NCBI RefSeq assembly: GCF_963921235.1 | Contig: NC_086097.1 | Coordinates: 146,012,001-146,076,000, forward strand | Reading direction: 5' to 3' | Source of the DNA: Mobula hypostoma | Lineage: Eukaryota | DNA: 64,000 bases | Shown here: piece by piece, positions 1-64,000 of the stretch | Numbering within the stretch: position 1 is the stretch's first letter | Layout of the letters: each line of letters begins with the position of its first letter | Made by a program: the position numbers and the translations under genes | Notes under the pieces: generated by a model | The model's database searches: none | What the model was told of the DNA's origin: nothing | The model's input: only the letters and a program-made list of their open reading frames with translations

Positions 1-441
1 ATCTGTATGAAAATAAATCTCAATGTAGTATATGGCAACATATGTGTACTTTAATAATAAATTTACGTTGAACTTTGAACTCTGAGCAACCAATGTGCAA
101 AAGAAGACAAACTGTACAATGTTTTATCCTTTGTTGCAGCACACTTCCACTAGCTTCAGCTGTTCCCCCACCACCACTCATCTGTCTGTCTGTTCCAAGG
201 GGTTCAGCTTCAGGAAGGAGTGTTTTGGGTCTGTGGGTATTAGGTGGGTTAGAGCAAACACCTTCAAGCAAATCCATTGGTCTCCCATTAGTTAGTCTGA
301 ATAAGTACCAGATGTTTGCCAGTCATAGCTTGCTATGACTTTAAACCATTCCCCTCCTTTGTGATGACTGGATGGTTGAGAGAAGGATGTTGGTAAAGGG
401 GGAGGGGTGAGTTAAAGAGAAAAGTTTGGGGCGGGGCTAAT

Positions 442-599
442 GAAGGGAGAAGAGAAGGGAGAAGAGAAGGGAGAAGAGAAGGGAGAAGAGAAGGGAGAAG
501 AGAAGGGAGAAGAGAAGGGAGAAGAGAAGGGAGAAGAGAAGGGAGAAGAGAAGGGAGAAGAGAAGGGAGAAGAGAAGGGAGAAGAGAAGGGAGAAGAGA
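442..599 (+). repeat. Pure-purine minisatellite (GAAGGGAGAAGA)n, ~13 copies
   Basis: Perfect 12-bp period read directly; it produces the (FSLL)n artefact ORF 437..763. Confidence 0.97.
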
Positions 600-690
600 T
601 TAAAGGAGGCAGTTAGGTAAAGTGGAAGCGGTGGAGGAATGGCAAAGAAGGCAAACAGGAGATTGAGGAAGAGGTTATAGATGAGACTAT

Positions 691-707
691 TGTGTGTGTG
701 TGTGTGT
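691..707 (+). repeat. (TG)n microsatellite
   Basis: Direct reading. Confidence 0.9.
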
Positions 708-1860
708 CCTCCTTCACCCTGAGGATCTGTATGATAAGAAGAGGGACATTCTGACCTCTGCAAATGGATGCAAATATCTGCAGGGTACAGAGTTTAAATG
801 TGACGTACAGACTGGTTTTGCTTGCGTTTCTGGGATCAGTTTTGAGGCATGAATTGTAGTTTTCACATGAAAGCAGCACAGGGTGCATTTGTGTGGAAGA
901 GATAAGATCAACACAGGAAACAGAAGCGCTCTCTCTTTCATAGGGTAGAGTTATGACTTTTAATCCTTTGAACATCTCTGGCACACTTCTGCACAATGTT
1001 TTTTGTTTCATGAGTTACAGATTAATCCTGATCATTTACTGCTCTTTCCTGCCCAGTGTTTCTAAAGAGAGCTGATGTGTTTTACTGTTTAGAATTTTAT
1101 TTTGTATTACAATGAATGGAATTGAGAGATGAGCTAAATGTAAAGTTGCACAATTTGGCAGCTCCATTATTTTGGGCAGGATGCAAACTCCCCCCCCCCC
1201 TCCTCTTCTCCACAAAAAGCCAGCAAGCTCCTAGAATGTTAGAGGGAATTGGTGACGGGAGCTGTTAGGGCAAGGTTCAGCCACAATTTTCACTGCAGTT
1301 GAAAGCTTTCCAAATCTAAGGGGCAAACATTGACTGAGTCATATCTGAAGTTAGTTTAAAGCTTAATTTGGATTGAAAAAAGCTGGTGTTTCACTTCAGT
1401 TTACTGTCAGTGAAAGGCCAAGAACTCAGCTCGTTCCTGAAGACTGTGCTGAGGGGCATATCAGATACGTGTGTTTATATTGCAATCCTAAAATATTCTA
1501 ATGCAATTGCAATTGTGTGTATTTAAATATTATAATATGGGAAACATTACGGCCAGCTCATGCAGATAAAAAGCATCCATAAGCAGCTTTGACTGAGATA
1601 AACAACAACTTTTAATGTTTAGATAATATTCATTTGAAGGATAGATGCTAGCCATTACTGGGACAGTCATCTTACCATTTCTGAAAGAAGGCTGAGGATC
1701 CCTTTAGAACCACACGTGAAAGCAAACATGGGAGCTCTGCACCATTACAGACCAAAAAAAATGGTTTTCATATTGCTGTCAGTTGGACTGACCAGAACCA
1801 AGAGTGAATCACTGCAGCGTGGGTAATCCAGTCTATCATATTGCAAATGAGTCACTGAGT

Positions 1861-2150
1861 AAACAAACACACAAAATGTTGTAGGAACTCAAAAGGTTAG
1901 ACAGTACCTATGCAGGCAAATAAGTAGTGCAAGCTGGCATGTAATAGGCAAACCCTGGTTGGGGAAAGGTGGGTGGGGTGGTGAAGAAGGGTGATAAAGT
2001 GAAGTGCTGGGAGCCGTTAAGTGGCAAAAGTAAAGGGCTGAAGAAGAAGGAATCTGACAGGAGAGGAGAGTGGACCATGGGAGAAAGGGAAGCGGAGACA
2101 CCAGAGGGAGGTGATAAGCAGGAGAGAAGAGAAGGGGTCAGGAATAGTGG
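1861..2150 (-). mobile_element. Penelope-like element 3' region fragment (degenerate)
   Basis: Reverse complement resembles the pyrimidine-rich 3' region and terminus of the PLE at ~10800-11157. Confidence 0.5.
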
Positions 2151-2352
2151 AGAGCTCCCTCTGTTTACTTTCACACACAGTTCTAAATGGCTCCTTGGAG
2201 AATGAAGAATGGGGCAGGGGAGATCTCATTGAAATCTATTGAATATTGAAAGACCTATGTAGAGTGGATGTTTCCCATACGGGGAAGCCTAGGACTAGAA
2301 GGCACAGCCTCAGAATATAAGGACGTCACTTTATAACGGAGCTGAAGAGATG

Positions 2353-2558
2353 CAGTATGCAGAATGTGCTGGAGGGACTCAGCAGGTCAGGCAGCATCTC
2401 CGGATGGGAATAAATGGGTGAACGGTCCTGATGAAGGGTCTTGGCCTAAAACATCAACTGTTTATTCCCATCTGTAGATGCTGCCTGACCTGCTGAGTTT
2501 CTCCAGCATATTATGTGTAATGCTCTAGATTTCCAGCATCTGTGATACCTCTTGTATC
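2353..2558. mobile_element. Short palindromic Penelope-derived element with a decayed hammerhead motif
   Basis: ~55-bp inverted arms (2359-2414 / 2461-2517) around CTGATGA-AGGGTCTTGGCCT-AAAA; flanked by AGAGATG direct repeats (2346-2352, 2559-2565). Confidence 0.75.
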
Positions 2559-3072
2559 AGAGATGTGGAAGAATTTCTTTAGCCAGGGGGTGGTGAATCT
2601 GCAGAATTGTTAGATGTGTTCAGGAAGGTTTCTTGACACAATACGTAAATAAGCCTACAAGAGGAGAGGCTGTACTTGATTTGGTATTTGGAAATGAACC
2701 TGGTCAGGTGTCAGGTCTCTCAGTGGGAGAGCATTTTGGAGATAGTGATCACAATTCTATCTCCTTTACCATAGCATTGGAGAGAGGTAGGAACAGACAA
2801 GCCAGGGAAACGTTCAATTGGAGTAAGTAGTAATATAAGGCTATCAGGCAGGAACTTGGAAGCATAAATTGGAAACAGATGTTCTCAGGGAAATATACGG
2901 AAGAAATGTTGCAAATGTTCAGGGGGTATTTGCGTGGGGTTCTGCATAGACATGTTCCAATGAGACATGGAAGGATGGTGGGGTACAGGGACTGTGGTGC
3001 AAAGGCCATTTTAAATCTAGTCAAGAAGAAAAGAGGAGCTTACGAAAGGTTCAAAAAACTAGGTAATGATAG

Positions 3073-4025
3073 TGTCACGAGTACAGAGCACGAGTGGACC
3101 CAAAAGCAGGACACAAACACGCCTTGTAGCATTAACAAGAATAGTGTTTATTAATCATTACTAGGAAAGCAGGCAAGCAAGAATTGTTCAGAGGGAGATC
3201 AAGGAGAGAGCAAAGCAGAAGCGGGAATAAGTGTGGCTAGACTCGGACTTGGGCTTGGAACTCAGAACCCGGACTTGGGCTTGGGCTTGGAACTCGGAAC
3301 ATCAGAAACCTGGACCTGGAACTCGGAATATCAGGAGCCTGGACCTTTCTTAGACACAGGACACAGAACACTGAGCCGGGACTCCTCCTTGGACACAGGA
3401 CATAGAGCCGGGACTCTTCTTTTAGACACAGGACGCAGAACACTGAGAAACAGGATTCCCCAACTCAGAATAGCAGCAAAATGGCCAGACCTACTCAGTG
3501 GAGTCGAGAACATGAAGAGACGGTACCACACAACAATAGACATTTCATACCTTGACACAAAGTGGCTCCAAGTAGTGGCAAGCCCTTTACGCGGCCCAGG
3601 AACTACAGACAGCGGTTCTATTCTCACTCTGGTGGGTTAACTTGATGGACCCACTTCAGTGAGGCAGTTTAGTGGCTCGATCAGGCAAGGTAACTTAACG
3701 GGCTGGCTCCAGCGAGGAGAGGCGACTTACTAGCACTCGCTTCGGGGAGAAGACTTGAGTAGCTCCGGCAATGTAACTTGGCTCATTCCGGCAGGGAGAC
3801 TTGCTCGCACTTGCTTCAGTGACATCCAATGACGATCTAGTCCTGAGTAGCTGTAAGCCCTATACTAAATACTGCTCGTTCAGCTGAGACTCAAGTGCCT
3901 TTAATTACAGAGCCCAAGAAACACGGGGAAACAATGAATTAAGGAAAACAAGGAGTCAACGGTCCTGATTGTGACACAAGGTAAATTTAAAGGGACCCAG
4001 GGAATAACCGATCAGGACCTTGACA
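3073..4025 (-). mobile_element. Solo LTR (probably Gypsy-type) inserted in the CR1
   Basis: TGTCA...TGACA termini; degenerate TSD GATAG/GATCA; minus-strand AATAAA near 3148-3153; GGACTT-type repeats; homologous to 9436-10437 and 47739-49123; the CR1 reading continues across it. Confidence 0.8.
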
Positions 4026-4708
4026 GATCAAGATCTAGAAGATTATAAGGCTAGCCGGAAGGAGCTTAAGAACGAAATTAGGAGAGCCAGAAGGGGCCAT
4101 GAGAAGGCCTTGGTGGATCGGATTAAGGAAAACCCCAAGGCATTCTATAAGTATGTGAAGAGCAAGAGGATAAGACGTGAGAGAATAGGAGCAATCAAAT
4201 GTGATAGTGGAAAAGTGTGTATGGACTGCAGTATTCACTATGGAAAAGGATCTTGGCGATTGTAGGGATGACTTGCAGCAGACTGAAAAGCTTGAGCGTG
4301 TAGATATTAAGGAAGAAGATGTGCTGGAGCTTTTGGAAAGCATCAAGTTGGATAAGTCACCAGGACCAGATGGGATGTACCCCTGGCTACTGTGGGAAGC
4401 AAGGGAGCTGAACCAGAAGATATGGGGATGGAAGAGGTTCCGGACGATTGGAAGGTTGCAGATGTTGTTCCTTTATTCAAGAAAGGGAGTAAGGATAGCC
4501 CAGAAAATTATAGGCCAATGAGTCTTACTTCAGTGATTGGTAAGTTGATGGAGAAGATCCTGAAAGGCAGGGTTTATGCATATTTGGAGAAGCATAATAT
4601 GATTAGGAATAGTCAGCATGGCTTTGTCAAAGGCGGGTTGGGCCTTACGAGCCTGATTGAATTTTTTGAGGGTGTGACTAAACACATTGATGAGGGTAGA
4701 GCCGTAGA

Positions 4709-6507
4709 TAGAAACATAGAAACATAGAAAATAGGTGCAGGAGTAGGCCATTCGGCCCTTCGAGCCTGCACCACCATTTATTATGATCATGGCTGATCAT
4801 CCAACTCAGAACCCTGCACCAGCCTTCCCTCCATACCACCTGATCCCCCTAGCCACAAGGGCCATATCTAACTCCCTCTTAAATATAGCCAATGAACTGG
4901 CCTCAACTGTTTCCTGTGGCAGAGAATTCCACAGATTCACCACTCTCTGTATGAAGAAGTTTTTCCTAATCTCAGTGTTAAAAGGCTTCCCCTTTATCCT
5001 CAAACTGTGACCCCTCGTTCTGGACTTCCCCAACATCGGGAACAATCTTCCTGCATCTAGCCTGTCCAATCCCTTTAGGATTTTATACGTTTCAATCAGA
5101 TCCCCCCTCAATCTTCTGAATTCAAACGAGTACAAGCCTAGTTCATCCAGTCTTTCTTCATATGAAAGTCCTACCATCCCAGGAATCAATCTGGTGAACC
5201 TTCTTTGTACTCCCTCTATGGCAAGGATGTCTTTCCTCAGATGAGGGGACTAAAACTGCACACAATACTCCAGGTGTGGTCTCACCAAGGCCTTGTACAA
5301 CTGCAGTAGTACTTCCCTGCTCCTGTACTCGAATCCTCTTGCTATAAATGCCAGCATACCATTCACCTTTTTCACCGCCTGCTGTACCTGCATGCCCACT
5401 TTCAATGACTGGTGTATAATGACACCCAGGTCTCGTTGCACCTCCCCTTTTCCTAATCGGCCACCATTCAGATAATAATCTGTTTTCCTATTTTTGCCAC
5501 CAAAGTGGATAACTTCACATTTATCCACATTAAATTGCATCTGCCATGAATTTGCCCACTCACCCAACCTATCCAAGTCACCCTGCATCCTCTTAGCATC
5601 CTCCTCACAGCTAACACTGCCGCCCAGCTTCGTGTCATCCGCAAACGTGGAGATGCTGCATTTAATTCCCTCATCCAAGTCATTAATATATATTGTAAAC
5701 AACTGGGGTCCCAGCACTGAGCCTTGCAGTACCCCACTAGTCACTGCCTGCCATTCTGAAAAAGTCCCGTTTATTCCCACTCTTTGCTTCCTGTCTGCTA
5801 ACCAATTCTCTATCCACATCAATACCTTACCCCCAATACCGTGTGCTTTAAGTTTGCACACTAATCTCCTGTGTGGGACCTTGTCAAAAGCCTTTTGAAA
5901 ATCCAAATATACCACATCCACTGGTTCTCCCCTATCCACTCTACTAGTTACATCCTCAAAAAATTCTATGAGATTTGTCAGACATGATTTTCCTTTCACA
6001 AATCCATGCTGACTTTGCCCGATGATTTCACCGCTTTCCAAATATGCTGTTATCACATCTTTGATAACTGACTCCAGCAGTTTCCCCACCACTGACGTTA
6101 GGCTAACTGGTCTATAATTCCCTAGTTTCTCTCTCCCTCCTTTTTTAAAAAGTGGGGTTACATTAGCCACCCTCCAATCCTCAGGAACTAGTCCAGAATC
6201 TAAAGAGTTCTGAAAAATTATCACTAATGCATCCACTATTTCTTGGGCTACTTCCTTAAGCACTCTGGGATGCAGACCATCTGGCCCTGGGGATTTATCT
6301 GCCTTTAATCCCTTCAATTTACCTAACACCACTTTCCTACTAACAAGTATTTCGCTCAGTTCCTCCATCTCACTGGACCCTCTGTCCCCTATTATTTCTG
6401 GAAGATTATTTATGTCCTTCTTAATGAAGACAGAACCAAAGTAATTATTCAATTGGTCTGCCATGTCATTTCTCCCCATAATCAATTCACCTGTTTCTGT
6501 CTGTAGG
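4709..6507 (-). mobile_element. Young 5'-truncated CR1 LINE inserted antisense into the host CR1
   Basis: (atagaaac)n tail at ~4709-4730; host sequence 'gccgtagat...gtagtgtatatggatttt' is interrupted. Confidence 0.93.
4806..6506 (-). pseudogene. CR1 ORF2 reverse transcriptase, ~565 codons with one premature stop (5250-5252)
   Basis: ORFs 5250..6977 and 4806..5189 share a frame; motifs KSPGPDG, NYRPVSLTS, YLDFQKAFDKVPH, QGSVLGP, FADDTK, RPHLEYC. The ORF part above ~6507 is antisense host sequence. Confidence 0.9.
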
Positions 6508-8879
6508 GTGTAGTGTATATGGATTTTAGCAAGGCATTTGATAAGGTACCCCATGCAAGGCTTATTGAGAAAGTAAGGAGGCATGAGATCCAAGGACCCC
6601 ACTTGGAGTACTGTGCTCAATTCTGGTCGCCTCACTACAGGAAGGACGTGGAAACCATAGAAAGGGTGCAGAGGAGTTTTACAAGGATGTTGCCTGGATT
6701 GGGGAGCATGCCTTATGAGAATAGATTGAGTCAACTTGGCCTTTTCTCCTTGGAGCGCTGGAGGATAAGAGGTGACCTGATAGGTTGCTTTGTGGATCCA
6801 GAACTGGCTTGCCCACAGAAGGCAAAGAGTGGTTGCAGACGGGTCATATTCTGCATGGAGGCCGGTGACCAGTGGTGTGCCACAGGGATCTGTTCTGGGA
6901 CCTCTACTCTTTGTGATTTTTATAAATGACCTAGATGAGGAAGTGGATGGATGGGTTAGTAAATTTGCTGATGACACAAAGGTTGGGAGTGTTGTGGATA
7001 GTGTGGAGGGCTGTCAGAGGTTACAGTGGGACATTGATAGGATGTAAAACTGGGCTGAGAAGTGGCAAATGGAGTTCAACCCAGATAAGTGTGAGGTGGT
7101 TCATTTTGGTAAGTCAAAGATGATGGCAGAATACAGCATTAATGGCAAGACTCTTAGTTGTGTGGAGGATCAGAGGGATCTTGGGGTCCAAGTCCATAGG
7201 ACACTCAAAGCTGCTACGCAGGTTGACTCCGTGGTTAAGAAGGCATTCATCAATCGTGGGATTGAGTTTAAGAGCCAAGAGGTAATGTTGCAGCTTTATA
7301 GGACCCTGGTCTGACCCCACTTGGAGTACTATGCTCAGTTCTGGTCACCTCACTACAGGAAGGACGTGGAAACCACAGAAGGGGTGCAGAGGAGATTTAC
7401 AAGGATGTTGCCTGGATTGGGGAGCTTGCCTTATGCGAGTAGAGTGAGTGAGCTCGGCCTTTTCTCCTTGGAGCGATGGAGGATGAGAGGTGATCTGATA
7501 GAGATGTACAAGATAACGAAGGCTGAAATGGCTAGCACGAGAGGATATAGTTTTAAGGTGCTTGGAAGTAGGTACAGAGGAGATGTCAGGAGTAAGTTTT
7601 CTACGCAGAGTCGTGAGTGCGTGGAATGGGCTGCCGGCAGCGGTGGTGGAGACGAAAAAAACGATAGGACCTTTTAAGAGAGTCCTGGATGGATACATGG
7701 AGCTTAGAAAAATAGAGGGCTATGGGTAAGCCTGGGTAGTTCTAAGGTTAGGATATGTTCGGCACAGCTTTGTGGGCTGAAGGGCCTGTATTTTGCTGTA
7801 GGTTTTCTATGTTTCTATGTTAATTCATTGCCACAGAAGGCGGTGGAAGCTAAGTCATTGGGTATATTTAAATCGGAGGTTGATATGTTCTTAATTACTA
7901 AGGTTGTCAAAAGCTATGGTGAGAAGGCAGGAGAATGGGGTTGAGGGGAAAAATAAATCATCCATGATAGAATGGCAGAGCAGACTCAATGGGCTGAATG
8001 GCCTAATTCTGCTCCTATGTCTTATGATCTTATGGTAAGAAGGGAAGCAAAATGGAAAAAGAGAGGAAACAGGGAGATACCCTCATAATGAGCAGAACAA
8101 TAGAAAAGGTAGTTGACATAACAATGTCTTTTTCAATGAACTCAGAATGTGGGTGGACACACTGCCTATTTTCAGTTGCCAAGGGAAGGTGCTGATTGTT
8201 GCTGCACCAAAGTATCTTGGGACATCCAGAAGATAAAATATCTCAGGATAATGCTGTCAAACAGCAAAATACAAGTGCAAATGTTGGCATTCAAATATCT
8301 GGGTTGTGTACATTCCAAGTGTTTTGTCGCTGATAGTGTGGAATCTTCTCCATTGTTGGAAGAAGTCTGATACTCCATCAAAGGATGTTTGTTATAAGTC
8401 AGTTGGCTACTTGAACACTTAAAATACAATCAAACAGGATTCCTCTGCGCTGGAATTTAAACATAAACATTAAAGTACTGGAAAGGTAATGAACCTGGTC
8501 AGGTGCCAGATTCATTATCATTGTTGTTAAAAATGTATTAAAAATATGGATTATCACTAAGTCTGAATTTAAACCCCAGATGTGATGGTTGGAATTAAAT
8601 TTACATCTCTGGATAGGTAGTCCACAGTGGTTACCGGGTTCAGCAAGTTAAACATTGCACTACGATTCAACCTCAAAAAAGCTGAAGTCGACAGCTTTCA
8701 AGGGGAAGTCGGAAAGATCACTGGAGTAACACCTAGCATGGAGGAGGATAGCTATGGTTTCTGGACATCGACCATCCTAGCCGAGGACAGAGCTGCATGA
8801 TTTCCTTAGGAAGAAAATAATAAGCTTAATTATTATCATTGCTTCATCAATTCTGTCATAAAGTCAGAAGTTGGGAGGT

Positions 8880-9250
8880 TTGATGATAATTGTATAATAT
8901 TTAATTCCATTTGCAACTTCTCAACAAGCAGTCCATACCTTTGGGCAGCAGGACCTAGACAACATTCAAGCTTGAGCAGATAAGCAATTACTATCTCTAA
9001 AGCTGGAGTATATTCAAAGCAACACTGTTACCAAGTCCCCCACCATAAATGTCCTGTGAATTATCATTGAGCAGTCTCAACTGGTGCAGCTGCAGAAATA
9101 CCAAGACCACAGGAGCCAGTTAGAGGTTATATATCCTGTGACAAGTGATTCAAATTCTGACACTGAAAATCCTTTCCACCATCCACATGGTATAAGTCAG
9201 AAGAGTGACAGAATACTTTCCACTGCTCTGGATGAGTGCAGCAACAACAT
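8880..9250 (+). mobile_element. Old CR1/L2-group LINE RT C-terminal fragment
   Basis: 'cagcaggacctagacaacattcaagcttgagcagataag' reads QQDLDNIQA*ADK, a typical post-FADD segment. Confidence 0.5.
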
Positions 9251-9435
9251 CAAAAAAAAACCCACCACCAAGCACATCTTTCCCTCCCCCTGACTTTCTG
9301 TTTTCCGCAGGGATTATGCCCTACGCAACCCTCTTTTCCATTTGTCCCTCCCCACTGATCTCCCTCCTGGCACTCATCCTTGCAAGCGGAAGAAGTGCTA
9401 CACCTCCTCCCTCACTACCATTCACGTCCCCAAAC

Positions 9436-10437
9436 TGTCATGATCCGGTCCGTGAAGTATGTGTTCCGGTTCATAGTCTGGTCCATGGACTCCAGACTCC
9501 AGGTCTTCCGGCTGTCCCTTGTTTCAGCTGGGCTTAATCATAGGCACCTGATGCTCGTCTTGGGGCTGGGAATATAAGTGGCCCTGGGTTCTAGTGTTGG
9601 GGCTGGTTTGTCTTGTCAGTATCCCCTTGGAGCAACCTGCTGGGGGAAGGCTAGAGCAGCCATTTGTGATCTCTAGGCCTAGTTGGAGGACCACCACTTC
9701 ATGGAGCCTTGTTGTCTCTAGTCGGAGCAGTCATCGTGGTATGGATTTAGCCATTTCTGGGGCCAGCTGAGTGGCCGTCTGCCACTCTGAACTAGAACTT
9801 GGCTGTTTCTGTAGTCAGTCAAGATTGCTGGCCGCCCCGAGACTCGGAACCACCCCAGATTGCGCTCCCTTCCTGTCCTGTGGGGTAAGTCAGGCTGTCC
9901 TTGCCATTACCCTACAGTAGGATCTGTCCCTTCCTGTCCTTGCCTCTGTTGGGTAAGCCAGGCTGTCTTTGCTGTTACCCTGAGGCAGGACTGTTCTCTT
10001 CCATCTGAATCCCTGTCAGTTTCCTTGGCGGTTTACCTGGGCAGTCATCTTGGCACGGTGTCCAAGGAAGGGGCCCGGCCCTGTGCTCTAAGAAGGAGTT
10101 CCTCATTCTGCCCAGGAAAGCCTCGAAGAATCCAAGCCTTGTCCAATCCTGTAGCCATGTCATGTCCTCGCCTAGTTCCGGGGTCCGAGCCCGAGCCAAG
10201 ACCCAGGTTCTGGGTCCTTGTTCAGTCTCTGGCTCAGAGTCCAAGCCCAGGCACCTAGTTCCCAGTTCCTGGTCCTGGTCCCGCTTTCCCAGCTGAAGTC
10301 CTAGCCCAAGTCTGTGTTCCTGTCCCAGCTCCTAGTCTGTGTCCAGTCCTGTCCCTAACTCTAGTCCAGTCCGGTTCCCAGTACTTAAGTGTCTGTGTCT
10401 TGCATTTGGGTTCACCTTCAGTGCCCCCCTTATGACA
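9436..10437 (+). mobile_element. Solo LTR inserted in the Penelope-like element
   Basis: TGTCA...TGACA termini; 5-bp TSD CAAAC/CATAC; TATA-like AATATAAG at ~9571; PLE sequence 'cccaaac|agtccttccagg' rejoins when it is removed. Confidence 0.85.
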
Positions 10438-11060
10438 CATACAGTCCTTCCAGGTGAGGCAACACTTCACCTGTGAGTCCGTTGGAGGCCGGTGCTCCTG
10501 CTGTGGCCTCCCGTATATTAGTGAGACCCAACATAGATTAGGAGACCGTTTCACCAAGTACCTACGCTCTGTTCACCAGAAAAAGCAGGATCTCCCCGTG
10601 GTCACCTATTTTAATTCCCCTTCCCATTCCCATTCTGATATGTCCATCTATGGCTTCCTCTACCATCGCAATGAGGCCTCACTCAGGTTGGAGGAGCAAC
10701 ACCTTATGTTTTGTCTGGGTAGCCTCCAACCTGATGGCAGCAACATCAATTTCTTGAGCTTCCAGTAATCCCCCCACCCCCCTCTCCTTCACAATTCCCC
10801 ATTCCCATTTTCCTCTCACCTTATCTCTTTACCCTGTCCATCACCACCCTCTGGTGCTCCTCTCCCCTTTTCTTTCTTCCATAGCCTTCTGTCCTCTCCT
10901 ATCAGATTTCCCCTTCTCCAGCCCTGTATCTCTTTCATCATATCAACTTCTCAGCTCTTTATTTCACCCCTCCCCCTCCACCCAGTTTCATCTATCACCT
11001 CGTGTTTCTTCCTCTTCCACCCCCCCCACCTTCTAATTCTGACTCCTCACTCTTTTTCTC

Positions 11061-11098
11061 CAGTCCTGATGAAGAGTCTCGGCCCGAAATATCGACTG
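11061..11098 (+). ncRNA. Minimal type I hammerhead ribozyme motif (PLE-associated)
   Basis: Stem I CAGTC/GACTG, core CTGATGA, short stem II, GAAA, palindromic stem III (ATAT), NUH triplet ATC. Confidence 0.7.
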
Positions 11099-11229
11099 TA
11101 CTCTTTTCTATAGATGCTGCCTGGCCTGCTGAGTTCCTCCAGCATTCTGTGTGTGATTTTCTCTTATTTGTGATCAAAAAAACTACACCATCCAGTATAA
11201 AATATTGATACAAAATATACAAAGTACTG

Positions 11230-12425
11230 AGTAAATGTATTATCAATGTACAGTACACATATGTCACCATAAACAACACTGAGATTTGTTTTTTGTGGGT
11301 ATACACAGCAAATCCAGGAACCATAATAGAATCAATGAAAGACTGCACCCAACAGGATGGACAAGAAACCAATGTGCTGAAGACAACAAGATATGCAAAA
11401 ACTAAAGAAAGAAAGAAAAAATTATTATAAATACATAAACAATAAATAAGAGGAATATGAAATGAAGAGTCCTTGAAAGTGAGTCCGTAGATTGAGGGAT
11501 CGGTTCAATGATGAGGCAAGTGAAGTTATCCCACAGGTTCAGGAGCCTAATAGTTACAGGGTAATTACTGTTCCTGAACCTGGTGGTGTGAGTCCTGAAG
11601 CATCTGTATCTTCTTCCTGATGGCGGAAGTGAGAAGATAGCATAGCCTGTATGGTGATTATCCTCGATGATGGTTACTGCTTTCCAGCAACAGTGCTGCC
11701 TGTAGATGCACTAAGCGGTGGGAAGGGCATTACCCATGATGGACTGGGCCGTATCCACTACTTTTTGGGGCTTTGACATTCAAGGGCATTAGTGTTTCCA
11801 TTCCAGGCTGTGATACAATCAGTCAATATACTCTCTACCACATACCGATTGAAGTTTGTCCAAATTATAGTCATGCTGAATCTTCACAAACTCCTAAGAA
11901 ACTAGAGGCACTGCGATGTTTTCTTCATAATTGTACTTATGTGCTGGCCCAGGAGAGGTCCTCTGAAATGATGATAAAGTCGCTGACTCTCTCCTCCTCT
12001 GACCTGATGAGCAGTGGCTCATGGACCTCTAGTTTCCTCTTCCTGAAGTCAATAATCAGCTCCTTGGTCTTGCTGACTTTGAGTAAAAGTTTCTTGTTAT
12101 GGCACCACTCAGCCAGATTTTCAGTCTCCCTCCTATATGATGATTCGGCCAACAACAGTGGTGTCGTCAGCAAACTTGAATATGGCATTGCAGCTGTGCG
12201 TAGCCACACAGTCATTAGTGTAAAGAGAGTAGAGCAGAGAGGAAGCATACACCTTCTTAGTGCACCTGTGCTGAGGGAAATTGTCAAGGAGATGTTGTTG
12301 CCAATCCAAACTGACTGGGGTCTGCAAGTGAGGAATTCGAGGGTCCAATTCCACAAGGAGGTATTGAGGCCAAGGTCTTGAAGCTTCTTGATTAGTTTTG
12401 AGGGGATGATTGTATTGACATAACA
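11230..12425 (-). mobile_element. Rex1/Babar-type LINE, 5'-truncated and degraded
   Basis: [27 protein letters not shown] and [13 protein letters not shown] fragments. Confidence 0.8.
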
Positions 12426-13032
12426 TGTTTCTCATACTTCACAAAACATGGAAGATAGTCATGAAGTCAATCTTGGAGCAATCCAATCAATCCCATTCCC
12501 TGTCTTATATTACTGTAACCTATTCCCCCTTACGTATGATCAGTCAAAGGCCTAATTTTAAGTGTAACTAGCCAAGCAACCTTTGGGAAAGGGAAGGGAA
12601 TTGGAGCATCCACGAGATACTGTTGAAGTCACGGAGAGTATACAAACTCCACACAGATAGTTTATTCACCAGCTAAGTGCTGGTTTTCTTCTATTGAGGT
12701 AGAGTGGCTGCAATGTTTACTATATATGAAAGAAATACTGCAGCTGTTCCCTATCTACCACATTTCTCTTTTCCAGCTGTCACACCTCAAGGATCACACT
12801 CAAATTTATCTGTCACATTTCAAAAGAAAAATCAAAGAAACAGAGACAATTTGACCCGAGGAATCATATTGATTGTAGGGTTGAAGGAGATTATCAAGAT
12901 TTAGTGGGGCAATTCATGGAGAGATTCTAAACAAGGATGAACATTATAAAATTAAAGCGTTGCAAGCCGGAAAGCTAATGAAAGGCAGATTCCTCAACAT
13001 CAGTGTCTCTCTAAAAGAACTCACCCTCTGGT

Positions 13033-14205
13033 TGTGATGTATTAAATTTTGTAAAATATTAGATGAAAGTCTGAACAGCTCTCAGTGACACTTTAACTCT
13101 TTGTGAGCTCACAGCATGTAAGGTGTCAAGGTGTCTGTACAAGTTAAACACAGGACTGTTACTGTCTAGTGTTTGCTGAAAGCAGCTGGAGTCTCTCTTG
13201 GCCTCAGGCACCAGTGGCATGAGAACAAAAGACCAATGAGCTTATCTGTCTCTACGTGTCTCTCAATGCTTGTGGAACTCCTTTCAAAAACGATGCTGAG
13301 CCATTGGCACGAGAACAAAAGATAAAGAGCTTGTCTGTCTCTATGTGTCTCTCTATGCTTGTGGGATCCCCTGTTTATTGGGATGCCTTTTGCTCAGTTC
13401 TTGGGACTTCACCGACTGAAGAATCATGATCGATTGGGGCCTAGGTCCCAGACCCAAGGTGGTTTCATGAATTAGAATTCGGTGTTCCCCCGACCACAGT
13501 GATAGTCAGATCTCCTGATGATGTTAATAATCAAGTGGAGACTAAAGGCTGATTTATACTTGTGCGTCAAATGTACGCTGTAGGTACCGCGTATCCTACG
13601 CCGTAGGGTGACTTGCACCTCCCCAAAAATGTAACTCACACGTTGCGGCGACACAGACCGCAACAACTGCGATTGGTCCGCTTGGTAGCATCGCATTTCC
13701 TCCTACACATTTCCTGTTGCTTTTCTCCGCCATGTCTGTACGCCAATGCAAAATAAATGGTTGGAGATGATAAACCAAATCATCAAATCTTACCTGCTGA
13801 CACCCGAAAATATCTGAAATGCATTTCCTCCTCCGTGTCTCTCACGAAGAAACTCAACCCAGTGGCATGGAAACCCCACCGCCAACTAGCATTGTGGTGG
13901 TGAATTGCAGAGCGACGCACACAACTACGCATGCTCGCTACAGCAAAGGTATAAATCAGGCCTACGGCGTAGCCCGTACACACAAGTACAAATCAGCCTT
14001 AAAAATCGTGAACTTTGAATTCTTGGTAGCTTACTACGTAGTATTTTGTGTGGTTTATTTGTGCTTTTTTATTTTACGATAGTAAGTTTGGCTTAACTTA
14101 CTTTGTTGTGTTTGTACACTTATTACTCAGATAGTTTGGGTACTTTGGGTCTGATCAACCCAGGCCATTAAACTTAGTATTTATTTTGCATTCTTAAAAT
14201 CTACA
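13033..14205 (+). mobile_element. Possible old solo LTR hosting the Harbinger MITE
   Basis: TG...CA ends, internal ~60-bp duplication (13217-13280 vs 13306-13365), ATTAAA near 14167; TSD poor. Confidence 0.3.
13546..13999 (-). mobile_element. Non-autonomous PIF/Harbinger DNA transposon (MITE, 454 bp)
   Basis: TIRs AGGCTGATTTATACTTGTGCGT / ACACACAAGTACAAATCAGCCT; TAA TSD (13543-13545, 14000-14002); minus-strand transposase N-terminal remnant 'EEMHFRYFRVSAG'. Confidence 0.85.
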
Positions 14206-14394
14206 CTGTATATAGCATTTCTGATATTTTACTTTTATTATTCATAGTGAAATAAAAACAAGCCCATGACACAAATTATTCCTTTCCTTACAATTTCCAA
14301 AGGTCTCAAAGTGGATAATATTTTATCTATGCGTCATGGATGGCAGCTTCAAGCAATTCCAACTTCCCAGTCTTGAAGAAGCTCACCTTCCAAG

Positions 14395-14728
14395 ACGCAA
14401 GAGGAGGCCATTCAGCCCACCAGGTCGATGTTGACTCCCAAGAGAGCTGTTCAATTAGTTCCTGTTCCTAGTTTCCCCTGTTCCCTGCAACTTTCTCATG
14501 TGCTGATCAACTACTTCTTAATTGTATGTAGACTCTTACTCAGGGGCAAGTTACACAGCTGATTGACCGAACAGCACCCTTTTAGGACAGGACGAAACAA
14601 AAGCATCTGGTAGAATGCTGTCACAAGGAGAATATGCAAACTCCACACAGTCAGTGCCCAAGGTTAGGATCAAACTCTGGCCCCTGAGCATGAGGCAGCA
14701 ATGCTAACTACTGCACCATTGTTGCTTC
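14395..14728 (-). mobile_element. tRNA-derived SINE (V-SINE/HE1-like), degraded
   Basis: Reverse complement starts 'gcaacaatggtgcagtagttagcattgctgcctca', has 'gtggagtttgcatattctcc' and a CR1-like tail. Confidence 0.6.
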
Positions 14729-14964
14729 CTGGTTATGTCTGCAGGTCTCCATGGCCTAAGAAATGAGACATTAGATCTTTGGGAACCACAGAAGAGAATC
14801 CAATTGTATAAATCCATTGCAGGAAACACCGGAGGTAGGGTTTCTCTCTATTGGGTTTTTTTATGAAGTAGGCTAAACAAATAGCGCATTATTTCTCTTT
14901 TGCAATATTTATTTACTGTAACATAATATTAGCTTTTAATGTCCTGTACTGTACTGTTGCAAAG

Positions 14965-15140
14965 CCGGCTGGTGTAGTGGCATCCTCACAGATTTTGGGG
15001 TGAGTGGTTCTGGGTTCAAATCTGGCCAGCTCCCTGCACACATTCCATCCATGCTGGGTTGAGTGCCCAGCTAGCAACTCAGCCTAAAACAGACAAACAC
15101 TAAAGAAACAGCAAGATGGCCACCCAATGCACCGGGAGGA
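14965..15140 (+). mobile_element. tRNA-derived SINE head
   Basis: A-box-like TGGTGTAGTGG and B-box-like GGTTCAAATC. Confidence 0.5.
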
Positions 15141-15504
15141 TTTTATTATAACTTCCTGGACTGTTGCCACAAAATCACAAGTTTCACGACTTACAGTCAG
15201 TCTGAAATAACAAACATGATTCTGATTCCGAGTTACTTCTTGCAGAAACTGAATGACTCCCAAATGTTGGCAGAGGCTATAGATTATCTGACCATATATT
15301 AGTTTTCAGACAAGGTAGTGCAGACAGGCCATCTCAATTCAAATGAGATGCCCATCAAATTACCATGCGCCTTCTAGAAAGGTTGCCAGTGCAAGTTTTG
15401 GGCTGGCATGAGGGGGAGGGTAAGACGAATATGTAGTAAATGCCTGACATTTGGAGTGCACTGGGACTATGGCCTTTGCATTTTCAGGGTATGAAGCAAC
15501 TGGT

Positions 15505-16780
15505 CTACAGCAGGTGCCATCTCATTGGCTCTTTACTCAACCCTGGAACATCTGGACAGCAAAGATGAAATACATCAGGGTGTCCTCTATCGATTATAGC
15601 TCGACATTTAATACCATCATCCCCTTAAAACTAATCAGTAAACTGGGCCTCAGTACCCCCTTATGCAATTGGATCCTGGACTTACTCACTTGTAGACCTC
15701 AGTCAGTTCGGATTGGCAAAAACATCTCCTCCACTATCTCCATCAGCACAGGAGCTCCACAGGGATGTGTGCTTAGCCTCTTGCTCTACTCCTTTGCACC
15801 CATGACTGTGTGGCTAAACACAGCTCCAAAGCCATATACAAGTTTGCTGATAACACCACTGTTGTGGGCCATATCAAAGTTGGTGATGAATCAGCGTAGA
15901 GGAGGGAGATTGAAAATTCGGCTGAATGATGTAATAACAACAACCGCTCACTCAATGTCAGTAAGACCAAGGAACTGATAGCAAATTTCAGGAGAGGGAA
16001 ACCTAAAGTCTATGAGCCGGTACTCATTGAAGGATCACAGGAGGAGAGAGTCAGTAATTTTAAATTCCCGGCTGTCGCTATCTTAGAGGACCTGTCCTGG
16101 ATGCATCATATAAATGCAATTGCAAAGAAAGCATAACAGTGCCTCTACTTCCTTAGGAGTCTGCAGAGATTCAGCATGTCATCAAAAACTTGGCAAACTT
16201 CTACAGATGTGTGGCGTAAAGTATGGTGACTGGCTGGATTCTGGCCTGGTATAGGAACATCAATACCTTTGAGTGGAAAATCCTAAGAAAGGTAGTGGAT
16301 TTGGCCCAGTATATCACGGATAAAGCCCTCCCAACTATTGAGCACATCTCTATGAAACGTTGCTGTAGAAAAGCAGCATCCATTATCAAAGATCCTTAGC
16401 ACTCAGGCCATGCTCTTTTCTCACTGCTATCATCTGGTAGAAGGTACAAGTGCCTTAGGACTGGCACCACCAGGTTCAAGAACACTCATTATCCCTCAAC
16501 CATCAGGTTCTTGAACAAAAGCGGATAACTATACTCATTCTATTTCCGGTGTTCCCAAACCGATGACCTCACTAAGGACTATTTATCTTGCTATTTCATT
16601 TTCGTTATTTATTGCTATTTATTTATATTTGCATTTGCACCAGCTTGTTGTTCATTGATCCTGTTTACAGTTTTTGTTCTACAGATTTGTTGAGTACACC
16701 ACAGGGAAAAAAATGTCAGTGTTGTATGTCCTGACAAGTATGTACTCTGATAATAAATGTTACTTTGAACTTTGAACTGT
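15505..16780 (+). mobile_element. Rex1/Babar-type LINE, 5'-truncated
   Basis: [42 protein letters not shown]; (ttgaac)n tail at ~16765-16778. Confidence 0.85.
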
Positions 16781-17980
16781 GAAATTTATTCATGCAGGAT
16801 ACATTCCCCTCCTGATAAAACAGCACGATGTACAATATATTATAAGCATTCTTGCTATCATTTATGTAAATTCTGCTCCCTGCATCTGTCTCATTTGGAT
16901 GGGGAGAAAAACTGCTCAGGTGGAAGTATTGATCGTGAACAAGAAATATGTTAAACAGGAAATAGAAAAAGTACAAATATATCTGAGTGAATATTAAAGG
17001 GAATAACCAAAAGCTTAGGATTCCTAGGACTCTGGGAGTCTAAGAAGGTTGAAATAAACTGCATTTACAAGTTAAATAATTATTTATAGGGAATATAATA
17101 AAGTAAAAAAATCAAAACAAATGTATGGAGGCAGAATTATCATAGAAAAGAAGATTAAAAGAAAATTAATGAATTTTGAATTGGTATTTAATTTATTATA
17201 TTCACATACAAAAGTACAGTGATAAACATGGCTTCTATTCAGATTATTTCACAGTATCAGTACATTGTACTAGTACAAGGGAAAAACAACAACCAGAACA
17301 CAAAATACGGTATTACTGTTACAGAAAAATACAGTGCAGGCATTCATTGAAGTGCATGGCTAAGACAATGTCGACTGCAAGGTCAAGGGTCCATTTTATT
17401 GTGCAATAAGACTATTCAATTGTCTCATAACAGTGGGATAGAAGCTGTCCTTGATTTGAAGATAAATAAAAAACATTGCATTGAAATAAGAAAATACTCA
17501 TGTGGAATGAAGTGTTCAGTTTTGTGGAAGCCCAAGAGAAGCGCATGTAACCCTCTCACCGGGACTTGTACACCAAATTGGCTCATTAGCTAACGTTGCT
17601 AACAGCCATGTGACTCACCAGTGAGAAGGCCACCTCTCATAAGCAACATATGTCTGGGGTCGGTATGATGTGGGGTTGAACCAAACAGAAACTACAAGAT
17701 ATTCTGATTAAAAGAACCTTGATCTGAGCAATTGCGTGTTAATACTGCCCAAACATAATTGTCATCCCAGAAATGACAGATCGTACTCCAGCATAAAATT
17801 ATAAAGAAAGTGTATTTACCAATTTGCAACTTTATCAAACAGGTAACTGAGAAAAAAAAAACAAGATAAAAGGACCCATTACAGTTAAACCAGTCTAAAT
17901 GTGCACATAAACTTTGGAGCTCATTTCTGTATTAGCTGAATGCATTGCTTTACTCACAGTGTTGAATTCTCATCACCCAC

Positions 17981-18209
17981 TGTGGTAAACCATGTATATA
18001 TGTTGTAACTCGGTTATCTGTCTGGACACACCCCTCTGCTGACTGTCCCTGTGGCTCCTCCCACAGGGTCCTATATAAAGGTGTTCGCCTTGCCCCTCCC
18101 CCTCAGTCCGGGGGCAGACACTCACTGTGGAGGTCGTATTGTACAGCGAATAAAAGCCTTTCAGTATTTTACCAAACCTCAGTCTTTTGGAGTAATTGAA
18201 GGTGCTTCA
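17981..18209 (+). repeat. 5' LTR
   Basis: TGTGG...CTTCA; TATATAAA at ~18072; AATAAA at 18149-18154. Confidence 0.97.
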
Positions 18210-18235
18210 ATTTTATTCGCTGTATGTTTTAAAAC

Positions 18236-19429
18236 ATGGAACAGGCTCTGAGACCAGAAAAATTAGACCTCGATCCGCAAATGCCTGACGCTGGAAACGC
18301 TTTCGAACTCTGGCTGGCCTGCTTCAAAGCGTATCTAGAGGAGATTAAAGCGACCGACCCTGTAGCAAAGCGCAGAGTTCTACTCTCCAGGGTCAGTCCA
18401 CGGGTTTATTCGCTAATCAGCGACCAGCCGAACTACGACGGCGCAATGAACGCACTCAAAAGACAATACCTGCGGCCGATAAAGAGCGTCTATGCTCGGC
18501 ATCGCTTAGCGACATGGCAACAACGTCCCGGGAAATCGAGTGCTGAGTTCGTCCAGGCCCTACAGACACTCGTGCGAGCCTGCAATTGCCAGGAGCTGAT
18601 GGCGGCGCAGCATGCAGAACTCCTAGTGAGGGACGCCTTCGTCACGGGGACCAGGTCAGTGTACGTGCACCAGGGGCTGCTGGAAAAAGCCTATCTTACC
18701 CTAAATTCGGCAATCGAGCTGGCTGATACGTTGGAGGCCGCTCTGCATAACTCCAAGGCTCTCCAGGCACACGATCCCCCGATGGCCTCGTGGGCGCCGC
18801 AGACCCCGCAACCTGCCGGCGAATCGACCTCGGCTGCCGCCAGTCGTGAGTCCGCGAAGTGTTACTTCTGCGGACTGGAGAAGCACCCCCGGAAACGCTG
18901 CGCGGCCCGACAAGCTACCTGTTCCAGCTGCGGAAAGAAGGGCCACTTCGCCAAGGTCTGTAAGTCAAAACCGCGAGCGGGATCGAGCAGTGCCGCGTGC
19001 GAGACGTGGGGGTCACCATCTTCCCTGCACACTGCCACCACGTGCGAGACATGGGGGCCGCCATCTTCCCTGCACGCCATCTTCCCTGCACACTGCCACC
19101 ACGTGCGAGACATGGGGGCCACCATCTTCCCTGCCGCCATCTTCCCTGCACACTGCCACCACGTGCGAGACATGGGGGCCACCATCTTCCCTGCTGCCAT
19201 CTTCCCTGCACGCCGCCACCACATGCGAGACATGGGGGTGGCCATCTTGGTCTGCGCCACCTCCCACCGCCTACGACCAACGGGTGCTCACGGGGCACCC
19301 CACCACGCTGGACCAAGACAGCGACCCCACCCTGGCTTCTGTGACCCTAGACCAAAACGCTCCCCACCAGCTCACAAGGTCAATGATGGACATCCTGATG
19401 GAGGGGCACAGGACAAGCTGCCTGTTTGA
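18236..19429 (+). pseudogene. gag: Gag with two Zn knuckles; true frame shifts at ~19074
   Basis: CYFCGLEKHPRKRC and CSSCGKKGHFAKVC (CCHC); one extra A in one repeat unit at 19074 moves the protease into another frame. Confidence 0.9.
18994..19250 (+). repeat. 45/60-bp coding tandem repeat in the Gag-protease linker
   Basis: 19081-19140 and 19141-19200 are near-identical; encodes (TCETWGPPSSLPPSSLHTAT)n. Confidence 0.92.
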
Positions 19430-19496
19430 CACAGGCAGCACGGAGAGTTTTATCCACCCGGCCACGGTGCAGCATTGTGGACTCATGATACGATGA
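19075..19496 (+). pseudogene. Linker + aspartic protease
   Basis: CLFDTGSTESFI (DTG catalytic motif); frameshifted by an 8-bp duplication ATGATACG x2 at 19485-19500. Confidence 0.88.
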
Positions 19497-21151
19497 TACG
19501 GCCGGTAAGTCGGAGGGTCTCCATGGCCTCCAGGTTGCATACAACAGACATCCGGGGGGGGGGTTGTGTAGCGACACTAGTGGTGCAGGGCACAGAATAT
19601 CGGGACTTTACGTTACTGGTCTTGCCTGAACTGTGTGCCCCTGTGCTGTTGGGGTTGGACTTCCAGAGCCACCTGAAAAGCGTGACAATGAAGTATGATG
19701 GGCCCCTCCCGCCAATTACTGTCATAAATCCCCTGTTTTGTAGAGATATGTCACGTACCCCGCTACTGACCACACACACACACCGACCCGCACATCCCAC
19801 CCAACATCATGCCAACTGCCACACTTCCGACCCCACTTGCGGCCTCTCCACCCTCGGGATCCCTCCCCCACCGCTGTTTGCCAACCTGACCCCCGACTAT
19901 AAACCTGTGGCAACTAAAAGCAGGAGGTACAGCGCGGGGGACAGAACCTTCATTAAGTCGGAGGTGCAGCGTCTGCTCAGGGAGGTGGTCATTGAAGCAA
20001 GCACAAGTCCTTGGAGGGCGCAGGTGGTGGTTGTTCGGAACGGGGAGAAGAATAGGATGGTCGTGGACTATAGCCAGACCATCAATAGGTTCAAGCAGCT
20101 CGACGCGTACCCTCTACCCCGCATCGCGGATATGGTCAATCAGATAGCACAGTACAAGGTGTACTCGACCATAGACCTAAAATCCGCTTACCATCAGCTC
20201 CCCATCTGCCAGGAGGACCGCCCTTACACTGCCTTCGAGGCGGACGGCAGGCTTTATCAATTCCTGCGCGTCCCCTTTGGTGTCACGAATGGTGTATCTG
20301 TCTTCCAGAGGGCAATGGACCGGATGGTGGACCAGTGCCAACTGAAGGCCACGTTCCCATATCTGGATAACATCACCATCTGCGGTCACGACCAGCAGGA
20401 TCACGACAACAACCTCCAAAAATTTCTCCAAGCGGCCAAATCTTTCAACCTCACCTATAACAAGGACAAGTGTGTATTTGGGACCACCCGACTTGCTATC
20501 CTTGGGTGTGTCGTGGAGAATGGAGTCATTGGCCCTGACCCCGACCGTATGCGCCCCTTGTTGGAACTCCCTCTTCCCAATACCCTCAGAGCCCTCAAAA
20601 GGTGTCTGGGCTTCTTTTCATATTACGCCCAATGGGGTAATAATGCAGACAAGGCCCGCCCCCTGGTCAAGGCCACCACATTCCCCCTCTCTGCCGAGGC
20701 CCACACGGCCTTCAACCGCATAAAAGGGGACATTGCCAAAGCAGCAATGCATGCGGTGGATGAGGCCATTCCCTTCCAAGTAGAGAGTGACGCCTCCAAC
20801 TTTGCGCTGGCTGCTACCCTCAACCAGGCAGGAAGACCAGTAGCGTTCTTCTCCCGTACCCTTCAAGGCCCTGAAATTCGGCACTCTGCAGTAGAGAAAG
20901 AGGCCCAGGCCATAGTGGAAGCTATAAGGCACTGGAGGCACTATCTTGCCGGGAAAAGGTTCACCCTGCTAACTGACCAGCACTCAGTCGCACTCATGTT
21001 TAATAATCAGCAGCGGAGCAAAATCAAAAATGATAAAATTCTGAGGTGGAGAATCGAACTCTCCACCTACAACTATGACATCATGTACAGGCCTGGGAAG
21101 CTCAACGAGCCCTCCGATGCCCTATCCCGGGGAACATGCGCCAGCGCGTAG
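19475..21151 (+). pseudogene. pol: Pol: protease C-terminus, reverse transcriptase and RNase H
   Basis: SPWRAQVVVV, RMVVDY, DAYPLP, IDLKSAYHQ, VPFGVTN, YLDN, ESDASNFALAA, EKEAQAIV, TDQHS, DALSR; premature TAG at 21149-21151. Confidence 0.95.
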
Positions 21152-22265
21152 ATCGACCGGCTATACGCCCTACATGTAGACCTTTGCCACCCGGAAGTCA
21201 CCCGGCTTTTCCACTTCGTGAAAGCCCGGAACCTGCTTTACTACTTGAGGAGATCAGGATGATGACCAGGGACTGCCAAGTCTGCGCAGAGTGCAAACCG
21301 CACTTCTACCGACCCGAAAAGGCACCACTCATCAAGGCCACCTGCCCCTTTGAGCGACTGAGTGTTGACTTTAAGGGCCCCCTTCCCTCCACCGACCGCA
21401 ATGTGTACTTTCTTAACGTAATTGATGAGTACTCGCGGTTCCCCTTCGCCATCCCCTGCCCCGACACCACTACCGCGTCAGTTATAAAAGCCCTGCACAA
21501 GCTCTTCACTCTGTTCAGATACCCATGCTATATCAGAGGGTCCTCGTTTATGAGTGACGAGCTGCGTCAATATCTACTGCCTAGGGGAATTTCAACCAGT
21601 AGGACCACGAGCTATAATCCCGGGGGAATGAACAGGTAGAGAAGGAGAATGGCACAGTGTGGAAAGCCACACTCTTAGCCCTCAGGTCAAAGGGACTGCC
21701 GGTCTCCCGCTGGCAGGAGGTCCTTCCCGAGGCACTCCACTCCATCCGCTCCCTGTTATGCACGTCCACCAATGCCACCCCTCATGAGCGGCTCTTTTCT
21801 TTTCCCAGAAAATCGACCACTGGAACCACCCTACCATCTTGGCTGACGTCCCCGGGGCCAGTGCTGCTCCGGAAACATGCGAGGAGCAATAAATACTCCC
21901 CGATAGTCGAGAGGGTTCACTTACTTCATGCGAACCCCCAGTATGCCTACGTGGTTTTACCTGATGGGCGGGAGGACACGGTCTCCATCCGTGACCTGGC
22001 ACCCGCAGGAGCTCCGGGCCCCTACGCTGAACACTCCTTGGTGACTATTGACCTCGTACCCACCAATGTATGTACCTACGAGACACCGTGCACCCCAAAC
22101 CCTATACAGATACCACACGACACTCCCATACCGGGCGCGACGCACACGCACAAGGGATTACCGACGCCTAACGTGCTGGCACCTGAAGTCAGGCCGGAGC
22201 CAGCACAACCGCCATCGCCGGTGCAATCACTACCGGTGCTACGTAGGTCACAGCGACGGACTTGA
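21152..22265 (+). pseudogene. Integrase, in frameshifted pieces
   Basis: H..LCH...CQVCAEC zinc motif, SVDFKGP, IDEYSRFPFA, RGSSFMS, TTSYNP, W..VLPEALHSIR. Confidence 0.9.
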
Positions 22266-22337
22266 CCGCCTGATAGACTTAACCTGTAAATATACTTGTA
22301 AATATTGTCAGTCACTTCACCCCACGGGACTCTTTTT

Positions 22338-22355
22338 AAAAAAAGGAGGGGTGAA
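22338..22355 (+). other. Polypurine tract (plus-strand primer)
   Basis: AAAAAAAGGAGGGGTGAA immediately before the 3' LTR. Confidence 0.85.
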
Positions 22356-22584
22356 TGTGGTAAACCATGTATATATGTTGTAACTCGGTTACCTGTCTGG
22401 ACACACCCCTCTGCTGACTGTCCCTGTGGCTCCTCCCACAGAATCCTGTATAAAGGTGTTTGCCTTGCCCCTCCCCCTCAGTCCGGGGGCAGACACTCAC
22501 TGTGGAGGTCGTATTGTACAGCGATTAAAAGCCTTTCAGTATTTTACCAAACCTCAGTCTTTTGGAGTAATTGAAGGTGCTTCA
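22356..22584 (+). repeat. 3' LTR
   Basis: 223/229 identical to the 5' LTR by manual comparison. Confidence 0.97.
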
Positions 22585-24535
22585 GCCAGCACAAGTAGAA
22601 CTTCCCTTCCTGGTATCCTCTGCCTTGCAAAGCACACCTTGCAATCAGGTCTCCCCTTCAGATGGGACCCTCCAAGCATCTTTCCTGGTGCTCTTCTCCC
22701 TGCATCTCCCACCAAAAAGCTCCAAACCAGACTACTGTCCTTCAGAAAGCTCTTCCAGCATAGCTCCTGATAATGTTCCACATCATCCCACTCCTGATTG
22801 GCTGGCACAACATTCCTAAATTGGACAACATGGCTCTTGATCTTTAGCTGAAGCCAAAAGCAGTCTTACAGGACACACTGCTTTTACAGAAAACTGCTAA
22901 AATAAAATACCTCACAGCATTGCAGTAGAAATCATAACCAGGGCATTATATGTATAAACTAAGCAAGTGCACTGATCAAAGAGGAGGATAAACACTTTTT
23001 GAAGTACAGGCCATCCTTGGGTTAAGGATACCTGCCTTATGGACACCCCTGTATATAAATGAGCTCCCATAATATGATTAAATTCATACATCTGATGTTT
23101 GAACATACTTCTGTCCTTACAAGCAGCGGAACTAGTTTCTTTTCCATTTTTAGAAATTGTACTTCCTTATCAGTCATACATGCTTATGTCACTGATTGCA
23201 ATATGTACAAGAATGGTTACCATAGTGAGAGATTTTTATGTATTTTTTTAACTAAAAGACAAAATTGACCTTTGGATGTGTCTGGAACCTGGCGATGGTG
23301 TGCATCTAAAACCAGTCAGTGGACAAAAGAAATTATTCAGATTCAAGATAAATTAATCATTAGCACCTGCTGGTGTGTATTTGTGAAATGGGATTCAAGT
23401 CAGCACTAAGAGCTGGAAATTAGTCATGGATCACAAAGGCTAGACACACTATAGAGATTACAAATGAACTGAACTTTGGAAGGAGGGTGTAACATACAGC
23501 TTTATTATATGTCATTCATAGAAAAGCCAGCGTATAAATTATTACCCCATGTCTACTTGACAAAAGTGTTGGTGAATCTTTCTCATCAAAGAAATTCCAT
23601 AATTTTGACCCTACAGGAATGAAAGAACGTATTTCCATCACAGCATGGAGGAAAGGTACTAACTGGCTGTGTTCTTGCGCATGTGCTTTACATAGTTAGT
23701 CACTGATCTCAGAGGTGTAGAGAAAGGACGTGTTCTGACATAGCTGCGGTATATTGTAATCATGGTATGCTATTGGCAGACAGAATGATAGTTGGTAATA
23801 AATTACAAATAGGGTACTGATATTTGGATTATATTTTTTGTGTGACTGTACTTTACTGATATCTTATATGTGCCACATATGCTTTATGCTGTGTATGACT
23901 GTTGGTACTGTGTTTTGCACCTTGGCCCTAGAGTAACACTGTTTTGTTTAGCTGTATTCATGGATATATATGGTTGTATGAACTTGAACTATGAGCTATG
24001 AATAAAACTTGAACACCGAGCTATGAATAAAACAGATACCTTTGCCTTGGATGTTGTTAGGCTTCCTAAGTATTAATGCTGTCATTCAGCTAAAAGTAAT
24101 GAATCATCACCATAATTTGTTCCTTGTCGATGAAAAAGAGGATTTGGTGATTCAGCAGTGAATCGTTCATACAGAATACTCAGCCTCTGAGTAGTAAATG
24201 CTACAACATCTATATGAATGGTCATGTAAGATGTTGATTTCAAGGATTTGGTGACAGTAACACTGTTGATTCTCATGGCAATCTGGATGGGTCCTTTCAT
24301 TGTCGATGCAATAGGATATAGTAGGCTCCTTCATTATCTGAAGAGCAAATGGAAATGATCACTGTGTAGCCATGTCCAAATATCTGACTTGATTACAGAA
24401 GATCATTGATGAAGCAGGCTTCTAAGACACTAGAGATTTTAGAGTTCAGGAGGAGGCTGGAATGGGTCATTCATTTGGAAGTTCTAGCTGAGATAGTTGC
24501 AAATGCTTCAACCTCATCTTTGCATAAATACATCA

Positions 24536-26540
24536 TTCAAAAGTCAAAAGTAAATTTATTAACAAAGTCCATATATGTCACCATATACAACTCTGAGATT
24601 AATTTTATGATGGGCACTCACAGTAAATACAAAGAAACATAACAGAATCAATGAAAAATCACACACAAGATAGACCAATAACCAATGTGCAAAATACGAC
24701 AAACTGTGCAAAAACAAAATAAACAATAAAAATAAATGAATAAGGAATAAATATCAAGAACATAAGATGAAGCATCCTTGAAAGTGAGTACACTGGTTCC
24801 GTGTTAGGGCGAGTGAAGTTATTCCCTTTGGTTCAAGAGCCTGATGGTTGAGAGGTAATAACGGTTCCTGAACCTGGTGATGTGGGTCCTGAGGCTCCTG
24901 TACCTCCATGGCATGAAGAGAGCATGGCCTGTATAGTGGTTGCCCTTGATAATGGATACAGCTTTCCGGTGACATCACTCCTCGTAAATGTGCTAAATGG
25001 CAGGGAGGGCATTACCCATGATGGACTGGGCTGTATCCACTACTTTTTGTAGGCTTTGACATTCAAGGGAATTGGTGTTTCCATACCAGGCCATGATGGA
25101 ACTAGTCAGTATACTCTCCACCACATATCTATAGAAATTTGTCATAGTTTTAGGTGATGTGCTGAATCTTCACAAACTTCTCAGAAAGTAGAGGTACTGC
25201 CGTGCTTTCTTTACAATTGCACTTGTCTGCTGGACCCAGGTCAGATCCTCTGAAATGATGATGCCAAGCAATTTCTCCATCTCTGATCCCCCTGATGAGG
25301 ACTGGCTCATGGACCTCCAGTTTCCTCCTTGTGTAGTCAATAATCAGCTCCTATCCCTCCTATATGCTGATTTGTCACCATTTTTCATTTGGCCAATAAC
25401 AGCGGTGTTGTCAACAAATTGAAATATGGAATTGTGGCTGTGCTCAGCCTCACATTCACAAGTATAAAGCGTGTAGAGCAGGGAACTAAACAGACAGCCT
25501 TGTGGTGCACATGTGCTGATGGTGATTGTGGACGAGATGTAGTTGCCAAGCTGAACTGACTGGGGTCTGCAAGTGAGGAAATTGAGGATCCAGTTGCACA
25601 GGAAGGTACTGAGCTCTTGCAGCTTATCGATTAGTTTTGAGGGAATCATACATGCAGAGCTGTTGTCAATGAAGAGCATTCTGATGTATGCATCTTCACA
25701 GATGTTCCAGGGTTGAGAGAAGAGCCAATGAGATACCATCTGCTCCGGCAGGCAAACTGGAGCAGATCCAAGTTGCTCCTCAGTCAGGAGTTGATATGTT
25801 CTATCACCAGCCTCTCAAAATCCTTCATTACTGTGGATGTAAGGGTTACTGGACGAGGCAGGTTACTATGTTCTTCTTAGGCACCAGTATACTTGAAGCC
25901 TGCTTGAAGCAGGTGGATACCTCAGACTGCCAAAGCGAGAGGTTAAAGATCTCAGTGAACACTCCAGCCAGTTGATCAGTGCAGGTCTTCAGTACTCAGC
26001 CGGATACGTATCTGGGCCAGATGGTTCCTTGGGTTCACCCTCCTGAAGACTGCTTGTATGTCGGCCTCAAAGACTGAAATCACAGGGTCATCCAGGTCTG
26101 TTGGAGTTTGTGAAGGCACCTCTATGTTTTGTTGGTTGTTGGGTAGAAAAGGCATTGGTTGTTGGGTAGAAAGGGCATCTGAGAGCAAAACTTTGTTGTC
26201 ACATACGTCGCTTTGTTTTACCTTGTTGGAGGTAATAGTATTTGAGCATCCATCTGTGATTCCAGTTTGGTCCAGAATTGCAACTTCGCACGTGAAATGG
26301 CTTTCTGGAGGTCATAGCAGAATCTCTTGTACTTTAATTGGTCGCCAGAGCTGAACACCACTAATATGGCCCCCAGCAGATTGAGGATCTCCAGGTTCAT
26401 CCGGGGTTTCTGGTTGAGGAAGACACTGAATGATTTTGTTGGGTTACACTTATCCACGACTGACTTCATCCATGACAACTATGGCGTATTCATTTAGATC
26501 CTCTGATGCCTGGTGGAACTTTCTGCCAGCATTGCAGAGT
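24536..26540 (-). mobile_element. Rex1/Babar-type LINE, degraded
   Basis: [41 protein letters not shown]; (ttgaa/ttgac) tail near 24536. Confidence 0.8.
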
Positions 26541-26810
26541 GAGAATGCTCACAAAGTCTCTTCTTTACACAAATTGTTTGATTGTTCAACATCATTCGTA
26601 CAGCATCATGCAGAGTTTTGGAGCAAAACCTTTACAATTACTCTCCCCACTGATGATGCTTGAGGCACTGAGTTACTCCAGCAGATTGTTGGTTGCTCCA
26701 GATTCCAGCATTTACACTCTTGTGTCTCCATGGTATACCTTTTACTTGATTAAGTCCAGCAGCATATTCCATTTGTATTAGCAGTCATGGACACTTGCAC
26801 CTATTTAATG

Positions 26811-26990
26811 AAAACAGAAAATGCTGGAAAGACTCAGCTGGTTAGGCAGTACCTGTGTAAAGGGAAACAAAGTAAATGCTTCATGTCAAAGACCCTCAAT
26901 CAGAATTGTTTTGATGAGGGTTCTATCTGATCTGTTGAGTGTTTTCAGCATTTTCTGGTTTTAATTCAGTTCTCCAGCAGCTGGAGGTTT
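26811..26990. mobile_element. Palindromic Penelope-terminus-derived element, degraded
   Basis: 'aaaacagaaaatgctggaaagactcagc' / 'gttgagtgttttcagcattttctggtttt' inverted arms. Confidence 0.55.
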
Positions 26991-27148
26991 ATGATTTTCA
27001 CTAATTTAATGCCTGCTGAGATGGTAAATATGCTATAAGATTGAAAAATTGATTGATATAAAAAAGGAGTTCTAGTCATTCAAAATATACACTGCCATTT
27101 CAGGTCAAGTAGTAAATTCTTCCTTCACCCATATCCCAAAAAGAAATT

Positions 27149-30100
27149 GATAGATAGATACTTTATTGATCCCAAAGGAAATTACAGCGTCACAGTTGCA
27201 TTACAAGTGCACAGTTATAAATATTAGAAGGGAAGTAGAAAGAATAAAAAATAAGTTATGACAAACAATCTAACAGGAGGGGGGGTCATCACTTCTCTGG
27301 CTATAGGTTGACTCACTATAGAGCCTAGCGGCTGAGGTTAAGAATGACCTCATATGGCATTCTTTGGAGCAGTGTTGTTGTCTTCATTTATTAATAAAGA
27401 TGCTCCTCTGTTCAGCTAAGGTGGCACGCAGAGGGTGAGAAACATTGTCCAGAATTGCCAGGATTTTCCATAGTGTCCTTTGTTCTACCACAGCCTTCAG
27501 TATGTCCAGTTTAACTCCTATAGCAGAGTCAGCCTTTCTAATCAGTTTATTGAGCCTGTTGGCATCAGCTGTTTTGATTCCATTGCCCCAGCACATCGCC
27601 GTAGATTGTACTGGCAACAACAGACTGGTAGAATGTGTGAAGGAGAGGACTGCATACTCCAAAGGGCCTCGGTCTCCACAAGAAGTACAGGCCTTCTCAT
27701 ACATAGCCTACATTCTCTGTGTTGGTGTTCTACTCAAGTCTGTCATCCAGGTGCACTCCTCACCACATCCATGTCCTCACCATCAATAGTAACAGGGAGC
27801 AATCAAGGCTTAGTCTTCCTAAAGTCCATCACCACCTCCTTTGTCTTACTGATATTGAGCTGCAGATGATTCAGCTTGCACCATCTGGCAAAGTCCTCCA
27901 CCAGGGCCCTGTATTCATCCTCCTGTCCTCCCTTTACAGTATACACCCAACTACTGCTGAGTCATCAGAGAATTTCTGCAGCTGACATGATTCAGTGTTG
28001 GATCTGAAGGTATACAGCATAAACAGGAAGGGAGCCAATACATTCCCTTATAGCCATGTCTGACACACAGTTCTGAAGCCACACAAGCCGTGCTCTGCCA
28101 GTCAGGTAATCCATTACCCAGGATACAATAGAAGTGTCTACCAGCATTGAGTGGAGCATTTCCCCCAACAGTGAGGGCTGTATGGTATTGAAGGCATTTG
28201 AGAAATTAAAAAACAGGATCCTTACAGTGCTGCCCTGATTATCCAGATGGGAGTAGGCTCTGTTCAGCAGGTAGATGACAACATCGTCGACTCCAATGTA
28301 CTCCTTATAGGCATACTGCAGGGGATCTAGGGTTGATCTGACCAGGGGTTAGAGGTGAGCCAGGACCAGCCTCTCTAGGGTCTTTATGATGTGTGAGGTC
28401 AGGGCCACTGGACTGTAGGCATTCAAGACTTTCGATTGACCCTTTTTGGGTACTGAGACCATACACGTGATGTTTTCCACAGTCAGGACCCTTTCCAGGC
28501 TGAGACTCAGATTGAAAATGCACTGGAGAACTCCACATGGCTGCTCAGCACACTCCTTCAGGACCTTGGGGTTCACACCATTTGGTCTCAATGCTTTGCT
28601 GTGTCTGAGTTTCCCCAGATATCCCTTCTCATCAGCTCATCAGGATGTAGTGAAAGTGAGTCCATGATGACTGAGGACTTGATGGAAGGTGGGAGTCGGG
28701 GAAGATTGGGATGATAGCAGTTGGTATGTGGAGGTGTGAATGATAGGTGCAGGGCAAGGAAGGGATGTAGAGAGTGGGTGCCTGTGTTATTTATCTGCGT
28801 GTTGAATTGGAGGTGGGAGGAGGGAGGAAAGTGTTAGTGCTGAGGGAGCATGTGTGCCTCTGCACCTGGACTGGTGTGCTGAGGGGAGTGTGAACAGGAG
28901 GGCAATTGTCAAACCTATTGACGAATTGATTTAACTCATTAACCCATTTGTGGCTGCATTCCAAGGCTCTACAGCTAGGCTCATTCTTCATGCCTCTCCA
29001 CACCTCCTATCTGCTACTCTGCCCAAGCTCTCTCTCTCTCCTGTATTCCTCTTCAGCCACCTTGATCTTCTCCTTAAGCTCCCTCTGTACGTTTCAATTT
29101 CTCCAAGTCTCCTGATCTAAAGGCTCTCTTTTTGTGGTTGAGAAGAGCCTTCAGATCACTGGTGATGCATGGTTTGTTGCCAGGGAAGCAGTGAATAGTC
29201 ATTGATGGTATTACAGCATCTACACAGAAGCTGATGTAGCCAGTGATGCAATCAGTAAGTCCGTTAATGTCCTCCCCATATGGCTCACAAAGCACATTCC
29301 AGTCAGTAACCTCAAAGCAGCCACTCAAGGCCTCGGTGGTCTCTGGAAGCCATCTCTTTACTATCCTGGTGGTAGCTAGCTGTTGCTGTACTTTGGGTTT
29401 ATAAGACCATAAGACCATAAGACAAAGGAGCAGAAGTCGGCCATTCGGCCCATCGAGTCTACTCCGCCATTTTATCATGAGCTGATCCATTCTCCCATTT
29501 AGTCCCACTCCCCTGCCTTCTCACCATAACCTTTGATACCTATCAATCTCTGCCTTAAATACATCCAATGACTTGGCCTCCACTGCTGCCCGTGGCAACA
29601 AATTCCATAGATTCACCACCCTCTGACTAAAAAAATTTCTTCGCATTTCTGTTCTGAATGGGCACCCTTCAATCCTCAAGTCATGCCCTCTCGTACTAGA
29701 CTTCCCCATCATGGGAAACAACTTTGCCACATCCACTCTGCCCATGCCTTTCAACATTCGAAATGTTTCTATGAGGTCTTCTCTCATTCTTCTAAACTCC
29801 AAGGAATACAGTCCAAGAGCGGACAAACATTCCTCATATGTTAACCCTCTCATTCCCGGAATCATTCTAGTGAATCTTCTCTGTACCCTCTCCAACGTCA
29901 GCACATCCTTTCTTAAATAAGGAGACCAAAACTGCCCACAGTACTCCAAGTGAGGTCTCACCAGTGCCTTATAGAGCCTCAACATCACATCCCTGCTCCT
30001 ATACTCTATTCCTCCAGAAATTAATGCCAACATTGCATTCGCCTTCTTTACTACTGACTCAACCTGGAGGTTAACCTTAAGGGTATCCTGTATGAGGACT

Positions 30101-31200
30101 CCCAAGTCCCGTTGCATCTCAGAATGTTGAATTCTTTCCCCATTTAAATAATAGTCTGCCCATTTATTTCTTCTGCCAAAGTGCATAACCATACACTTTC
30201 CAACATTGTATTTCATTTGCCACTTCTTTGCCCATTCTTCCAATCTATCCAAGTCTCTCTGCAGACTCTCCGTTTCCTCAGCACTACCGGCCCCTCCACC
30301 AATCTTTGTATCATCAGCAAACTTTGCCACAAGGCCATCTATTCCATAATATGAGAAGAACCAGGTTCTTATACATGAGAAGAACCAGGTTCTTATACAT
30401 GAGAAGAACCAGGTTGTGATCTGATCTTCCAAAGCGGGGAGAGCTACGGAGCTGTATGCATCTTTAACATCTGCATACAGGAGATCCAGTGTTTTATTTT
30501 CTCTTGTATGACACTTGACAAACTGATCAAAGGTGGGTCAGGCTGTCGAGAGCGAAACATGGTTGAAGTCTCCCGATACTGCAGTGAAGGCATTGGGATG
30601 TTGAGTCTGGAGTTTTGCAATGGTTGTGTGTACGTTGTCACACGCAGCATCGGGACAGTGTCGGGCAGGCGGAATGTGGGCAGCGAGCAATATGGTGTGG
30701 CTGAACTCACGCAGTAGACAAAACGTTCACAAATTCACAGTAGGCAGTTCAATGTCCAGACTGCAGATTCATTTTTTTTAAAGAAATGTGATCAGGATTA
30801 CTCCATCTATTGTACACAAGCACAGCAAGCCCAGCTCCCTTCCTCTGACCTGCACTGTAGAATAACTCTGTCTCCTCATACAGTTGTAAATCCATTCACA
30901 ACAGTGTTGGAATCTGGGATTTGCTCGTGTAGCCATGTCTCGGTGAAACACATAACACTGCATTCTCAATATTCATTCTGTGTTCTCGTGAGTACTGCTA
31001 GTTCCTCCATTTTATCTACCAGCTATCTTACGTTCCCCCTAATGATAGACAGGAGATATAGTTTGCATCTCCATCTCTTGTTGTGCTGCTTTTTACCCAA
31101 TCTGCAGCCTCAGTACCTCTATTTCTGCTTATCTGGAATATCGAGCTTCTGCTAGGCAAACAAAGGCTACTTCCCGGCTGCTAGTAGCTGCCCCCTCGTG
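27149..31200 (-). mobile_element. Near-full-length Rex1-type LINE (endonuclease + RT), interrupted by a CR1
   Basis: (gata)n tail at 27149; GVNPKVLKECAEQ, YSPVALTSHIIKTLERLV, CFEVTDWNV, SDHNLVLL; same family as 60190-61201. Confidence 0.82.
29401..30350 (-). mobile_element. Young 5'-truncated CR1 LINE
   Basis: (ataagacc)n tail; ORF 29521..30432 has KFADDTK, RPHLEYC, RGHDLRI, FFSQRVVNLWN. Confidence 0.93.
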
Positions 31201-31367
31201 TACACAATTTTGCCTCCACATCTGTAGTCAAAGCACTTGATGGAATAAAGCATTCCAAGAGCCAGAAGGATGGTGAAAATGTGGATTTTTTTTCTTGGGC
31301 AGGAATTATTAGTCTATTAATGTAACCAGAACTATGACAAACTGGGACATAACTATACATTTTGTGT

Positions 31368-32730
31368 ATCAGAATCAGAATCAGGTTTATTATTACTGAC
31401 ATACTGTAAGTTGTGAAATGTACTGTTTTGTGGCACCAGTACCATCAGTGCAAGACATAAAAATTGCTGTAAGTTACAAAAAAAGATGTGGTGCACAAGA
31501 CAAATAATGGACCGTGGACCATTTGGAAATCTGATGGCAGAGGAGGAGAAGCTGAGGCTTTATAAGGCATTTATCAGATGACACATTCAGCATTGTAAGC
31601 AGTTTTCGGGCCGTTGTCTAAGAAAATATATGCCGACATTAGAGAAGGTCCAATGGAGGCTCACAGAGAGTTATTCTGGGAATGGAAGGGTTAAACTATG
31701 GAGACTGTTTGATGGCTCTGGGCCTGTATTCACTGGAGTTTTGAAGAATGAGGGGGGATCTCATTGAAAACTGTTGAATGTTGCAAGGCATAGATAGAGT
31801 GGATGTGGAAAGGATGTTTCCTATCGTGGGGGAGTCTAGGACCAGAGGCCACAGCCTTAGAATAGAGGGAAATCCATTTAGAACAGAGATGAGGAGGATT
31901 TTTTTTAGCCAGAGGGTGGTGAATCTGTGAAATTCATGGCAACAGATGACTGTGGACGCCAAGGCACTGGGTATATTTACAGCCGAGGTTGATAGATTCT
32001 CACTTCAGCAGGGTGTCAATGGTTACAGGGAGAAGGCAGGAGAACGGGCTGAGAGGGATAATAAATCAGTCATGATGTAACAGCTGAGTAGATTCAATGG
32101 GCTGAATGGCCTAATTCTTCTCCTATGTCTTATGGTCTTAAACTCTTCTTAAAACATTGTGTGTGCATCGTCAGGCTCCTCCCCTATTGTCGTGACATGA
32201 GGAGGGCATGTCCTGGATGGTGAGGTGTTTAATGAAGGATGCCATCTTCTTGAGGTACGGTCTCTTGAGAATGTCCTCAGTGGCAGGGAGGGATGTGCCT
32301 GTGTTGGAACTGGCCGAGTTTACAACTCTCTGCAGCCTCTTGTGATCCTGTGTACTGGAGCCTCCACATCATGCAGCAAGTTAGAATGCTCTCCACTGTA
32401 CAGCTGTATAAATTTGTAAGAATGTTTGATGGCATACAACTTCTCCTCAAATTGCCAAAGAAATAGAGCCACCTTTTCTTGATTGCATCAGTGTGTGGGT
32501 TTCAGGATAGACCGTCGGAGATGTTGATGACCATGAACTCGAAGCTGTTCACCCTTTTCACTGCTGACATTTCTATTAGGACTGGTGTGTGTTCTCACAA
32601 CTTCTTTCTGAAGGCACCAATCAATTTGTTGGTCTTGCTGATGCTGACAGTGAAATTGTTGTTGCAAAGCACGCAATGAGTCAATGTACTGTAGCTTGCT
32701 CTTGAATACCCCTCTGTTGCCATCTGAGAT
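31368..32730 (-). mobile_element. Degraded Rex1-type LINE 3' part, split by a CR1 fragment
   Basis: (atcaga)n tail at ~31368-31385; RT C-terminal remnants resume after ~32140. Confidence 0.6.
31555..32140 (+). mobile_element. CR1 LINE 3' fragment
   Basis: 'gaagaatgaggggggatctcattgaaa', 'tttagccagagggtggtgaatctg', 'tcttatggtctta' tail. Confidence 0.85.
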
Positions 32731-34489
32731 CCTGCCAAAAACAGAACCACTAGGAAGTTTCAAAAGCAAAAGATACAAGTAAAAATTAAGCAGTTAAGAA
32801 TATAACATAATGGTAACAGAATTTCTGAAACATCAAGAAAGGTATCTGAAAACATTCAGCTTCAGTGGAATAAGTGAGATAACTTGATGACATAACCAAA
32901 CAAAAAAGTAATCGTGGTAGTGGTAGGGCTGTTCTGTAGTGAGGGGGTATGCTTCTCTGGCTCATAGTTGTTCCCATTGCTGGATTCTGAAAAAATATTC
33001 AACATGTGCTTGTTCAACTGAGTCCTTTCCCATCTGTAATCACACCATATTACTTTACAGAAGCTCTTCAATCTGACTGCGAGTTATACACATTTCGTCC
33101 CTGCACTCAAAGAATGTACTGGTAGTAAAAATGACAGATAAGCTGTTATTGGTTCTTGTACCTTACTTTAGAAATTAGATTTCCTGCAACAAAACTCTCA
33201 AGTTGCATCTGTAAACCTCACAGAATTCCAATGATCTGATAAGTTTTTTTTTAGAGATTTATCCCTCTGGTCACTTTTTCCTTACAGCATATGTCTATTG
33301 ATCATACTGTATCTTGAATATTCTTTCTGAATCTCAGTCTTCTCACACCAACTCCTCATTCTTAATACATAACAGTCCTTTGTTCTTTTCAATGGCCTTT
33401 GGCCTCTTTCTCTATTTGACAGCTTACCAGTCTTGCCATTCCACTTCCCTGTCAGGTCCCCTTGCACACACTTGTTTCTACCCCTAGGAGGTGGTGCACC
33501 CGCACCTCCCTGTGGAGGAAAAGAATGGGTAGTGTATTGCAATAGGCTTGTTGCTTCTCTTTACTTCTGTCTCATCCTAAAAGTTGCATGGGAATGCAAA
33601 GTTGGTTTTACCAGCCATATTCTGCCCGTTGCTAGTGGTGAAAAGCTGTTAACTTCAAAAGGCAACCAGCCTTCTTGCAGAGGTAGCCTCAATTAGTATC
33701 AACTCTGTGATTCGTACCGTATCTACCTTGGACAGGTAGATTGGGGGTGGGAGCTTAACAAGTTGAATGATGTCACAAGTACTGACCTGAGATGTTGAGG
33801 GAGTCATTTAGACCCTTTGGGAGAGACTTGGAGGACGACATGGTTCTGAATTTCCCGACTTCTCACTGGGGCAACATTGCCAACTAGACCATACTTCCAC
33901 TATCCATGGCAGGACTCCCAAGGTTTTTAGCTGTTTGAGGTCAATTAAAATGGGCATGCGATATCTCAATGGTGGCTCCGTAGCCTTCCATCCCTCAGTT
34001 TGCAATCACTGGGGATACATTTTGTTGGAGTTTTAGATAGGGAAATGAGCACAGAAGACAGGCAATAAGTGGTTACACATGGGCGATTTTTAATTATCTC
34101 TGTTAGTTATTAAACACAAATGGAATTGCTTTGCTGGATACAATTTCTTGCTCCTAAATATTTTGTTGGCATTAAAGTCTGTAGTAAATTGATAGAAAAC
34201 TAAAAAGATGGGACTGAGAGAAGGTAATTGGATGTTGGCAGCAAAGGTTGACAGACTAGTGCTACATCTATGTGGGAGGGACAGATCATGCAAAATAGAT
34301 GAAGCGAAGGCTACCGGGAGCTGTGGGCTCTGATGCTTAATGATCCTACATACTCCTTGACCTACTCTTTTCACCCTCATGCTTTTCTTCCTTGTCCTTT
34401 AATGCTTGCTAAACGTGATGGAAATCAGTTTTGTGTTTACATACAACATGCAGCAGCTGCCCTCTTGTCTGGAGGGGGCCACTGTTAAG

Positions 34490-37400
34490 GGTTAAAAATT
34501 CAGCCAGCTCCATCGTGGGCATGCATCTTCAAAAGGTGATGCCTCAAAAAGTTTGCATCCATCATTAAGGATCCTCATTGCCTAGGACATGCTCCCTTAT
34601 TATCACCATCCGAGAGGAGATACAGGAACCTGAAGGTACACACGCAATGTTTTAGGAACAGCTTCTTCGACTCCACGATCAGATTTCTGAATGGACAATG
34701 AACCCTCCCATGAACACTACCTCACTATGCTTGTTCTCCTTCTGCACTACGTACTTAATTTAAATTTTTAAAATCCATTTCCTACTATTATTTATGTTTT
34801 TTTAGATTTTACTGCAAAACAAATTGCATGACATATGTCAGTGATATTAAACGTGATTGTGAGTCTGATGATCACAAATCCATTTACTTCAGGGCTCCAA
34901 AGTTTTTCTCAAAAGGTCCAGGCAGCAGAAGCAACTTTGGATCACACCAAGTTATGCTTGTTACATCTGCTGCTGCACCCAGTTCCCTCACAGAAGCACG
35001 AGCAACACTTGAAGAATTTCCATTATTATTGACCAGGTAATTTGTGAAGTGTCGTATTGCTTGCAATAAAAGCATTGCAGAGGAAAGACACAGGATAAAT
35101 TAACCTGACTGCTGTCAGTAAACTGGACACAGCATTAATCTCCAGCACCCCAGTTTCACAAAATGATGTGAGAAACAATCCAGTCTCAGATGTCAGATGA
35201 CGACACTGCTTCTACCAGACACCTATTCAGGCTGAGCCAATTGAGTTACTAGCTGACTGCCAAGTTTTTGCTGGCAAAATATAGCTTATTTGAATAATAA
35301 AATGATTAACAATATGCTGAAATGTATCTTATTTAACTTAACCTTCTGCAATAATACAAGAGAAAATGCAGGGAGCTTCCATTTAAAAAAACATATTTTC
35401 TTTGCAAGGTTAATTTCCTTTGTTTTTTCCACTAAATATTCAATCTACGAAGGTTGTTGGGAATGCAACAAAATTTGGGAGATTATCATTTTGCTCAGAA
35501 AAGAACATCATGTGGTTTTCAACATTATTTTATCATATGTGTAAAAGAATAAAGCTTGGATGTTATGTTTGGAATAAGATTAAGAAGCAGAAGATACAGG
35601 AAATATTCAGCAAGTCAGGCCATGTTTGTGGGAAGAGAAACAGAGTTAACTCTTCAGGTTGTAGCTGATCCCTATGGTCATCATTTTAGATAGTGTACCC
35701 TTGCAAGGCATCAGTCTGTAGTGGTGTACCTGGCAGGGTACTGAAATTCTATGCCAAATAGCTGTCTGGAGTATTCAAGGACATCTTCAATCTCTCACTG
35801 TCAGAGGCTTCCCCTACTTCAAAAGTGTATCAATCATACTGAAAAAGATGAATCGTACTGAAGAAGATCAATCATACCCAAGAAGAGCAGGATGAGCTGT
35901 CTCAGCGGATAGCAACTGGTAGCACTTAGATCTACTGTAGTGAAGTACTTCGAGATAATGATCATAGCAAAAATTAACTCCTAAATAAGGACCTGGACCC
36001 GCTGAAATTTGCCTACCACCACAATAGGCCTACAGCAGATGCAATTTTACTTTGCTTTGGAGCACTTGACAACAGCAAAACAACTCCTCGCTGACAATAC
36101 CTGTACACCTCAAGGATGCATGCCTAGCCCACTGTTCTATGAGTGGCTAAGCACAGCTCAAACGTGATTTATAAATTCATTGATGTCACCACTGTTGTTT
36201 GCAGAATCTCAGCTGATGATGAGGAGGCATACAGGAATGAGATAGCTCAGATAGATACAAGAGGCTGTGGAAGTTTATAGACTCACTCAACTAGTTCCAT
36301 CACGGAAACTACTCTCCCTGCTATCAAGGACATCTTCAAGCAAATGGTCAAAATCTCCCATCAATTACATAATGTACTGGGTGGGCACAGGAGTACATTC
36401 AGCCAGAGACTCATTCCACCGAGATGCAACACAGAGCATCATAGGAAGTCATTCCTGCCTGTGGCCATCAAACTTTACAATTCCTCCCTTGGAGGGTCAG
36501 ACACCCTGAGCCAATAGGCTGGTCCTGGACTTATTTCATAATTTACTGGCATAATTTACATATTACTATTTAACTATTTATGGTTCTATTACTATTTATT
36601 ATTTATGGTGCAACTGTAACGAAAACCGATTTCCCCCGGGAGCAATAAAGTATGACTATGACTATGAAGAAATGGTGGGTCAAGTTCAAAGTCAATTCAT
36701 TATCAAAGTACATATATATCACCACAGACAACCCTGAGATTCATTTTATTGTGGGCATTTGAAGTAAATACAAAGAAAGACAATATAATCATTATGAAGC
36801 TATACACAAATAAAGGACAAGCAAAGTGTAAAAGATGACAAATGATGAAAATACAAATAATAATAATAATAATAATAAATAATTGTAGCGTCCTTGAAAG
36901 TGAATCCATTGGTTATGAAATACGTTCAGTTTTCGGGGTGAGTGATGTTGTTCACTTTGGTTCAAGAGCCTGATGGTTGAGAAATAATTGTTCCTGAGCC
37001 AGAGGTGTGGGACCTTCCTGATGGCAGCAGTGAGAAGAGAGCATGGACTAGTTGGAGGGGATCCTTGATGATGGATGCTGTTTTCCTGTGACAGTGTCAA
37101 TTGTGGATGTGCTCAATGGGCTTTACCCCTGATGGACTGGGCCGTACCCATTAATTTTTGTTGGCTTTTCCGTACACGGACATGATACAACCAGTCAGTG
37201 GACTCTCCACTGAGCATCTATAGAAGTTTGTCAAAATTTTAAATGACATTTTGAATCTTTGCAACTTCTGAGAAAATAGAAGTGCTGCCACGCCTTCTTT
37301 GTAATGGCAGTCATTTGAATAAGTGGCACCCGTCATTAAAGACTTTAACCATCCAGGAGATAGCCTCTTCTTGTTACTACCATCAGGGAAGTGGGGAGGA

Positions 37401-37880
37401 GCTATAAGACCTAAACTCAATGTTTCAGGAACAGCTTCTTTCCCTCCATCATCTGATTTCTGGACAGTCCATGAACCCGTGAACCTCGTTATTCCTACTG
37501 AATTCCTCCAGCTTTTTGTGTGTGTTGCTTTGGATTTCCAGCATCTACGGATTTTCTCATGTTTACCTCAATATTTATCTTCTGCACAATTTGTTTTTGT
37601 AATTTACAGTAATTTTTATGTCTTGGGCTGTACTTTAGCAAAACAACAAATTTCATAGCATTAGCACAAGAGATTCTACAGATTCTGGAAATACTGAACA
37701 ACTGTCCTGCTGAAGTGTCTCAGCCCGAAACATTGACTGTCATTTTCACTCCATAAAAGATGGTGTCTGACTTGTTGAGTTCCTAAAGCATATTGTCTGT
37801 TGCTCAAATGTCACTACATATGTCAGTGATAATAAACCTGAGCAACACAAACACACAATGAACCTAATTCCGATTCCCAT
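34490..37880. mobile_element. Cluster of Rex1-type 3' fragments (34490-34870 +, 35700-36666 +, 36680-37320 -, 37320-37880 +) with PLE-terminus pieces
   Basis: Recurrent 'ccatcaggaaggaggtacag'-like segments, (tatgac)n and (ttcaaa) tails; unique DNA at ~34870-35580 lies between them. Confidence 0.6.
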
Positions 37881-39549
37881 GCCTTCATCCTCCCTGCAGA
37901 TTAACAAGTAACACACACAAAATACTGGAGGAACTCAGCAGGCCAGTCAGCATCTATTGTAAAGAGTACAGTCGACATTTCGGGCCAAGACCTTTCCTCA
38001 GGAAGGGAGGACAAGCTTTTTTTGTCTCTTTTCAGTTCGAACTGAAACATTAACTCTGTTTCTCTTCCTAAAGCTGTAGGTTGACCAGCTGACTATTTCG
38101 AGCATTTTCAATTTCTACATTTTATTTCCAGCATCTGTAACATTTTGCTTCTCATGCTTGGAATAAAATTTCCTATTGAAATAGAAATCAAATAGTTTTG
38201 TGTATTAAGAAAGGAAAACAATTTGGAAGAGTGGAATGCTTGGTGAGTTTCTAAGCTTACTGCATAGAGCCGGTCTGCCACTTGAATTCAGCAATTTTGC
38301 ACAAAATGATGAAGGGGCAGTACAAATGTTGGTCTTGGAGTTCTACATCACTTGTAAGACGTCACTTCCCTTATCGACAAAGTATAATACAGGCACCTAG
38401 TGGCAGTAAGGTGTATTGCAAGACCATAGATTCTTCTGAAAGAAATACTGTACACCAATCTGTCTTGAAGAAGGGTCTCAGCCGGAAACTGTTTACTCTT
38501 TTCCATAGATGCCTCCTGACCTGCTGAGTTCCTCCCACATTTTGCGTGTGTTGCTTTGTATTTCCAACATCTGCAGATTTTTTCATGTCTCTGATTTAAG
38601 ACCATAAGGCCGTAAGACATAGGAGCAAAATTAGGCCATTGGCCCATTGAGTCTGTTCTGCCATTCAATCATGGCTGATCCTTCTTTTCCCAACCTTGTA
38701 GATGAGGTACAATCTTTTTCTCATCTACTTTCCATTACTACTTGTATATTTCTCAACCTTATCAATGGTGTCACAAACTTAAATCCTGTCATGGAGAGCT
38801 CAACTTTTAACCATCCATCCTCCTCTCCATCCTGCCCGCTCTCTGGGACATTTTTTTTCCCCAAAATTCCTCATTTGCCTCTCCAGCTTCCCAATAAATC
38901 CATTTTTAAAATCTAATTCATGACCAAGATTTTGGTTGCAGCTTAGGGCTTCCACGATGGCTCAGTATCCATTCTCTTATTTTATTTATTTCCTTTGTCC
39001 CTCTGGAAGGCCATTAGGACACTCATTCCATTAAAAACTGGAGCTGCTGCTTCATAGCTCCAGTGAACTGGGTTCAACCCAGTCTGAGTGGAATCTGCAT
39101 CTTACAGTTTACATATTGCCTGTAGGGAGTTCCCATATCCAAAGATGCACCAGTTGGTAAATTAATAGGCCACTGTGTTTAGTACGTGTGTGAGTGCTGA
39201 ATGGTAGAATAGTCATAGTCATAGTCATACTTTATTGATCCCAGGGGAAATTGGTTTTCGTTACAGTTGCACCATAAATAATAAATAGTAATAAAACCAT
39301 AAATAGTTAACTAGTAATATGTAAATTCTGCCAGGAATAGTAATATGTAAAACTCATAATAGAATCTGGATGAATTTGATAAGTTTGGGAAAAGAACACA
39401 ATGGGATTATTGTAAACGGGGGGCTTGATTACTGGTGTGGATTTGACGGGCCAATGAGCATTTAGTTGTGATGTAAATGTAAGAATCTAAATTCAAAGTT
39501 ATGTGCATGATTGCCAGTTTAAACTTTTTCCTTTCCTATGTGAGATTTG

Positions 39550-40000
39550 CTGGACTACGCACGTCATGACCTTCTACAGATGGGCAGTTGAGAGCACCAT
39601 AACATGCTGCACCGTTGTGTGGGACAGAAATTGCACTGCAGCAGACAGGAGGACTGTGCAACAGGTAATTAAAACCACTCAATGCCTCACCGGCCCCAGC
39701 CTACCCACCAGCAAGGACATATATACAGTACAGAAAGGCGCTGGAAAAAGACCAGCAATATTATGAAGGTTTCTTCCCACCCTGCTCATGGACTGTTTGT
39801 CACATTTCCATCGGGGAAGAGGCTACGCAGCATCTATGCCAGGACCATCAGGCTTAAAAACAGTTGATTCCCCCAAGCCATCAGGTTGAGCAACAGCTCC
39901 ATCTATTAACCGACTCCACCACATCCCCTACAACCACTAATTTATCATTTCCTGTCAGGGTCACCTTATGTATGATACTCCTGTACCTAGTGTCACTTTA
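39550..40000 (+). mobile_element. Rex1-type LINE 3' fragment
   Basis: TFYRWAVESTITCC, HPAHGLF..FPSGKRLRSIYART. Confidence 0.7.
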
Positions 40001-40016
40001 TACAATGCACCAATGA

Positions 40017-40757
40017 TAATAAGACCATAAGACCATAAGACAAAGGAGCAGAAGTCGACCATTCAGCCCATCGAGTCTGCTCCGCCTTTTTATCATGAGC
40101 TGATCCATTCTCCCATTTGGTCCCACTCCCCCGACTTCTGACCATAACCTTTGATGCCCTGGCTACTCAGATACCTATCAATCTCTGCCTTAAATACACC
40201 CAATGACTTGGCCTTCACTGCCGCCCATGGCAACAAATTCCATAGGTTCACCACTCTCTGGCTAAAAAAATTTCTTCGCATCTCTGTTCTGAATGGGCGC
40301 CCTTCAATCCTTAAGTCATGCCCTCTCGTACTAGACTCCCCCATCATGGGAAACAACTTTGCCACATCCACTCTGTCCATGCCTTTCAACATTCGAAATG
40401 TTTCAATGAAGTCCCCCCTCATTCTTCTAAACTCCAAGGAATACAGTCCAAGAGCGGTCAAACATTCCTCACATGTTAACCCTCTCATTCCCGGAACTAT
40501 TCTAGTGAATCTTCTCTGTACCCTCTCCAACATCAGCACATCCTTTCTTAAACAAGGAGACCAAAACTGTCCACAGTACTCCAAGTGAGGTCACACCAGC
40601 GCCTTATAGAGCCTCAACATCACATCCCTGCTCCTATACTCTATTCCTCTAGAAATCAATGCCAACGTTGCATTCGCCTTCTTTACCACCAACTCAACCT
40701 GGAGGTTAACCTTAAGGGTATCCTGCATGAGGACTCCTAAGTCCTGGTGCATCTCAG
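40017..40757 (-). mobile_element. Young 5'-truncated CR1 LINE (same subfamily as 29401-30350)
   Basis: (ataagacc)n tail; ORF 40093..40584 is near-identical to the C-terminus of 29521..30432. Confidence 0.93.
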
Positions 40758-40866
40758 ATAATGTACCAATTATTTAGCAACATGCAAAAATCACAACTAA
40801 TATTTTAACCTGTAAACCAAATATATCTGAAAGCTCTGTATTTGTTTATTACCTTTCTAAGTCAAA

Positions 40867-41146
40867 GGGGCAGCACGGTAGCATAGTGGTTAGCACAATG
40901 CTTTACAGTACAGGTGACCCCGGTTCAATTCTTGCTGCTGTCTGTAAAGAATTTGTATATTCTCCCTGTGACTGAGTGGCTTTCCTCCAGGTGCTCCAGT
41001 TTCCTCACACAGTCCAAAGAAGTTCTGTTTGGTAGGCTAATTGGCCGTTGTAAGTTGTCCCATAGTTAGACAAGGATTGAGTCAGGGGATTGCTGGGCAG
41101 TGTAGCCTGAAGGGCCTATCCTGTGCTGTATCGCAATAAATAAATA
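40867..41146 (+). mobile_element. tRNA-derived V-SINE (HE1-like), full length
   Basis: A box TAGCATAGTGG, B box GGTTCAATTC, V-domain 'ccaggtgctccagtttcctcacacagtccaaag', (aata)n tail. Confidence 0.8.
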
Positions 41147-41969
41147 TGTTCTTTTTAATCACGTTTCTGGAGATTGTAGATTTCCCTTTTTTTCCCTCAG
41201 ATTTCTTTCTGAACCACTTTCCTTCCTTTACTTTAGACACACGACTATTCTTCATGTGCAACCTAACATTTAAATCTGGCTGACCATTAGGTGAGCATGG
41301 GCATCATATCCAATGATTTTTTTCCCCTAGGAGGCGGCGTTAGATGGTGATCAGGGATGTGGAACCTGGGTGATTCTGTCTTGTGTCTGCACCATTGTTG
41401 CTGTGCATCTTTTCTATCTAAATAAACCGGTCATGGGCTAGTGTTGAAATCCGGATCATTCCCTTCCTGCATGCTCCATTCCGCTCTGGGTGGCTCATTA
41501 CACCAATTAAGCTTGGGCTAGGGCATTACTTATTTATTTTGTAATTTATCGTAAATTTATCTCTTTGCACTGTTCTGCTGCTCCAAACAACACATTTTAC
41601 ATCATATAAGACCCTGATAATAAAACTGATGCTGAAATGAGAGCTGTAAAATAGTTAACTTAGCACTTATTTTACATAAGTTTTATACGTATGATTTCTA
41701 TTCTGCATGCCAGATATTTTGGCAGTGAATTGTGAACTGTGTAAGGGCAAATTTCCATTATCCAAACTGCTGTAATGGGGAGTCTCCCACATCTAAAAAT
41801 ACAAGTGCACTGCATTAATTTTCCTTTTGGCTATGCCTGGTGGGAACGATGAACTACTACAGAAAAGGATTGAGGAATAAGGGCAGAGATCTATAACATA
41901 TGAATACATTTCAATTTCTATCTGGAAGTTGTTAGTAGATATCCTTTTGAGGGACTTTAAGACCAGGAT

Positions 41970-42418
41970 GCCATAAGACGTTGGAGCTAAATTAGGCCAT
42001 TCATCCCATTGAACCTTCTCCTCATTCTATCATCACTGATTGTTATCCTACTCAATCCCATGTCCTGCCACCTTCCAGTAAACTTTGATACCCTTATAAA
42101 TCAAGAACCTACCAACCCCCACTTTATGTATACCAAATGAATTGGCCTCCACAACAATCTGAGGCAATGAATTCCACAGATTCAAATTCCTCCTCATCTT
42201 GGTTCTAAAGGGACGTCCTTGTAATCTGAAGCTGTTCCCTCTGGTGCTGTACTCCCCACTGTAGGAAACATCCTCTCCATGTCCGCTCTATGTAGGCCTT
42301 TCAGTATTCAATAGGTTTCAATCCTCAGTCTTCTAAACTCCAGAGAATACAGGCCAACGAACCCTCCTTATAATTAACCCTTTCATTCCCAGGACCATTC
42401 TTGTGAACCTCCTTTGGA
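41970..42418 (-). mobile_element. CR1 LINE 3' fragment, degraded
   Basis: 'ccataagacgttggagctaaattaggccattc', 'gaattccacagattc', 'cttctaaactccag'. Confidence 0.75.
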
Positions 42419-43426
42419 TGCTTGTTTAAGCATGCTTGGTTGCATGTCTGGGCTGCATTCATGGAGGGACAAGTGAGTTTGTACACGGGCCGAAAAGTGT
42501 ATGTGGCACCCCATGTAGAATGGATGACTAAGAGTGCTCCTTCCCCTGTATCCCATCTTCGTGGGTTCCAGGAGGAAGGCAGGTTGGCTCTTTTCACTAA
42601 CTGAGGGTGTTCAGCAACATAAATTTGTTCAATACTGTCTTGAGAATGGTAACCATTGACAATGTATTTTCACAGGATTCTGATTGTCAGCATCTTTGTT
42701 ACTCGTGTTTGACATTGAAGTGTTCTTTTTAGAAGCATCTGGGAACTCAATTCTATCCCAAGCTGAGACTGTAATGAAGCAGTAGACATGAAAAAGAAAG
42801 ATTTGTTTATAAGGAACATTGGATTTGATAGCAGCTAATTTAAAGCCAGATAATGGGACTGATTTAATTGGGGGAACAACTTGATAAATGTGTTTGTTTA
42901 ATTTCTAAAGCCAAACTGTTCCAATTATCCTCATTGCATTACCTAAGATAATGCCAAAACTATTATCCCTCATGCAACTAATTTTAAGGGATAGAACAAA
43001 GCTCAGCTCTGGCTCTTTTTTAAAAATTTCCTCTCCCATTCATAAGGTGTCCAATGGGAATATAGCACCTTATCTGATTTTAACTGTTCAATGCCTGTTC
43101 TTCTGTGCTTGCTTACAATTAAATAGGAGTTAATTGGTTTTAAACAAAATGAGTTGCACCTACTGTTACAACACAGTTGACTGAAGATCCTGCAAAGGCC
43201 CTGTGACGTTCAAGAAATAAGTACAACTGGGACCAGTGCCTGCTCACAGAGCAAGGGCCCCACGTGACCCGCGGGCCTCCCAGTTAGAGATTCACAATGA
43301 AAGTACAGTGTTCAGCAGATTCCATTCCCTTGACACAGTGCCAGTAACATCTCTGATTTAACAGCCTAGCAACCAGTTCTAGTCATTTAAATTTTCATGC
43401 ATCTCTATGTGTATAATGATGTCACA

Positions 43427-43440
43427 GTTGCTATGGTAAC
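43427..43440. promoter_or_regulatory. RFX X-box motif in unique DNA
   Basis: GTTGCTATGGTAAC matches the palindromic X-box; motif match only. Confidence 0.4.
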
Positions 43441-44395
43441 TATCTGGTGGAGGAACTATGACACTTTTGCTGCTAAGTAACTAGGGGACCTGACATGCTT
43501 GAAGTCATTCAGGCAAATATCTAAGTGATCAGTAATTCAGTGCACATCTACATGCTTTGTGCAATGTTTCTCTTTGCTGATTCAGAGTTTTCATTTCTTA
43601 AAGAAACCCAGCTCAGGCTGTGTGCATATACACGTGTACAAGTGCACTTATGATTTCTTCTTACTATAAACCAATACACTGGAAAGAACTTCCAGTGTAC
43701 AAGAAAAAGAGAATTTCTAGCACATTTCAGGCCCTCGGGACATCAGAGCTTAAAGCCAATAAAAAATTATTTTATATGTTGCCATTGTTATAGTGTAGGA
43801 AATGTGGCAGGAAATTTGCTCAATCCAATCCACAGAGCAGCCATGAAATAATAAAAAAGTAATGTTAACAGAGAGACTAATATTAAACACAGGCCAGAGA
43901 AGAATTCCTTTCTTCAAAGTAGTGCTAGCTGATCTCCTGATAGGACAGATAAGGTGACAAATTACATTGAATCTAAAAGACTGACATCCAAACTATGTGT
44001 CTTTTTAGTATCTAATATTTTTATACTGCAGAAGTGAAGCAGAATGCTATACCAAATTATTGCCTCCCTTTATTGAGCAACTAAATGTCCTCAGGGTGCA
44101 AATTGTTTGGAGGTCTCATCAACTTCACCCTTTTCTTATTGTCAACATGTCCTGTCTTTGCACCTAAACAAAAACAATGAAAAGTGGAAAACATGCTTAA
44201 TGGGGAAAAAAAAAGCAAGACCAATCCAAACTCATCTTTCACAACTGTCTCCAACCCTCTGCATTAACTGGTTGTGGAATATCGATTGGAAGCAAATGAT
44301 CTTACTTCTTCTTCACCCAGTAGCATCAAGACTTCCAAATACACAGTCTGGGAGTGAAGCCTGTTAAAGTTCGGTGCAATTGCTTGATGACATAT

Positions 44396-44815
44396 TGTCA
44401 CATGGAGGGAGGGCGGGTGTAGTGGTTTATTTGCTAGTTGAAAGTCAGTTCCACCATGATGGTCACTGATTGGCCTGTATAAAAGTTGGCACCACAACAC
44501 CAATTTCCGGCTTGAGATGCCTTGGGCATAAAAGAATAGCAAGTGCATGAGGCTTGGCCTCTCTGTCCTTTTGTCTCCAAGGCTCCTCTTCACCTTGAGG
44601 TCACGACTAGTGCTGAAGAACCTTTGGGAAAGTATGCTCCAGATTCACACTCTTAGCTGAATATCTTTTTGTTAAATATATATTTTTATAGCTTGTGTAA
44701 TTTGGGGGGACTTAGCTGTTTGGTCGAATCTTTTACTGTTTGTAAATAAATGATTAATATGCTTATTCATAGTCATTCTCATTCACCAAACCCATGAATT
44801 TGCTTCCACATTACA
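44396..44815 (+). mobile_element. Probable solo LTR
   Basis: TGTCA...TTACA; TSD CATAT/CACAT; GC box 44411, ATTGG 44469, TATAAAA 44478, AATAAA 44745. Confidence 0.6.
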
Positions 44816-44880
44816 CACATTTACCAGCAATTCAAATTCTTAACAATTTTTGATTGAAATTTGACTTGAAGTTGAATGTG

Positions 44881-46848
44881 ATAGAACATAGAACATAGAA
44901 TAGTACAGCTCAGTACAGGCCCTTCAGCCCACATTGTTGTGCCGACCCTCAAACCCTGTCTCCCATATAACCCCCCACCTTAAATTCCTCCATATACCTG
45001 TCTAGTAGTCTCTTAAACTTCACTAGTGTATCTGCCTCCACCACTGACTCAGGCAGTGCATTCCACGCACCAACCCCTCTCTGAGTAAAAAACCTTCCTC
45101 TAAAATCCCCCTTGAACTTCCCACCCCTTATCTTAAAGCCATGTCCTCTTGTATTGAGCAGTGGTGCCCTGGGGAAGAGGCGCTGGCTATCCACTCTATC
45201 TATTCCTCTTATTATCCTGTACACCTCTATCATGTCTCCTCTCATCCTCCTTCTCTCCAAAGAGTAAAGCCCTAGCTCCCTTAATCTCTGATCATAATCC
45301 GTACCCTCTAAACCAGGCAGCATCCTGGTAAATCTCCTCTGTACCCTTTCTAATGCTTCCACATCCTTCCTATAGTGAGGTGACCAGAACTGGACACAGT
45401 ACTCCATGTGTGGCCGAACCAGAGTTTTATAGAGCTGCATCATTACCTCGCAACTCTTAAACTCTGTCCCTCAACTTATGAAAGCTAACACCCTATAAGC
45501 TTTCTTTTTTTTTCTATTCAGGGAAGTTTTTTTTTCCCTCCAAAAATACTTTATTCAGAAGTATTACAAAATAAAGTTATATGCATAAAAAAAAATTTGT
45601 TGACCCCGAGTCCTTATTCAATAAATAAAGTTATTTACAATAAAATTATGCATTGACTCTCTGTTCATATACAAATGAAAGATGTTTACAATAAATCGTT
45701 CATTTACGCTCAACCCTTGGTCAAGAGTTAAGACTTACTTACAATAAAATTATCAACAATAAAGGCAGGCGTTGGCTCTAATTCCTTTTCCAAATTAACA
45801 ATTCCACCCATTCCTGGGGCACCATTCCCTCGACTTATGAAAGCTAACACCCTATAAGCTTTCTTAACTACCCTATCTACCTGTGAGGCAACTTTCAGGG
45901 ATCTGTGGACATGCACCTCCAGATCCCTCTGCTCCTCCACACTACCAAGTATCCTGCCATTTACTTTGTACTCTGCCTTGGAGTTTGTCCTTCCAAAGTG
46001 TACCACTTCACACTTCGCCGGGTTGAACTCCATCTGCCACTTCTCAGCCCACTTCTGCATCCTATCAATGTCTCTCTGCAATCTTTGACAGTCCTCTACA
46101 CTACACTGTACAACACCACCAACCTTTGTGTCGTCTGTAAACTTGCCAACCCATCCTTCTACCCCTGCATCCAGGTGGTTAATAAAAATCACAAAAAGTA
46201 GACGTCCCAGAACCAATCCTTGTGGGACACCACTAGTCACAACCCTCCAATCTGAATGTACTCCCTCCACCATGACCCTCTGCCTTCAGCAGGCAGCCAA
46301 TTCTGAAACCACCTGGCCAAACTTCCCTGGATCCCATGCCTTCTGACTTTCTGAATAAGCATACCATGTGGAACCTTGTCAAATGCCTTACTAAAATCCA
46401 TATAGATCACATCCACTGCACTACCCTCATCTATATGCCTGGTCACCTCCTCAAAGAATTCTATCAGTCTTGTTAGACACGATCTGCCCTTCACAAAGCC
46501 ATGCTGACTGTCCCTGATCAGACCATGATCCTCTAAATGCCCATAGATTCTATCTCTAAGAATCTTTTCCAATAGCTTTCCCACCACAGATGTAAGGTTC
46601 ACTGGTCTATTAATACCCGGACTAACCCTGCTACCTTTTTTGAACAAGGGGACAACATTCTCCTCCCTCCAATCCTATAGTACCATTCCCGTAGACAACG
46701 AGGCCATAAAGATCCTAGCCAGAGGCTCAGAAATCTCCTCTCTCACCCCGTGGAGCAGCCTGGTGAATGTTCCGTCAGGCCCCGGGGACTTATCTGTCCT
46801 AATGTATTTTAACAACTCCAACACCTCCTCTGCCTTCATATCAACATA
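44881..46848 (-). mobile_element. CR1 LINE, 5'-truncated, interrupted at 45507-45825
   Basis: (atagaac)n tail; RT ORF pieces 46237..46647, 45728..46273, 44949..45443. Confidence 0.93.
45507..45825 (-). mobile_element. Poly(A)-tailed retroposed insert, probably an L1/Tx1-clade 3' end
   Basis: 40-bp TSD, minus-strand AATAAA then A9, 13 nt, A9; TTCTT/AA target. Confidence 0.75.
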
Positions 46849-47738
46849 ATTCACATGAATCTGAACTTCCCTTTAGGTGTTTTCAAAAGTGACTGAAATG
46901 ATGTCTACTTTTTCCATGTATAGGATGAGTTATTTGCTCTGCAACGTTTTTGTTGGAGCAATGCAATGAAAGGCAAGCAAAGCTGAACTGAAATTGTTCT
47001 TTGTGGACTCGGCAACAACTGTGTTTCCAAAATGGTGGCTTGGGACCATGAAAGGTAAACGTCATACTTACCTGTTATCTACCACCCCCAAATTCCCATA
47101 ATATTGGTCGCTTCCCAACCTCTTAATCTCACCCACTAACGTACCAAGAGCCGGATCCAAATCCTCTATTTACAATAATCACCTAATCCCTTGATATCAT
47201 CATATTTCTATTCCTCTCACTGTTTTCATCCTCTGAAATTCTTGGCTGTCCAAGCCACCTGAGGTTTAAGCCTCAACCCTAACTGTAGTAAGAGACTTGT
47301 CATAGATTCACAGAGTAATACAGCACAGAACCAGACCCCTTGGCCCAACTGGTTCATGTTGAGTAGAGAATCCTGTTGTTAATCCCAATTACCCATGCTC
47401 AGCCATAATCTTTCAAGCCTTTCCCCTGCATACACCTATCCTAATGCCTTAAATGAAGGGCGCACATGCCACAGTATTCCAGGGGAAGAGGTGTCCATGG
47501 TGGTGTGGGAGAGAACTGGGAAAATAGGGTTCCAGAACAACCTCCCATGCCATCAATCTTCAGGTCATGTAACTGAGGGACTTGTGCTAATATTATTTAG
47601 TGACTGTATGTGCTATCATAACTCTATGTGCTGTGTGAGACTGTATGAACTGTGTTTTGCAACTTGGCCATAGGGAATGAAGTTTCGTTTAGCTGTATAC
47701 AAACCTAGAGAGCTACGGAGCCAGATTCAGTGCCATTT

Positions 47739-49123
47739 TGTTACAGGGGAGCGTAGGAAAGCGGACCCAGGAGCAGAACACAGACGCGGAGGTAGCATTA
47801 ACAGAAATGTGTTTATTAATAGTTGCCAGGAAAGCCGGGGAGCGAGGATAGAATGCTTACGCGGACGAGGATGTGGGACAACATACAGGAGGAGCTCAGA
47901 CACGGAGCCTGGACTTGGACTTGGACTTGAACACAGAGCCTGGACTTGGACTCGGACTTGGACCTGAAGCCTGGACTTGGACTTGGACACAGAGCCTGGA
48001 CTTGGACTTGGACTCCAGCCTGAACTTGGACATGGACTTGGATACAGAGAGACAGAATACCCAACTTGGATTAGCGGCAAACAGCCGGACCTACTCAGCT
48101 GGAAACGAGGTGGCCAAACCAAACAACAACAGACAATCCGTATCTTGACATGGAGAAGCTCATGAAGCAGCTAACGGTTGGCAATCACTCAGCTGGATAT
48201 GAAGAGACAGAATTCCCAGCTTGGAGTAGTGGCAAATGGCCAGACCTACTCAGCTGGAAACAAGACAACTAAACCAACCAAAGACAGACAATACGAATCT
48301 TGACACGGAGTAGCTCATGAAGCGGCAAATGGCTGGCAATCCCTTAGCTGGACAGGATGAGACAGAATTCCCAACTTGGAGTAACGGCAAACGACCCGAC
48401 CTACTCAGCTGGAAGCAAGATGACTAACCCAACCAACAACTGACCATACAAATCTTGACATGGAGTAGCCCATGAAGTGACAAACAGTCAGCAATCACTT
48501 TGCTGGACACGAAGAGACAGAATTCCCAACTCGGAGTAGCAGCAAATGGCCAGACCTACTCAGCTGGAAATGAGATGACTAACCAACCAACGAATGGCAA
48601 TACGAATCTTGACACGGAGTAGCTCATGAAGTGGCAAAACGTCGGCAATCACTCAGCTGGACAAGAAGAGACAGAATTCCTAACTCAGAGTAGCGGCAAA
48701 CAGCCAGACGTACTCAGCTGGAAACGAGACGACAAAAACCAAACAATGACAATCCATTTGTATCTTGGCTCAGAGTGGCAGCAATCGGCCAGCAAATCTC
48801 AGCCGAATGTGAAAACGACAGAATTCGCATCTTGACTCGGAGTAGCGGCAAAATGGCCGGCAACTCAGCTGGACACGAAAATGACTGAGTTCACTAAGCA
48901 GCCACAGGCACCAAAGCAACTTAGAGTCCATGATTCTTGGTGGCTCCAGGATGAGCATAGCTACACTGGCTACGGTGACGAACCAACAGCGAGTAGATGT
49001 AAGCCGGAGTTTTTATGCTGCAAGTTCGAATGAGGATCAGGTGCCCTAATCAAGGAGCCCAGTGGAACACGGGGAAAAGGAAATTAACTGAAATGAGGAG
49101 TCAACGGACCAGACCGTGACACA
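47739..49123 (-). mobile_element. Solo LTR with an expanded internal tandem array (family of 3073-4025)
   Basis: TG...CA, perfect TSD CATTT (47734-47738 / 49124-49128); shares 'gtagcattaaca...gtttattaat' and 'ggagtcaacgg...gtgacaca' with 3073-4025. Confidence 0.88.
48049..48890. repeat. ~155-bp tandem repeat (4 full + partial copies), preceded by (GGACTT)n at 47908-48041
   Basis: 'gagacagaat' unit starts at ~48049, 48204, 48359, 48514, 48668. Confidence 0.9.
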
Positions 49124-49724
49124 CATTTACATAAATAATGAAAAACATAGCTCTCAACACTGACCCCTGGGGCATACCTCTAATCTCAAGCCTCCAGTCA
49201 GAGAATCTACCTACAGCCTTGACTTTTTGCTTCCTGTCATTGAGCCAATTCGGAATATATCTCATTAGTTCCCATTGTATTCTTCTAGATCAACCTGCCA
49301 TGTGGGACCTTGTTGAAGATCTTACTAAAGTCCATGTAGTCAACATCCACCCTCTGACCTACCTTCATCTAGGGTCCTCATTACCTCCTTGAAAATCTCC
49401 AAAAGATTCATCAGAAATTTCTAGTGCATCTCCTGTCCATTGAGGTTCTGGGCTCCGATTTGCCAATCCCCAAGACTCCAGATCAACCACAATCAAATCC
49501 TTGAGGTTCCAGGTTCAAGTCTTAGAATCCCTAAGGTCCCAATCCCACTGATGCTACAATCCTCATGGATCCAGATGATAGACATTACAATCCCTTTGTT
49601 TCTACATCCTGTCCCCCTTCAGTCCCCAAGGTTCCACATCCTCCATTCCCTGGATTCCATGTTCATTGACCCTCAATCCCTAGCTGAATATTCTAACACG
49701 GTCATTCCTGAATTCCAATGGAAA

Positions 49725-50025
49725 CATTATTTAGTGCTATCATGCGGAGTAGGCCCTTTCTAACTCTTCAAGCTGCGCCACCCCAGTAATCCCTGACAAC
49801 CCCAGATTAACTCTAACCTAATCACAGGACAATTTACAACGACCAATGAATCTACCGATATGTCTTTGGACTGTGGGAGGAAATTGGAGCACCCGGGGAA
49901 AACCCACACATTCCAGAGGGAGGATGTACAGAGACTTCTTACAGATGGCACCTGAATTGAACTCCAAACTCTGACGTCCCAAGCTGTAATAGCATTGTGC
50001 TAACTGCTATGTCACACTGACGCCC
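49725..50025 (-). mobile_element. V-SINE (HE1-like)
   Basis: 'tctttggactgtgggaggaaattggagcacccggggaaaacccac' is the reverse complement of the V-domain; tRNA head near 50000. Confidence 0.75.
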
Positions 50026-51999
50026 ATGTTATATGGTGATGTTTAAGAAACTCCTTGATAGATGCATGAATATGAAAGGAATGGAAGGATATAGGTGAGA
50101 CACAGAAAGAGAACATTCAGTATAATTTAACATCAAAATCGGTACAAAATAGTCAGCCAAATGACTTGTCTAACGCTGTCCAATTATATGTTCTATGTAG
50201 GAGAATGATCTTGTAAAATATAAATTGAAGATGCAGTGGAGTTGAACTGAAAATTCATCTATCAGACATTCTTAAGGAATATCAATACAATGAGTTTCTA
50301 TGCATTGAGGATTGATGCAACATAGAGTGACTAATTTGTCACTACTACCATTGGGCAGGAGGTACAGAAGCCTTAGGTCCCACATCTAAGGCTTCTTTCC
50401 AAGTTCAAAACAGTTATTACTCTACAGCCATCAGGTTCCTGAACTAATGTGGATGATTTCAATCACCACTGCTCTGAACTGATTCTATGACTTACAGACT
50501 CACTTTCAAGGGCTCTTTACAAATCATTTTCAGGACTATTTTTTATTTGCAAAGTTTGCCTTTGGCTGTTGGTCAGATTTTGCCTGTTTATGTATAGTTT
50601 TCTGTAAATTATATTGTATTTCTTTTCTTTCCTATAAATGTCTGCAATAAATTAATCTTAAGGTAGTATATGGTAACGCATAAATACTTTGATAATAATT
50701 TTACTTTGAACCTTGATCTTTGCCATTAAACTGATGCCCTGTCCACCTACTTGAATACTGGGAATATTCTGTGTTTGCTCAACGGTTGTCCTCAACCCAT
50801 GTTCACTGAAGCAGATTTACTGGTTAATGATCTCCCTTGCCCTTTGTGTGATCCTGTCTTGTGTAAATTGATGCCCCTGTTTATCTGTATTACAACTATC
50901 ACTGCTTTTTTAAAGTAAGTTTTTGATGAAAGGTAATACTCACTGCATGCAAGGGGTTATGTTAATACAAGATTTTTTTCTGTTCTCTAATGTAAGAGTA
51001 GCTTGCTCACGAGACTAAAATGCCACATTGATGCATTAAGAGTCTAGATGGACATATGGTCGTTATATCATTGAAGTTTACTCTGTACCTTCCCCATAAA
51101 CTGCGCACCAAAAACATCCTTCATGAATAAAGAGAGCCCTATTTTATTTTTATTATTGGTGACCACAATTCAGAACATATTTAGTTGACTATATTGCACC
51201 ATGGGACATCATAAGTATGTGCAAGATACTATCAAAAATGTAGTTATTTCTACAACCTGTGCTTTAGATGATCTAAGGGTACCTGATGGGCAATATAAAG
51301 GGAATTTTGCTTGCATATTGCAATTTATCTGAGTTTGGCAGAGCAGTGTTGAAGGAATGTTATTCTACACCTTGTTCGATGTTTGATGTTTCTGGTAGTG
51401 ATTCAAAAATTGTAGTGGGAACTTCATTCTGTGTATAATTTGTAATATTGCTGAGTTGGTTGAACTGAGGCTTGTCATAGAATTGCTGATATTGGGCCAC
51501 TCAGTCACAAGAACTTACTCAGCCTGCAGTGCACATATACTAGGACACTTTCAAGTATGTTCATTGTGCAATTTGTGAAGCACCTTGATAAGCTGGGATC
51601 ATAAGTTCAACTAAAATGGACTGTGATCTCAGACGTTTAACAAGAGAAAGTCTAAAGAAATTAGTTCACAGCGACCATTTTTTTCAACTGATTCACATGA
51701 TAACTCCGTATGATGTCAATACTACCATATATCCATTGAGTCTTTATATCATATCCCTAACAAAATTGCAACTTGGATAATTTGAAGCTCCAAGAAATGC
51801 TCAGTGGATTTCCAGTCATTCCTGTTTTGCTTGTAATGATCAATGTTATATTTAAATCTGATGATGTTTCTCTAGGACCACTCCATGACCAAGGAGAATT
51901 ACCTCCTTAGAGTTATATCTTTCAGAAGATATGTGAAAAGGAAGTAAATTTAATAGGACCTAAATGATCCTACAACATGTACTGAAGGTATCCCTTGTT

Positions 52000-52260
52000 T
52001 TTATTTATAGATTTAGAGATACAGCACGGAACAGGCCCTTCCAGCTCAACAAGTCACCTATTTTACCCTTGCCTAACAACAGGACAATATACAATGACCA
52101 ACTAACCTACTAACTGGTATGCCTTTGGACTGTGGGAGGAAATCTTTGCACTTCATGGGGAGAACATACAAACTCATTACGGTGCCGGAATTGAACTCTC
52201 AACTCCAGAAACCCCCGGTCTGTAATAGTGTTGTGCTAACACTATGTTACCGTGGCAACC
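52000..52260 (-). mobile_element. V-SINE (HE1-like)
   Basis: Same family as 49725-50025; head is the reverse complement of 'ttgtgctaacactatgttaccgtggc'. Confidence 0.7.
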
Positions 52261-53032
52261 ACTTCTGTGATAATTTTGAAATGCGTTCAAATGTTCCAAC
52301 ATTTAGATACAATTTTGGGCAATTACCTAAAACAAGAGGTGAGGCTGAAAGTTTCTCTGCTGCAGTATCTTGGTCAGAGCCTGTTACTTCTCAATAGTAC
52401 TCCAATACCTACCACCATACAACAGGATGACATTCAGAAACCCCGCCATGATTCAGCCTTGGTATTGAGGATCAGGACTCATTTATCCAGTAAGTTACCA
52501 TGGACGAGTGGATAAGTGCAGATTTTGGAGTTCACTAATAATAAGTTTTTGTATCTTGTCAGTCACTATTCAGACCCATTAAGGATATTTTTGTCATGCA
52601 GTTTATTCCAGTTTCCATATTCCAAAATATTCCAACTGCATAGCAAAAGTAGCATCTGCAATACTGTGCAAAAGTCTTTATCACAAGTGGAAAACGAGTT
52701 TGTAAATCTGCTGTGTGCAAAGGATGTTGGGAGTAATGAGGGTGGAGTGCCACAGAAAGGGTATGGGGCAGGTGGAAGAGAAGGAGTGCTTGGGACGAGA
52801 AGCAGGCACACCCAGCCCTGAGACACCAGGCAAGGTCATTTGATTCCAAACAATTTGTTTATTGATCATAACCGAATGTCTCTCTGGTACTTCCCACTCC
52901 GCCCCTCTCCCTTCTCCTTTTCCCAACCGTCATTTTCCTCCCACTCTCAGTCCACAATCAGATTTATCATCACTCACATATGTCATGATTTTTTTTTGCA
53001 ATACCAGTACAGTGCAATACTTAAAATTACTA

Positions 53033-53104
53033 AAGTACTGTGCAAAAGTCCTAAGCACCCTAGCTATATATACCATATGTGCCCTAGACTTTTGCACAAT
53101 ACTG
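53033..53104. mobile_element. Tiny Tc1/mariner-like hairpin element (72 bp)
   Basis: TIRs (A)AGTACTGTGCAAAAGTC / GACTTTTGCACAATACTG flanked by TA. Confidence 0.65.
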
Positions 53105-53819
53105 TACTTTGTACTGCAGATTCAGGTTACTGGGTTATAAAGTTATAGAGAGAAGAAAACTACACATACTGTATATAAAGAAGGAAGACCTGTCTTCATA
53201 TGTTATAAATTCATTATGTTATATGTGATAAGTTTCAAACATTTGGATATTCTAAAGTGTCTCACTGGGAGTTAAATTGTTTTGCACGATAGCCATCGTT
53301 GTAATTGAAAAATGCTACAACCAAATTTGTGATTGCAAGATCCCCAAAATGGTAATGGACTAGTAACAAATTGACCTAGAATTAGAGATGATTGTTAAGG
53401 TACAGGTATAATATGTATCAGGATAATAGGCAAATTTCCCTTGTTCCACCTTCCATAAAAACAGCAGGGAATTTGGATCGATGTCTCATTGAAGCACCTT
53501 CTTCTTCCATATGATTCCTTGGAGTCAACGCTTATTTGTTTCCACTGCAGTTCTGAAGGATCTGAGATGGCTGACAAGGTCAATGTGAAACACACAGTTT
53601 CACATTTCTGGTGCAGCAGAAAGTGCTAAAAGAGGCAGGTAGGCGGACAGTATGGGAGACCATGTGCTACTCTGGTTGGTTTTCCTGGGTTACCATGTTC
53701 TCCCAAAGAAGAGGCTTCTGGATTTCCATAGGTAGGAAGAGATTACAGCTTCTCAAGGAAACTTTGAAAACATCACATAGTAAGTTCTCTGCATTCCTGG
53801 CAAATTTTGTCATGATGGA

Positions 53820-56800
53820 GCACCAGTACGATTGAAGCTTGCTTGAAGAAGGTGGGTACCTCTGATTGTTGAAGTGGGAGGTTGAACATATCTGTAAACA
53901 CTCCAGCCAGTTGATGAGCGGAGGTCTTCAGTACTTGGCCAGTTATGCTGTCTGGGCCAGATGCTTTCACCCTCCTGAAGGATGCTCTCACATAGGTATC
54001 AGAGACTGAAATCACAGTGTTGTCAAGGGCTGTAGGGTTTCATGAAAGTGTCTTCATGTTCTGTTATCATAGTGAGCACAAAAGGCATAGAGCTCATCTA
54101 GGAGTGAAACCTTGTTGTCGTTTACGTTGCTTGGTTTTGCTTTATTTTTCCGGGGCTTCTAGTTGGGGAAATTTCTGAATGACATTGTGGGGACACATTC
54201 ATTCTAGAGTCTGTGACAATTGGCACGTATTCATTCAGATCCTCTGATGAGTTCTGAGAAAGACAATATGAAAACTCCAGTACATGTTGTGGGATCATTT
54301 AGATTCTACTGAATTTGGCTCTTTTTGACGTACCTTCTGAAAGATATATCTCTGATGACATAATATTTCTTGGTCATGCAATGTCCAAGAAGAAATACCT
54401 TTTAGATTTATCTAATTAAAGTTATAAACAAAACAAGTATGACTGAAAATCCACTGAGGCAGGTCTTGGAGCTTTAAGTTTATTTCAGAATAAAAGTTAT
54501 TTCTCAAGATATCATATATTTCAATAGTTACTTTAAAAATGCAATCATGATTAATGTAGCTAAAAGTAACAGGCTCATTTGCCTGAAACATGGGCCCACA
54601 CACAGGAAATGAGATGAACCACCAGCTAATTTGATTTTTTTAAATGTTGTTGACTGAGCCTTAAAATCTGACCATACAACAGCAAAACTCTTTCTTTAAA
54701 AAGCAACATGCCATATTTATATTCAACTGAACAAGTAAATGTGACTGAAATGTTAATATTTCATCTGAAAGGGTAGTTACTTTTGTGTTCCCACATGATT
54801 CCAGTGGCACTCTGAAGAGTCACCTTTTACATGTTTGACCTTTGTGGGAGAAAAACTGAAAGATCACATAGTCATGGTCGTAGTCATACTTTATTGATCC
54901 CGGGGGAAATTGGTTTTTATTACAGTTGCACCATAGATAATTAAATAGTAATAAAACCATAAATAGTTAAATAGTAATATGTAAATTATGCCAGGAAATA
55001 AGTCCAGGACCAGCTAATTGGCTCAGGGTGTCTGACCCTCCAAGGGAGGAGTTGTAAATTTTGATGGAATGACTTCCTATGACGCTCAGTGTTGAATCTC
55101 GGTGGAATGAGTCTCTGGCTGAATGTACCCCTGTGCCCAACCAGTACATTATGTAGTGGATGGGAGACATTGGTCAAGATGGCATGCAACTTGGACAGCA
55201 TCCTCTTTTCAGACACCACTGTCAGAGAGTCCAGATCCATCCCCACAACATCACTGGTCTTACGAATGAGTTTGTTGATTCTGTTGGTGTCTGCTACCCT
55301 CGGCCTGCTGCCCCAGCACACAACAGCAAACATGATAGCACTGGCCACCACAGACTCATAGAACATGGAGCTGCTGTTTGAAGTAGAAGGCAATTTATTA
55401 AAAATTGGAGTTCACTAGGAGACCAGTCAAAGTTGATCTTCCTTAGAAAAAAAAGTAATAATAAGAAGAATAAATAAACAACAGAAATTAAGAACATGAG
55501 ACTGAAAATGAGTCCAGTTCAGTGATTGTTTGAGTGAAGTTATCCCCTCTGGTTCAAGAGTCTGATGGTTGAGGGGTAATAATTGTTCCTGATCCCGGTG
55601 GTGCAGGTCCTGAGAATCCTGTACCTTCTTCCTGATGACAGCAGCAAGAAGAGATCATGGCCAAGATGGTGAGCATCCTTGTTGATGGATGCTTCTTTCC
55701 TGCTACAGCGTTCCATGTAGATGTGCTCAATAGTGGGGAGGGCTTTAACTGTGATAGACTGGGCCATATCCACTACTTTTTGTAGGCTTTTCTGTACAAG
55801 GGCATTGGTGTTTCATACCAGGCTGTGATACAACCAGTCAATATACTCTCCACCACTCATCCATAGAAGCATGTCAATGTTTTAATTGACATGCTGGATC
55901 AATGCAAACCTCTAAGAAAGTAGAGGCACTGCCATGCTTTTTTTGTAATGGACCCAGGACAGATCATCTGAAAAGATAACACAGATGAACTTAAAGTTCC
56001 TGAGCTTCTCCAACTCTGATAAACTGTGAAGGACTGGCTCATGGACATCGGATTTCCTCCTCTTGAAGTCAATAATCATCTCTTTGGTCTTGCTGACTTT
56101 GAGTTGTAGTTGATGGCACCACTCATTCAGATTTTCAATCTCCCTTCGCTCTGCTGATCCAGCACCACCTTTGATTCTGCCAATGACAGTGGTGTCATCA
56201 GCAAACCTAAATACAGCATTGGAGCCATACTTGGCTTTACAGTTGTAAGTATAACGTGAGTAGAGCAGGGGACTAAGCACACAGTCTTGTGGTGCACCTT
56301 TGTTGAGGGAGTTTGTAGAACAGGTATTGTTGCCAATCTGAACTGACCGGGGTCTTCAATGAAGAAATTGAGGATCTAGTTGCACAAGGAGATACTGAGG
56401 CTTAGGACTTGAAGCTTATTGATTAGTTTTGAGGGGATGACAGATTGAAAGACGAGATTTAATCAACGAAAAGCATCCCGATATATGCATCTTTTCTGTC
56501 CAAATGTTCCATGATTGAGAGACGAGCCAATGAAATAACATCTACTGTTGATCTGTTGTGATGATAGGCAAATTGGAGTCGAGCCAAGTCGCTTCTGAAG
56601 CAGGAGTTGATATGTTTCATCACCAACCTCAAAAAACACTTCCTCATAGTGGATGTAAGTCTTATTGGATAAGGTAGGTTACAACATTCTTCTCGGGCAC
56701 CAGTATAATCGAAGCCTGCTTGAAACAGATGGGCACCTCAGACTGCCAAAAAGAGAGGTTAAAGAGATCAGTCAACACTCCAGCCAATTGATCAGCACTG

Positions 56801-57530
56801 GTCTTTACCTCGGTCAGGTACCCCATCTGGGTCAATGCTTCCCTTGGTTTCACCCTCCTGAAGGATGCTCTCACATCGGCCTCAGAGACTGAAATCACAG
56901 GGACATCGGGGGGCTGTTGGAGTTCATGAAGGTGCCTCCGGGCTTTGGTGATCAAAGCGAGCATAAAAGGCATTGAGCTCACCTGGAAGCAAAGCCTTAT
57001 AGTCTCCCATGTCATTTGGTTTCACTTTGTAGGAGGTGAGAACATTCAAGCTCTGCCACAGCTGTTGAGCATCCTTCAGTGATTCGAATTTGTTCCAGAT
57101 TCACCACTTCATTTATGAGATGGCTTTCCAGAGATAGTATCTGGACCCCTTGTATTTATTTTGTTGCCAGACCTGAATGCCACTGATCTGGCCTTCAGCA
57201 GATTGCAGGTCTCATGGTTCATCCAATGGTTCTGGTTAAGGAAGACTCTCAATGACTTCGTTGGGACACACTCATCTATGACTGTTTTTATAAAGTCCAC
57301 GACAATTGTGGTGTATTTGTTGAGATCCTCTGATGAGTTTTTGAACATGGCACAGTTTACCAACTCAAAGGAATCCCGTAGCCACTCCTCAGCCTCCCAC
57401 AACCACCTCTTTGTTGTCCTTGTCTCTGGAGCCTTGCTCTTTAGCATCTGCCTATATGCAGGTAGGAGTAGGAAGCTAAGTGATCAGATTTCCAGAAATA
57501 TGGCCTAGGCATGGAACAATGAGCACTTCC
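53820..57530 (-). mobile_element. Rex1/Babar-type LINE pieces (53820-54260, 54867-55365, 55440-57530)
   Basis: KASGPDSITG, FYESVVASAIMFAVVCWG, LSPLLYS..FRFADDTTVIG, QFAYHHNRSTVD; (catagt)n tail at ~54867. Confidence 0.8.
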
Positions 57531-60189
57531 ATAAGATATCCTCCCCATCTACATTATTCTACCTTCCTTCCAATAACCCACATCCCCTTAGCCTCATCTC
57601 ATCTTTTGCTGAAATCTTCATTCTCTGTTTGCTCTTTCTGACCTTGAGCATTCCAATGTTCTTTTGGCTGGCTTCCAAAGTTTCACCGTCCATAAACCTG
57701 AGATCATCAAAGACCTTATAAGGCTTTTCCTGACCTAAAATGGGATTGTTTATCCCTTACCCCATGCTCAGTTTGACAGCCTCCTATCTCTATACCTATA
57801 TCCAACCATACCGTACCTTCAGATATTTGGGTTCTTCCAATTCTGGTTTCTTGTATTTCCTCTTTTAAGTTGCTTTACCATTTCTAGATGTGCCTTCAAC
57901 AACAAAGGCCTTAGCAGTAGGATTATTCTAAACTTCTTCACCTTGCTTTCTGCCTTTAATCTGACTCTTGGCTATCTCTTTTAATATTTCTTTATAAGTT
58001 TCCTCTTCTGAACTATGAAGTCCTAAGTTCTCAACTGTGTACATTGGAGTTGGCCCAATGTTAACGGCCTCACCAAACATGAGCAAACAAAAATAGGTTA
58101 GTGTTGGATAACTCACTAAAACTGTGTCTTGGAGTATTTTCTGTTTTATTAATTCTTAATATAAATAAAAATTTCAAAATAATTTTCAACATTTCCATCA
58201 AATCTCTTAACGTATACTTTTCTGAGGAGTAGAGTCCCAGCAAACCCATTGCTCAATGTGGTTGCCTGAACAACCAAAGAGTAAGTAAGCAAAAATCAGC
58301 AAAGCACGTTCTGACTGTTAACTATTGAAAGTTGCACGCATGAATTTATCATGGAATATGCATAGTTGGCCTTATTTAAAAGCAAACATAGAAATTCACT
58401 TTGTGGTTAGAGGAAATTTATTCAGAACAAGATGAAAAGAATTTTAACTACAGTTTATGTGCAGCAGCCATGGATGCTGACGTTTAACCTCTGTGTCCCA
58501 TGTTTTACGCCCATCTACAATGATAGGATGAAAGGTTTCTCCCTTGTCACTGGCAAGCTGGGAGCAGTTTAAACCATGACAAAAAAGTCGCAGATGTGAA
58601 TCCATATGATAAGGCTGCATTTGTTTTCTCGCTTCTGGGCAGGCAAGCTCTCCTACCAGTTCATGGCACAGAGCCACTTCCTCAGCAGTAGCCAGCATAA
58701 CCATTTTTCATTATGGACTGTCGTACTGTCAAGGACCTTCTCCTAATCTCTCACAGCCAACAGAAAATTGCCTCTCAGGCTAATGTTATGCAAATCATTC
58801 CTTGGTTTCATATCTGATCAAAGCAACCATATCATGTCACTCAGCTGATGCAGTATTAAGATTGTCATAGGGACCAGCTGAGGGATTTATTTTATATGCC
58901 TGGAAGCCGCTGTGTGTCATTCCTTCTTTGAGAATTATGTCTGATGGATATTTACATAACAAAAACGGTGCACAGACGCCATTCAAAGCTTTATTATATT
59001 CAGAGGTTTTTATTTCACATGTTTGCTAATAAAATGTGACAACAGTGAAAATGATATTAGGTGCATCGGTGCAGAGCTTTTTGACTTTGAACCCTCAATA
59101 ACACTGTGTTCCATCATTTCATTTTGCCACTTGATGTTAACACCCCAGTGCAGCTACACACACTTCTGGTCTGCCTCCCAGTGATTGCTATTCATGTTCA
59201 AGTTTTGATAAAAACTGCCAGCATGCTGATCAACAATGTAATGCGGGTTTGTTACAAATGATCATTGTGGTGCCCTTGCGTTCATTTAACAGCCACTAAC
59301 CAACCACAGGGTCCTGCCATTGAAGAAAGAATGAACGTGAGGTTCTTCATGGCCTTTTTATGGAGATATCCATATAGCCAAGTAAATGGTTTTTGAAGGG
59401 CATTTACTGAACTGATGCAGCAAGCTCTGTAGCGTATCTATGTATGCCAAGATTCCACCAACAGTAGTGACAAAAAAAAATCAGCATTTTCTGACTTCTA
59501 CTCAGGTAAAGCATAGTTTAATTCAAAGCAGATACATTGTTATTTACCAGTAATTTCCCTTAGCTCTAAACACAGATGGAGGATGCTGTTACATTTTCTA
59601 CAGGCCAACACATTAGAAGTAGCTCACAGAATGTAATTTGAGTAAGGCCATGAAAGCAATAGAAATTCTTTCACCTATTATATTTGATTTCATAGTCCTA
59701 AAGATCTCTGTAATACCATTTCACAAATGGGGTTTTACTTATCAAGAGATAATTCCCATTTTTATTCATTGGTGATTTGGAAGGTGGACCTAGGGAACCC
59801 TTTAGTTCAGGTAAATAAGCACCAGAGATTTTATATAAAACAATGCTGTACGAACCTTATGCCTTTTTATCTGATGTAAATGAGATCTGGCGGGGTGGGT
59901 GGGGGGTGGTCACTGAACGCAATGCCAACACAAAAACAGATAAACTTTGTGGCTCTCATATACAAACACCAAAATTAAATTTATTGGTCATTCAAAATCA
60001 ATGTCATTTTTAGGAGAATGCAATGCTCAAACTGGCAGACACACATTTCAGCCTAAGAGTTACAAAATACACGTGGACTAAGATGTTAACTGTCCTGTGC
60101 TATCATCAGTGGGATCATCAGTTGATCTGCCACCTGTCTTCAGGAGTTTCTAATAACAGTGACTCAACCTGTTGAATGCAGATTAAGTA

Positions 60190-61201
60190 TGAAGCACTGT
60201 AAGCAGACCAGAGTTTGTATGGCTTCAGAGCTGTGTGTCAGAAATGGCTATAAGTAGCACAGTGGCCCCACAGGGGAGTGTATTGGCTCCCTTCCTGTTT
60301 ACCCTGTATACCTTGGACTTTAGATATAACACTGAGTTATGTCATCTGCAGAAATTCTGTGATGACTCAGCAACAGATGGGTGTATAAAGGCAGGACGGG
60401 GAGATGAATACAGGACCCTGGTGGAGGACTTTGTCAAGTGGTGCAAGCTGAATCATCCGCAGCTCAACATCATTCAGACAAAGGAGATGGTGATGGACTT
60501 CAGGAAGTCCAAGCCTACACTGCTTCCTGTTACTATTGATGATGAAGATGTGGATGTGGTGAGGAGCTACAAGTACCTGGGCGTGCTCCTGGATGACAGA
60601 CTTGAGTGAAGCACCAACACAGAGGCTGTGTACAAGAAGGGCTGTAGTCACCTCTACTTCCTGAGGAGACTGAGGTGCTTTGGAGTATGCTGGCCTCTCC
60701 TTCTCATGTTCTACCAGTCTGCTGTCGCCAGTACAATCTTTGATGTAGTGGTGTGCTGGGGAAATGGCATCAACATGGGTGATGCCAGCAGGCTCAATAA
60801 ACTGATTAGAAAGTCTGGCTCTGTTATAGGAGTCCAACTGGACCCACTGGAGGCTGTGGTAGAACAAAGGACCCTACGGAAAATCCTGGCAATTCTGGAT
60901 GATGTTTCTCATCCTGTGCATGCCACCTTAGCTGAACAGAGGAGCACTTATAGTAATAGACTAAGACAACTGCGCAGCTCCGAAGAGTGCTATATGAGGT
61001 CATCCTTACCGTCAGCCATTAGGCTGTTATAATGAGTCAATCTACACCTGGGGAAGTGACGACCAACTCCTGTTAGACTGTTTGAAGTGACATTTTTCAA
61101 AAATTCTTTCTTACTTCTCTTCTAATATTTGTATACCTGTGCACTTGTAATGCTGCCGTGACAGTGTAATTTCCTTTGGGATCAATAAAATATCTATCTA
61201 T
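60190..61201 (+). mobile_element. Rex1-type LINE, 5'-truncated
   Basis: APQGSVLAPFLFTLYT, LQKFCDD, KTKEMVMDFR-like, YKYLGV; (tatc)n tail. Confidence 0.88.
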
Positions 61202-61273
61202 TTTTGTGAGAGCCTTAGTAAAACTATATTGAATATAGGATCATCAGAACAGAGAAGGGGTATTTAGAACCGA

Positions 61274-61277
<4 letters not shown>

Positions 61278-61332
<55 letters not shown>
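61278..61332 (+). repeat. (AT)n microsatellite
   Basis: Direct reading. Confidence 0.97.
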
Positions 61333-61334
<2 letters not shown>

Positions 61335-62461
61335 TTAACATGGAGAGAAGAATAGGCTATTTACCCCTTCTATTCAATGAGAACATGGGTGAACAGAGTT
61401 TAAAATGTAGCATTCTCCACACGATGAGAAAATATTTTAGATGTTTGCTAATTTTGGGCCATGCAACTCAGTCCTGTCGAAATGATCAGAACATTAAAAT
61501 GAACAAATGATGGATGTCTCCTGGGCACAATATTCAATTCCATGGCTCATCATCAAATATTAATTTATAAAATTTATATTTATCTAAAATACAAGTTTCT
61601 TCACTTGCAGATAAACCAGCTAAATAGAGATTTGAATCTGTCATCCTGTTTCCATGAGTACTCGACAGATTCATGATCTCATTATGTTAATAATAGCAGT
61701 TTTCCCCTATTAAAATTAGCAGAAGCAAATTTGTTGTGCAATGTTAACTACATATCTCAAATTTCATTCTTTCAGAATAGCAACAGCATTTGTTCCATAT
61801 TCAATCTCAGTTCAAAGGTTCATTTAAAAATAAATTGTCTGATATCCCTTTAAATGAAAATTCCCTTTGAAAATGTACTCATTAAGTAAAGTGTAGAATG
61901 CAATGTTTAAAAAAAGCATGACAGTCAATACATTTAGACAACAAAATAATATATTGTCTAGTAATCTTATTATCATTTACTTCTGTCATTCCCAAGAGCC
62001 AGTGTCTGCCTTCCATTCAGAAGATATGAAAGGAAAAAGTCAAGTTTTTACTCCGAGCTGAGTCTACATTAAATCCATGGCTGAGATTGTGACCACGAAG
62101 ATATTCTGGCCAACAAATACTGGGAATAGTACTGTGGGCTATTGATTTCCGGGCTGAAGATGAGCAGAGTTGCATTTACTGATATGGCTTTGTCTGCAGG
62201 TGCAGTCTAAAAATATACAGCCTTGCTGACTTGGAACATACACTGTAGCCTGCCAGCTATTTTTAGCTATGGTTCTCAATGAATTGACTACTGAAGCAGA
62301 AAGCACTTGCTTCAAACTGTTTCTGCCCTGGCGTTGAAGAAAAATGGAAATTAGGGTTGAATTCCAACTTTTGGGAAGATTTAAGCTGAATAACAAAACT
62401 TCCTTGGATGCTAAGAATCATCCCCATTTTCTGCTTTAATCCTATGTCTTATACTTCAGTC

Positions 62462-64000
62462 TTATAGAGTCATTGAACACTAGAGCACAGAAACAGGCCC
62501 TTTGGCCCATCTAGTCCATAATGAACCATTAATCTGTCTTGTTCCATCAGCCCTCTATATCCCTCCTATCCATGTACCTATCCAGATTTCTCTTAAATGT
62601 TGAAATCCAATCTGCATCCATCACTTGCACTAGCAGTTTATTCCACTGTTGCCACCCCCTAGATGAAGAAGAACGCCCTCATGTTCCCTTAAACATTTCA
62701 CCTTGACTCTAGATGTAGTCTCAACCAATCACAGTGGAAAAAGCCTATCTTTATCATTCATAAGAATTTATCCGATCTATACCCTTCATAATTTTGTATA
62801 CCTCTATCAAATCTCCCCTCAATCTTCTACGTTCTAGGGAATAACATTCTAACCTATTCAACTTTTCCCTATAACTCAGGTCCTCAAGTACCAGCAACAT
62901 CCTTGTTAAATTTTCTCTGCACTCTTTCAATCTTATTTACATCTTTTCTGGAGGTGGATGACCAAAAACAGCACACAGTACCCCTAATTAGGCCTCGTCA
63001 ACATCTTATACAATTTCAATATAACATTCCAACGACTGGACTCAATACATAGATATATGAAGGTCAATGTGTTAATAGCTTTTTTTATGACTGCATGTAC
63101 CAGTGACACTACTTTCCAGGAATTTTGGACCTGTATTCCCAGATCCCTTTGTTCTACTGTGCCCTACTGTTCACTATGTTGGTCCTCCAAAAGTGCAACA
63201 CCTCACACTTGCTTGCATTAAATTCCATTTGTGCCATTTTTCAGCCATTTTCCAACTGTTCCAGATTCCACTGGAAACTTTAATAGTCTTCCTCACTGTC
63301 CACTATACCCTTAATCTTGGTGTCATCCACAAATTTGTTGATCCAATTACCTACATTATCATCCAGATTGTTGATACAGTTTACAATCAATAACGTTACT
63401 CTTGACAGTCCACTAGTCACAGGCCTTCAGTCGGACAGAGCAACTATCTACTACCACTATCTGGCTTTTCCCACAAAGCTAATGTCTAATCCCACATCTT
63501 GATTACCTCATCTTGATTGCTGAGCAACTGAAACTATTTAACAAATCTCCTAAGCAGGATCCTGTGAAAGGCCTTGCTAAAGTCCTTGAAGAAACATCCA
63601 CTGCCTTGCTTTCATCAACTTTCCTGGTAACTTCCTCAACAAACTCTATAAGATTGGTTAGATATGACCTACCACACACAAAGCCATGGTGACCATCCCC
63701 AATCATTCCAAGCCTATCCGAATACTCATATCTGGGCCATTAGAATACCCTCCAATAACTTACCCACTATTGATGTCAGGCTCACTGGCCTATAATTTCC
63801 TGGCTTGTTCTTAGAGCCTTTCTTAAGCAACGGAACAACATTAGCTATCCTGCGATCCTCCAGCACCTCACTCGTGGCTAAAGATGTTTTAAGTGCTTCT
63901 GCTAGGGCCCCTACTATTTCTGCACCAGCATCCCACAAGGTCTGAGGAAACACATTGTCAGGCCCTGGGGGTTTATCCACCATAATATTTCTCAAGACAG
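62462..64000 (-). mobile_element. CR1 LINE, degraded, continuing beyond the window
   Basis: KPPGPD, NVVPLLKKG, GNYRPVSLTS, HHGFV.GRSYLTNLIEF. Confidence 0.88.

Follow-up and report, generated by a model that had tools for sequence, protein, structure and literature searches.

How does an LTR retrotransposon begin reverse transcription when the place just behind its 5' LTR, where complementarity to a host tRNA would be expected, holds instead the reverse complement of a piece of the LTR itself? The question is raised by an element in the window analysed here, a stretch of 64,000 nucleotides from the genome of Mobula hypostoma (contig NC_086097.1, positions 146,012,001 to 146,076,000 of the forward strand). 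An earlier note on this DNA had drawn attention to a 14-nt complementarity between the primer-binding site, or PBS, and the poly(A)-signal region of the LTR, and had proposed that it serves tRNA-independent priming with a geometry unlike that of the fission-yeast element Tf1, the hiding of the poly(A) signal in the 5' LTR, or both. I will argue that the locus represents a real, clade-wide variant of a known self-priming mechanism, and that self-priming of some form is very likely for this element.

A primer binding site complementary to its own LTR

The element in the window is a decayed Ty3/gypsy LTR retrotransposon, with two TG...CA LTRs, a polypurine tract (PPT) and the order Gag, protease (PR), reverse transcriptase (RT), RNase H (RH) and integrase (IN) (Table 1). 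The Gag, Pol and IN frames are broken, the two LTRs differ at 6 of 229 nt, and the flanks, CCCAC and GCCAG, match at 3 of 5 positions. The catalytic motif of the RT (region 20358-20372) ends D-N, not D-D, in 15 of 23 aligned clade members including the window, while D-D is kept in 6 and the motif is damaged in 2; since D-N is common to distant members of the clade, it is not to be taken for decay. Between the Gag knuckles and the protease lie five copies of a 60-bp repeat (18969-19254), a place that relatives fill with other low-complexity repeats. Elsewhere in the window, the ORFs at 15469-15978, 25344-25739 and 27384-27704 resemble, and are presumably, fragments of LINE reverse transcriptase, and 48049-48736 holds four copies of a repeat with a period of 155 bp.

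Table 1. Features of the Ty3/gypsy element, in positions of the window
Feature	Position	Strand	Remarks
5' LTR	17981..18209	+	229 nt, TG...CA; loose contig ends in sequencing runs at 17981 and 18209
TATA box	18072..18079	+	TATATAA at 18072; TATAAA at 18074, 31 nt before predicted +1
Initiator-like TCAGTCC	18103..18109	+	predicted transcription start A18105; four fold-back arms end at 18101-18106
Small predicted hairpin just 5' of partner	18117..18135	+	loop differs between subfamilies
Partner (PBS-complementary segment)	18140..18155	+	putative 3' end of the self-primer; putative cut 18155/18156
AATAAA hexamer within partner	18149..18154	+	ATTAAA in the window's 3' LTR
Helix 2 (predicted)	18156..18203	+	18156-18161 pairs with 18198-18203; stacks on the primer duplex
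Spacer A and PBS	18210..18226	+	PBS 18211-18226, complementary to partner; A18210 is the sole base between LTR and PBS
Gag ORF	18236..19429	+	two Cys/His knuckles; loses frame in the 60-bp repeat region
Protease end, RT (YLDN), RNase H	19493..21151	+	
Integrase remnant, broken frames	21152..22290	+	no chromodomain found at the C-terminus
Polypurine tract and 4-nt spacer	22338..22355	+	
3' LTR	22356..22584	+	second partner copy, without a PBS behind it

The sequence at 18211-18224 is the exact reverse complement of 18142-18155, just as the earlier note had reported, and the positions that it gave for the PBS (one base past the LTR end), for AATAAA inside the LTR partner, for the TATA box and for the Gag ATG at 18236 agree with those found here. 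Matches to the LTR among 5000 random 25-mers drawn from the window went up to 12, none attaining 14. In the typical copy of the family the PBS continues with C and then A or G, giving 15 Watson-Crick pairs and one A-U or G.U pair, which makes a duplex of 16 bp for most copies; in the window copy, position 18225 carries a C>T change. Folded in silico, 18140-18226 reaches -29.6 kcal/mol (z=-6.0), with 0 of 200 shuffles as stable, and the suspected extension of the stem by its inner flanks also appears, the GCCTTT/GAAGGT helix forming in the predicted fold and stacking on the duplex.

The complement is family-wide, the identical 14-nt PBS being present in 28 of the 30 best genomic copies (one has a point change and one was unparsed), and the family is large, with 2017 LTRs matching a 27-nt pattern across the partner. 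Exact 5-bp target duplications flank 22 of 35 two-LTR copies (from 40 stretches fetched), none being of 4 or 6 bp; TATAAA is the usual form among the 60 copies shown, with GAATAAA in some older ones. Two diverged Gag queries in the same genome led to the same family and to older subfamilies with partner and PBS unchanged, and the closest Gag proteins are those of myliobatiform rays.

The site does not begin like a tRNA complement: the PBS starts A-TTT in 28 of the 32 elements introduced below, not with the TGG... of a tRNA 3'-end complement, and the would-be primer has no CCA end. An Rfam scan of 17950-18300 returned nothing credible (best E=6.1, a chance hit). With A or C as its next base, the 15-mer is present at 72 places in the genome. 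Of the 30 inspected, 26 are LTRs, 2 are PBSs and 2 are unrelated, and ARAGORN calls no tRNA gene within 200 nt of any of the 30. The earlier note's view that no tRNA supplies this site stands, then, to the extent of the Rfam scan and of the 30 sites inspected among the 72.

Relatives across animals and covariation of the pairing

Relatives in the RT-RNase H region, at 47-85% identity, carry names that point to rays, hagfish, corals, a sea slug, flukes, a tapeworm, nematodes, spiders, insects and shrimp, and anemones are also among the named proteins of the clade, the host range being read from these protein names; for the long proteins the next matches beyond the clade lie at 35% identity or below, and no relative was found in the viral contigs searched. 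A metagenome scan yielded 80 loci, 31 of which have the Gag start at least 200 nt inside the locus and make up, together with the window, a set of 32 elements. CA|ATT stands just 5' of Gag in 28 of them and is absent in 4, and over 12 PBS bases the match to the element's own LTR is 12/12 in 17, 11 in 6, 10 in 1 and 8 or fewer in 4; in the low scorers L070 and L115 the duplex is broken by indels. Four further cases came from circularly assembled contigs, for which 28 loci were rescanned. PBS sequences differ between families while matching their own LTR, and with 23 of 32 elements agreeing at 11-12 of 12 bases, the covariation by which the earlier note proposed to judge the pairing is present across families.

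The pairing was then tabulated in 20 elements chosen for an intact duplex (a good Watson-Crick match at positions 1-12), which between them carry 19 different PBS 12-mers. Within this chosen set, positions 5-12 match the element's own partner at a mean of 7.85 of 8, against 4.09 for cross pairs; positions 1-13 hold 256 Watson-Crick pairs out of 260, with 1 G.U and 3 mismatches; and position 13, which lies outside the selection window, is paired in 20/20, while position 17 is paired in 2/20, a pattern that points to copying. Directly 3' of the partner a helix of 3-6 bp is predicted in 20/20, which is weak evidence given that the helix is short and the best of a search; it holds 15 G.U in 90 pairs, and its contrast with the duplex in this respect is inflated, the helix 2 search having allowed G.U and the duplex set having been picked for Watson-Crick pairs, two biases in opposite directions. 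The register is fixed, with CA|ATT after the LTR and A-A^R-C at the partner end in 16/16 families, and RC(C/T) follows directly 3' of the partner in all 16 families tallied, the partner end lying 20-68 nt before the LTR end across elements. Two close relatives bear on this: L065 and L069 share 98.2% identity over 4202 bp, and L065 has one transversion in both LTR partners together with the matching change in the PBS. Such a double change would be expected if the PBS were copied from the primer, though it would equally be kept by selection on the pair.

Two side observations concern the duplex. Its shortest form measures 13 bp, much the same as the distance of 11-13 nt between the cuts made by the RNase H of Ty3 and of CaMV (PMC11363490). 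At partner position -10 (window 18146) a G is paired with C in 19/20 elements although the neighbouring pairs vary freely, and this conserved G-C pair may position the enzyme.

As to the placement of the clade, RT-RNase H identity to chromodomain-bearing elements is about 28-31%. The chromodomain PF00385 was absent in 14 of 14 long in-clade proteins and also in the C-terminus of the window element and the three relatives rescanned; some chromoviruses have no chromodomain. In both quick trees (one of 99 rows) the clade stands with a support of 100 on a long stem, apart from the chromodomain-bearing rows, and an AU test did not reject a grouping with chromodomain-bearing elements (p=0.686; the tree constrained to join them was 5.6 log units better). 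The Mobula element works like the Tf1-type self-primers, and kinship with chromoviruses is compatible with the AU test. A candidate home, compared by description only, is the Mag lineage including Cigr-1: short LTRs, a compact gag-pol, two Gag knuckles and a 5-bp duplication are Mag-like, and the longest gag-pol frames, at about 1240-1290 codons, are of Cigr-1 size. Cigr-1, an element present in molluscs, is placed under Mag (PMC6238403), and in the literature examined, as far as its available text extends, there is no description of a self-complementary PBS for Mag or Cigr-1. The Saci2 and lennie elements of flatworms are also alike in being non-chromovirus Gypsy elements with a single gag-pol and a variable PBS, and a Spirometra protein falls inside the clade of the Mobula element; they differ in having 4-bp duplications and a tRNA-assigned PBS (PMC4558846, PMC12471100), where the Mobula element has 5 bp and a one-base spacer. 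The PBS of lennie is described as 8 bases to tRNA-Leu set 4 bases from the LTR (PMC4558846, PMC12471100), and the tapeworm Saci2 families as having variable PBSs assigned to different tRNAs (PMC12471100).

Fold-back insertions, and the probable RNA start and cut

Among the inspected 15-mer sites was L264, which runs from the LTR to the partner, continues with one base and then enters the reverse-complemented LTR, beginning with the LTR's 3' end; a partner:PBS duplex, when extended, makes just such a junction. Genome-wide there are 37 exact fold-back junctions (partner, T and reverse-complemented U5) against 2017 normal LTR junctions, about 2 per 100, and 57 when up to 3 mismatches are allowed, all of which were mapped; a reversed control pattern had no genomic match. 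Stand-alone palindromes of about 405 bp account for 31 of the 57 loci. At 8 loci the arm continues through U3 into the PPT and integrase, at 4 it stops short (at 18101, 18104-18105, 18106 and 18106), and the remainder are 12 more complex loci and 2 with only a 29-nt inversion; 45 of 55 mapped arms extend to the LTR start. In the palindromic mini-elements (L271, L274, L289, L312 and others) a single LTR is followed by one A and then by a U3-R arm in inverted orientation, so that both outer ends are U3 ends, a pair that the integrase accepts.

Target duplications accompany the 31 stand-alone palindromes (exact 5 bp in 21, 4/5 in 4, damaged or unscored in 6), which identifies the fold-backs as products of reverse transcription and integration and not as rearrangements of resident copies; the LTR flanks shown for the palindromes all differ, so that they look like separate insertions. 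That these fossils arose mainly because a resident element simply inverted the stretch between its partner and PBS was considered and rejected, because the fossils hold a second partner and U3, mostly have no PBS-gag behind the junction, and possess target duplications of their own. The palindromes are most simply understood as plus-strand strong-stop DNA whose PBS tail folded onto its own partner. They do not prove a covalent primer; the PBS tail must, however, have been templated by a primer that has the sequence of the partner, and no source for such a primer was found other than the element.

The arms that stop short bear on where the RNA begins. TATAAA at 18074 and TCAGTCC, assigned by the Initiator consensus, had given a predicted +1 at 18105 before the fossils were seen. 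Six arms end between 18000 and 18139, and four of the six do so at 18101-18106 (p about 2e-4 if ends were uniform); as these four lie within 4 nt of the predicted 18105, the RNA most likely starts 35 nt 5' of the partner. In two of the four, internal sequence and then a normal 3' LTR follow, and the target duplication is full or nearly so; the weakest, L330, lies against unrelated sequence, so that its end may reflect damage at a later time. Start-site-type junctions are rare among normal LTRs, and the four arms could come from a plus-strand tail annealing to uncut RNA. The contigs of four sequencing runs displayed neither a transcription start nor a poly(A) site.

For the cut, the clearest record is L313 (G000:C63 near 17928931), a defective element in which RT-region sequence is joined to U5 at 18155-18156 via 4 nt of microhomology, with repeats of RT-region sequence and U5 only at both ends together with a fold-back arm; a strong-stop DNA that ended at the cut would be expected to give such a junction. 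Two further loci are consistent with mis-transfer at the cut site and ambiguous, L342 (9 nt of homology, 18150-18158) and L336. A genome-wide breakpoint search counted 6 events at the cut site (4 small indels and 2 joins with internal sequence), 2 at the start site (1 known arm and 1 deletion) and 1 at a U3 control, too few for a rate. From one clear and two ambiguous mis-transfers I infer a cut between 18155 and 18156; on RNase H as the putative cutting enzyme, the conserved A-A^R-C and the L313 junction bear indirectly.

Possible routes of priming and their meaning

In Tf1 the RNA's first 11 bases pair to the PBS and RNase H cleaves between bases 11 and 12 (PMC7175516). The Mobula element resembles Tf1 and Tf2 of Schizosaccharomyces pombe and Tj1 of S. 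japonicus in having a PBS that complements its own 5' LTR with no tRNA (PMC7175516, PMC4600332), and also in an adjacent U5 helix, here a predicted one, and a primer that would be copied into the PBS tail (PMC7175516, PMC4600332, PMC11042837). Unlike Tf1, its pairing spans 13-16 nt and apparently involves +36 to +51, not the RNA's first 11 bases, its partner ends in an A-run and often in a poly(A) hexamer, and its PBS lies one base from the LTR. Tf1-like self-priming has been proposed for Tj1, for the Tf1/sushi and Tcn1 chromoviruses and for TAR (Houba/Osr-1) Copia elements (PMC4600332, PMC6317226), and a published prediction rule for self-priming (at least 10 bp of PBS-LTR complement, 0-5 bp after the LTR; PMC6317226) takes in the Mobula element as well; the predicted self-primers in the available text are fungal, plant or vertebrate chromoviruses or plant Copia elements, whereas the Mobula element belongs to a long-stem animal Gypsy clade. 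The proposal of tRNA-independent priming with a geometry unlike Tf1 is thus supported by the covarying families, the lack of a tRNA or Rfam source among the sequences inspected and the fold-back insertions.

With the complement, its covariation, its register and the integrated junctions as the observed framework, the following cycle may be proposed. Transcription would start at about 18105, where the TATA/Inr motifs and the four fossil arms point, and 18140-18155 would pair with the complementary 18211-18226, the duplex stacking on helix 2 in the predicted fold. The RNA would be cut between A18155 and G18156, probably by the element's own RNase H as in Tf1, and the 3'-OH of the 51-nt 5' piece would be extended over A18210 and U5 to 18156, after which the short DNA would jump to the 3' repeat by way of the short repeat behind the cut. 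Plus-strand synthesis would copy the primer and rewrite the PBS from the partner, keeping the match perfect, and the plus-strand PBS tail could anneal to any partner copy, which would account for the palindromic by-products present in the genome; in Tf1 about half of the cDNA keeps the reverse-transcribed PBS tail (PMC11042837). That the primer is this 51-nt 5' piece of the element's own RNA, cut after AAUAAAA, is a reading that I consider probable from the sequences compared. Such a primer would leave a 35-nt unpaired tail, which normal replication must trim or stop before. Considerably broader is the picture in which a widespread animal Gypsy clade primes with an internal, capped leader piece of about 51 nt cut behind the poly(A) hexamer, one sequence acting as primer at the 5' end and as poly(A) signal at the 3' end, the primer rewriting the PBS in each cycle, the by-products being integrated 405-bp palindromes that record start, cut and priming junction, and the whole having an origin apart from Tf1-type priming; taken jointly, these points are put forward tentatively, at somewhat less than even confidence.

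The fold-back arms themselves suggest a different partner, since the 45 of 55 arms reaching the LTR start and the 8 loci running into PPT and integrase fit a DNA-level fold-back, or priming by the 3' copy, better than they fit the 5' fragment. If a cut, or trimming after the A-run, were to expose the 3' repeat's partner, and this paired with the PBS, looped the RNA and primed, arms running through U3 would be explained (8 of 57 loci), as would the exact ending of most others at the U3 start, where a PPT cut would leave an RNA end, and the partner does end at a poly(A) hexamer, near the RNA 3' end. Yet four arms start at the predicted RNA 5' end, L313 would need a template break at 18155-18156 in the 5' LTR, the 5' partner, only 55 nt from the PBS, wins in the predicted fold, and the long arms are also explained by a plus-strand tail on a second RNA or on finished DNA; priming by the 3' copy is therefore unlikely, if deserving of attention. 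The 5' piece might, on the other hand, be shorter, as in the plain geometry of Tf1, with the RNA starting at or near the partner (18140-18145) and its first 11-16 bases acting as primer. Complementarity does end sharply after 13-16 nt, as if a whole primer had been copied, and several invertebrate partners, read with the Initiator motif, are Initiator-like with A at -11 (A there in 16/20). In most of the clade's invertebrate LTRs no TATA is seen, and alternative starts occur in Tf2 (PMC5341516). In the Mobula family, however, TATAAA lies 31 nt before 18105 and none lies 30 nt before the partner, fossil arms reach 18101-18106, and a start at -11 would leave the perfect pairing at positions 12-13 unexplained, which makes this geometry quite improbable here; it may hold for other families of the clade.

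Two readings dispense with self-priming altogether. The earlier note had suggested that the duplex hides AATAAA in the 5' LTR against early polyadenylation, and the hexamer indeed lies inside the duplex, is predicted to be unpaired once the PBS is removed from the fold, and is followed 3' by a U/GU-rich stretch at 18182-18190. AATAAA or ATTAAA stands at the partner end in 10/20 elements, against other hexamers in 10/20 and a duplex in all 20 (its intactness being what they were chosen for), and in L064 AATAAA lies 3' of the partner. Because the canonical hexamer is present in only 10/20, masking is possible but the weaker of the note's two suggestions, at most secondary, and may be a side benefit beside priming; as the sole role of the duplex, with something else doing the priming, it is very improbable, as no other primer site stands behind the LTR in any family examined and neither the fixed CA|A-TTT register nor the near absence of G.U is needed for masking. 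Half-tRNA primers do occur in plant Copia groups (PMC6317226), and a host tRNA fragment or small host RNA could in principle match the PBS by chance, but beyond the missing CCA end, the empty Rfam scan and the lack of tRNA genes near the 30 inspected sites, this would call for as many as 19 different RNAs of the host, every one of them with a further copy in the LTR of the element concerned, and is hardly credible.

Priming from the element's own RNA thus remains the preferred reading, and the literature examined holds no description of self-priming in this clade nor of such palindromic insertions, while older subscription papers and Repbase entries could hold either. In the available text of the sources cited here, the only experimental demonstration of self-priming is that for the fission-yeast Tf1, with predictions for chromoviruses and a single lineage of Copia. 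A large clade in animals, self-primed in a geometry of its own, would broaden what is known of it, and would bear on the open question of whether hairpin priming preceded tRNA priming (PMC3601003). Self-primed elements would escape tRNA-fragment silencing at the PBS and would also be missed by annotation based on the PBS. Furthermore, the fold-backs constitute a distinct class of short palindromic insertion, at some 2 per 100 normal LTR junctions in Mobula hypostoma, and through them the mechanism can be put to the test with nothing but genome sequence, in whichever species the clade is present.
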